From contig NC_057714.1 in NCBI RefSeq assembly GCF_004010195.1, positions 61,981,914 to 62,045,913 of the forward strand: DNA of 64,000 nt, written 5' to 3'. The stretch comes from Chiloscyllium plagiosum (taxonomy: Eukaryota). A program made the translations under genes and the position numbers. The first letter of the stretch is position 1. Every line of letters starts with the position of its first letter. A model generated the notes under the pieces. That model was not told the DNA's origin. It saw only the letters and a program-made list of their open reading frames with translations, and did no database searches. This document shows, piece by piece, positions 1-64,000 of the stretch.

Positions 1-187
1 TTTAGCATGGCCAATTCACCTGACCTGCACATCTTTGGATTGTGGGAGGAAACCCAGGCCACCAGAAGAAACCCGCACAGACATGGGGAGAATATGCAAA
101 CTCCACACAGACAGTCACCCGAGGCGGGATTCAAATCCCGGTCCCTGGTGCTGTGAGGCAGAAGTGCCAACCACTGAGCCACCATGC
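1..187 (-). mobile_element. HE1-type tRNA-derived SINE (5' part, cut by window edge)
   Basis: Reverse complement has the tRNA-like head (GGTGGCTCAGTGGTTGGCAC, GGGATTTGAATCCC) and a body matching the copies at 20242, 57205 and 59772. Confidence 0.8.
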
Positions 188-1060
188 TCAGTGGTTAGGA
201 AGAAGTTTCTCCCTATCTCTGTTGTAATAGGTCTTCCCTTTACTCTAAGGATGTGCCTTCAGGTCTTAGTCTCTCCTACCAATGGAAACATTTTCGCAAC
301 ATCAATTCTGTCCAGACTATTCAGTATTCTGTAAGTTTCAATTAGATTCCCTCTCATCTTTCTAAACTCCATTGAGTATAGACCCAGAGTCCTCAAACTT
401 TAGTCATGTGTTAAGCATTTTATTCCTAGGACCATTCGCGTGAACATCCTATGAACACGCTCCAGGGCCAGTACATCCTTCATGAGATATGGGGCCCAAA
501 ACTGCACAGAATACTCCAAATGTGGTCTGACGAGAGCCTTATAGAGCCCCAGAAGTCCATCCCTATTTTTATATTCAAGTCCTCTCAAAATAAATTGCAA
601 CATTCCTAACTATTGACTCAACCTGCAAGTTTACCTTGAAAGAATTCTGGACTGGAAATCTCAAGTTTCTTTGGAATTCAGATTGCAAAATTTTCATCGC
701 ATTTAGAAAATAGTCCATGTTTCTATTCTTCCTACCAAAGTGCATGACCTCACACTTACCCATGCTGTACCCCACCTGCCACTTCTTTGCCCATTCTCTT
801 AAACTGTTCAAATCCTTCTGCAGCCTCCCCACCTCCTCTATACTACCTGACCCTCTACCTATCTTTGTGTCATCTGCAAACTTAGACAGAATGCCCTAAG
901 TTCCTTCATCTAGATCATTAATGTATAAAAGTGAAAAGTTGTAGTTCCAACAGTGACCCTTGCAGAATGCCACTTGTCACCAGCTGCCATCTGAAGAAAG
1001 ACTCTTTTATCCTCAGTCAAGCTTCTGTCCAGGCTAGCACCTTGCCTCTAACACCACAGA
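188..1060 (-). mobile_element. CR1/HER1-type LINE, degenerate RT C-terminal fragment
   Basis: ORFs with LQKDLNSLREWAKKWQ, KCEVMHFG and LYKALVRPHLEYSVQFWAP, typical of CR1 ORF2. Confidence 0.85.
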
Positions 1061-2814
1061 CCATCATTGAATGGCAGAGCAGACTTGAAGGGCTGAATGA
1101 CCTGGTAGGAAGATTTTCCCAAGGCAGTCTTAGTGACAGCAGTTCATCCTGGATCAAATATGACACTAAAGTTGTGAACAAATTGGTTTGGTTTCAAACA
1201 GCTACCAGGAGAGGGGTGGTAACGGGAACATAGTTTGCAGTAGGGACAAAAAGCAATAGCTTCAATATTTCAAATATTTAATTGAAGGACATTTCTGGTC
1301 ATCTAAGAGTAGATGTCAGTCAAGCAACTATGGAGGGAGTTGAGCAAAATGATTTTGATGTAGATCTAGGTGTCATCAGTGTACATGTGAAAACTAAAAT
1401 ACTTTTTAGCTGATGATCTGGACATCATGTAGTTGGAAATTAGGTCGGAAAATCTTTAAGGTACTCCAAAAGTAACAGTGTGGGAATAGTGACTGGCCTT
1501 CCCCACCTGGAGACCAGCTGACACCTTTAAGTGACTTCTTTAGGACCTTATCCCAACAACGCAGGAATTCAACCAGCAGTTTCCCACCACATCAGGAAAC
1601 CAACAGCGAAACCCTGGTTGGAGAGCAGTCCCTTCTTATCCAACACCCACAATCCCAAAGGAGGGAAGCACCTTTCTCAAGAGAGGGGCTGACAAAAGCC
1701 ACTGTGGGCCCTTTTCATCAATTCACCTTCGCTGATCACTCCCATGTCCTTTCTGGGGCATGACTAACTGTCTGCTGATGATGCAGCTCCACTTACCTGT
1801 ATTCTAGGGTTCCAGCTGGACCTCAATTCAGTACCTTCAGTGTCCACTGCTCTGAGGGGGCGCAGCCAGCCTCTCGATGGCCAGCAAATCTCCGTGGTCA
1901 GCTATCTGCCTTGAAGGAGAAAATAATTTGGGAAATTTCCCCAGTAGAAGCCAGGACCCCTGCTGATGTCCAGGAGGGTGCCTGATTCGAACTTAATTCT
2001 TTTGGTTTCTGACAAAAGGCTGTGGTCAGATTACCAGAAGTCTTCCAGTTGGTAGAGGAACCCACTGCTACAACCCTTCAATTGTGCCAATGACTAAATG
2101 CTGTTTGCTATGATTCTACGATTACTAAGCTATTACTTTACAACCATGTGTAAATCATTTGCTTTCAAAAAAACCTAAATTACTTAATTTGTGTGGATCC
2201 TGAGGTTGCTAGTGCAAATGCTAATATCTGAACTTTATAGGGTGGTTTGACAAATCACAGTTAGACATTGTCTGTGTAATCAACATCATCCAATTCCACA
2301 TTGAACAATTAAAATGAAAGAGTTAAAGATTTATTTCATGTGCTTAATGAATATTCTTGTCTAAATGTCAATTAAATGTTTTTATATGGGGATATGTTAA
2401 TTCACTTCCAATCAGTGAGCGGTTACTATCAATGTTTTTCTAACTTATGTTAAATACATTATCTAAATTATATTTTTGTCTTCCCAATTGCATAAACCTA
2501 TCTAAATAGGTTAATTCAAGATAACATGACAATGAGAGACTGTAAGCACTAATAACAGACCTGAATTGAGAAACTAGGTTTCTCAGATAGGAAGGAAAGA
2601 AAGAAATAATGGAGCATGATGGAGTAGGGGAGCAGGATAAAATTTTAACTACTTTCATAAACTGAACTGGAATGGTACAATTATTGTAGTGCAATCATTT
2701 AGAAAGAGATTGATAGATTAGAAGATATGAATATATTACAACAAACAGTATAAAATTAAACCACCTGCAAATTTATTTATACCTTGGAACATAATGCATT
2801 GAATTGAGCAATTT

Positions 2815-3172
2815 TTTTAAATTCATTAATGGGATGAGCACATCACTGGTTGGGCCAGCATTTATTGTCCATCCCTAATTGCCCAGAGGGCAGTTAAGAG
2901 TGAACCACATTGTTGTGGGTCTGGAGTCACACATAGGCTAGACCAGTTAAGGATGGCAGTTTCCTTCCCTAAAGGACATCAGTGAACCAGATGGGTTTTT
3001 AACCAACAATGGACAATGGTTCATGGCCATCATTCAACTCTTTAATTCCAGATATTTATTGAATTCAAATTCCACCATCTGCCATGGTGGGATTCAAACC
3101 CAGGTTCCCAGAATGATATCCGGGTTTCTGGATTAACAGTCCAGCCATAATACCACTAGGCCATAGTCTCCT
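2815..3172 (-). mobile_element. tRNA-derived SINE sharing its 3' tail with the LINE family at 25360 and 53330
   Basis: Minus strand has A-box-like TGGCCTAGTGGT and B-box GGGTTTGAATCCC; tail GGGATG...CACTGG...CAGCATT...CCCAT...TAAT matches 25360-25430; second copy at 60523-60845. Confidence 0.6.
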
Positions 3173-4821
3173 CTTAATTTCAATGAATCAAACTGCTTAG
3201 TGACTAGGGCAGCAAGTAGCAACATATAACCATCAGTTAAAAACAAACCCCAAGATATAAAATACAGACATGTTTGTCTATTATGACAGTTTAAAAACAG
3301 AACACGCTGCCTTTGCTTCGCCTCTTTTATTGTACATTGGCCACAAATATTGCTGTGACAATTCCAAGACAATGCAGCATTTATGAAACAAACAACCAGT
3401 GTACAGAAATACACTAATTAACTGGTTTGCAACTTGTGTTGATGCTGTTCTTAAATCTAACAGGAATATACAAAGTTATTCTGAAAATCCATTGATATCT
3501 ATTGAATGTACAATCCAATATAATCATTAACCATCATATAGATAAAAGAGGATAGTTAAGTCAGGATATTTTAAGTATCCAAATCATTGTCAAACTTATC
3601 TTCATATGAATTAATTTTGCTTGCATATGCCCCTTGAAGCCTTTCATTTCTGCCAAGTCCCAAATTCACAACTTTGCCAGTGAAATAGGATTGAAGGATT
3701 CGGAAAAACTGTTTCAAATAGGAAAGAAAACAATATATTTAAGCAGACAATTAAATCTGGATAGTGCACAATCTGTTCAAAGGTTTAATTTTTGGTAATT
3801 AGAATTCTTGAAGGTTGCACACAAGTTCCTGATGAAAATTAATAATCTTAAAATCATCTTTTCAACTGAAACTTCACTCAGTTAGTCATCAAAAATATGA
3901 TTGTTTTTAGAATCCTGGAAATCATGTGCTGTTCCGTACAGACATAATGATTAATTAGTCCAATCATAGAAATAGCTTATCACTTTTTTTACGAATTTGC
4001 TTAGTGTTTATCATTTTTAACATGATTTTAAACCAAAATCATAATATTCCATCCAGCAAACGTCATTCTCAATAAAAGAATATCATGTTCCTCACTTTAA
4101 ATATGGAATGTATTCAGTATAGATTTTTTCGGATCATCTGTCTCTTAAAAATGGATAAAAAAGATTTCTGAAATGGCTAATGGTTTCTGCAATTTTTGAC
4201 CAGACTACCTTAAGGTTTTGAAAAGTCCCTAATTGGATGACTGTGGGTTGGATGCCTCCTTTAATGGGCATACCAAAATAAAAATCATCTGGAGAATTCA
4301 AATGGTTTGTGCATTTACTTACTGTCTATAAGCTTGGAAATTAATAATGAGTGTTGTACAGAAACCAGAGAATTCATTACCAGGTGTGTATGGCCACCAT
4401 CCCTTCTTCATTGTATAGCAATGACATCAAGGGTTAAATCATCCTGGTTGTGCAATTGAAGTATTGATCCAGTGACTGGAATTTACGATGGACAACAAAT
4501 CTTGCTACCCCAAAAACTGGATTAAAACCATCAGTCTGGAAACCAACAGGATGTAATGGACCATTCTAGCAAAATCTCGTTATTCCAAGGAGTGAAAAGG
4601 GAACAATCCATTGTCACTTGCAATGATTTGCCTCTACAGAAAATCGATATCTTTTGTGAATCCAAAGACTTCACACTACAATTCATCTCCAAAGAAACAT
4701 GAGAATCAGGCCTACAACACATGAAGTTTAAAGAACTGAAATTTGAGTACGAGTTACTTATTGTATTTCTGCTAAAAGCCTAAACGCATACTTTGTCACT
4801 TTGAATAAGCATCTTTTTTTT

Positions 4822-4938
4822 AATAGAATCTCTACAGTGTGGAAACAGGCCATTTGCTCCAACAAGTCCACACCGACCCTCTGAAGAGTAACCCACCCAG
4901 ACCTATTCCCCTACCCAATCACTCTACATTTGCCCCTA
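4822..4938 (-). mobile_element. HE1-type SINE 3' fragment
   Basis: ACAGTGTGGAAACAGGCC...CAACAAGTCCACACCGACCCTCTGAAGAGTAACCCACCCAGACC is the reverse complement of the SINE tail. Confidence 0.7.
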
Positions 4939-5500
4939 AAGTTAGCAGAAAGCCTGTTTGGATTCTTTTGAAATCACGATGCTAAAAGAGTTTAAAACAC
5001 TACCTCTCAGGCATATTTCATTGCAGACTATTGATAGGTTAGGACAAAGAGGGCAATCCCACCATCTCTCTCCCTGTTCGCAACCTTTGTCAGCATTGAT
5101 CTCCCAACCTGTCTCCATAAGCCTGGTAAAATTCAGCATTCAATCGTGCATTTATTTGGTTAAATTGGCAAAAAATTAGACTCTTGTTTTTCTGAGTAAG
5201 GAGATGTTGGTCAAAATGAAATAGAATTACAATAACCAGTTCACTTGTATTATTAGAGGAAGATCATTGTCAGCTTGTTGATGCAACAGTATGATGTGCA
5301 ATGGCAAGTATCAAACATATTTCTACCGCACAATGTAACAAATTTTAATATGTCATGGCATATGTTGCATTTTGGCTAACAAAAGAAAGAATATTGGAGT
5401 CAATGATTCACTTATTTCATGAATCTGGTGATTTATTAAACATCTAGCCTTAGAAAATCAACTGCTCTCCAGTTCTTGTTAAACCTCCACTTTGTGATAA

Positions 5501-5692
5501 AACATAGAAGAATACAGCGCAGTACAGGCCCTTTGGCCCACGATGTTGCGCCGATCCAAGCCCACCTAACCTACACTAGCCCACTATCCTCCATATGCCT
5601 ATCCAATGCCAGCTTAAATGCCCATAAAGAGGGAGAGTCCACCACTGCTACTGGCAGGGCATTCCATGAACTCACGATTCGCTGAGTAAAGA
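5501..5692 (-). mobile_element. Young CR1 LINE 3' end
   Basis: Near-identical to 28774-28955 and to the reverse complement of 63443-63624; AACATAG tail. Confidence 0.8.
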
Positions 5693-6315
5693 GAATGTTT
5701 ATTGTATTCTTATTATTGAAGGCTTCACAAGCACAACTAAACAGAATTTAGAATTCCACTTTTAAATATTGAAATTTGCTGGAGTGCAGATCAACTTTTT
5801 TTTCGGAATTTCTTCCATTAATGAGGGAATATGAAGAATTAAGTTGGTTCCTAAAACTAACACTACTATCCTCAATTGTAATATTGTTTGTAAATTTCTT
5901 TTCTCTTTTAACCTTAATCCAATGAAAACTCTTTTGAGTAAAGTTAGATTTCCATCCAGACACTTCAGGGCTGCATGTTACTTACCAGGTCCCTGTTTTG
6001 TTGTTTTTCTAAGGATTTCCACCCACTCTCAGTGATGATCATCTCAGCAGTCACACATACCAGTAGCAAGATGGGGGCGAATATCATAAGGAAATTAATA
6101 TTATTCATCCTAAAGCACAAGAAATAACTTTACAAAGATAAATGTGTAGAATTTACAGCACCAAAAGTGGCCTTTCGGCCATATGATCTATGCTGTTCTG
6201 TGGTTACGCTCAACATCAGTCTCCTCCTTCCACATTTCATCCCAATCCGATCAGTTGCTGTTTTCTCCTGCCCCTCATGCGCTTAATAGGTTATTAGTGA
6301 CAACATTATCTTTAT

Positions 6316-6528
6316 GAGTGTACAAAGTTAAAAGTCACATAACACCAGTTTATAGTCCAAGAGGTTTATTTGGAAGCAGTAGCTTTCGGAGCACAGCTCC
6401 TTCATCAGGTGGTTGAAGGCACAGCGCTCCGAAAGCTTGTGCTTCCAAATAAAATTGTTAGACTATACCCTGGTGTTGCGTGATTTTTAACTTTGTACAC
6501 TGCAGTCAAACACCGGCACTTCCAAATC
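6316..6528. mobile_element. Palindromic Penelope-like element (pLTR) fragment with hammerhead core
   Basis: Inverted arms GTACAAAGTTAAAA...TTTTTAACTTTGTAC; flanking direct repeat ATCTTTAT (6308-6315, 6529-6536). Confidence 0.7.
6380..6408 (-). ncRNA. Minimal hammerhead ribozyme motif
   Basis: Minus strand CUGAUGA-A-GGAGC-UGU-GCUCC-GAAA-GC-UA: conserved core and a perfect stem II. Confidence 0.6.
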
Positions 6529-9273
6529 ATCTTTATTGGTTTGAGCTTTTGACCTACTCTCAAGTAGAAACTTCTCCTTCACCTCTACTCTATTTAAATT
6601 TAGTAACAGTAAAGACCTGTAGAGAATAGGACCCCAACCTGTTTAGTCTTTCCTGATAATGCTGAAAAATGTTTTAAAGAGAATACTGAGACTGAGTGTA
6701 TGAATGAATTGCACAGTTCAAGCATAAACATGGCTGACTGAATGGCAACTTCTTGTGGATAATACTGCTCCTAATCTAACCACAATGCTTCACACCTAGT
6801 ATCAAAAGTAATAACCCCAACTATTTAATGGGTTTACACATCAAGATAAACCACTAGCCTACAGTAAAGGTTAACTCTCCATCGTTGGAGATAACCCTCA
6901 GATGTCACCTGAATCTAACCAGTGATCTAAAAGTCAAGTAGTTTAGTGAAGTGCTGATTGATGATGAGGAATCTGAACTCATTTCTCATCTTCTAACAAC
7001 TCTCTAGAGAAGGGATTCTACTCACCCAAGCAAGCCAATATAGCAAGTCAGCATACAGTAATCTGAAACTGCCTGCTCCCGGTGTCTGGTAAGGAGGGTA
7101 TGTTGAGGTATTGGGCTTGGCATAATAAAACATCTGGGAGACCTCAGTGAACATGATAACCCAGAAAGAGATTAATGAACAAAATATATAATGCTGAACT
7201 TTTTCATTCAGATTGTAGCATGCCAATTGTGGAACAGTAATGTTGTGAATTAAATTTGACTATTAGTAAATTACTCAAATTAATAGCAACACATCCTGGA
7301 CAATATATTCTCAACAAGACTGGGATTATACACATTTACAGATTGATCACATCTACAAGATATAACCACACTGTACTGATAAAGCAGAGAAAGTGAATTG
7401 AAACAATATGAAATGTTTGCCAGATCACAATGCAGCATACAAGTGAACAAATAGGCAATGTCATAAGCAAGTGAATAAACACAAAGTAATAAAAGGTATA
7501 AATATAAATAAATGTTTCATAAGGGTCAATGAAAATATACTTAACATTGCATTTTACATTGAGAAGATGTGCTATTAAAAATATTGATTTTTTGCACAGA
7601 AATATTGATAGAAATAAGATATGCATAAGCAAGAAAGACAGTTGTAATATAAAGATAATGGCAGCAGATTCCCGGCACTGTTTGTTACCTGTGTAGACGA
7701 TTGAAAGTTGTGTATTACTGAAAGCTCTGCTGCTGCCTCTGATCTTCAATCTATAGAATCTCCCCAATTTATACTCTCTCTCCAACCCACTCCGATCTCT
7801 CAATGAAAGAACGACTTACTGAGCACAGACAATATACAATTTACAGATACCTCGATCAGATAGCATAACACTTTGAAAATCTCAGACTTTTTTCTACCTG
7901 TCTTTGTAGAACATGCTTTATAGAACATGCTGTAGTGTACGTCACTAACTAATTTATGCAAAAGTGACATTGTTAACTGAAGGTATAAATACAAATTAAA
8001 GAATACTGCCATTACAATTTTAAATTATATTAAAATAATGGAAGTCATTAGCTAGCCAGTTTTATAATTGTAATTATGGAACCACTTCCTATGAAAACAT
8101 AGTTATAGTGAAAGAATATTTTATTTAGAGATGAATAAATAAATATTTAAACAACATTTTTTTTAATCAAAGTACGGAAGGTGATCTAATTCAGCAAAAT
8201 CTAAAGTCCTCTGAATTAATGTTCAGAATAAATAATTTTCAAAGTAGCGCATTAATATACTTTTGAACTCAAGTATGAAGAATGTATCTTTTAATGTGAT
8301 GCTCAGCTGGTAGGTTTTGAGATTATTATGCTGTAGATACAATGATCCAGTTGACATTTCATTATGAAGTTATACACAGGATGTTTTGCAGCTGCACTGT
8401 CTGATGGCAGGATATTGGAATAAAAACTGGATAGTTGAGAAGTATCTTGAAACAAGTCTGGAAACAAGAAAGGTTTATTGGGTGTGCTAATCGAACAACA
8501 CGAGCATTATTTTGGTAACTTTATCTGCACAACACCATGAAGGTTATAATTGTGCAGAATATCCTTGCCCTTCCATGTATCCATTAATCTTACCATTTAA
8601 ACCAATCCCTGTGGAAACATAATTTCCAACTCTTACAGATTCAATTGCTATTGATCTGAATCCAGAAGAATTTCCTCATTCAACAATGGCAGAGAATATT
8701 CTGTTTGTCGGGTAAAGTTTCTTCTAAATTAATTTGACAGGAGAATGAAATTGGTTAGGTGATGGAGGATGTTAGCCGACTGTGTTCATTTCACCTTTCC
8801 AAACTGTCAACCTGATGGTCCATTGTAACTTCTATTTGTTTCTGATGAATCCTGTTGCTGGCCTCAGCCACTGCAGCAAGATTTGATGTTACACCTTATG
8901 ATAATAATGAATATCTATTGTTCTGTTTTGTTTATAGCAAAACATACTGAAAAGGTTCTGCTGTACAACTACAAACAATAATAAAAATAGACACAGTTAT
9001 CTTCATCAGCTTGTATACCTGGAACATCACAGTGACTAGAAACTCTACTGAGTAAGCATGGCAAAACTATTAAATAGTGCAGCAAAGTGAACACAAACAG
9101 CTGTTCCATGTGCCGTTCAGGAAATCAAGGTAATATGATGTTTACTACAATACAGTCCAACTTTGTACAATGGATAAGGGATGATGATGAGGTGTTGCAT
9201 CATTCAGGTCATTCTGACCTCAGTTTCCTTCTGGAGTACACATTAGATATTAATTGTTGTGCAATGACTGAGG

Positions 9274-9281
9274 TATAAATA
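9274..9281 (+). promoter_or_regulatory. TATA box of BTD copy 1
   Basis: TATAAATA about 80 bp upstream of the ATG at 9359. Confidence 0.5.
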
Positions 9282-9358
9282 GTAATAGAGTCAAATATCC
9301 AGACAAACTTTGATTGCAGTGCTGCTACTTAACTGTTGCACTGAAACATCATTTAGTT

Positions 9359-9571
9359 ATGGAGACATTTTTCTTGAGAGGGTTGCTGTTGTGTTGGCAA
9401 TGCTTTGTAATCCCAGTGTGGGGACTGGATTTTTACACTGTGGCAGTCTTTGAACACCCATCATACCTTCAGATAAACGTATCTATCGTTTCTACACGTT
9501 CAGAGGCACTGAATAGAATGAGGGAATTCCTGAATATCTACCAAGAGCAAGTCCATGCTGCAAGTAAACAG
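9359..9571 (+). CDS. BTD: Biotinidase-like copy 1, first coding exon (signal peptide and N-terminus)
   Basis: METFFLRGLLLCWQCFVIPVWG signal peptide, then YTVAVFEH (BTD/vanin AAVYEH motif); CAG|GTAAAA donor, 213 bp, phase 0. Confidence 0.9.
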
Positions 9572-9952
9572 GTAAAACAACTGATTTATCTAAACTAATC
9601 CAACCTTCCTGCACTTGGCCAATAGCCTTGATTGTTATGACACTTCAACAGCGCGTCCAAATACTTTTTAAAAGTGTGAGGTTTCTGGCCTCAACCACCC
9701 TCCAGGCAGTGCATTCCAGATTCCCACCTTCCTCTGAGTGAAAACATTTTTCGTAAAGCCCCCTAAACCTCCTGCCCTTCTCCTTAAAGTTATACCTCCA
9801 CATTATAGCTAAACTGCTCCATCCCAGGTGACACCCTGGCTATCTTACCTGCCAATCTTTGTGACCATTCACCTGGCCCTGACCTATTTTCAACCCTGAG
9901 GTTAGTCCACTTCCATTTGGATGTTTTATATCTGAATTTGCTTTTTGCTTTT

Positions 9953-10003
9953 CTAATTGTGGTCATACTAATTGTGGTCATACTAATTGTGGTCATACTA
10001 ATT
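9953..10003 (+). repeat. 15-bp tandem repeat (CTAATTGTGGTCATA x3.4)
   Basis: Read directly; just upstream of the exon 2 acceptor. Confidence 0.9.
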
Positions 10004-10026
10004 TTTATTTATGATCTATATTGCAG

Positions 10027-10176
10027 GGAGTTAAGATAATTGTATTTCCAGAGAAAGGTATCCATGGCTTTCATTTCAGCAGACCTGCTCTTTTTCCCTA
10101 TTTGGAGCCTATTCCAGATCCTAATGTTGTTCAATGGAATCCCTGCCTGCATCCAACTGCATATAATGATACAGAG
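10027..10176 (+). CDS. BTD: Biotinidase-like copy 1, second coding exon (catalytic Glu motif)
   Basis: TTGCAG| acceptor and GAG|GTAGGA donor; 150 bp; GVKIIVFPEKGIHG...WNPCLHP...NDTE. Confidence 0.93.
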
Positions 10177-10447
10177 GTAGGAGCGAGACAATGTTTGAAT
10201 TTGTTTATTTGTTTTTACATTTTAAGAATGTTTGTAACTTTTTGTGGAACTTTCAGTTATAACCATTTAGACAACACTGATTCTATTTTATACAGAATGC
10301 TTTACAAAAAGATTGACAGCCATTGTTTGGAATCCAAAATTAATTTTACGTGATAAATTTCTCTACAATTTAAAGCATTGTGTCTATGGAACTAGATTTG
10401 TATCACTATTAACATCTGAATTTTGAAAATGGTGCTGATTTTGACAA

Positions 10448-10588
10448 AGTTAGAAGTCAGGTAGCTGCCTGATGAAGGAGCAGTGTTCCAAAAGCTAGTG
10501 CTTCCAAATAAACGTGTTGGACTATAACCTGGTGTTGTGTGATTTTTAACTTCGTCCACCCCAGTCCAATACCAGCACCTTCACATCA
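10448..10588 (+). mobile_element. Penelope-like pLTR fragment in intron 2 of copy 1
   Basis: CTGATGAAGGAGC...AAAGCTAGTGCTTCCAAATAAAC family; flanking repeat TGATTTTGACAA (10436-10447, 10589-10600). Confidence 0.7.
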
Positions 10589-10609
10589 TGATTTTGACAA
10601 GTTAATGCT

Positions 10610-10794
10610 GTTGAATCATACTCCTGATATGGAGACATCTGATAAGGAGTGTGAATTGGGGATTGGGTTGTAATCCCTCCACCGATTTTCACCCATTTCT
10701 TAGTTGAATCATCTCCTGATATGGAGACATCTGATAAGGAGTGTGAATTGGGGATTGGGTTGTAATCCCTCCACCGATTTTCACCCATTTCTTA
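10610..10794 (+). repeat. Near-perfect tandem duplication of about 93 bp
   Basis: 10610-10702 and 10703-10794 are identical except for a 1-nt indel. Confidence 0.9.
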
Positions 10795-11468
10795 CTGGAC
10801 AGAAACCCATCACAGAAAATCCAATATGCACTCACAGCAGGTGAAGCTTTTTGCTGAATGTAATTTTGTAAGAATATCTCAAATATTTTATCAATTAAGG
10901 GAAGAGCACTGTGTTAAGGACATTGCCCTATGAAAGGTCTTTCAGACAAATGAAGCAATGATCAACCTTGAATAAAATTAAACATTCCCCAGCTGTTTCA
11001 TATTTAGACTGACAATTCTCTATTCTTCCTTTCCTCAGGGATCTACCTTCTATTTATTATAAAGTTCTTTTAATAACAACTCATGGAGAGAATAATTCAC
11101 CATTGGCTGAATCTCATGTTCTATTTAGCAAAGTGAGAATTCTGTTGAGACTTTTTGCAGGTTATTTTACCACATGTCTTCCTTGAAAATTGCTTCACCG
11201 CTTATAAAAATCATGAAGAACTGTGCAAAATGCTTCCATTGGAGTGTACCTTTGTTGGACTTGTTGTCTGATTCTGCTACATATCTCACTCATGTGCCCA
11301 TGTCACTCATACCCCAATAAGGTTCCAACCAACAATACATTAAATAAACCACTGCATTAAGATACCCTTTGGGAGTGAGGAAATTGTTTTGCAGAGAAAT
11401 GTATAAATGATCAGTTGTACTTTAATTATGTTAAAATGTAATGACTTTTCATGTCTGGTCTATTGTAG

Positions 11469-12632
11469 GTGCTTCATCAGCTGAGCTGTATGGCAAGGAA
11501 TGGCAGTATGTACTTGGTTGCAAACATGGGAGAGAGACAAACCTGTGAGCAAAGCGATCCCAAATGTCCACCCGATGGAAGATATCACTTTAACACAAAT
11601 GTGGTTTTTGATGCTGAAGGCACTCTCATTGCAAAATACCAGAAATGGAACCTTTACTTTGAATATGCTTATGACACACCCAAAACAGTGCAACACGTCA
11701 TCTTTAATACATCATTTGCTGGAAGATTTGGCATCTTTACTGGCTTTGATATATTGTTCTATGAGCCAGCAGTAAGTTTAATTGAGAATTATGGTGTAAA
11801 ACAAATTGTATTCCCTACAGCCTGGATGAACCAGTTGCCCCTCTTATCTGCCGTACAGTTTCATCAAGCATTTGCTACTGCATTTGGGATCAATCTTTTT
11901 GCAGCCAATCAGCATCATCCGGAATACAATATGACAGGAAGTGGTATCTACACCCCATTAGATTTCCCCTATTATTACAACTCCGAGAGCAGTGAAGGTA
12001 AACTTCTTGTAGCCGAGGTCCCTATAATCACATCCCGTCAAAATCACAGCCTACAACCTGAGGTGACGGCAGCGCTTCTTGAAGGGGACAATTATTTTGA
12101 AGCTTTTGTCCTTCAGAAGAAGGGAGAAAAGCAGGAACAAATTGGCCCAATGGAAAGAAATGATCCTGGTGATATTTTTCATAATATCATGATGTATGAT
12201 AATTACACATTTATCTCTTTGACAGGTTTAAAAGGTAATCTGCACATCTGTTCCAACAACCTCTGTTGCCATGTAGTCTACAAACGTAGCAATTATACAG
12301 ACGGTAATCTGTATGTATTAGGAGCCCATGATGGGCTTCACACAAGGCTTGGCACTTATTACACACAAGTGTGTACCTTGGTGAAGTGTGCAGGCTCCAG
12401 TTATGACACGTGTGGACAAAGTGTTACAACTGCCTCTGATATCATAGACTTTGGATTATGGGGGAATTTCAGCACAACCCATATTTATCCAGAAATATTG
12501 GCGGATAAGATGAAAATTTATCCTGCCGATACCAGAGGATGGGCTAACAGTAATTATTATATGATCAAGAAGGGGATGTCAGCAGGTCTTGTCACTGCAG
12601 CACTCTATGGAAGGTGGTATGAGAAAGATTAG
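11469..12632 (+). CDS. BTD: Biotinidase-like copy 1, large terminal exon (nitrilase domain C-half plus Vanin_C domain); catalytic Cys replaced by Gly
   Basis: TTGTAG| acceptor; CPPDGRYHFNTNVVF, YQKWNLYFE, GRFGIFTGFDILF, FPTAWMNQLPLL, MTGSGIY; ends ALYGRWYEKD* like BTD, with no vanin GPI tail. Confidence 0.95.
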   Translation: MLHQLSCMARNGSMYLVANMGERQTCEQSDPKCPPDGRYHFNTNVVFDAEGTLIAKYQKWNLYFEYAYDTPKTVQHVIFNTSFAGRFGIFTGFDILFYEPAVSLIENYGVKQIVFPTAWMNQLPLLSAVQFHQAFATAFGINLFAANQHHPEYNMTGSGIYTPLDFPYYYNSESSEGKLLVAEVPIITSRQNHSLQPEVTAALLEGDNYFEAFVLQKKGEKQEQIGPMERNDPGDIFHNIMMYDNYTFISLTGLKGNLHICSNNLCCHVVYKRSNYTDGNLYVLGAHDGLHTRLGTYYTQVCTLVKCAGSSYDTCGQSVTTASDIIDFGLWGNFSTTHIYPEILADKMKIYPADTRGWANSNYYMIKKGMSAGLVTAALYGRWYEKD

Positions 12633-13442
12633 CATTAGCTGCAGATTATTTCGAAGTGTGATTTGAATTAAATATAATAGCACCATTTCAAATGATTTTC
12701 AGATAGTTTACAATGATAATATTTTTGCATTATATGTTATAATCTTGAATTTTGGCCAATTTTTTACAAAAGAAATAACAGAGTGACAGTATATACTCCC
12801 CCAAAAGGCAAGACAAAGGCTGCCTGTCACATTCGTCACCTGAATTCTCACTGGGCCTATTTTAAGTAACATCATGAGGACAGATTCTGCTTTTGGATGT
12901 AGGTGAGACCGCTTCAGGTAAAGCCATTTGACCTTTTTGACTTCTCCAATTACTGCTAAGCACCTGGAAACTTCCAACTGCAAGCAGACGCTGGCTACAA
13001 AGTTAGCTTACAAAGCAGCGTTTCTACGCTGCCACATTCATACCAAATTGTGTCTGTGTACACAGATCTTCAATATGATTCTCACTGGATGTCATATGGG
13101 GTTATCTGACAGAACTATAATGGATTATTTGTTTTCCTTAGTGACAAATTTACCAGGTCTATATAAATGCTGATATAGCAGTAAAAAATGCAGCGGCTTT
13201 AAGAAAGTGAAAACTGATGTGCAAAAATTAAAATATCATGGCATTTTAACTGCAGGATTGTCTTTGAAGTCTCTGCCTAATCCATTCTAGGCCATTTAAT
13301 ATCTTCCAAGACAGGGTGCTTAGACATGGCGATCTGGACATAATCAGTAAACTAGCTAAAAACACTTCGGTCTCTGATTTTATAGAGCACGTGTAACATA
13401 TTAAAGCACAAATAATTATGTTTTTGATGTTTGAGTTAACAA

Positions 13443-13448
13443 AATAAA
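13443..13448 (+). promoter_or_regulatory. Candidate polyadenylation signal of BTD copy 1
   Basis: AATAAA about 810 bp after the stop codon, followed by a T-rich stretch. Confidence 0.45.
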
Positions 13449-14357
13449 GAGATTTGAATTACTTTTTCATGATCATTTCACCTGATGTTTAAGTGGACAA
13501 TTTAATTTTCAATTAAAGAAACTAAAAAAAGTGAAACAGTCTCAATAGCATCTGCTTAGCAAGGTGTCGGTATGTGGGAATAAAATTGAACATCAACACA
13601 AGCATCTATCAAATAACATTGTTGTTTAACTTGGGGGAATTTTGAAATGATAAAATGTTCAGCACAATTAAGTACCTTATTTTAGAAAAAGCAAAACATC
13701 ATCCAAAATACAGAACAAACAAGAACAGTTATTGTGCCAATATCAGAGTCCTTTTGAGATTGAGATAGAATCAGATGTGCTCACCTTGGGACAGAAGATC
13801 AAGGCAAGAAAATCACACACCAAATGAGAGGGAGAAAATTCTTAGGAAATATTTTGGGAATAAAGTGTGTTTGAATAATAGGTATCATATAGTAGAGTGA
13901 ACAAGTGTACACCCAATGATTTGCAGGGTTCAACTCCCATGGAAAGTTGAAAGGATTAGTTGAGGTTTGGGTATTTTACCGCAGTGAATGCAATGAGATG
14001 GTATCTTTAAAATTAAATCAGCCTGATGTGTGAGATAACAAAAGAACCCTACGAAAAATTCAGAACAACTTTGGCAGAATCTGAATTCAAACTGTTGTAT
14101 TAATTTATGATTTAATTTCCAAGAAGTCCAGAAAATTTTAGTGAAAGGCAAAGTAGATGAGGTGAGAAAATTGATAGCTATCCCTTGTATCCTTCCTGTG
14201 GACATTTTCAAGATAACTGTGCCTGATAATAGACTGGCCACAATATGATATAATGGGCCAATGCCAGGGTAGCTAAGGAGAGAGACAATTTTCTTGATCT
14301 GATAGGATTACTGATAGTAGGGAATTTGCATGTAATTGGGAATTATAAAAGTGCACA

Positions 14358-16695
14358 CAGAGTGGGACGATTGGGCGCCGGTGTTTTGGCATGACCGTTT
14401 GGGCGACAGCTGATTTGCCACCAACCTGTTTGGCGACAGACATTTTGGCGCTAGGAAAAAATGTTGATTGATTCATCATCATTCAAAGGTAGAATTTAAA
14501 AAGTTTTAAAACCATAACTTTATTGAAATACAAAAACATTAAATCTGTTAATCACTAAAAACTGTAACATAGTTTCATTTAGTTCATTTAGTAATTAGAA
14601 CTTTAAAAAGTTTTAAAGCTGTAACTTCATTGAAAAATAAAACATTAAATTTGTTAATCACTAAAAACATTAAATCTGTTAATCACGAAAAACTGTAACG
14701 TAGCTTTATTTAGTTCATTTAGTAATTATGAGCAAGGCTCCTTAAGTACTCGATAACATCCATATTTTCAAATCTAAGAGCAGTTTCATGTATTCTTCTA
14801 TCTGCATCTCTATACTTTTTTAGTTTCTGTGGTGGTTCATGCCCAGCTAGTAACCCTTCATAATATGCATCTCTAGCTTTCTGTACTGTATACAGGCCAT
14901 CTATTACTTTCCATATGGTGGGATGGTGCATGCTAAGTTCGTATTATAATCGACGGTGGGCTGCCTCCACATGATTTTTTGTGTGGTTTTCCACGATTAA
15001 TGTTCTCTGATGAAGGTTCCAAACCTCATGGAGAAATAGAGGAATTCGTCTTCCATTTCCTCATCTGTTCTGATGACCAACATATGTATCTTCAAAACCA
15101 GTTGAGTAAATCTTGAAGTTCTTGCGGCAGTTCAGTCGCTAGAGCATCCAGATATTCATCGATCTTGTTCAAAGGTACAAAAGCAAGGGCAATAATCATT
15201 CTAGCTTTTAACCCAAAATCAGGATCAGTGTCATACAAACTAGTGAACCCCAATCTAGCGAAATGTTTTTGCATATTTTGAGCTAAATGAAAAAAACATC
15301 ATTTTATTTGAACATCAGGGAATATGTCCCTCACAGCACTGAGCGCAGCTTGTTCAAAATAACAGACAATTGAAGTGGGTTTCAAATTGGGTTCAATTTC
15401 TTTCAATAACTCGAACATTCTCACGTATGTGGTGAGTTGCTTGTTGGACAAAAGAGCATACACTAGAGGGTGAACACCTTTGTGTTTTTTTGCCAGAATT
15501 ACATAAATCTGAGAAAAGAGGCTGGGAGCAATACTGAATGTGCCATTGGCAAACCACATATCAGATGTCACTAAGTGTTGGAGCCAGCTCTGTCTTCCGA
15601 AGATTAATATCTGGTTGGGACCTGGTCCGCTATCACACAGTAAAATATTTTCTTTCACACCTGGTTGAGGGACATATATTCTGTAGCATTCTGGCATAAA
15701 TAATTGTTGCAAATCAGTTGGATTGGTGGGGGCGTTCGTTACTGAAGTACGCTTTCTGTGAATTATTTTCCTCAAAGCAGACATATTAGGAATGATGTTT
15801 AGACTAGCTTGGGATATGCATTAGTGGTGCTGGAAGAGCACAGCAGTTCAGGCAGCATCTTGGGATATGTCTGTCAAACATTCATTAACAACTACAGTCG
15901 GTGACTCAAGAGTCTCCTCTGCTTTCTTGTCCAGCAGAAGCTTCATGCGAATGGCTGTTCAGCTCCCTCTCCACCTCTCCAGCTTTAGTATGGAGCCGTG
16001 CTTTGCACCGATGTCTTTGCTCACAACGCCAAAATTTCAAGTCGCTGTCAACTTTGCTTGTTTTGTCAGAGATGTAGAGGAGTCCATTATGCACAAACTT
16101 TTCTTTACCATGTTTTGTTAATACCTCCTCAGCCATCATATGCATAAAACAATAAAAAAAAGATGGCAAAAGAACGAAACACTTGTGAAAGCACACCCAC
16201 AGTTAACTCAACTGAGGCTAAGGACTAACTGTAGCCTGAGCAAACAGCTAAACGAAGAGAGAGCTAGTTTTCCTGTTTCCAAATGCGTACTAGCTTAATT
16301 TATACAAAGGAATACAAGGGAAGTGCAAACAGCAACATACATATTGATCTTTTCGAGGCTGCATGCTCAACTACTATATACAAAAACACTTAGTACAAAA
16401 AAATGCATGCAATTATATGTTCATATGTACAAGTAGTATATTTATGTTGAAATTAAATTATCTACACCATTTGATAAACATACTTGGTTATTCAACATAA
16501 CAGATGGTTATATAACAGATATATTGTAATTTTGTAACACTAAAGCTGTCCATGCAGACAGATTTACAAATAAAGAAATGTTTTTAGCGCCAAAATATCC
16601 GTCGCCAAATGGGCTGGCGCCAATTAGGTTTGGCGCCCAAATGGCCATGCCAAAACGCCGGCACCCAAACGGATGCGCCAAAACGTACCAAACCC
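14358..16695 (-). mobile_element. Mutator-superfamily (MULE, Phantom-like) DNA transposon, decayed
   Basis: Imperfect inverted termini of about 100 bp built from TTTGGCG(C/A)C repeats (14364-14460 vs 16580-16695); 9-bp TSD AAGTGCACA/AAGCGCACA (14349-14357, 16696-16704). Confidence 0.85.
14719..16140 (-). pseudogene. FLYWCH-MULE transposase pseudogene
   Basis: FLYWCH-like GKEKFVHNGLLY...WRC...CKARLHT; MULE core WFANGTF, PLVYALL, IVCYFE, CFFHL, NHVEAAHR, HPTIWK; split by stops and frameshifts. Confidence 0.85.
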
Positions 16696-16815
16696 AAGCG
16701 CACATGTGATTTATTCCCTGTGAAACAAATACCATGCAGAGACACTTCCTGATCTTTTATTGAAGAAGAGGCTGCAACCATTCCCTGTTACTGAACAACT
16801 GCTGAGGAGTGGAAG

Positions 16816-17621
16816 ATGGAGCTCAATTTAGATAAATGTGAGGTGCTGCATTTTGGAAAGGCAAATCAGGGCAGGACTTACACACTTAATTGTAAGGTCC
16901 TGGGGAGTGTTGCTGAACAAAGACACCTTGGAGTGCAGGTTCATAGCTCCTTGAAAGTGGAGTCACAGGTAGATAGGATAGTGAAGAAGGCATTTAGTAT
17001 GCTTTCCTTTATTGGTCACAGCATTGAGCACAGGAGTTGGGAGGTCATGTTGCAGCTGAAGAGGACGTTGGTTAGGCCACTGTTGGAATATTGCATGCAA
17101 GTTTGGCCTCCCTCCTATAGGAAGGATGTTGTGAAACTTGAAAGGGTTCAGAAAAGATTTGCTAGGATGTTTCCAGGGTTGGAATTTGAGCTATAGGGAG
17201 AGGCTGAAAAGGCTGTGACTGTTTTCCATGGAGCGTCGGAGGCTGAGGGGTGACCTTATAGAAGTTCATAAAATCATGTGGGGCAGGGATAGGATAAATA
17301 GAAAAGGTATTTTCCCTGCGGTGGGGGAGTCCAGAACGAGAGGGCATAGGTTTAGGTTGAGAGGGGAAAGATATAAAAGGGACCTAAGGGGCAACATTTT
17401 CATACAAAGGGTCGTGCGTGTATGAAATGAGCTGCCAGAGGAAGTGGTGGTGGCTGGTACAATTATAACATTTAAATGGGTATATGAATAGGAAGGGTTT
17501 AGAGGGATATGGGCCAAGTGCTGGCAAATGGGACTAGAGTAATTTAGGTCAGCTGGTTGGCATGGACAAGTTGGACCAATTGGTCAGTTCCTGTGCTGTC
17601 CATCTCTGTGATTCCATGACT
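16816..17621 (+). mobile_element. CR1/HER1 LINE 3' fragment
   Basis: KCEVLHFG, LVRPLLEYC, RRLRGDLIEV; CR1 3' UTR. Confidence 0.9.
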
Positions 17622-18394
17622 GTATAACTACATTATATGAATTGATTAATAGGGTCAATGGAATGAGAACTTTTTTTTTACTTTACTAAAGCATTGCCAC
17701 ATATTCCATGGAGAAACTGACTTTAAAACAATTTGTATATTAGTAAACACAACTGGTAATAACTAGGGAAAATGACATTAAATAATAAAGGATACAAAAT
17801 TTGCATGGGGACAATTGAGAGCTAGGCTGAATAACAATTAGCAAGACCGAGGAAAGACAGATCCTGAGAGAACCAGAGAATTTCTCAAGTCCATATTTAA
17901 CTGTCACTTGAAGCCTAACACTTTCATAGTAATATCTTAGAATCAGTACCTCTTTTCTGGGCAATTTTAGGGATGAAGTGTATTGACAGGTTGCTTGTTA
18001 CGATTAGTGCCTAACTTGGAAATACGTCTGTTGTAGGAGGTGAGTTAAACAATGATGTTAGCCTGTGTCTCAGTTTGGTGTGACATCTTACTCATGACAA
18101 CACACTTGGTGGAGTTACTGAGACTTGACAGTTCGTACACTTTGATCCAGAACAATCATGAAATTCAAAACTAAATTCCTGCAGTAGGGTGTGATTCCTC
18201 CCGGTAAGAGATTGGAATACCATCATATATCTATGATTGGAATTAGTTGGCAGTGATGGCCTGATCACTTTTACTCATTAGTCCAATGCTACAAAAGTGA
18301 AAATAGCAGTAGAAAACATGTTTTAAAATTTGACAGAGTGCTAGACAAGAATTAATTACAAAAGTGTCCTAGTGAAGTAAAAAAAAATCATAGT

Positions 18395-18490
18395 CAAGAT
18401 TAGAGTGGTGCTGGAAAAGCACAGCAGGTCAGGCAGCATCCGAAGAGCAGGAAAATCGACGTTTCAGGCAAAAGCCCTTCATCAGGAATC
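18395..18490 (-). mobile_element. Penelope-like pLTR fragment with hammerhead core (18458-18485)
   Basis: Minus strand CUGAUGA-A-GGGC-UUUU-GCCU-GAAAC-GUC. Confidence 0.65.
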
Positions 18491-19409
18491 ATATGGCAGT
18501 CTATAGAGGCAACTCAAGCCAGTGAGATCCTTGTACCACCATTTCTCAAGAAGGTCCACTACAATCTTCTACCATTCAGGGTTTTGATCCGTCCGCTGTG
18601 GCCCTCCCCAGGAGCACGGGCCCCATTTAAAGACCCCTCTTGCCTGTTGAGAGAAGCAGCGTGTTAGAGGCCTGCAGCGATTTTGTTCTCAGCAGTGCCA
18701 CTGTGGAGATGACGACTATCACTTGCATCACATACTCCAGCAGTCTCCACTCGAGTTGGGGTTCAAGCACAGTTAAGTGATGGGGAAATAGGGCCACGGG
18801 CTGGAGGATACGTGGAAAGGAGGATGGAAGTGACATTCAGTAATGTCACTTGGCCCCTTGGCCCTTCCTGATGCCAACTCCCTCCCTGAGTGCCTTGGAA
18901 CAAGCAAACATTGGGAACCTGCAAGCAAGGATGCCCCTGCTGACCAGCAACAGCTGGCTGAGTCCCTAAGTTGGTGATGGAGTAGTCACTAAGCCTTCCT
19001 ATCAGAAATGCAACAGAGGGAGGGTGTAGGTAGGAGGGTGCAGAATCCTACCCTGCCACTTTCCTGTATGATTAAATACCTCCCTGACATTAAGCTCTCC
19101 CCAGACAGATCCAAAACTTCTGCCCAGAGACACTTGAGGATAGACTGCAATTAGGCTGAAAATAAGGCTTTTGATCTAATTTTAATGCCTGATATGAAGC
19201 CAGCATGGATTGGAAACCAAGAACAAACAAAAGGGACAAATACGTGCTCTCAGCCTATTTATAATAAATCTACTGAACTTGTTTAACTCTGAAACAAAGT
19301 ATTACCAAAGCAAAGGAACAGAGATAGTTCAGGTGAAGAGATTAATTCACGTTTAAATTAATTAAAAAACAGACTTTGAACAGTATACATGTCACATAAG
19401 ATGAAGTAA

Positions 19410-19710
19410 CGCACTGGAGGAGGAGCCACTATAAATATCTCAAAAGCGTGCTGGACGAGCCCAGCAAATCCGTGCAAAAGATAAGGCTGAAGCATTGGCA
19501 ACAATCTTCAGCCAAATGGGCCCGAGTGGATAATCTACCTTGGCCTCTTCTAAAGGTCCCAGCATCACAGACAGCAGTCCTCAGCCAATTCGATTCACTC
19601 CATCTGATATCAAGAAACAGTAGTGTGTCTGCAAATGCTCTGGGCCCTGACAACATTCCAGCAATAATACTGAGGACTTGTGCTCCCCTAACCAAGCTGT
19701 TCCAGTACAG
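19410..19710 (+). mobile_element. LINE ORF2 fragment (CR1/L2 group)
   Basis: ALGPDNIPAIILRTCAP...KLFQYS, the region preceding the RT domain. Confidence 0.65.
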
Positions 19711-20241
19711 TGGGAAACAGGGAGCAGGGATAAATTTGAGGACAAAGTAATTATTTGCCTTAGCAATTACTTTCTCTTACGCTACCTTCTTCTCAAAATC
19801 ATTATTTCCTTTTATATTTGAAGGTGTAGGTAATGTCGACGTTTGATGACAACAATGACTTAGACTTCTGCAAAATGTTTTAGTATGCTTAAAAATGTTG
19901 TATAAATGTGAGTATGAAAACATGAAGATAATAAAGGTGATCAGACACTTTAGATGTTAGTTTAGATGAGGATTTTGAAAGAGGATAAGGGGATGTTTTA
20001 AGGTGAAAATTCAAAAGAATAGGACCTAGATAGTTAAAATGAAAACCATCAAAAAGCACAAAAAAGGGAGGGTTGTCTGAGTTGGGTACAGAGAGGGGAG
20101 GCATTACTTAAGAGAAAGTGATCAAAGGATTGGGGATTTGCACTTTTAGGCTAACAGATGTTACAGGTCTCAGGGAAAAATTAACTGCGGGAGAGCCAAG
20201 CTCAATAGGGTGAGAATGGAGCTGTGCCAAATAGATTGCCA

Positions 20242-20549
20242 GGCGGCATGGTGGCTCAATGGTAAGCATGGCTGCCTCACAGCGCCAGGAACCCTAGTTG
20301 ATTCCCCCCTCAGGCGACTGTGTGGAGTTTGCACATTCTCCCTGTGTCTGCGTGGATTTCCTCCGGCTGCTCCAGTTTCCTCTCACAATCCAAAGATGTG
20401 CAGGTGAGGTGAATTAGCCAAGCAAATTTGCCCACAGTGTTAGGTGCATTAGTCAGGGTCTGGGTGGATTACTCTTCGGAGGGTCGGTGTGGACTTGTTG
20501 GGCTAAATGGCCTAGTTTCCACACTGTAGGTCATCTAATCTAATCTAAT
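20242..20549 (+). mobile_element. HE1-type SINE, near full length
   Basis: GGCGGCATGGTGGCTCAATGG head and (TCTAA)n tail. Confidence 0.85.
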
Positions 20550-21070
20550 TGAAGTAGCAGGGACCAGCTCTAATGACTGGAGGGCTATGGGGATGCTTGT
20601 TGGTGCCTCAAATTTCCTTTTTATGCTTTTGTGTTTATATTGTTGACTTGGATAAATTTACCAAATGCATAAGTTGCTAAATTTGTTTCTAAAATGAAAA
20701 CCATCAAAAAGCACAAAAAAGGGAGGTCAGAAACATAGAAAATAACAGCAAGAACACATTGTTCTCCCCCAACTCCTCAAACCTGCTCTGCCATTAAACT
20801 AGATCATGGATGATCCTCTTCTTAATGTCGTTTTCCTGTATTCAGACTCTGAGAGAGAAATCATGTGCTCTGGTCCCTTATCGCCTACAAAACTCCAACT
20901 ATTGTATTTAACCATCTCCTTCAGGATTGTCATTCAAGACCCAGTTTATTTTGTTATTATACTGGCAAAGTTTAGTAAAACAAAATGGTTTGGAGTTAAG
21001 GACAGGAACTGAACAGACACTGATAGTAAAGTCTCACTTGAAGGAAACAAAATGTCTCTGATTTATGTAG

Positions 21071-21177
21071 GAGAAAGTGAGGACTTTCTTGAAGAAGGGC
21101 TCATGCCTGAAACGTCGATTCTCCTGCTCCTTGGATGCTGCCTGACCTGCTGCGCATTTCCAGCAACACATTTTCAG
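21071..21177 (+). mobile_element. Penelope-like pLTR fragment
   Basis: GAAGAAGGGCTCATGCCTGAAACGTC; 15-bp flanking repeat CTCTGATTTATGTAG (21056-21070, 21178-21192). Confidence 0.7.
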
Positions 21178-21510
21178 CTCTGATTTATGTAGACCTACCA
21201 TTTTGTGTGATTGATCACTGGATCCTGAATGGCTCTGATTAATAAATCTTATTGGAAGACTATGCAGTGAGTACTGATGACTTGGATTAAAGGCCGTTTC
21301 CAAACTCTAAAGTATGATATTGTTTATGAAAGTGACAGCAAATTAATGTGGTCACTTAATACTTTGAGAGTCATATTATATATTTATTTTAAGTTTTGCA
21401 ATATTGGTGTGTTTCTTCCAAAATTTGCCAAGCTTTTAAAATTGAAGCTTCGCTTCCTCCCATTTCACTTTCCAGTTTTAGCACTGACTCCCATAACCTG
21501 CCAACAACCT

Positions 21511-22145
21511 TAGAACATAGAACATTACAGCGCACTACGGGCCCTCTGGCCCTCGATGTTGCACCACCGTGTGAAACCAATCTGAAGCCCACTAACCTAC
21601 ACTATTCCATTCTCATCATATGTCGATCCAATGACCATTTAAATGCCCGGAGAGTTGACGAGTCTATAACTGTTGCAGGCAGACCATGCCACACCCCTAC
21701 TACTCTCTGAATAAAGAAACTACCTCTGACATCTGACCTATATATGTCACCTGTCAATTTAAGCTATGCCTCCTCGTGCTAGCCATCACCATCGGAGGAA
21801 AAAAGTTCTCACTGTTCACCTGATCTAGCCCTCTGATTATCTTATATGTCTGAATTAAGTCACCTCTCAACCTTCTTCTCGATAAAGTCCCTCAACCTTT
21901 CCTCGTAAGACCTTCCCTCCTTACCAGGCAACATCTTAGTAAATCTCCTATAAACCCTTTCCAAAGCTTCAACATCCTTCCTATAATGTGGTGACCAGAA
22001 CTGCATGCAATACTCCCAAGTGTGGCCGCACCAGAGTTGTGAACAGCTGCAGCATGACCTCATGGTTCCGAAGCACCATCCCCCTACTAACAAAGGCTAA
22101 CATACCAGATGCCTTCTTAACAACCTTATCAACCTGGGTGGCAAC
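21511..22145 (-). mobile_element. CR1 LINE 3' fragment
   Basis: EYCMQFWSPHYRKDVEALERV; (AGAACAT)n tail. Confidence 0.85.
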
Positions 22146-22520
22146 CTTGAGCTGAACTCAGAAGCATTGCATTTAGAATATTGAAGCTAAGACTTTTGGC
22201 AAAAAAATTGACGAAATGCTGCTTGTCATTTATAACTATCATATAGAACATCAACAAATGCATTTTATATTTTGCCACAGTTCTCATGATTTGATGTTAA
22301 ACCCAAGTAAATAATACGTATTACTCTTTCACTCATTAACTGAATAACCATTAGGAAACTATTAAAATACTGCAGCAATGCGCGATATATAGACTGCGTT
22401 TACTAGTCAGCACCAGTAGCTGTTCCACACGGTATTCCCACAGTCCAAATGGTATCCTCGTTTAAAGACTACAGTCCAATTGTGCACAGTGACTAATGAG
22501 TGTTTGCTGATCATTTCCGA

Positions 22521-22561
22521 CCCCGCCTCTTTCGCAGAATACTGTACATATTTGACGTGAC
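22521..22561 (+). promoter_or_regulatory. Proximal promoter of BTD copy 2: GC box and CRE/CLEAR-like site
   Basis: CCCCGCCTC at 22521-22529 and TGACGTGAC at 22553-22561 in a locally CpG-rich stretch, 80-120 bp upstream of the ATG. Confidence 0.4.
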
Positions 22562-22641
22562 TGTTGAGCAACGTTTTAAGGTGCAAAAATCGAAGTCTCG
22601 TACTTCCGTGTAACGTTGCAGTAAAACCTCCACGTTCAGGT

Positions 22642-22854
22642 ATGGAGGTATTTGCCTTGAGGAGCTTGCTATTGGGGTGGCAGTGTTTGGTATTGCCGGT
22701 GTGGGGGCTGGCTGGTTACACCGCAGCGGTCTATGAGCATGCAGCAGTGTTGAATCCACCCCGCAAAATCCCTTCCACACGCCAGGGGGCGCTGAGACAC
22801 ATGAAGAAAAACCTGGATATCTATCGGGAACAAGTCTTTGCAGCAAGTAAACAG
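22642..22854 (+). CDS. BTD: Biotinidase copy 2, first coding exon
   Basis: MEVFALRSLLLGWQCLVLPVWG signal peptide; YTAAVYEH...NLDIYREQV; CAG|GTAAAT donor; 213 bp, same length as copy 1. Confidence 0.9.
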
Positions 22855-23500
22855 GTAAATGGAGTTTGATCCCTTCGCCCCAACACTAAAGCATTTTCTG
22901 GCCTTTGAAGTCGTGGCTTCATCATATTCCGATAATAATAGGGGTCAGTGAAACAAATGCAGACGGTTATAGCAAAATATTCTGAGAAGAATAACAACAT
23001 TTGAGCCAAACTTTCACATTGTAAAATATTTAATGTAACTTTGCGTCCATATTAGGGTTGCCTCTGGGACAGCGTCCAAGGAAAAATGAAGTTTATTGCT
23101 CAATGCAAAATATCAGCAAGATGCCAGGAGAACAACTTTGGTCTCCTCTGGTGTCTTTACTGGGGCCTGAATTACTGTCTCACTCTGTATTCAGCAGTGC
23201 ACGAAATTTATTTGTATGATCACAGAATACTGTAATACAGCGACAAAAATGCATTTAATTCATTACACCCTTTGAAGGATTGATTCTAATTCGCCTAACT
23301 CCCTTGCTCTTCCTCCAATATGTTTATTGCAATTTTCACCTTGGATTAATTATCTGCTAACTATATTGAAGGTGGTTATTTGATTGCTCCCTTTCAGATA
23401 GTGCTTTGATCTGAAACGCAATGTAACTTGTTTTGTGGTGAATGCCTTGTCTTTTGCTAAATGTGTGTCATCTAGCTACAGACCTCCTACTGGAAATAGG

Positions 23501-23685
23501 AACAAAAACTGAAATTGCTGGAAAGCTCAGCAGGTCTGTCAGCATCTGTGGAGAGAAATCAAAGGGTCACTGGCATTAACTCTGCTTTCTCTCCACGAAT
23601 GTTGCCAAACCTGCTGACATTTTCCAGCAAATTCTCTTTTTGTTTCTGATTTCCAGCATCCACAATTCTTCAGTCTTTTTTTTTG
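23501..23685. mobile_element. Palindromic Penelope-derived fragment
   Basis: TTGCTGGAAAGCTCAGCAGGTCTG...CCTGCTGACATTTTCCAGCAA inverted arms. Confidence 0.6.
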
Positions 23686-24679
23686 ACCTGCGGAATTGTT
23701 TTTAACTTTTCACTGTATAAAACTTTGTCAAGATTTTGAACACCTTACTCTGAACTTCACTGCCCCGAGGAGATAACTCCAGCCTCATTAGTCTCTCCAT
23801 ACAACTACAGTCATCAGGCCAGGACCTGCCCCTCACTTGCTGGGCACTGCTGCTACTGGATGCTTCATTCTTCATCCTTCATCTCGGCCACTCTCCTGGT
23901 TTTAATGAAAGAAGAAGAGAAAGTGCAATAGTAAAAAGAAGGAAAGAACAAAGAAGACACCATCTGCAGTCCTCACTTTCACTGAGTTGATTTTAATCTC
24001 AAAGAGGAAAGAAAGCAGACAGCAATGTACAAGCCCCAGGCTCAGCCCTGTTACTCTGCTGCCATCTATGTTCCTGCTCTCCTCAGACCCCATTAATCCC
24101 TTAGCTGCTATAAACCTATTATTTTTCTTAAATATATTCAATGACTGGATGTCCATAGACTTCTGTGATAGAGAATTCCACAGGGTGACCATGCTCTGAG
24201 TGAAGAAATGTCTGAGCAAATTACTGAAGATTCTAGAATCTGACCTGTTGGTCATGTTAAATTGCCCATAGTGTTAGGTGCATTAGTCAGAGGGAAATGG
24301 GTCTGGGTGGGTTACTCTTCAGAGGGTCAGTGTGGACCTGTTGGGCTAAATGACCTGTTTCCACACTGTAGAGGAATCTAATCTGAAAACAAAAAAATGC
24401 TGGAGAACAGTGGAGAGTCCAGGTGAGTGTTTAACAAAGCTGACGTGAAGTGTGGAGGGGACGACATTTTGCAATGCTGGGGGAAGGGGTGGAGTTCCGG
24501 GGGAGAAATGGTGTTGACAGTGCAGATTAAATGTTTGGAATGCGAGAATGGCAGAACAATACTGTCAACTTGGAAAGAAAATACACTGGAGTTGGTGGAG
24601 GTGAGAGAGGACATTGATGACAGAGAATGAAACAAGTTAAGCTAAAATAAAGGGAGAGTTGTGAACCCATCCCATTTCT

Positions 24680-25280
24680 TCCCTTTCTTTTAGCTGTACT
24701 TATCTATCCCCCAAGTGTAGACTCACCAAGAACTGCAGTAAGCCATCCATACTCCTGTACTCCAACCCTCTCGCAATGAAGGCCAATGTACTATTTCTTC
24801 CTAACTGCTTGCTGCATCTTAATGCGTGCTTTCAATGATCAGTGTACAAAGACACCCAGCTCCTTTGTATAATGACATTCCAACGTCAGCCAATCTGCCT
24901 TTCCTCCTGAAGTGGATAACATTTCACATTTTTAATTGTTGCGCTGAATCTGCCGCGCATTTGTCCACTCTCTCTGAAGTCTCTCGAGGTCTTCCTCAAC
25001 ACTTACACTCCCACCGAGGTTTGAGTCATCGATAACTTGGAAACATTGCACTTGATTGCCTCGTCTAAACCATTGATAAATATTGTGAATAACTAGGACC
25101 CAATGCCTGCAGTAACCCAGTTGTCATTTCCTTCCGCTTTGAAAATGACCCATTTATTCCTACTGTCTGTTTCCTATCTGCTATCCAGTTCTCAATCCAT
25201 TTCAGTATACTATCACCAATCCCATGTGCATTGATTTTGCACTGTTGCCTGTTGGGCAGGAAGTTATCAAGCTTTCTGCA
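24680..25280 (-). mobile_element. Degenerate CR1 LINE fragment
   Basis: Similar to the minus-strand CR1 RT pieces at 29900-30600. Confidence 0.55.
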
Positions 25281-25359
25281 AATGAATATGATAATAGTTT
25301 ATTTGGCATGGACAGAGGTCTTGCAATCTCTGGATAACCTCAGCACCATCCTACCAATT

Positions 25360-26115
25360 TTATTTGTTTGTTCATGGGATGGGGACATCACTGGCATAGT
25401 CAGCATTAATTGCCCATTGCTAATAGCTCTGGAGAAGGTGGTAGTGAGGTACCTTTTTTGAACTTGTGAAGTCCTTGGAGTTTAGGGGCACCTACTGTAA
25501 GGGAGTTCCAGGATTTTGACCTAATGACAGTGAAGGAATATTTCCAATTCAGGATGGTGTGTGGCATAGAAGAAAACTTTCAGGTGGTATTAATACCAAG
25601 CCGAAGGTCCTTCTCGGTGATAAATATTTGCTAGATTTAGTTTGTGCTATTGGAGGAGCCTTGGTGACTTACTGCAGTGCATCATGGAGATGTTACACCC
25701 TGCTTTACTATATGCTGGCCTGGAGGAAGTGAATGGCATCATATCTACAAGCAATCGAGCAGGCACTCCCCCTGGGTGGTGTCAAGCTTCATGACTGTCA
25801 ATGGAGCTGCAGCCATTCAGGCAACTGGGGAGTCTTCCATCACTCTCCTGACTCGTGCCCTGTAGAAGGTGGACAGGTTCAAGGGAATGAGGAGGTGAGG
25901 AGAAAGTGAGGGCTGCAGATGCTGGAGATCAGAGCTGAAAATGTGTTGCTGGAAAAGCGCAGCAGGTCAGGCAGCATCCAAGGAACAGGAGAATCGACGT
26001 TTCGGGCATAAGCCCTTCTTCAGGAGGTGAGGAAGTGAGTTAGGTTCCTAGCCTCTGAATCTCTAGCTCTTCGAAATGATATATTTGCATGGCTGGTCCA
26101 GTTATATTTCTGGTT
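25360..26115 (-). mobile_element. LINE 3' fragment (CR1/L2 group), interrupted by a Penelope-derived insert
   Basis: Homologous to 53330-53900, which extends into RT motifs. Confidence 0.65.
25902..26021 (-). mobile_element. Penelope-like pLTR insert with intact hammerhead core (25996-26023)
   Basis: Minus strand CUGAAGA-A-GGGC-UUAU-GCCC-GAAAC-GUC; TSD AGGAGGTGAGGA (25890-25901, 26022-26033). Confidence 0.75.
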
Positions 26116-26218
26116 TATGTTAACTTGCAGGAGATGGATGCTTAAGAAATTTGTATTTTAGAGTGTTCTTTATAATTGCAATTTTGCTAATGCATCAAAT
26201 TATTATTATGATTTATAG

Positions 26219-26368
26219 GGAGCCAAGATAATTGTATTTCCAGAGGATGGTCTCCAAGGCTTTCAGTTCAACAGGACTTCCATTTTTCCGTATTTGGAAC
26301 CTATTCCAGATCCTAATGTTGTTCACTGGAATCCCTGCCTGCATCCAACTGTATATAATGGTACAGAG
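26219..26368 (+). CDS. BTD: Biotinidase copy 2, second coding exon
   Basis: TTATAG| acceptor and GAG|GTAGGA donor; 150 bp; [50 protein letters not shown] (not in the ORF track). Confidence 0.92.
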
Positions 26369-26425
26369 GTAGGAGCTGTACAAAGATCAATTTGTTACAT
26401 CTTATGAATTCTTACAGCTTTTATG

Positions 26426-26662
26426 ATTCGGAGATGCCGGTGTTGGACTGGGGTGTACAAAGTTAAAAATCACACAACACCAGGTTATAGTCCAACAGGT
26501 TTAATTGGAAGCACACTAGCTTTCGGAGTGACGCTCCTTCATCAGGTGATTGTCACCTGACTCAGGACAATCACCTGATGAAGGAGCGTTGCTCCGAAAG
26601 CTAGTGTGCTTCCAATTAAACCTGTTGGACTATAACCTGGTGTTGTGTGATTTTTAACTTTG
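26426..26662. mobile_element. Palindromic Penelope-derived insertion with two hammerhead cores
   Basis: Inverted arms of about 101 bp (26454-26554, 26566-26666); TSD TACAGCTTTTATG (26413-26425, 26663-26675); cores at 26517-26545 (-) and 26575-26603 (+). Confidence 0.8.
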
Positions 26663-26765
26663 TACAGCTTTTATGGAACTCTTATTACATATAAGTAGAC
26701 AACACTGATGCTATTTTATCAAGGAAACTTTGCAAATGGTTGGCATGTATTATTTGAAATACTAA

Positions 26766-26926
26766 GATTTGAAGTGCTGGTGTTGGACTGGGGTGGATGA
26801 AGTTAAAAACCAAATTATAGTCCAACAGGTTTATTTGAAAGTACAAGCTTTTGCAGTGCTGTTTCCTTGTCAGGTGCTTCCAAATAAACCTGTTGGACTA
26901 TAACCTGCTGTTGTGAGGTTTTTAAC
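26766..26926. mobile_element. Older palindromic Penelope-derived insertion
   Basis: Same family as 26426; TSD TTTGAAATACTAA (26753-26765, 26927-26939). Confidence 0.75.
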
Positions 26927-28773
26927 TTTGAAATACTAAATTCACTTTATAAATGTCTATAAATTTTACAGGACAGTCTCTATAGAAATTCCTTGTTGGA
27001 GCCTATGACTTTTTGAGAGGGCCTACACATGCAGAAGGATGATTTACCAGATTTTGTTGAAGAAAAAGGCCAAGATATGCAATTATTGCACTGCTTCCAG
27101 TTTTAATGTGGTTTAGTTTAGTTCCCATCCCTCGTGACACACATGTTCATCGAGCTACTTCATATTGATATGGAACTTCGTATTGTACAGTTTCACTGAT
27201 GTTAGTTCTACAGAAACAGAAAGATTAGGAGCTGCAGTAAGCCATTCACCCCACTCAGCCCACTCTGCCATTCAAAATGATCGTAAACAGTGTGTTTCAG
27301 TTCTCTCCTTCTACCCTGTGATGATTAACATTTGGAATTTTACAATGGTATTGATTTCGATGGGGTAACATTGCTAAATCATGCTACGGGCATGCGAGCT
27401 TTCTTGCTAGGAATATGCATTGGGCATTGGGCATTAAGGTGCACACCCTTCCATAATGGATAGAAACATTACAGAAGTTCCAATATGCACTTGCAGCAGG
27501 AAATTTGGTCCAACGATTTAATTATTAATAGAAGAACAATATGCTAAGGACATTAGCATAAGTAAAAGCCTTTCAAACAAATGAATGAATATTCACCTTC
27601 AAAAAAATTAACATTCCTACTCTCTTTCCACGAGGTCTGACTATAGTGCAATTCTCTTGTTTTAAATTTTAGATTGCTAACATGTACCAATTTTATAAAA
27701 ATAATTTCTCAAGTTTTGGATTTTATCTCTCCTATTCAATTTGTTGTCAAGTTATTTTTTGAAAGTGGCATTAACTTGGTTTGACGCGGGTTGAGTCTCA
27801 TTGGTTCCATGCCCTGTCACAGAAATGAAGTGGGAATGCAGTGAAGGATGAGAATTTCATTGCACAACTTCATACATCCCAGCCCAATTCCAAGACAGGA
27901 AGAATGAGGCAGTGCTACATTTAAAAAGCATCCTTTTAAAAGTGGTTTTAGTAATCCATAATTTGTAGAGATGCACTTTAATGTTTAGCCATCCTAAAAA
28001 TGTTCATTTTAGACACGGTATAAATCAGATGTCCAGTTTTAACCCTGCAATTTCTACTATCATGATCACATTTTTTCTCTACAATAATTGCAATTTTGCT
28101 AATGCATCAAATTATTATTTATGTTTTGCGCTTGATTCAGCAGTTTTTGTTTTAACTGTTTCGTGTTAATATGTAGCAAGTCCTGGAACAGAGGTCTTCA
28201 TCAACTCTCAGTAACAAGTCTGGGACTTCGAGATCCAAATAAAATTGTGTTCCTTTCTTGAATAATAATTAATAATATTACACTTTTTATTAAATATAAG
28301 AAGAATTAGTAACATTTCATATAGTTAAAAATAAGAGGCGAGTCCAAAAAGAAGGATTTAAAAAGCACAGAGACAGATCAGTCTCTGAATTATTCATGAA
28401 GAAGGGATGGTTGAATGTTGCAGCTCTTGCACTGGTGGTTATTGTCAAAAAGTGTGATGCTAGAAAAGCACAGCCGGTCAGGCAGCATCTGAGGAGGAGG
28501 AGAGTCAACGTTTTGAGCAGAAGTTCTTCATCAGGAATGTCCTGATGGGGGTGTGGAGGTGATTGGTTATGTTAATGCTGGCGAACAGTGGTCTTCATGA
28601 TCTTTTAGTTTTGCAGATTCTCTCTTTAGTTGAGATTTTCTAATTCTGAAGCCTTTTGACCATAATTGAATTTCAGCATTCAGGGTGAGACAGAGTCCTT
28701 TATTCTCCTGTTTCCTTTTGTCAAACTGGGTCACAGCACTCTGGTGAGAGAGGGTCTTTACCTGTAACACTAG

Positions 28774-29294
28774 AACATAGAAAAATACAGCGCAGTACAG
28801 GCCCTTTGGCCCTCGATGTTGCGCCGATCCTAACCTACACTAGCCCACTATCCTCCATATGCCTATCCAATGCCCGTTTAAATGCCCATAAAGAGGGAGA
28901 GTCCACCACTGCTACTGGCAGGGCATTCCATGAACTCACGACTCGCTGAGTAAAGAACCTACCCCTAACATCTGCTCTATACCTACCACCCTTAATTTAA
29001 AGCTATGCCCCCTCGGCATAGCTGACTCCATACGTGGAAAAAGATCCTCACTGTCGACCCTATCTAAACCCCTAATCATCTTATACACCTCTATCAAGTC
29101 ACCCCTAAACCTTCCTTTCTCCAATGAAAACAACCCCAAGTGCCTCACCCTTTCCTCATACGATCTTTCTACCATACCAAGCAACATCCTGGTAAACCTC
29201 CTCTGCACCAGTTCCAGTGCCTCCACATCCTTCCTATAGTATGGCAACCAAAACTGCACACAATACTCCAGATGCAGCCGCACCAGAGTCTTAT
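28774..29294 (-). mobile_element. Young 5'-truncated CR1 LINE
   Basis: Open ORF2 end YKTLVRLHLEYCVQFW...GDLIEVYK; flanking ACACTAG repeat (28767-28773, 29295-29301). Confidence 0.9.
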
Positions 29295-29469
29295 ACACTA
29301 GGACAGCTACAGGATAATTTCCTGACTATGACTTCACAGTCTGCTTCCGATCAAACCCAGGTGAGTGCAAAGAACAGTGTTCGGTCCCATTAATTCAAAT
29401 AAAGGAAAATGCTAGTAATTAAGTGCCACCAATTCAGAAATACCCGTTTCTTTTCATTTACAACCACAA

Positions 29470-30600
29470 AGATGTAGGTGCAGGAGCTGAAGGAGACCAT
29501 TCAGGCCATCGAGTTTGCCTGCCATTAAACAAGATCATGGCTGATCACATAACCCTTGACTGCTTTTTGCTTTCTCCCATAATCCTTGATTCTTTCCACC
29601 TCAGCCTTCAATATCTTTCACAACCAGCCGCAACAACCCTCTGTGGCAAAGAATTCTACAAATTCACAATCCTGTGAGAGAAGAATTCTTCCTCCTTTCT
29701 ATCTTGAATGTGTTATCCCTTATTCCGAGATGATGCCTTTTGCTGCTCAGCTGTCCCAAAGGGGAAATAACCTCTCCGCATCTATCCTGTCAAGTCATTG
29801 AATCAACAAAGTCGTCTATCATTCTTCTAACTTCCAATCAGTAGAAGCCAAAATTTACTTGACCTCTCCTCAAAAGACAGTCCTTCCATATCTGATATCG
29901 GCTAAATGAAGCTTCAGTGGACTGCCTTCAATGCCAGTATATCCTTCCTTAGATAAGGAACCCAATACTCTTTGTTCACAATATTCCAGCTGTTGTCTGA
30001 GTATTGCTTGGGTTATTTTAGCAAAACCTCACTAATTTTATACTCCATTCACTCCAAAATAAAGACCAACCTTCCATTCCCTTCCCTGTTACCCACTGAA
30101 CTTAGATGTTCACTTTTTTATGATTCATACATAAGGACTCCCAAGTCAAACTGTTTTGTAACTTTCTGCAGTCTTTCTTTCTTTAAATAATATTCAGCTC
30201 CTCTACTCTTCCTGCCAAAGTGCATAGCCTCACATTTTCTGACGTTATATTCCATCTGCAAAGTTTTTGATCAGTCATGTAACCTGTCTATATCCCTCTG
30301 CAGACTCTTTGTGTGTTCTTCACCACTTGCCTTCCCATCTATATTTGTGTCATGCACAAACCTGGCTACAGTATATTAACTTTGCTTATATGAGTCATTA
30401 ATGTATATTGAAAATAATAGTGGCCCCAGCACTGATCTCTACAGCAGTCCACTAGTTGCAGGTTGTCATCCTGAAAATGTCCCCCATTAATCTCAATACT
30501 ACCTTCTGTCAGTTAGCCAATCCTCTATCTACATTAATATATTACCTACAAAACCACAGGATCTTACCTTATTAAATAGCCTTATGTGCAATTCCTTCTT
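29470..30600 (-). mobile_element. Degenerate CR1 LINE
   Basis: Collinear with the 188-1060 fragment plus 3' UTR. Confidence 0.75.
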
Positions 30601-31172
30601 TCGGAGAATTCAAATATATTACGTCCACTGCTTACCCTTTATCAATCGTACTTGTTAATTAGAGTCATAGAGNNNNNNNNNNNNNNNNNNNNNNNNNNNN
30701 NNNNNNNNNNNNNNNNNNNNNNNNNNNNNNNNNNNNNNNNNNNNNNNNNNNNNNNNNNNNNNNNNNNNNNNNNNNNNNNNNNNNNNNNNNNNNNNNNNNN
30801 NNNNNNNNNNNNNNNNNNNNNNNNNNNNNNNNNNNNNNNNNNNNNNNNNNNNNNNNNNNNNNNNNNNNNNNNNNNNNNNNNNNNNNNNNNNNNNNNNNNN
30901 NNNNNNNNNNNNNNNNNNNNNNNNNNNNNNNNNNNNNNNNNNNNNNNNNNNNNNNNNNNNNNNNNNNNNNNNNNNNNNNNNNNNNNNNNNNNNNNNNNNN
31001 NNNNNNNNNNNNNNNNNNNNNNNNNNNNNNNNNNNNNNNNNNNNNNNNNNNNNNNNNNNNNNNNNNNNNNNNNNNNNNNNNNNNNNNNNNNNNNNNNNNN
31101 NNNNNNNNNNNNNNNNNNNNNNNNNNNNNNNNNNNNNNNNNNNNNNNNNNNNNNNNNNNNNNNNNNNNNNNN

Positions 31173-34100
31173 TCTCCGGCACTGTGATTGGGAGAGATTT
31201 CACTGGCTCTGTGCTTGGGATGGATTTCACTGGCTCTGTACTTTAGATGGATTTCACCGGCACTGTGCTTGGGATGGATTTCACCAGCTCTGTCCTTGGG
31301 ATGGATTTCCCTGGCTCTATGCTTGGGATGAATTTCACCGGCTCTGTGTTTGCGATGGATCTCACCTGCTCTGTGATTGTGATGGATATCACTGTCTCTG
31401 CGCTTTGGATGGATTTCACTGGCTCTGTGCTTGGTATGGATTTCACTGGCTCTGTGCTTGGGATTGGATTCACTGGCTCTGTGTTGGGGTGGATTTCACT
31501 GTGTCTATGCTTGGGATGGATTTCACTGGCACTGTGCTTTAGAGGGATTTCACCGGCTCAGAGTTTGGGAGGGATTTCACTGGCTCTCTGCTTGGGATAC
31601 ATTTCACCGGCTCTGTGCCTAGGATGGATTTCACTGGCTCTGTGCTGGGTATGTATTCACTGGCTCTGTGTTGGGGTGGATTTCACTGGCTTCATGTTTG
31701 GGGGGATTTCACTGGCTCTGTGCTTGGGATGGATTTCACCGGTTCTGAGTTTGTGATGGATTTCACCGGCTCTGTGGTTGGGATCGATTTCACCAGCTCT
31801 GTCCTTGGGTTGGATTTCACTGTCTCTCTGCTTGGGATACATTTCACCGGCTCTGTGCCTAGGCTGGATTTCACTGGCTCTGTGCTTGGTATGGATTCAC
31901 TGGCTCTGTGTTGGGGTGGATTTCACTGGCTTCATGTTTGGGGGGATTTCACTGGCTCTGTGCTTGGGATGGATTTCACTGGCTCTATGCTTGGGATACA
32001 TTTCACCGGCTCTGTGCTTGGGATCGATTTCACCAGCTCTGTCCTTGGGTTGGATTTCACTGGCTTTATGCTTGGGGAGGATTTCCCTGGCTCTATGCTT
32101 GGGAAGAATTTCACTGGCTTTATGCTTGGGGAGGATTTCCCTGGCTCTATGCTTGGGATGAATTTCACCGGCTCTGTGCTTTGGATGGATTTCACTGGCT
32201 CTGTGCTTGGGATGGATTTCACTGGCTCTGTGCTTCGGTGGGATTTCACCAGCTCTGTGATTGGGATGGATTTCACCGGCTCTGTGCTTGGGATGGATTT
32301 CACTGGCTCTGTGCTTGGTATGGGTTTCACTAGCTCTGTGCTTGGGATCGGATTCACTGGCTCTGTGCTTTGGAGGGATTTCACCAGCTCTGTGCTTGGA
32401 ATGGATTTCACTGGCTCCATGCTTGAGATGTATTTCACCGGTTCTATGCTTGGGATAGATTTCGCTGGCTCTGTGCTTGAATGGATTTCACCGGCTCTGT
32501 GCTTGGAATGGATTTCACTGGCTCTGTGCTTGTGATCGATTTCACTGGCTCTGTGCATGGGATGGATTTTCACTGCCTCTGTGCTTGGGGTGGATTTTAC
32601 TGCCTCTGTGCTTGGGAAGGAATTCACTGCCACTCTGTTTGGGATGGATTTCACTGGCTCTGTGCTTGGGATGGATGTCACTGGCTCTGTATTTGGGATG
32701 GATTTCACTGTCTCTGTGATTGGGATGGTTTTCACCGGCTCTGTGATTTGGATGGATTTCACCAGCTCTGTGCTTGGGATGGATTTCACTGGCTCTGTGT
32801 TTGTGATGGATTTCACTGGCTCTGTGATTGGGATGGTATTCACCGGCTCTGTGATTTGGATGGATTTCACCAGCTCTGTGCTTGGGATGTATTTCACTGG
32901 CACTGTGCTGGGAAGGGATTTCACTGGCTCTCAACTTGAGATGGATTTCACTGGCGCTGTGCTTGGGATGGATTTCACTGGCTCTGTGCTTGGGATACAT
33001 TTCACCGGCTCTGTGCTTAGGAAGGATTTCACTGGCTCTGTGCTTGGGATGGATTTCACCAGCTCTGTGCTTACGATGGATTTCACTGGCTCTGTGCTTG
33101 ATATGGATTTCACTGGCTCTGTGCTTTAGAGAGATTTCACCAGCTCTGTGCTTGGGGTGGATTTTACTGGCTCTGTGCTTGGGAAGGAATTCACTGCCTG
33201 TGTTTGGGATGGATTTCACTGGCTCTGTGCTTGGGATGGATTTCACTGGCTCTGTGCTTTGTTGGTATTTCACCGGCTCTGTGCTTGCGATGGATTTCAC
33301 CGGCTCTGTGATTGGGGTGGATTTTACTGGCTCTGTGCTTGGGATGGATTTCACTGGCTCTGTGCTTTGTTGGTATTTCACTGGCTCTGTGCTTGCGATG
33401 GATTTCACCGGCTCTGTGATTGGGATGGATATCACTGGCTCTGTGCTTTGGATGGATTTCACTGGCTCTGTGCTTGAGATGGATTTCACTGGCACTGTGC
33501 TTTAGAGAGATTTCACTGTCTCTGTGCTTGGAATGGATTTCACTGGCTCCATGCTTGAGATGTATTTCACCGGCTCTATGCTTGGGATAGATTTCACTGG
33601 CTATGTGCTTGAATGGATTTCACCGGCTCTGTGCTTGGAATGGATTTCACTGGCTCCATGCTTGTGATCGATTTCACTGGCTCTGTGATTGGGGTGGATT
33701 TCACTGGCTCTGTGCTTGGGGTGGATTTTCACTGCCTCTGTGTTTGGGATGGATTTTCACTGCCTCTGTGCTTGGGAAGGAATTCACTGCCACTCTGTTT
33801 GGGATGGATTTCTCTGGCTCAGAGCTTGTGATGGATGTCACTGGCTCTGTGCTTGGGATGGATTTCACTGGCACTGTGCTTTAGAGGGATTTCACCGGCT
33901 CTGTGCTTGGGATGGATTTTCACTGCCTCTGTGCTTGGGATGGATTTTACTGGCTCTATGCTTGGGGAGGAATTCACTGCCTCTGTGTTTGGGATGGATT
34001 TTACTGGCTCTGTGCTTGGGGAGGAATTCACTGCCTCTGTGCTTTGGATGGATTTCACCGGCTCCATGCTTGGGATGGATTTTTCTGGCTCTGTTTTTGG

Positions 34101-36190
34101 GAGGGATTTCATTGGCTCTGTGCTTGGGATGGGAGTTACTGGCTCTGTATTGGGGTGGATTTCACTGGCTCTGTATTTCACCGGCTCTGTGTTTGGGATG
34201 GATTTCACCGGCTCTGTGCTTGCGATGGATTTCACTGGCTCCGTGCTTGGGAGGAATTTCATTGGCTCTGTGCTTGGGATGGATTTCACTGGCTCTGTGC
34301 TTGGGAGGAATTTCACTGGCTCCGTCCTTGGCAGGGATTTCACTGGCTCTGTGCTTTGTATGGATTTCACTGACTGTGCTTGACAAGGATTTCACTGGCT
34401 CTGTGCTTGGGATGGGTTTCACTAGCTCTGTGCTTGGGATGGATTTCACTGGCCCTGTGCTTGGGATAAATTTCACTGGCTCTGTGCTTGGGAGGGATTT
34501 CACTGGATCCGTGCTTGGGAGGAATTTCACTGGCTCCGTGCTTGGCAGGGATTGCACTGGCTATGTAATTGGGATGGTTTTCACTGGCTCTTTGCTTGGG
34601 TGGCATTTCACTGGCACTGTGCTTGGGATAGATTGCACTGACTCTGTGTTTGGGTTGGATTTCACTGCCTCTGTGCTTGGGTTGGATTTCATTGGCTCTG
34701 TCCTTGGTCGGGATTTCACTGGCTCTGTGTTTGGGATGGGTTTCACTGCCTCCGAGCTTGGGATGGATTTCACTGCCTCCATGCTTGGGAGGAATTTCAC
34801 TGTCTCTGTGTTTGGGATGGATTTCACTGGTTCCGAGCCTGGGGTGGATTTCACTGGCTCTGAGCTTGGAATGGGTTTCACTGGCTGTGTTTTGGATGGA
34901 TTTCACTGGCTCCATGTTTGGGAGGACTTTCACTGGTTCTGCGTTTGGGATGGATTTCACTGGCTCCGAGCTTGGAATGGATTTCACTGGCTTTGTGTTT
35001 GGGATGGATTTCACGGTCTCTGTGTTTGGGATGGATTTCATGGGCTCCATGCTAGGAATTGGTTTCGCTGGCTCTGTGTTTGGGATGGATTTCACCGGCT
35101 CTGTGTTTGGGATGGATTTCACCGGCTCTGTGATTGGAATGGATTTCACTGGCTCCATGTTTGGGAGGGATTTCACAGGCTCTGTGTTTGGGATGGAGTT
35201 CACCGGCTCTGTGATTGGAATGGATTTCACTGGCTCTGTGCTTGTGAGGGATTTCAGTGGCTCCATGTTTGGGATGGATTTCACTGGCTCTGTGCTTGGG
35301 ATGGATTTCATTGGCTCTGTGCTTGGGAGGGATTTCACTGGCTCTGTGTTTTGCATGGATTTCACTGGCTCTGTCCTTCGGAGGGATTTCACTGGCTCTG
35401 TGCTTGGGATAGATTTCACTGGCTCTGTGCTTGGGAGTGATTTCACTGGCTCCGAGCTTGGGAGTCATTTCACTGGCTCTGTGTTTGGGATGGATTTCAC
35501 TGGCTCTGTGCTTGAGAAGTATTTCACTAGCTCTGTATTGGGATGGATTTTACTGGCTCTGTGCTTGGGATGGATTTCACTGGCTCTGTGCTTGGGCTGG
35601 ATTTCACTGGCTCTGTGCTTGGGATGGATTTCAGTGGTTCCGTGCTTGGGATGTATTTCACTGGCTCCGTGTTTCAGATGGATTTCACCGGCTCTGTGCT
35701 TGGGATGGATTTCATTGGCTCTGTGCTTGGGATGGATTTCATCGGCTCTGTGCTTGGGATAGATTTCACTGTCTCTGTGCTTGGGAGTGATTTCACTGGC
35801 TCCGAGCTTGGGAGTCATTTCACTGGCTCTGTGTTTGGGATGGATTTCACTGGCTCTGTGCTTGAGATGTATTTCACTAGCTCTGTATTGGGATGGATTT
35901 TACTGGCTTTGTGCTTGGGATGGATTTCACTGGCTCTGTGCTTGGGCTGGATTTCACTGGCTCTGTGCTTGGGATGGATTTCACTGGCTCTGTGTTTCAG
36001 ATGGATTTCACTGGCTCTGTGCTTGGGATGGATTTCAGTGGCTCCGTGCTTGGGATGTACTTCACTGGCTCTGTGTTTCAGATGGATTTCACTGGCTCTG
36101 TGCTTGGGATGGATTTCAGTGGCTCCGTGCTTGGGATGTACTTCACTGGCTCTGTGTTTCAGATGGATTTCACTGGCTCTGTGCTTGAGA
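31173..36190. repeat. 27-bp minisatellite array (about 185 units), bounded by assembly gaps
   Basis: Consensus GGATTTCACTGGCTCTGTGCTTGGGAT; translates as the 9-aa repeats MDFTGSVLG or KSIPSTEPV. Confidence 0.97.
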
Positions 36191-36651
36191 NNNNNNNNNN
36201 NNNNNNNNNNNNNNNNNNNNNNNNNNNNNNNNNNNNNNNNNNNNNNNNNNNNNNNNNNNNNNNNNNNNNNNNNNNNNNNNNNNNNNNNNNNNNNNNNNNN
36301 NNNNNNNNNNNNNNNNNNNNNNNNNNNNNNNNNNNNNNNNNNNNNNNNNNNNNNNNNNNNNNNNNNNNNNNNNNNNNNNNNNNNNNNNNNNNNNNNNNNN
36401 NNNNNNNNNNNNNNNNNNNNNNNNNNNNNNNNNNNNNNNNNNNNNNNNNNNNNNNNNNNNNNNNNNNNNNNNNNNNNNNNNNNNNNNNNNNNNNNNNNNN
36501 NNNNNNNNNNNNNNNNNNNNNNNNNNNNNNNNNNNNNNNNNNNNNNNNNNNNNNNNNNNNNNNNNNNNNNNNNNNNNNNNNNNNNNNNNNNNNNNNNNNN
36601 NNNNNNNNNNNNNNNNNNNNNNNNNNNNNNNNNNNNNNNNNNNNNNNNNNN

Positions 36652-36848
36652 GTGCTCCGGTTCCCTCCCACAGTCCAAAAATGTGCAGGTTAGGTGAATT
36701 GGCCATGCTAAATTGCCCGTAGTGTTAGGTGAAGGGGTAAATGTAGGAGAATGGAGTCTGGGTGGGTTGCGCTTTGGCGGGTTGGTGTGGACTTGTTGGG
36801 CCGAAGGGCCTGTTTCCACACTGTATCTAATCTAATCTAATCTAATCT
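36652..36848 (+). mobile_element. HE1-type SINE 3' half
   Basis: SINE body and (TCTAA)n tail. Confidence 0.8.
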
Positions 36849-36899
36849 ATGCCATCACAAGACCACAAATCTCTACCTCTGCAACATCACTCTAATCTA

Positions 36900-37420
36900 C
36901 CCCTGCCTGATCTCTCTTATGTTGAAATCCTTGCTCATGTCTTTGTTGTGTCTTGACCTGACCATTCCAGTCTTGTTCTGGCTGGCCTCCAAAGTTCATA
37001 AGGTTAGGTGAAACACAATTCTGCCAAGTGCTAACTCACAGCAACTGTCACTCACCGAACACCCTGAGCTTACAGGTCTGCACTTGCTCCTGAATGTACA
37101 ACACCTCAGTTTTAAATTTGCTTCCAAATTCCTTCATGGCCTCGCTTCAAATCTACAATCCTGTCAGAGATCTGCACTCCTCTAATTCTGGGCTCTTAAA
37201 CATTCTTCATTTTAATCACTTCACTCAGTGATATTCCTTCAGCTGCTAAAGCTCTAAGCTTTGAAATTTTCTCCCTAGACCTTACGGCTTTTTGCCATCA
37301 TTTACTTTTTCAAGATGCTCCTTAAAACCTACTACCTTGTGATGGCTTTTCTGTGTCAACGTTTGTTTTGATAACATCCCTATGAAGTGCCCTGGAGTTT
37401 TACATCAAATGGCCCATTTA
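36900..37420 (+). mobile_element. Old L2-like LINE 3' fragment
   Basis: Decayed ORF2 C-terminal and 3' UTR-like sequence (CTCATGTCTTTGT...CTGGCTGGCCTCC...GCTCCTTAAAACCTAC). Confidence 0.45.
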
Positions 37421-37444
37421 ACCGTATGTTAAATCGTCGTGAGG

Positions 37445-38038
37445 AACATGATTTTGATGGACTGGGGTGGACAAAGTTTAAAAATCACAGGTTATAGTTC
37501 AACAGGTTTATTTGGAAGCACTAGCTTTCAAAGTGCTGTTCCATCATCGGTGGTTGTGAAACAGGACCAAAGACACAGAATTTATAGCAAAAGATTACAG
37601 TCTCATGCAGCTGAAATGATATATTGAACACATCTAATAGATTGTTAAGTCTTTCATCTTTTAGAGTGGGTTTGCTGGGTTTGTTTCATTAATATGTAAA
37701 TCCTAGAGCTTCTTTTAAGTCACATTCTCAAGATAACTTAAGGTTTAAAGAATTTGTATTTGCAGAATTATATTTGCAGTTACATTCTATTTTGCTCAAA
37801 GAATGCAGAACCTGCAGGTAGTTAGTGCAGGCAGTGAATCCATGTAATATTTGTAAATTCCACTTTGGAAATAGAACAATCTGACTCAAGATTGGGATAC
37901 AGACAGACTCGAACCTCACACCTTTTAGGCATTGTCTGAGCTGCGACATCACTTTTTGTTATAAAACCTTGAGAATGTGACGTAAAAGAAGTTCTGGGAT
38001 TTACATCAACCTATCACCTGATGCTGTGTGATTTTTAA
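37445..38038. mobile_element. Longer Penelope-like pLTR fragment
   Basis: Same head as the 26426 family (GGACTGGGGTGGACAAAG...GGAAGCACTAGCTTTC) with internal inversion. Confidence 0.6.
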
Positions 38039-39489
38039 CGATTGTGAAGTTGATTATCTGAATAGTAACGATGAGTGTAATAATTTTGCACTGAGAGATA
38101 CAAGCATGTGTAAAATGCAGGAAAAAGATCTGAATCGGATTACTCATAACAATTCTTCTCACAAAAATTACAAGGTGTAGATCATGCCAAATGCATGTAC
38201 GAGAATCAGTTTTCTTCCCTCCTCCTTCACTGAGGAGTTGGCATTTCCCAGGCACAAAGCAGAGGAAAAGGGATGGAGAACAAATGAGTCAAATCACTGT
38301 CCCACCATTTTGCCCCTGGAATTCCTGGGGCTTTCCCATGATAAGCAACTGGGGCCTGCACCTGCAGTCGATACAGGACCATACATCGGCATTTTAATTT
38401 TAACAGATGCTGCCTGACCTGCGGAGTGTTTCCAGCATTTTCTGTTTTTGTTTCAGAAAGTCGAATTTATTCTGTTTACTCAGATGTGAAAGTTGTTCTG
38501 TTTTAGTTAGTTTAAAGGTTCAGAGTTGGAGTTCATGTTTCAGTCTCTGGGTAGGAATAAAATGACACAACTTTTTCCAACTGTAATGTATTAACCACAC
38601 ACTATTAACATTTTAATAACCATTTAGGGAGTAACAGGTTCTTTATTGCAGGAAATAAGAGAGGAGGTTATTTTGAAATGATTTAAACATCATGAAGATT
38701 GCAGCTGTGTTTTTCCACATTACCTCTGGGCTTTTTCACAGCCCCCGCGTTGTAAGTTTTGAACAGATTATTTACACAGACGTTCAGATACATTGCTCAC
38801 CATAGTTCACATCCATACTCTGGTATCTCAGTCTTCTCTCAAATGTTTTCAGAGTTGCACTCTTAAAACCATTGTACTTATTGGACAAAAGAAATCATGG
38901 TTACATCATACAAGATGAACAATCAAGATCTCTGTTCAACATTTTATTGTTTATTTATTATCAATGTTATTAACTGTCTCTTGCTATCTTCCAATGGGAT
39001 TCAGTTTCAATAAACTCCTCCCATTTTAATTCAGAATCTTCATAAAATTGTTTTGGTTCTGGGAGACCTCAATTATACTTTAATTGCTGTTCTGAAGGCA
39101 ATTGTCTTTTTGGAACGAAACCAGAAAGTGCTGGAGCGACTCAGCAGGCCTGACAGCATCTGTAGAGAAAATCACAGAGTTGACATTGTTTTTTGTCTCT
39201 ACAGGTGCAGCTGACATATTGTGTTTCTTCAGTGCTTTGTTTTTATTTCAGATTTCCAGAATCCATGGGTTTTTTTTTTGTTTTATTTCAGTCTTTTATT
39301 TTTGGAAATGGGTCAGAGCAACATTCATTTTCAATATGCTGAGAGTTAGGTGATACAAGTGTTAAAGAAGAACATAAGGGTGGAAGAAACAAAGGCCTAT
39401 TGAACCCGCTGTTCCCTTCAACAAAATGATGGTCGATCTTTTATTTTAGCTTACTGCACTTTCTCATAAGCTTTTGTATACTTAGTGGC

Positions 39490-40390
39490 TAACAAGCTGT
39501 CAGGAAAAGACAGGATAGACAAAGATAAACCATTTCCACTGATTGGAGATTCTAGATCCATAGTGGGGCATGGTTTGTGATTTAGGCCCAAGCCATTCAG
39601 GAGAGTTCTGAGGAAGTATTTCTACACAGAAAAGATGATAGAGGTCTGGAACTCTCTTCAAAAAAGGCAGTGAATGCAAGGTCAGTTGTTTATTTTAAAT
39701 ATGAGATAGATAATTTTTTGCCAAGCAAAGGTATCAAGGTATATGGGCCAAAAGCTGTTGTATGGAGTTAGGCCACAGAACAGCCATGATCTCAGTGCAG
39801 CAGGTTAGAAGGGCTGAATGGCCTACTCCTGTTCCTAATCCATCCATCTCTGTGATGAATGTAATCAACAATCGCAGCTCTCTGTCACAGAGATTTAACC
39901 TTGCCTTGGTCCTAAATGGCCATCCCCTTACCCTGAGATTGCGTCCTGGTTCTAGTTTCCAAGTGAAAGGAAGAGCACAGCCGGTCAGGCAGCATCCGAG
40001 GACCAGGAGAGTTGACATTCCCGATGAAGAGCTCATGCTCAAAACATTGACTCTCCTGCTCCTCAGATGCTGCCTGATTTGCCGTACTTTTCCAGCACTA
40101 CACTTTTCGACTTTGATCTCCAGCGTCTGCAGTCATCACTTTCTCCAAGTGAAGGAAAACATGTTCTTGTCACCAAAACTGTCAAACCTTCCAGAATAAT
40201 ATGTTTCAATGATGTCATCCTTCAATCTTCCTAACCAGAAGGAATATATGCCCAGTCTATTCAATCTCTCCTCATAGGGCAATCCCCTCATCACAGACAA
40301 CAGTCTCGTAAACCTTCATTCCACTCCATTTAAGATAGTTATATAGTTCCTAAGGAGTCCAAAATTATACTTTATGTGAGGTCTCACCAT
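39490..40390. mobile_element. Two CR1 3' fragments (+ then -) with a nested Penelope-derived palindrome at 39968-40143
   Basis: CR1 3' UTR motifs; nested insert flanked by TCCAAGTGAA (39958-39967, 40144-40153). Confidence 0.65.
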
Positions 40391-42119
40391 GGAACAGAGA
40401 AAGTTACAGCAGAAAATAATGACGCAGTTTACTGCAAGGACGTTGTGATATTAGTTCCTTAGCTTTACAGTCCTATCCTAACATAAAATCAATTAATTAA
40501 TCCTTATAAACAGATCAAATAACTTTTGAGTTCTTTAGTCAGCCGGTGTGGAAACTTCATTGTTTTTCTACTGTCATATCACAAAGGTCAGTAATTGACT
40601 GATTTGCCCTGAAGACCAAACAGACCTCTCGTTCCATGGTTCCATGAGACTTGACACAGTTGCCAAAAGGAAAGTTAATAATTATCAGAATTTGGCTTCA
40701 GTTTCATTTAGGTAAACTAGTGTGGAATGTTTGCTGTTATGCGTTGCTATGCCAACACCATGATTAAGGACAGTTGAAGGCAATAGTTAGTATTTATTTC
40801 AACAATTTTCAGACCTGAAAACTATACTATTGGATTATGTAATGAAGATGCTCAACTTTCTTCTGGATGCTAATGATTTAATTGATTGCATTTCTGGAAT
40901 AATTGTCCTTGAATTATGGATACCTTTTCCATAAAATGCTGAGCAACTCAGCCTTATAAACAGATACATGGCCTTCAGACCCATTATATAAAATATTGAA
41001 AAGAAAGGGATAATTTTGACCAATGTTCCTGAACGCATTTTGGTGAATTAAGGATGTGAGTTAATTCATAGTCAAATATTCAACTAGTCAAACAGATGCG
41101 ACATTGTTCAAATATCCAGGGGCAGGCATCTTGTCAGCCATTGGGAATGTGTGTTCACCTGGTCCACTAGGAAGGAGGTCCTGTACCAGGAAGATGCAGA
41201 TGTTAGTCATAACTTGTTGTGAGAACCTAAACTATTAGTGTTCACATACCGAGAGAATTAATCGTCAGCCTGCAGAAGCTGTGTTGAGTTTCTTGTCACC
41301 TCCTGACTGTGTGTAACTTTTCATTCCTTCCTCTGTGGTGATGGAGCATGCTCCTGAAGAAGAAACAGCTGGAGGTGGTGCTGCTGGTGTTGTTGGTGTC
41401 TGTAATGAGCATGTTATCTGATTTTGTTTAACAAAAACATGTTAAGAGGACAGCACTGCTTTAAACATCTGTATATTGGAAATTAAAGTTAAAAGAAGCT
41501 TCTTCAGCACCTAATGTCTGTTACAATGGAATATTTCTGAGCTGAATGAGCCGTGTTTCAGTCTCGAGTTACAAAAGGGAGATTTTAAGACTATACCTTA
41601 CTTTGGGGAAAACAATGAGTCTTTCTAAGGTGTAAAGCAGTACTTCTGGCTGAATAGATATCAAAGTGCCATTCAAATTGACAACCACAGTATTTGAAAA
41701 GATGGTTCCCTTAGGTGAAAGATAATACAAGAGTCTAGCTCCACAGTCAGAAAGGTTATGAAACAGTCCAGAACAGACACTTTTACTATTTGATTCTCCA
41801 TAAAATTGACTCTTCAGCCAACTTAGGATTCAAATAACAAGAAGCAGCCTCTGCAGACAAGAATCTTAGAGAAAGAGGAGTTTTGACCAAGTTGTGGGCA
41901 AAGGGAAAAGGTTTAGAGAAAACCAATACTCTGCTGTCTGGGGAAAGCAGGCATAAAGCCTGAAACCATGGAACTACTGAAGAATAAGGAGCTTTCTCCC
42001 CCTCCCAAAATCTGCTATTCTGAGGACCATTCTGAGGACAACAAGCAAAATGACCAAGGAGGTGTTAGAGACTAACACTAGTAAGGCTAAGAAGAACAGG
42101 TTACTGAACATGGCAGGAG

Positions 42120-44615
42120 TGGCAGTCTGTAGTGTATTTGTTTTAATATGAGGATATGATATGTAAGGCAGAAAATCTTGGAGCCTGGACTAGTACATAT
42201 AACAATGATGTTGCAGCTATTAGAGAGACCTGGTTGAGAGAGGGACAAAACTGGCAGCTTAATGTTCCAGGATTTAGATGTTTCAGGTGAGATAGAGGGG
42301 GTGTAAAAGCTGGGGGAGTTGTGTTACTGATAAGGGAGAATATTACAGCTGTACTGAGGGAAGACACTTTGGAGGGCTCATCTAGTGAGGTCATATGGAT
42401 AGAGGTCACGAATTGGAAGGGTGCAGTCATTTTGATGGGATTGAACTAAAGGCCTCCCAATAGGAATGGGTGATGAAGAAACAGGTATGTGGACAGATAA
42501 TAGGTTGTTGTGGTGAGTGATTCTAACTTCCCTAAATTGACTGGGACTCCCCTAGTGCCAGGAGCTTGGATGGGGATACAGTTTCTGAGATGGGTCCAGG
42601 ACATTTTTTGAAACAAATGTAAATAGTCCAACTACAGAAGGGACCATACAAGACCAGGTACTGGGGAATGAGCCAGGCCAGGTGATCAAAGTTTTAGTGC
42701 AGGAGCATTTTGGAACAGTGACTATGATTCCGTAAGCTTTAAGTTACTTATGAATAAGAGTATTCATAGAGTCATAGAGATGTACAACATGGAAACAGAC
42801 CCTTTGGTCCAACTTGTCCATGCTGACCAGATATCCTAAATTAATCTAGTTCCATTTTCCAGCACTTGGCCCATATTTCTCCAAATGCTTCCTATTCTCA
42901 TACCCATCCAGATACTTTTAAATGTTGTAATTGTACCAGCCTCCACCACTTTCCTCTGGCAGCTCATTCCATACACGCATCACCCTTGTGAAAAAGTTGC
43001 CCCTTAGGTCCCTTTTAAATCTTTTCCCTCTCACCTTAAACCTATGCCGTCTAGTTCTGGACTTCCCTACCCCTTGGGTAAAAGTACTAAATTGGAGGAA
43101 GGCTAATTACCACAATATTAGGCAGGAAATGGGAAATGTAGATTGTGGGGGCAGGGGCGCGGCTGTTTGAGGCTACATCCACATCTCTCATGTGTGAATC
43201 TTTTAAAGACCAGTTGATTAGCATTCAGGACCAGTATGTTTCTGTGGAAATAAAGGATAAGGATGGATAGATATGGGAATGTTTGATGACAAGAGAAACT
43301 GTGAGCTGAGTTAAAAGAAAACGGGGGCATCCATAAAGTTTAGGAAACTGTGACAGACAATGCGCTCAAAGAATATACAGGTCATTCCACTATAATGCAT
43401 GTTTCGTTAATGCGAATTCGCTATGACATGATTGACAAAATAGGGACACTGTTTCTAAAGTGCAAAGTTTAAACCGTACATTGCTTATAATGCAATTCTG
43501 GCCCCATTAGTTTAAATGGTGCTCCTATTACGTGATTTTCTTATAACATGGGCTTGTATGAGAACGGATCTACCATGTTATAGCAGAACAGACTGTCAAC
43601 AAAGCAGAAAAGAACTCAAACAAGGAATTAATAGAGCTAAATGGGGCTATGAAATGTCCTTAGTAAACAGAATTAATGAAGATTTCAAGGTGTTTTATAA
43701 GTATCCAAGGAGCAAGAGGGTAGCTAGGGATAGGATGGGTCCACTTAATGACAAAGGATTGAATTTATGCATGGACCCAGAGAAATGGGTGAGGCCCTTA
43801 ATGAATATTTTGCATTGGTATTCACAAAGGAGAAGGACATGGTGGATGGTGAGTCTCAAGAGGGGTACATTGATATTTTAGGGCATGTGGATATTACAAA
43901 GGAGGAGGTGTTTGGTGTTTTAAAAAGCATTAAGGCAGAGAAGTCCCCTTGATGGGATCTATTCCAGAATACTGAGGAGGGCAAGGGAAGAAATTGTTGG
44001 GGCATTGCATGAAATATTTGTATTCTCTTTTGTCACAGGTGAATAGCAGTGGAAAGGTATTTTCTGTGGGCAATGGTGTTCCACTGGAATCAGTGCAGTG
44101 ACCCCTGTTTGTTTGTGATTTGGAGGAGAATTTAGATGGTCTGACTAGTAAGTTTGTGGATGACACAAGGTTTGGAGAAGCCAGAGATAGTGAGGAGGAT
44201 TGCCGGAGGATACAGCAGGATACAGATCGGCTGGAGACTTGGATGGAAAAATAGCAGATGGAGTTTAATCTGGACAAATACAAGGTGATGCATTTTTGGA
44301 AAAGGTAATGTAAGAGGGAAATATACAGTAAATGGTAGAGCTCTCACTAGTATCCACATGTAGCGGGTTCTATGCAGGTCCACAGTTCCCTGAAAGTGGC
44401 AACACAAGTAGCTAAGATGGTTAAGAAGGCATATGGCATACTTGCCTCCATGGCATAGAGTATAAAAACTGGTAAGTCATGTTGCAGCTGTATAAAGTTC
44501 TAGTTAGGTCGTATTTGGAATATCATATACTGTTCTGGTCACCACACTACCAGTAAGATGTGAAGGCTTTCGAGACGGTACAGAAAAGTTTTACCAGGAT
44601 GTTGCCTGATTTGGA
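42120..44615 (+). mobile_element. Degenerate long CR1 LINE (endonuclease to RT) with nested insertions
   Basis: Endonuclease-like pieces, LNEYFALVFTKE, KSP, and RT C-terminal pieces; nested CR1 (-) at about 42764-43075 and MITE at 43378. Confidence 0.8.
43378..43595. mobile_element. Tc1/mariner (Tigger-like) MITE
   Basis: TA|CAG...CTG termini with imperfect TIRs (CATTCCACTATAATGC / GTTATAGCAGAAC), inserted in a CR1. Confidence 0.55.
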
Positions 44616-45339
44616 GGGAAGACAGACATTTTTGTAGCCATAGACAGGACTCCAGGATGGTAAATTGCTCTGTTTATGCTGGGGTGAAGGATGTCACAGA
44701 GCAACTGCAGGACATTCTTCTGGGGGAGGCTGATAACCAGAAGATGTAGTCCACATTGCATGGCAATATAGCTGGGAGGTGAGGGGGTGGGTTGTATTCC
44801 TGCAGTCAGAATTTCGGGAGCTAGGTAGATAATTAGTAATCAGGACCTCAAAATTCGCAATCTCCAGGTACTCCCCATACCATATCAAAGTGAGAAATAG
44901 AAGGATAAGACAGATGAAAGCATGGCTGGAAAGATGGTACAGAAGGAAGGGCTTTAATTTGTTGGGACTGGGTTCTAAGGCAGATGGCACTTGTACAAGC
45001 AGGGCAGGTTGTACGGCCCAAAGTTGCGTCTGAGTTCCTTGTGAGGTGTTTGCTCGTGCTCTATAGGATGCTTTAAACAAATACTGTCGCAGTGCTGAAA
45101 ACTGGAAAGAATATTAGAGAATCACATCAGGGTGCACAAAATCCTGGGAAAGACATATCAGTAAGATAGAGACTTTTGTTTTAATTCACTTGTGAGATTT
45201 TTAATTCACTCGTCATTGGCTGGATCAGCATTTGCTTTCCATCCTTAGTTGCCCTTGAGAAAATGGTGGTGAGTTGTTGGTGGTGAGCTCCTTATAGTAA
45301 CTTAACAGCTGGAGTCAGAGTGAAGGAGAAATTCAAACT

Positions 45340-48300
45340 TTCAAAGTCTGGGTTACACTGCATGTGTGTAAATGAATGAACTATAGCAAAGAAGAACAGA
45401 GAGTTACAGGCATAGATTGCTATGTGGAATATGATGTTGTGGCAATAACAGAGATCTAGCTAAACAAAGGGCAGCTCTGGGCTTTAAATATTCATGGTTA
45501 CAAAGTGTTCAGGAAAGATAAGAAGGAATCAAATGAGGAGGGGTGACAGTACTGATTAAGGAGAGCATTGCAGTGCTGGAGAAGGAGGATGTCTGAGAGT
45601 GTACAGGGTCAGAATCAAATTGGATGGAGCATAGGAACAAGAAGAACGGGATTGCATTGTTGCAGTCTACAGGCTGGGAAGGATGTAGAGGGACAAATCT
45701 GCGGGGAAATTACAGGGAGGTGTAAAATGATGGAATTGTTATAATGGGGTGCTTCAGTTACCTCAATAGTGGTAATATAAAAGGTAGGGAGAGGCAACCA
45801 TTCTTAAATTGTGTTCAGTAGAATTACTTACAGCAGTACTTGTCCAGTCAAACAAGAAAAGAGACACTACTAAACTTGGTTCTTAGGAATGAGGTGATTA
45901 AGTCAATCAAGTATCAGTAAGGAAACATTTTACAGTAAGAAATCATTGATCATTATATCATAATATTTAGAATGATGGCAGAAAATGACACTGGTCAATC
46001 CAGACTAAGAACAATTTACAGAGAGGCCAAACCTAATGGTGCAAGAACAGTACTGATCCTGATAGACTTAAAAGGTGGGAAAAATTGCACTCAACAATAG
46101 GTTATCTTCAAAAAGCAAATGGTAATGGATACAGTCAAGGTATGTTTTTTTCAAAAGTAAATGTAAAATAGGGCTGAGTCAGCATGGCTTCTTCAAAGGG
46201 TGGCAATGCTCAACAAATGTGATCGAATTTTTTGAAAAGGCAACAAGCAATTAGACAAAAGAGAGCCAGTGGAAATGATCTATTTGTATTTACAGGAGGT
46301 CTTTGACAAGGAGCCGCACAGGAGGCTGTTAAATAAGACAAGAGGCCATGATGTTAGGAGCAAGGTACTGGCATAGAAAGAGGGATAGGCAGACCGGTAG
46401 AAGGCAGAGAATGGGGATAAAGGGGTCTTGTTCAGGATGGCAGCCAATGATTAGTAGAGTTCCAAGGGGTCTGTTTTTGGACCACAACTGTTCACAATAT
46501 ATGAAGGAATTAAGGGCCTTGTTGTTAAGTTTGCGGATAACACAAAGGTAGATGGAGGGACAGATAGCATTGAGGAAGAGTGGAGCCTGCAGAAGGGCTT
46601 GGATAGACTAGGAGAGTGGGCAAAGAAGTGGCAGATGGAATACAATGTGTGGAAGTGTGAGGCCGTGCTCTTTGGTCGGAAGAATAGAGGGGGAGACTAT
46701 TTTCTGAATGGGGAAAATTTCAGAGGCACAAAGGGACTTAGCAGTCTTGGTTCAGGACTCTCTTAAAGTTAACATGTAGGTTCAGTTAGCAGTTGGAAAG
46801 AAAAATGCAATGTTCACATTCATTTCAAGAAGGCGAGGATACAAGAGCAGAAATGTACTCCTGAGGGTGTATAAGGCTCTGTCCTGATCACTTTTGGAAT
46901 ATTGTGAGCAGTTTTGGAACATATATCTAAAGAATGCCTTGCAGGGGGTCTACAGGATGTTTACAAACATAATCCTGGGGAGAAGGGCTTGTCATATGAG
47001 GAGCAGTTGAAGACTATGGGTCTGTTCTCAGTGGAGTTTAGAAGGGTAAGGAGATATCTGATTGAAACTTACAGAATACGGAGAGGCCTGGATAGACTGG
47101 ATGTGGAGAAGATGTATCCACTAGTAGGAGAGACTAGGAGCTGAGAGATCAGCTTCAGAATAAAGAGGTGACCCTTTAGAACTGAGATAAGGATGAATTT
47201 CTTTAGTCAGAAGGTGGTGAATCTGTTGAGCTCATTCTTGCAGGAGGCCAAGTCATTGAGTGTATTTAAGATCAAAATAGATAGATCCTTGGTTAGTAAA
47301 GGCATTAAGGGTTACAAGGAGAAGGCAGAGGAATGTGGTTGAGAAACATATCAGCCATGATCAAATCACAGAATAGCCTCGATGGGCCGAATGGTGAAAT
47401 TCTGCTCATATGCTGTACGTTCTTATGGAGGGAAAACAAATCCAGAGCTTCATGGATGAAAAATAAGATAGGAATTAAGATAAATATGAAAAAGAATAAT
47501 AAAGACAGGTGTCAAAATGAAAAATAAAATTGAGAACCAAACCAAATGCAAAATGGTTAGAAGAGAAGTAAAAAATCAAATATGTGAGGCAAAGAGGGAT
47601 AATGAAACTGATAACTGACATATTAGGAAATTTTAAAGTCTTCTTTAGGCACATAACCAGTAAAAGTGTTGTTAAAGGAGGAATTGGACTACTTATTATC
47701 CGAAAAGAAAATGTTCACATAATGGTGAGAGACATGGTTGAAAATTAAATGAATATTTTGCTTCTGTCTTTATCAAGGAAGCAGATGTTACCCCGGCCAT
47801 AGTGACACAGAGGAAACTAAGTCACTAAAGAAATTCAAACTTGAATAAGTGGAAGGCACTGAATAAGTTGTTGGGTTTTGGAACTGACAAGTCCCCAGGA
47901 CCAGATGAGATACATCGAAGAATTAAGAAGAACGTGAGCGTGAACATTATCAGAGGCACTGTCCATGATTTTTCAGTCTTCCCCGGACATGGGAGATATT
48001 TCCAGAAGAATGTAGAATTGCAAAGCTAATGTTTTTGTCAAAGAAAGGTTGTAAGAATTACAACAGCAATTACGTGAGTCAGATAGATTTCAGTAGTGTG
48101 GAAATTTCCAGAAACCATAATTCAGGATAAAATTAATAATCATATGGACAAATAAAAATAGAGAGCAACGGCATAGATTTTTAAAGAGAAAATTATGTTT
48201 AATTAAACTTGAAGTTTTTTGAGGAATTGACAGAGATGTTTAATGATGGCAATGCCTTTGGCATGGCATACATGTACTTCCAATACAGTGTCACACACCA

Positions 48301-49540
48301 GCCTTTTGATCCATGTTATAGCTCATGGAATAAAAGGAGCAGTACAAATATGAATGCAAAGTTGGCTGAGTGTTGGGAAGCATAGAGTACTGGTTAATGG
48401 ATACTTTTCAGGCTAGAGAAAGGATTGTAGTGGGGTCAGAGGACAGTATTGAGACCCTTGCTTTTCCTGATTTATATTAATCATCCAAATCGTGCAGAGA
48501 AGAATTTTAAAGTTTGCCAATGGAACAAAACTTGGGAGCATTACAAAATGTGAATAGGTCAGGGTCAAACTTCAACATAATATTGGCAAGTTAGTGGAGT
48601 GGGCAAATGGGTGGCAGATGATGTTCAAGGTGAAAAGATGTGTGTGAAGAACGTAGAGAGCCTGTGTAAAATAAAAGGGTACTATTTTAAAAGCTGTGTA
48701 GGAGCAGAGAGAGCTGAAACAGCACAGCAGGTCAGGCAGCATCCAGGGAACAGGAGATTCGATGCTGCCTGACCTGCTGTGCTGTTCCAGCAATAAAGTT
48801 TCAGCTTTGATCTCCAGCGTCTGCAGACCTCACTTTCTCCTCGAGGAGCAGAGAGAGACCTAGGTGGCTATGTACTCAGTCCTTAAAGATGGCAAAATGG
48901 CTGGAGAAAGAAGTTGATAAAGCGTTCAGTATCCTGGTATTGATTAATAGTGGCATACAGTGTAAGAGCAAGGAGGTTATGCTGAACCTGTCTTATCCAA
49001 AAATTTGACCTCAGCTGAGGTATTGTGTACCATTCTAGATGCCACACTTTTGGAAGGATGTAAACACATGGAAGAGAGTGTAGAAAAGTTTTAACAGAAT
49101 GATTCCAGGGAGGAGAAACTTTAGTTCCAAAGATAGATTGCAGAAGTTGGGACTGCTAAGAGAAAATTTGATTGAAGTTTTTAAAATCATGAGAGGTCTG
49201 GGAGAAACTGTTTCACTCATAAAAGGATTGGTACAGGATGGTACAGATTTAAAATAGTTTGGAAAGGAAGTAAAAATGATGTGAGAAAAGAAAAAAATGT
49301 CGAACAGCAAGTAGAAAATAAATCACACAGCAAGTAGTTAGGGTCTGAACGCACTACTTAGAACTGTGATAGAGACAGGTTCAATCAAGACATTCAAGAG
49401 GGTATGAGATGATTGCTTCAAAGAAATACTGTGCAAGGTTACAGGGAAAGGGTGAAAGGATGGCAGTAAGTCATCATACTCATTTGAAAAGTGGTGGATA
49501 GGCCAAATAGCTTCCTACAGCACTGTAACGAGTCTGTGAA
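45340..49540 (+). mobile_element. Nested degenerate CR1 LINEs
   Basis: Endonuclease region (45340-46150), RT and 3' UTR (46170-47420), second RT (DKSPGPDEIH, 47430-49540); Penelope palindrome at 48714-48843 flanked by AGGAGCAGAGAGAG. Confidence 0.75.
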
Positions 49541-51739
49541 CCTTACTCACTGAGCAGTTGCTGTTAGAGTCTTTAGCCTTCCCTATCTTAACCTGTTCAT
49601 TTTTATCCACATCTCTACAATGTTCTGTTGTATTTTCCTTCCTCCTTGGATTTCTAACTCTCTCTTCACCTGAAAAACACCTTCAACCTCCTCCCCTCTA
49701 CCCACTGTTTGTTTAAAGTTTAAAGTGCCATCCACAGCCCTGTCTATCTCAAGCACCAGGACACTGGTCCCAGTTTAAATAAGGTGGAAGCCATCCCAAT
49801 GGAAAATTGTCTCTTTTCTAAGTAGACACATCAGTGTTCCAATAATCAAAACCCTTCATCCCATGTCACTCTGAGACATCCATTTAATTTTCTAATCTGC
49901 TTGAGCCTCATACAAAAAGGCATATGGCTCAGTTAACAATTCAAAATAATTATCTTTCATGTTTTGTATTCTAAATTGGTTCCAAAACCTTCAAACTCAC
50001 TCAACAAATCAGCATTCCTACTTTACCTACACCTTTGGTTCCCACAGAGATCATCAGTTTCGTTGATCAAAACTTTCCCAATTTTTCAGTTTCACAGAAC
50101 CTCACTTTCACAGAAACCCGAGCACTCACCTCTGTAATCCTGGGCAGGTTGAGAAGCAGATGCCTTCACTTGTTTTCATCTAGAACTGAAAGTTAAAGAC
50201 AGCACTCAATTACCTTTTATAATGCATAAATGCCTTACCCAGTAGAGATTCCCTACTCATTTTCAACTCAGCCCAGGCAAAATCTGGAAGAGAGTGGCAT
50301 GGTATTGGGATCCTGACTCAACAATTGCTGAAGGATTTAAATCACCCATGTATCTATGCGCATCTCCCCTTGTCTGAGAAAACTGCATCCTAGTGCACTT
50401 ACATTGTAACTGTGAAGTTAAACTACTTTACATTGACACTGCAGTTGCAATATAAACGCAGGTTGAATTTAGTCAGAGTCCAAACTAACCCCAGAGAGGT
50501 GGGAGAATCCCTGGAGGGGATACTTTCACTCCAATTCATTCGAGTCAAAGCTAATATCGTAAAGCTATAATAGACCACAATTACCATTTGCCTTCTTATA
50601 TCGGTTAACTTTATGAAAACAATAGCAAAAATCTAAAGCTTCTGGTGGTACATTAACTGATTCTTTAGAATTGAATCAAATTCATCCAAAAGAAACCCGT
50701 AAGAGAAAAAGATGTTAGAACTAAAAAGACACAACTAGACACAAACACAAAAATGATGCTATTCTTTCAAAGGATGGCCAGACATTCTCTAAACAGAAGA
50801 AAAGCAAGAAAGTGGCCAATTAAAATAAAGTTGCCTCAAAGAAACAAATAATATTGGACTCAAGTCAGGACCACTCAATGAGAGGAGAGATCCTCTGCCA
50901 AATCATTGTCAGCACCTCATTTGTCACCACAGGATAAAAATATTCAAACCAGTGATCAGAAGCAAAAGAATAATTGCATCAAATGTTGGATCAATAATAC
51001 AGACTGCATCCATAATAGTATTATTTATGCAGAATATTCAACCAAAACTAATATTAAAAAGATAACTCAAGTAAGCTGCAGTTTTGATATATATTGAAAA
51101 GCTGAGAGGTTAGTCATAATTTCCGGAAAGATTTGCATAGATCACTGCAGAAAGGCATACATAGATTTCACTTTATAGACAAGGTAGGGAGGTGGGATAA
51201 TTTCCCCCTTTACCCACCTCTTAATAGAGTTCACATTTTGTATTTTAAAGGACTGTCTTAACCCCTTGAATGCTGTGACTCTTAAGAACAAGCATAAAAC
51301 ATTCTTTCCTGTAAATTTAAATCAAAAGAAAGAATTAGAAACTATTTTCACAATGCCCAAAATGTAATTGTAATATGCATGTGTGCCTGCACACGCGTGT
51401 GTAGAACATGCAGCAAGATTATTTACAGGATCAAAGACAAGGGTACAATCTTACAAGTGTTTGGCTAATTGTCACTGTCACAGAGTTTCTTGGAGGGTTC
51501 TGTCTGCAAGGCCCAATGAAATCACTCACTTCAGATAGAAACATAGAAACATAGGAGCAGAAGCTGTGATGTTGATGCACAGCAAGATGTACGCTGCCTT
51601 GGCCAAGGATTGCTGAACAGCAAGGCCTGCTGCCTGGTTGAGTGACTGTGTGAATTGACACAGCAGAAAAGGCAAAGGTGAGCATGGGAGTAGGTGCTAA
51701 GTGAGCATGCACTAAGAGAACAAACAAACAGCCCTGAGA

Positions 51740-52160
51740 TACAGTCTCGTTCAGTCCCTTTCAAGCCTCCTCATTAATGATCATGGTTGATCATCCAACT
51801 CAGTACTCTGCCCTGCTTTCTTCCCATATCTTTTGATCCTAACTGCCAAGTGCAATATCCAATTTCTTCCAGAAACCATACAAAGGCTTCGACTGCTTTC
51901 TGTAGCAGAGATTTCCATCGGCTCACAAACAACTTCCTGGGTGAAGAAATTTCTTCTCACCTCAATCCTCAATGGTTTATCCTGTATCCTTTATCCTGTG
52001 ACCACAGGTTCAGGACTCTGTCATTGGGAGAATCCTTCTTATATCTACCCTGCCTGATCCTGTTAGAATTTTATAGATTTCTATGATAGCCCTACCTCGT
52101 TCTTCTGAACTCTAGCAAATATAAATCCTAACTGAGTTACCTTCCTATGACAGAGTTCCC
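51740..52160 (-). mobile_element. CR1 3' fragment
   Basis: RIEVRRNFFTQEVV and 3' UTR. Confidence 0.7.
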
Positions 52161-53329
52161 TCTTGTACCCTACTCATTTTCCCCAGTTTCTCTGAACAGA
52201 ATCTACATTCTGCTTGAGTGCCCTAACCACACAGCCCTGGACACAGTACCCAGACCCTTGATTGATGCCTATACATTTCCCCAACCTCATTTGCCCTACA
52301 CGCCAGAACTCACCACTATGGAGCCACAGGACTCCCCACATTGCAGGGTCAATGACCCCCTGGTTTAGAGCACCCCAACCAGATGGCTAACTGTGGCCAA
52401 TGCCCTGGACTGCTTTCAGAGGCTTCCCTTCAATTCTTGAACTTGGAAACCTGCCCTTCAGCTGACTGCATGGAATTCAGTGAGGACTACTCTCCTAAGC
52501 CTTTTGAGACATGGCTGCTTGTCTGTTGCAGATGCAGTGTGTTTTCCATGGTGAAGCTGTGAGATTGATGCACAGCAAGATGTATGCTGCCTTGGCCAAG
52601 GATTGCTGAACAGCAAGGCCAGCTGCCTGGTTGAATGACTGTGTGAATTGACACAGCAAGAAAAGGCAAGGCAGGGATTCTGTAAGTATGAGCATGTACT
52701 AAGAGAATGAATGAGCAGCTCTGAGGTATAGCCTAGTCCAGACCCTGAACTGGATGCCTGTCCCTGTGTGTCACTGTAGCCTTTCAATGCCAGTTGCCGC
52801 TGTGCCCTGCAATGCAGGTCTCAATTTCCTCAGTGTTCTACAATTGGATCAGAGAGGGGTTGGTCATTATGGGACATCAGTGTTTGAGGATGAGGTGTGC
52901 ATGGATCTGATGCCTGTGGATCATGCCCTGAGATGCTGTTTTTGGGGTGACCAATGGGGAGGTTCATTGCAGACAGTGCTGAGCTGAATGGATCAGGTAC
53001 CTTCATTAATTTCCATGTGGAAAATTTTCAACATCTAGTTGACTCGCCGTGGGTGGTGGGATTGGAGACATCCCATTCGTGAGTGCGATTATGTCCTTGA
53101 GAAGCAACTGTTAATCCTATTGAGAATCTTGCCTCAATGCCAGGAACCTAATAAAAGACAAGATAGACTTCGTTGGAGTTCTCATGCGATTCTGCCACAT
53201 TTCTCAGGACAGCCCACTTTGTTGAGGCCCCTTGGAAAATTCAGCCTGTAGAGTCTTCCATTATCTGTCCCCGTGATGGCAATACAAAGATTAAGGCCTT
53301 CTTTAAAATGCTGGGTAGGCCATCATTGA

Positions 53330-54385
53330 TCATCTCTCATTGTCCTGGAGTAGGTGGTGGTGAACTGCCTTCTTGAACTGCTGCAAATGTTGGAGAGTAG
53401 GGCCATCCATGGTACTACAAGGTAGGGACTCCTAGGATTTGAATCCGGTAACAATGAAGGAACATGACATAATAACAAATCAGGATGGCATATGGCTTGG
53501 AGGGAAACTCAAAAGTAGTAATGTTCTCATGCTTCTGCTGAATCGTAAGGTTTTATTGGAAGAGCTTTGATGAATTACTGCAGTGGCGACGGAACACACT
53601 GCTTCTCCTGTTGGTCAGTGGTGCATATGCTGGATACTGGAGCTGATGGATGGGTTGCTAATCAAGGAGGATGCAGTGTCCTGGATGGTGTCAAGCTTCT
53701 TGAGTTTTGTTGGAGCTGCACTCATCCAGGCAAGTCATGGGTATTCCATCATGTGCCTGACTTGCTTTGCTTGCAGATGATAGACAGGCTTTGACAAGTC
53801 AGGAGGTAAGTTACTTGTTACAGAATTCATAGCTTCTGACTTGCTTTTGCAGGTACAATGTTTATTTGACTTGTACAGTTCAGTTTCTTGTCTATAATAA
53901 CTCCCAGGATTTGATAGTGAGGGATTCAATTACAGCAATGCCATTCAACATCAATGAGCAATGATTAGATTCTCACTTCTTGGAGATGGCCATTGCCTGA
54001 CACTTGTAAGGCATGAATGTTACTTGCCTCTTTTCCAATCAAGCCTGGATATTGCCCAGGTCATGCTGCATATGGTTACTGACTGCTTCAGTACTTGAGG
54101 AGTTGCAGATTATGCCAAACATTGAGCAATCATCAAAAAAATTCCCCTTATTGACTTTATGATGGAGGGAAGGTCATTGATGAAGCAGCTGAAAATGGTC
54201 AGGCCGAGGACACTTCCCTGAGGACCTCCTGCAGAGATGTCCTGCAGCTGAAATGACTGATCTCTAGCACCTCAACTATCTTTCTTTGTGCCAGGCTTAG
54301 GACCAACCATCGGAGAGATTTTCCCCTTATTTCCTTTGACTCCAGTTTTGTTAAAGCTCTTTCATGCCATATTCAGTTAAATACA
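53330..54385 (-). mobile_element. LINE (CR1/L2 group) RT fragment
   Basis: Minus strand at 54173-54235 encodes GGPQGSVLGLTIFSCFINDLP (RT motif B'). Confidence 0.75.
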
Positions 54386-54639
54386 ACCCTAATGTCAAGT
54401 GCAGACATTGGTGAATTGAAACAAAACCCTTTCAGTTACGGAACACACCCTACAAATTTCACCTCTCTTTATCTCACCATAGGAAATACTTCAACACACA
54501 GCCACAAACCCAACAAATCACAACAGGAGACATCTTTTAACTTATACTTTAACTACTACCATGTGGACAAAAATCATTTTGTTATCAAATAACATAGGAG
54601 GTGCAAAAAAGTCTCAATTATTCAACAAAGTTTGTGGAA

Positions 54640-55590
54640 CTTATACATTAATGATCTGATAAAGGAACTGAGGGTATCATTGTTTATTTGCAAATAACAC
54701 AAAGAAAGGTGGAGAGACAAGTAGTATTGAGGAGGCGGGAGGGTGGAGAAGGACTTGGATAGGCTAGGAGACTGGGCAAAGAAGTGGCAGATGGATTACA
54801 ATGTGGGAACGTGTGAGGTCATGCACTTTGGTAGGAAGAATAGAGACATAGAACAGTTTCCAAATGGAGAAAGGCTTTGGAAATCTGAAACAGAAATAGA
54901 CTTAGGGGTCCTCATTTACATGCCGGTTCCAGTTGGCAGTTAGGAAGGCAAATGTAATGTTAGCATTCATTTCAAGGGGGCTAGAATACAGGAGCAGAGA
55001 TGTACTGCTGAGGCTGTATAAGATTCTGGTCAGGCCACATTTGGAATATTTTGAGCAGTTTTGGGCTCTGTACCTAAGGAACCATGTGCTGGCATTGGAG
55101 GGGATCCATAAGAGGTTTACAAGAATGCTCCTGAGGATGAAGAGCTTGTTATATGAGGAGTGGTTGAGGACTATGGATCTGTACTTGGAGTTTAGAAGGA
55201 TGAGCAGAGAATCTCATTGAAATTAATAGAATGCTGAGAGGCCTGGACGGTGTGGATGTGGAGAAAACATTTCCAGTAATAAGAGAGGCCAGGATCCTAG
55301 GGAACAGCCTCAGAGTGAAGCAATGATGCTTTAGAACTGAGATGAGGAGGAATTTATTCAACCAGAGCATGATGAATCTGTGGAAGCCATTGCTTCAGAA
55401 GAATGTGGAGGCCAAGTAATTTACTATATTTAAGACAAAGATAGTAAGGTTCTTGATTAGTAAGGGATCAAAGCTTATGGGGAGAAGGCAGGAGAATGAG
55501 GTTGAGAAACACACCAGTCATAATCAAATGGCAGAGCAGACTTGATGGGCTGAATGGCTGATTCTGTTCTTGTATTTTATGGTCTTATAG
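54640..55590 (+). mobile_element. CR1 LINE 3' fragment
   Basis: DLDRLGDWAKKWQM, LYKILVRPHLEY; 3' UTR. Confidence 0.85.
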
Positions 55591-56630
55591 AACTTTGTAA
55601 GTACTTGAGCAGTAACCTATGTAGTCATAAGAGTTCTACTTTTTTTATTATCAAAAATTATCACAGGGGCTAGACTGCCTCACTGGCTCTGATAGTGTAA
55701 TCAAAATTGGATTAATGATATTGGAATTGGAGCGTATATAAAATAATCAGTCAAAACCATTTATGCAGGACATCATCCAAACTGCAGATAGAGCAATAAG
55801 CTCAGCCAGAGGCAGCAGTCATCTCGTTCATCAAGTTATTAAAGAACAAGATTTTATTTGCATACAATGCCAGAAGTGAAGACATTAATTTATAGCTGTA
55901 ACTCTTTGCAGATGTAACAAGACTTAACTCCAAAATTCACAGGAGAGATGGCCAATCTTCAGTTTAACAAATCCCTCCAGACAGCCAGTAGCTCAAGTTG
56001 CTGATAGTTGTAATATTCTTGATGACAAGGTTTGTTCCCGGTAGTGCCTACTATACAAGTCTTCTGGCCTAATAAGTGAGTTTTACCAGCTCTGGACTCA
56101 AACAACTAAATGCAGCATTCAGCCAAATCACAACATTTCATATCAGAGAAAGAAACGTTGACATGGTCCAGATCAGTGGTTTTGGATCATATGTTCTGAT
56201 CACAGAAGATTTTTGGATGGATCAGAACCCAAATTAAAACCACTGTACTTGTGAATGAACTTCATCATAGAAGAAATAGGTTTCACATGTTGAAAATCAG
56301 AGGAACAGAAAATCACTTTGACACAAAAAAACACGTAATGGCAGGCTTTAAACAATTAGAAGGTGTTAGATCTCATAGTTTCCAATGAGAGTCCAAGTCA
56401 CGGGGTGGTTTCAGGTAACTTTTATTGCAGCTGTATTTTCAGGATAGCTTCATTTCTCCAGAAAAATAAGGCACAGAAAAAGCTTCAGAATGTCTTACCT
56501 ATATAGTTTAAACTTAGAGTGCACATGTCCCCCTCTTTGATTGGTATTGGTCAGCAGTGCTGAGTTATCCCTTCTGTGCTCTTTCAGCACCACTGATCCA
56601 GAATCCTTCAATATTGGCTGTCTAGGTACG

Positions 56631-56947
56631 CTGAAAATGTGTTGCTGGAAAAGCGCAGCAGGTCAAGCAACATCCAAGGAGCAGGAGAATCGACGTTTCG
56701 GGCATGAGCCCTTCTTCAGGAATGAGGAAAGTGTGTCCAGCAGGCTAAGATAAAAGGTAGGGAGGAGGGGCTTGGGGAAGGGGCGTTGGAAATGCGATAG
56801 GTGGAAGGAGGTCAAGGTGAGGGAGATAGGCCGGAGTGGGGGTGGGGGCGGAGAGGTCAGGAAGAAGATTGCAGGTTAGGAAGGCGGTGCTCCCCCCACC
56901 TTGTCTCAGTCAAATCCCTCGAACTCAGCACCGCCTTCCTAACCTGC
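56631..56947 (-). mobile_element. Penelope-like pLTR fragment with intact hammerhead core (56692-56719)
   Basis: Minus strand CUGAAGA-A-GGGC-UCAU-GCCC-GAAAC-GUC; short inversion at the 3' end. Confidence 0.75.
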
Positions 56948-56958
56948 TGAATTTATTT

Positions 56959-57111
56959 AGAGACAAAAAAACTGCAGATGCTGGAATCCAAGATAGACAA
57001 GCAGGAGGCTGGGGTCCTGAAGAAGGGTTACACCTGAAACGTCGACTTCTCCACCTCCAGATGCTGCCTGACTTGCTGTGTTTTCCCAGCCTCCTGCTTG
57101 TCTTCCTCAGC
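56959..57111. mobile_element. Palindromic Penelope-derived insert with hammerhead motif (57014-57046, +)
   Basis: GUC-CUGAAGA-A-GGGU-UAC-ACCU-GAAAC-GUC-GAC, with stems I and II pairing; flanked by AATTTATTT (56950-56958, 57112-57120). Confidence 0.7.
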
Positions 57112-57204
57112 AATTTATTTGACCAAGTTTAACTGCTGATAGTCCTTAACCTGAAGGAAGTACTGCTGCACTCAACAATTTCCAATTAAGCTAATCATAG
57201 CTCT

Positions 57205-57480
57205 GGGCAGCACGGTGGCTCAGTGGTTAGCACTGCTGCCTCACAGCGTCAGAGACCCGGGTTCAATTCTCCCTGTGTCTGCGTGAGTTTCCTCCAGGTG
57301 CTCCGGTTTCCTCCCACAATCCAAAAATGCGCAGTGAATTGGTCATGCTAAATTGCCCCTAGTGTTAGGTGAAGGGGTAAATGTAGGGGAATGGGTCTGG
57401 GTGGATTGCGCTTCGGCGGGTCGGTGTGGACTTGTTGGGCCGAAGGGCCTGTTTCCACACTGTAAGTAATCTAATCTAAT
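57205..57480 (+). mobile_element. HE1-type SINE (internally deleted)
   Basis: GGGCAGCACGGTGGCTCAGTGG head, GGGTTCAATTC B box, (TAATC)n tail. Confidence 0.85.
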
Positions 57481-58256
57481 ATATGTCTCAGCAGTGACAA
57501 AATGACAAGCCCAAATATCAAAATAAACCAAAACAGAAATTGCTGGAAAACTCAGCAAATCTGGCAGCATCTATGGAAAGAAAGCAGAGTTAATGTTTCA
57601 GGTCCAGTAACCCTTCTTCAGAACTAACAGGAGATGGGCATACATGCTGAAAGCAGGAGCTCAGTCATGGAGTGTGTGGGTTTCAGGAAGTGATGGGAAA
57701 GGAGTGAGCGGAGACAGAGCCCAGAGAGATACAAAGACAGTTAGAAAGACAAAAGGATGGATGATAGTGTGCTGAGGAGAAAGGAAAGCTGATAATGTTA
57801 ATAAATGGGATTATAATTAGATGAAAACAGATTGGCTGGGATGAAAGCAGACCGTGTGATGACAGGGCATAGGGTGCAGGTGCATAAAGGACATAGAATG
57901 ACGTGTTCAGATTCTAAAACCATGAGTTCAATAATGTTAGAACGTGAACACCTTCCTCCAGAACTTTGTGGTGAGTGATTCAAAGGGCATCCTCTGCCCC
58001 TAAAGGCCATCCAGCAACACTGTCAGGCTTATATCCAGGATCTCCCTCACTGATGGGTACTATCAAGACACCCAACATCAGGAGCTAAGAGGTGTGCGTG
58101 CTGAAATCCACTCCCGAATTCTTGCTTCGGATTCCCTATCCTCCCTACACTCACTCACCTGGATTCGGGTTCTGCCTGGGACCGCTGTTGGCAGCAGCCA
58201 GCACTCACAGTGGCACCTCTGGCAATGCAACATTGCTGGTACATTTAATTCAAGTA

Positions 58257-58982
58257 ATAGAGTCATAGAGTCATAGAGACGTACAGCATGGAAACAGACC
58301 CGTCGGTCCAACTCATCCATGCCGACCAGATATCCCAACCCAATCTAGTCCCTGCCAGCATCTGGCCCATATCCCTCCAAACCCTTCCTATTCATATACC
58401 CATCCAGATGCCTTTTAAATGTTGCAATTGTACCAGCCTCCACCAATTCCACTGGCAGCTCATTCCATACACGTACCACCCTCTGCATAAAAACGTTGCC
58501 CCTTAGGTCCCTATTATATCTTTCCCCTCTCACCCTAAACCAATGCCCTCTAGTTCTGGACTCCCCCACCCCAGGGAAAAAACATTGTCTATTTGTCCCA
58601 TTCACACCCCTCATGATTTTATAAACCTCTATAAGGTCATCCCTCAGCCTCTGACACTCCAGGGGAAACAGCCCTAGTCTATTCAACCTCTCCCTGTAGC
58701 TCGAATTCTCCAACCCTGGCACCATCTTTGTAAATCATTTTTGAACCCTTTCAAGTTTCACAACATCTTTCCCATAGGAGAGAGACCAGAATTTCACACC
58801 CTATTCCAAAAGTGGCCAAACCAATGTCCTGTACATCTGCAATATGACCTTCTAACTCCTGTACTCAATGCTTTGACCAATAAAGGAAAGCATACCAAAC
58901 GCCTTCTTCACTATTCTATCCATCTGCGACTCCATTTTTGAGGAGCTATGAACCTGCACTCCAAGGTCTCTTTGTTCAGCAG
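58257..58982 (-). mobile_element. CR1/HER1 LINE 3' fragment
   Basis: RLRDDLIEVYK...FKRHLD ORF2 end; (AGAGTCAT)n tail. Confidence 0.9.
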
Positions 58983-59771
58983 AAACTCTTTGGAGATCAA
59001 GGTATTCCACATCAAAGGGCTTTTCACAACCCAATAGGTTTGTCACTTCTTCATTAAAGTTATCGCGATTGGTCAGGCAGGATCTCCTCCCACGGTTTAT
59101 GTGCTAATTTTTGTCAGCTGGCTATATACTTATAGCACAGACAAAGGCCACAAGGCTGAACATGTCTCTACTGATCTCTGTGTCTCCACCAACGTCTGTT
59201 CAACTAATTTCATCCATGTATCCCACTAAAGCATTTCTCTCTCAGGTGTTTATCTCAGATACCTTTATGTGGGTAAGATTCTCATTACATTTAAAAATAA
59301 GCTGCTGATTTTATTTGGAGTACGTTTGTCTGAAGGAAGTCAGGGATATTTATTATTTTATGTTTAGTTCAAGTTTCAATCTTTCCTTGCTTACTCTCTT
59401 TTTTATTCATTGCTATGTTCGTAACCTGAGCTGATATACTTTTTCTTGGAAGCTGTTGAAGTAGACAGAAAATTATGTTTCCAAAAAGGTGACAACATAG
59501 AATCAGCATGGACATTTAATGAAAGGGTGTGATGTGTACCCGATCTCCGCCTCTGTTGGAAATTACCTCAGGTGGCAAGGTCCAAGGTCGATCTTTCCAC
59601 TGTACCACCAATTGAGGTCCTTAAGGGGCCCACTTCTGTTGAAATAAACCCGGGCCTATTACCATACGGTGTGCTCAGCAGGTTAATCTCTTCAACTGCC
59701 CACTTTAAGTTGGTTCTCAGTGTGGTTGTAGCACACTCAGAACTGCTCCACAAGTGCTGCACAATCTCACG

Positions 59772-60089
59772 TTAGATGTTTGATTAGATTCCCTACAGTA
59801 TGGAAACAGGCCCTTTGGCCCAACAAGTCCACACCAACCCTCTGAATAGTAACCACCCAGACTCATTCCCTTGACTAATGTACCTAACACTATGGGCAAT
59901 TTAACACGGCCAATTCACCTGATCTGCACATCTTTGGATTGTGGGACGAAACCCGAGCATCCAGAGGAAATCCACGCAGACACTGGGTGAATGTGCAAAC
60001 TCCACAGAGACAGTCGTCCAAGGCTGGATTCGATCCCGGGTCTCTAGTGTTGTGAGGCAGCAGTGCTAACCATTGAGCCACTGTGCCAC
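59772..60089 (-). mobile_element. HE1-type SINE, full length
   Basis: Reverse complement of the head, body and tail of the SINE at 20242. Confidence 0.85.
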
Positions 60090-60279
60090 TCTAAGCCACT
60101 GTGCTGGTTCTGTTTTGGATTTTGCAAGCACAGACTGGTTAAATAGTCTGCCCATTTATGATACAAATAGTTCAAGGGTGGGGGGAGCAGGAGTTTGGTG
60201 CAGTGGTGGTGGTGGGTTCAGTTGCATGGAAAATTATGGAAAAGATTAAAGAAGGGAGGACTCAGCAGAGCTTATTAAA

Positions 60280-61285
60280 GTCTCCAGGACAAGTAAAAGG
60301 ACAGAGAGTATGGAAAGTGTCAGGTATCTAACTTCAGGCACAGAAGAAAAGGGGTCAACTATGAGAAGGGATGCAGTCAATGCAAGACTAAGGGTTTTGT
60401 ACCTAAATGCACGCAGTATATGAAACAAGGTAAATGAGCTGGTAGCACAGATTGAAATTGGCAGGTACGATGTTGCAGGCATCATAGAGATGTGACTGTA
60501 ATGGGATCAGGACTGAGAAATGTTTTTTCTTATTCATTTATAGAATGAGGGTGTCATTGACTAGGCCAGCAGTTAAGAGTCCTCCATATTGCTGTATGTC
60601 TGAAGTCACATGTAGGCCAAAGCAGGTAAGGATCGCAGTCTCCCCTCCCTAAAGGACATTAGTCAACCAGATGGGTTTTTCCCAACAATCGTTTAATGAT
60701 CATCATCAGACTCATAATTCCATTTTTTTTAGTGAACTCGAATTCCACTATTTGCTGTGACAGGAATCCAACTTGGTCCCCAGAACATTATCTGGGTCTT
60801 TGAATTAACAGTCCAGCAGTAATACAATTAGGCTGACACCTCCTCCAAAGATCAAAAGATACATGTCCTATCGAAAAGACTGGCAGATGGACAGAGGGGG
60901 TGGGGTTGTCTTGTTAGTGAGAAATGAAATTAAATCAATAGCAAGAAGCAATATAGGCGTAGAATCGGTGTGGATAGAGTCGAGGAAATGTAAAGGGAAA
61001 AAGACAGTGATGTGACTAATATCTCAGCCTCCTAGTCAGGATGTGGGGAAGAAAATAAGTCATGAGATAGAAATGGAATGCAAGAAAGGCAATATTGCAA
61101 GAACATAAGGAGATTTCAACATGCCAGTGGACTGGAAAAATTGGGTTGGTAGAAGATCTCAAGAAAAGGAGTTTGTAGAAAGTCTACAAGATGGTTCTTT
61201 GGTGCAATTTGTGGGAGACCCAACTAAGAAACAGGCACTTCTGGATTTGGTGATGGGCAATGTGACAGATTGATTAGGGAGCTTA
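60280..61285 (+). mobile_element. CR1 ORF2 endonuclease region with nested SINE (60523-60845, -)
   Basis: LYLNARS, RKD...RGGGV, GDFN, LLDLVM motifs. Confidence 0.75.
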
Positions 61286-61435
61286 ATTTTTTAATTTCAA
61301 AAATATACTTTATTCATAAAATTATTTCGTTCTGTATACAATTGGTCATGCCATTCTTGTGCACACATTACATTGCTTTATATACAGACATCGAAATGTA
61401 TTTTTCATATATACAAGTCTGTACATTTACTATCC
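61286..61435 (-). mobile_element. Probable L1/Tx1-type retroelement 3' end
   Basis: Minus strand ...TTTATGAATAAAGTATATTTTTGAAATTAAAAAA: polyA signal and A tail. Confidence 0.45.
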
Positions 61436-61437
61436 AG

Positions 61438-62855
61438 CTCTCATTTGTTTGGCCGAACTGGTCTTCACCCTTAACAATTTCTCCTTCAAATCCTCTCACT
61501 TCCTCCTGACGAAAGGGGTAGCCATGGATACCCGTATGGGCCCCAGCTATGCCTGTCTCTTTGTCGGCTACGTAGAACAGTGCATCTTCCGTAGTTACAT
61601 TGGCACTACTCCCCACCTCTTCCTCCGCTACACTGATGACTGCATCGGCGCCACCTCGTGCTCCCACGAGGAGGTTGAGCAGTTCATCAACTTCACCAAC
61701 ACATTCCACCCCGACCTTAAATTTACCTGGACCATCTCTGACACCTCCCTCCCCTTCCTGGACCTCTCCNNNNNNNNNNNNNNNNNNNNNNNNNNNNNNN
61801 NNNNNNNNNNNNNNNNNNNNNNNNNNNNNNNNNNNNNNNNNNNNNNNNNNNNNNNNNNNNNNNNNNNNNNNNNNNNNNNNNNNNNNNNNNNNNNNNNNNN
61901 NNNNNNNNNNNNNNNNNNNNNNNNNNNNNNNNNNNNNNNNNNNNNNNNNNNNNNNNNNNNNNNNNNNNNNNNNNNNNNNNNNNNNNNNNNNNNNNNNNNN
62001 NNNNNNNNNNNNNNNNNNNNNNNNNNNNNNNNNNNNNNNNNNNNNNNNNNNNNNNNNNNNNNNNNNNNNNNNNNNNNNNNNNNNNNNNNNNNNNNNNNNN
62101 NNNNNNNNNNNNNNNNNNNNNNNNNNNNNNNNNNNNNNNNNNNNNNNNNNNNNNNNNNNNNNNNNNNNNNNNNNNNNNNNNNNNNNNNNNNNNNNNNNNN
62201 NNNNNNNNNNNNNNNNNNNNNNNNNNNNNNNNNNNNNNNNNNNNNNNNNNNNNNNNNNNNNNNNNNNNNNNNNNNNNNNNNNNNNNNNNNNNNNNNNNNN
62301 NNNNNNNNNNNNNNNNNNNNNNNNNNNNNNNNNNNNNNNNNNNNNNNNNNNNNNNNNNNNNNNNNNNNNNNNNNNNNNNNNNNNNNNNNNNNNNNNNNNN
62401 NNNNNNNNNNNNNNNNNNNNNNNNNNNNNNNNNNNNNNNNNNNNNNNNNNNNNNNNNNNNNNNNNNNNNNNNNNNNNNNAATGTGGACTTCACCAGTTTC
62501 CTCATTTCCCCTCCCCCACCTTACCCCAGTTCCAATCTTCCAGCTCAGCACCATCCTCATGACCTGTCCTACCTGCCAATCTTCCTTCCCATCTATCCGC
62601 TCCACCCTCCTCTCTGACCTATCACCTTTATCCCCACCACCATCCACCTATTGTACTCTTGGCTACCTTCTCTCCACCTCCACTCCCTCCCATTTATTTC
62701 TCCACCCTGGAGGCTCCCTGCCTTCATTCCTGATGAAGGGCTTTTGCCCAAAACGTCAATTTTCCTGCTCCTCGGATACTGCCTGACCTGCTGTGCTTTT
62801 CCAGCACCACTCTGATTTAGACTCTGATCTCCAGCATCTGCAGTCCTCACTTTTG
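61438..62855 (+). mobile_element. Penelope-like element: RT fragment, gap, then pLTR
   Basis: LNNFSF...GVAMDTRMGPSYACLFVG...RYTDD...FTWTIS...FLD is a PLE RT; the post-gap pLTR carries a degenerate hammerhead (62730-62757). Confidence 0.85.
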
Positions 62856-63715
62856 CCTATATAAGGCTCTAGCCAATATTATGAACAGTTTTAGACAGGA
62901 ATCTAAGAAAGGATGTGTTGGCATTGGAGGGGTCCAGAGGAGGTTTACAATAATAATCGCAGAGATGAAAGGCTTGTAATATGAGGAATGGTTGAAAACT
63001 CTATGTCTGTACTCAATGGGGTTTAGAAGGGTGAGGAAGGATCGCATACAGAATATTGAGAGGCCTGGATAGAGTCGATGTGGAGAATGTTTTTTTCATA
63101 ATAGGTGGGACTGGGACCCAAGGGCACAGCCTCAGAGTGAACACGCAGCGCTTTAGAACTGAGGGGGAGTTTACTCAGCCAGAGGATGGTGAGTCTGTCG
63201 AAGCCAAATCATTGAGTGTACAGAAGAACCTCGATTATCCAAACAACACGGGCAGGGAGTATTTTGTTCGGATAATCAAATGCCAGATAATTGAATGCTG
63301 GACAATGGAGTTTAGCCAAGCCAACTTTCAATCTTGCTGGATCATCCGAAATTTGGATAATCGAATGCCGGATAATCGAGGTTCCTCTGTATTTAATACG
63401 GAAATAGATAGGTCCTTCATTATTAAGGGGATCAAAGATTTAGTCGTGAGTTCATGGAATGCACTGCCAGTAGCAATGGTGGACTCTCTCTCTTTATGGG
63501 CATTTAAGTGGGCATTGGATAGGCATATGGAGGATAGTGGGCTAGTGTAGGTTAGGTGGGCTTGGATCGGCGCAACATCGAGGGCCAAAGGGCCTGTACT
63601 GCGCTGTATTCTTCTATGTTCTATTACGGGGAGGAGGCAGAATGAGTTTGAGAAACACATAAATCAGATTCGACAGGCCAAATTTTTCTCTTGTAATGCA
63701 TGGTCTAATGGTCCC
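62856..63715 (+). mobile_element. CR1 3' fragment with nested MITE and nested young CR1 end (63443-63624)
   Basis: LRGLDRVDVE; nested pieces identified by TIRs and by identity to 5501-5692. Confidence 0.75.
63221..63389. mobile_element. Tc1/mariner (Tigger-like) MITE
   Basis: TIRs CAGAAGAACCTCGATTATCC / GGATAATCGAGGTTCCTCTG; TA TSD at 63219-63220 and 63390-63391. Confidence 0.85.
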
Positions 63716-64000
63716 AGATAAAGAGCCAAACTGAGGTTGAAGAATTGGACAGAAGTTGATGCAAGTCAAAAAATGATCAGACTTTCAAACTTGAGTTTTA
63801 AAACCTACTGGATCATAACAGAAAGTGGTACCATTGTTTTGGATTCCTGTGAAAGAATGAGTTAAAATAAAATATCAAGGTTATATGACCTTTTGCAATG
63901 GAGCTAAATATTGGATGGAGGGAGGAAGAATTATGTATAAGTTAACAAATATGAAGCTGTCAAAACGAGGAAAGTTCAGAAAAACTATGATAATTCTAGC

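Follow-up and report, generated by a model that had tools for sequence, protein, structure and literature searches.

The window analysed here, a 64,000-nucleotide stretch of the Chiloscyllium plagiosum genome, carries a biotinidase-like gene, copy A, and the first two exons of a second one, copy B (Table 1). Copy A has three exons with GT-AG splicing that give an intact open reading frame (ORF) of 508 aa. The ORF and its splice sites, as well as the cysteines, sequons and GGC codon that a first-pass annotation of this DNA had listed, were all confirmed from the sequence. The deduced protein is identical to the C. plagiosum RefSeq entry XP_043546944.1 'biotinidase'. A signal peptide is predicted at about residues 1-22, as judged from the sequence and a predicted helix at residues 2-16, and the C-terminus reads EKD without a hydrophobic GPI-type tail. 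The mature chain has 10 cysteines and 9 sequons, all of which are kept in three hemiscylliid species, and characteristic motifs read FPEK (E80, K81) and YQKWNLY (K180). Furthermore, Y31F and N57F, both in exon 1, are fixed in hemiscylliid copy A.

Table 1. Features of copies A and B, with positions numbered along the window.
Feature	Position	Strand	Basis
TATA-like box upstream of copy A, putative promoter element	9274..9280	+	motif scan; first base of the spliced X1 contig at 9322
Copy A exon 1, coding, 71 aa	9359..9571	+	ORF, splice sites, spliced X1 contig
Copy A exon 2, 50 aa; catalytic Glu80 (10051-10053), derived Lys81 (10054-10056)	10027..10176	+	
Copy A exon 3, coding, 387 aa + stop; Lys180 (11643-11645), remaining nitrilase domain, Vanin_C base domain	11469..12632	+	
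B-type patch around the Gly codon	11664..11949	+	comparison with X1, X5 and L002
GGC = Gly213 where the nucleophile Cys is expected	11742..11744	+	
Probable poly(A) signal (AATAAA) of copy A	13443..13448	+	end at ~13456 extrapolated from the length of the X1 contig
Copy B exon 1; promoter region rich in CpG (o/e 0.77)	22642..22854	+	
Copy B exon 2 (FPED)	26219..26368	+	run contigs join it to Cys-bearing exon 3

Both domains and fold place copy A in the biotinidase/vanin family of the nitrilase superfamily. Specifically, Pfam detected CN_hydrolase (PF00795, E = 1e-12) and Vanin_C (PF19018, E = 4e-30), and the AlphaFold model (pLDDT 84) had vanin-1 as its best structural match (TM 0.83, 41% identity). 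The gene descends from BTD and not from VNN, since its nearest named matches are shark biotinidases, Q243 and the loop length are of BTD type, and TPP-enzyme exons lie upstream on the minus strand, opposite to copy A, as with vertebrate BTD. We take these TPP-enzyme exons to be HACL1-like. Exon 3 is about 50% identical to mammalian BTD. Copy A nevertheless departs from vertebrate BTD in the Gly at the nucleophile position, in Lys81, in its altered pocket loops and in sitting beside an active BTD copy. Unlike vanin-1/pantetheinase (PDB 4CYF, 7SLV), the best match in fold, it has neither the nucleophile nor a GPI-type tail, and hemiscylliid A carries Q243. A search of this genome recovered no vanin gene, a result that does not prove absence.

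Residues 80, 180 and 213 of copy A align with the triads of human biotinidase and vanin-1, given as E112-K212-C245 and E79-K178-C211 in the available parts of PMC12467526 and PMC5541922, respectively. The Glu-Lys-Cys triad is incomplete in copy A, where E80 and K180 are present and residue 213 is Gly; in Hemiscyllium ocellatum copy A the three residues are E-R-G. Gly has no side chain, and at position 213 it offers no nucleophile and permits no thioester intermediate, hence neither amidase nor biotinyl-transfer activity. Because Gly is unable to act as a nucleophile, it follows from established chemistry that copy A would have lost its amidase activity and be catalytically dead. Among the biotinidase-search rows with a residue at the respective column, Gly213 occurs in 4/187 and Lys81 in 4/180, and both belong to the same four records and no others, all of them hemiscylliid copy A: C. 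plagiosum, C. punctatum (two records) and H. ocellatum. On the other hand, Cys is kept in the whale-shark and zebra-shark copy A orthologs, which have FPEN, and in the neighbouring copy B. The question raised by the first-pass annotation, whether Gly is conserved in other sharks, thus has a divided answer, positive for C. punctatum and H. ocellatum and negative for the whale and zebra sharks, and the altered residue that it pointed out after the catalytic Glu (FPEK) proved to be a hemiscylliid A trait. Its view of a catalytically dead protein beside an active paralog in tandem stood as well, and the state is common to three related species. No credible Cys-less vanin was found among 114 vanin rows (112 with Cys, one gap and one out-of-register record). 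The same annotation had read YQKWNLY as damage to the Lys motif; this was ruled out, since Lys180 is intact in C. plagiosum copy A and YQKW is what most of the Cys-bearing, active-type copies of galeomorph sharks read.

We next considered whether Gly213 could be an assembly error or a rare allele, an idea to which the mosaic nature of exon 3 in the window (described below) lends some support and which we regard as having practically no chance of being right. G at 11742, rather than the TGC codon, was found in L002, a second contig of the same genome, in a contig of run X1 from which both introns are removed and which matches copy-A exons 1-2, and in the unspliced contig set of run X17. Four protein records of three species also carry Gly, so that the orthologs refute the idea. 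Eight of the 24 listed runs were examined, and their RNA status is guessed or unknown (X1 is marked 'DNA?'), so that splice joints serve as the evidence of transcription. By this measure copy A is transcribed and spliced, with the X1 contig as the one run contig that shows it. None of the outcomes listed in advance as counting against the earlier reading, namely TGC in reads, Cys in all related sharks, or lack of expression together with neutral evolution, occurred.

The promoter of copy A is CpG-poor (CpG o/e 0.17). For copy B, exon 3 is represented in the assembly by no more than its final 141 nt (L003). These are found on the opposite strand, some 224 kb downstream of the copy-A stop and next to a gap of 500 N, and end in EKDCCC. 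Run contigs extend the gene further: in those of X16 and X19, exon 2 of copy B continues into a Cys-bearing exon 3 (with T), and those of X10, X5 and X2 show the same join over a shorter piece of copy-B exon 2. A third copy or retrocopy was not found in the genome (at least 3 matches to exon 3 and at least 2 to exon 2).

Because most of the last exon of copy B is absent from the assembly, exon 3 in the window is an A/B mosaic, with 11 differences from X1, the copy-A contig, and only 5 from X5, the copy-B contig. Its B-type stretches are 11664-11668 and 11801-11949; position 11742 and the part beginning at 12523 are of A type; eleven copy-A letters of X1 are absent from it between 11664 and 11949, where it agrees with X5. 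This patch is either collapsed assembly or a converted allele. Across it, X1 encodes N187, V188, N232, V239, F264, D274, D275, I276 and H282, residues that match or resemble those of C. punctatum and H. ocellatum copy A, suggesting that the usual A protein carries more changes than the version in the window.

Trees of exons 1-2 and of exon 3 were compared. In carpet sharks, exons 1-2 grouped by paralog (support 100/100 for A and 96/91 for B), and exon 3 grouped by species or family (100/99 for the zebra-shark pair and 100/100 for all hemiscylliid copies). The former grouping, together with Cys in whale- and zebra-shark A, indicates that the duplication is old and predates the family split, and that Cys was lost later, on the hemiscylliid stem, the ancestor of bamboo and epaulette sharks. 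The split of these carpet-shark families is dated before the K-Pg boundary in the accessible text of PMC8529718. The grouping of exon 3 by species or family indicates that gene conversion acts on this exon; as read from these trees, it has homogenised A and B there, and Gly nonetheless survived in three species. Position 243 is L or V in most Cys-bearing FPEN-type shark copies, which is vanin-like (V, T or L in 105/108 vanins), and it is Q in 98/100 bony-vertebrate biotinidase rows, as in hemiscylliid A. In lamniform and carcharhiniform FPEN-type copies the loop is one residue longer, another resemblance to vanins. Ancestral A may have been an amidase of shifted specificity. Note that Cys was not lost at the duplication itself, copy A of the whale and zebra sharks still having it.

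Several observations point to selection on copy A. Pocket positions were taken from the plant amidase MtCPA, in which the triad and A239 loops line the pocket according to the available part of PMC4812014; they were mapped by offset from the triad and supplemented with further loops. Within the 43 pocket-loop positions lay 12/36 of the exon-3 differences between A and B in C. punctatum and 16/30 in H. ocellatum, as against 2/18 in the whale shark and 1/12 in the zebra shark, whose A copies bear Cys. Among the columns of exon 3 with conservation of 90% or more, those hit by A-specific changes made up 6/18 in the triad and A239 loops versus 8/128 elsewhere (p = 0.0025). A wider pocket set, which was chosen after the data had been seen, gave 11/27 versus 3/119 conserved columns changed, and a clustering test of exon-3 A-specific changes that needs no pocket definition gave p = 0.0065. 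That paralogs undergoing conversion keep islands of divergence has been described as a mark of selection in the part of PMC3924837 available. Furthermore, the 53 amino-acid changes since the three-species split were accompanied by no stop or frameshift, with 2.8-5.0 expected (P between 0.006 and 0.064, depending on the assumed indel rate). The loss of an essential catalytic residue is shared by 4/4 hemiscylliid A records from three species, and the gene is intact and transcribed (the spliced X1 contig of one run), as in retained pseudoenzymes. With no stop, frameshift or splice loss in the three species and a transcript present, copy A does not have the marks of a pseudogene.

Exons 1-2, which are unconverted, tell otherwise. 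Variable sites among the three hemiscylliids numbered 13 in A vs 7 in B, and those between whale and zebra sharks 2 in A vs 10 in B (p = 0.012 for the contrast), a reversed ratio indicating that A sped up after Cys loss. Conserved columns were not avoided, taking 5/13 of the A changes vs 5.0 expected, and A changes were found at 8/38 conserved and 13/61 variable columns. Exons 1-2 of the window showed 10 differences from C. punctatum A, where the intron divergence of X17, 2.5%, would predict about 7; the counts are small, and the species match of X17 is judged from its letters. Divergence in these exons is compatible with a rate about neutral and carries no sign of dN/dS below 1; the strong purifying selection implied by the first-pass annotation is therefore not what the protein-level proxies show, which is relaxation. 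The pocket itself also varies: H. ocellatum A has K180R, E186G and H412N, and Chiloscyllium A has A239V. Such variation among three species indicates that the pocket has no single maintained shape, and it speaks against a small ligand common to all of them.

Weighing both sets of evidence, we lean, at somewhat better than even, towards copy A being a pseudoenzyme kept by selection, that is, a putative secreted, non-catalytic binding protein of vanin fold. The strongest competitor, which we consider unlikely while giving it substantial weight, is a functionless duplicate in slow decay, whose ORF would have survived because sharks evolve slowly and B has repeatedly overwritten exon 3. The faster change of A after Cys loss fits decay, as do the about neutral divergence of exons 1-2 with no avoidance of conserved columns, the further triad loss in H. 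ocellatum, and the change of A-specific L243, seen in Cys-bearing whale- and zebra-shark A, to B-type Q in hemiscylliid A. However, in a decaying copy conversion should have brought back Cys213 and wiped the pocket differences as it did elsewhere, and the A/B differences that remain are concentrated in pocket loops, with the conserved core of exon 3 spared. The absence of stops and frameshifts where about 3-5 were expected, and the presence of a spliced transcript, also speak against decay. Selection might instead act mainly against activity, if an amidase were harmful in the tissue that expresses A, so that the pocket is kept broken and the rest is loosely constrained. This would account for pocket-centred divergence under conversion, species-specific extra pocket lesions and relaxed exons 1-2; yet a null allele or promoter loss would have served equally well, and the three species seen still have ORF and transcript, which leaves this explanation with a low probability.

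What the favoured binding protein would hold is a separate matter. The first-pass annotation proposed carriage of biotin, biocytin or pantetheine, for which no evidence was found. As a sub-case of the retained binding protein, in which it would take about a quarter of the weight, a biotin or biocytin carrier or scavenger in plasma or egg is, judged by itself, quite improbable. In its favour are the secreted biotinidase fold, the presence of Q243 typical of biotinidases and the ability of nucleophile mutants in the superfamily to hold substrates. In human biotinidase, the covalent attachment of biotin is ascribed to the active-site Cys, the residue that A has lost, and the pocket of A differs among the three species. 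In addition, two avidin loci are present in the C. plagiosum genome, and the accessible part of PMC13425791 reports avidins from cartilaginous fishes. A ligand of copy A would probably not be free biotin.

For a retained binding protein, a division of labour can be pictured in which copy B, from its CpG-rich promoter, supplies biotin recycling and copy A, driven by a TATA promoter, has a narrower tissue range. Copy A would bind an amide ligand uncleaved in its remodelled pocket, or would use a different surface to bind a partner, and selection would remove B conversion tracts that bring the B pocket back into A. A substrate-trap mode is plausible, given that related amidases in which the Cys is mutated to Ala retain amides without cleaving them. 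Going by the titles of their entries, engineered Cys-to-Ala amidases of the nitrilase family with bound amide (PDB 6YPA, 4IZS, 5NY7, 8HPC) have, like copy A, lost the nucleophile and kept the fold; their pockets are otherwise intact, whereas that of copy A is changed further. The full course of events, from a galeomorph biotinidase duplicate with a vanin-like pocket to a secreted, tissue-restricted binding or decoy protein of hemiscylliids whose dead pocket is protected from conversion repair, is put forward tentatively, at rather less than even.

The closest precedent for such repurposing is squid symplectin with its E-K-S relatives. In the part of PMC5541922 available, symplectin and the cephalopod E-K-S and E-R-S paralogs are family duplicates with altered triads, one of which was repurposed to a non-amidase job. 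Unlike these, which keep Cys or Ser as a possible nucleophile, copy A has Gly and belongs to a vertebrate lineage. The red and green opsins, as described in the accessible text of PMC3924837, are likewise paralogs homogenised except at functional sites; in A the protected state would be the loss of catalysis.

Copy A is a real candidate for a lineage-wide pseudoenzyme of hemiscylliids with a putative binding function. If this holds, it would be a natural nucleophile-less vertebrate member of the biotinidase/vanin family, for which the active sister gene and the orthologs that keep Cys would serve as natural controls, and non-catalytic roles of the fold would become directly testable in laboratory-bred sharks. 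It would also be a clear case of a loss-of-catalysis allele enduring under gene conversion from an active neighbour. Among the matches listed in a search of freely accessible papers, supplements of genome papers aside, we found none that describes a biotinidase without catalytic activity from a shark. For users of the database, the C. plagiosum 'biotinidase' record represents the dead copy in A/B mosaic form, most of the last exon of the active gene being absent from the assembly. The RefSeq name of copy A is still 'biotinidase'.

The 3' end of the last exon of copy B, the Cys-bearing tandem biotinidase, was located far downstream of B exon 2 and on the opposite strand, and a 500-N gap adjoins it. 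This displaced exon end is likely a misassembly that hides the active biotinidase gene. Two N gaps flank the 27-bp minisatellite downstream of B exon 2; spurious long ORFs arise from this repeat.

Coordinates of features at the biotinidase and avidin-family loci (G000, whole C. plagiosum genome; L003 and L008–L011, genome stretches, the latter four covering both avidin loci)
Feature	Position	Strand	Details
High-copy repeat	window ~10460-10590		copy A intron 2
93-bp direct tandem duplication	window 10610-10794		copy A intron 2
MULE transposase fragment	window 15302-15820	-	downstream of copy A, upstream of copy B; PF10551 at E=3e-7
27-bp minisatellite	window 31178-36187		~185 copies; downstream of copy B exon 2
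Copy B last exon, 3' end	L003:1500-1640 = G000:C5:62218057-62218197	-	
Avidin-family locus 1	G000:C45:3866061-3868443		
Avidin-family locus 2	G000:C24:22469948-22473485		

At window 12257-12375, the copy-B contigs varied by sequencing run, with X16 and X10 carrying B-type letters and X5 carrying A-type letters. This run-to-run variation suggests that conversion tracts between copy B and copy A, the Gly213 paralog, are still segregating. Runs X10 and X17, the latter with a contig that has G at 11742, were both labelled organism B. Exon 3 of X10 was just 12 letters apart from the window, and the residues encoded by the X17 letters were those of the more distant protein P0123; such organism labels are to be taken with caution.

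In lamniform and carcharhiniform sharks, biotinidase is present in two or three copies (proteins P0007-P0013, P0126-P0136); some of these carry K243 and a KWKLF loop, and Cys was present in all copies for which the nucleophile column was examined. Most Cys-bearing FPEN-type shark duplicates resemble vanins at position 243 in copy A numbering, and those of lamniform and carcharhiniform sharks also have a vanin-like loop length. When the C. plagiosum genome was searched with the Vanin_C profile and with a vanin protein, no vanin/VNN gene was found, the sole match being the biotinidase locus. The same genome has two avidin-family loci.
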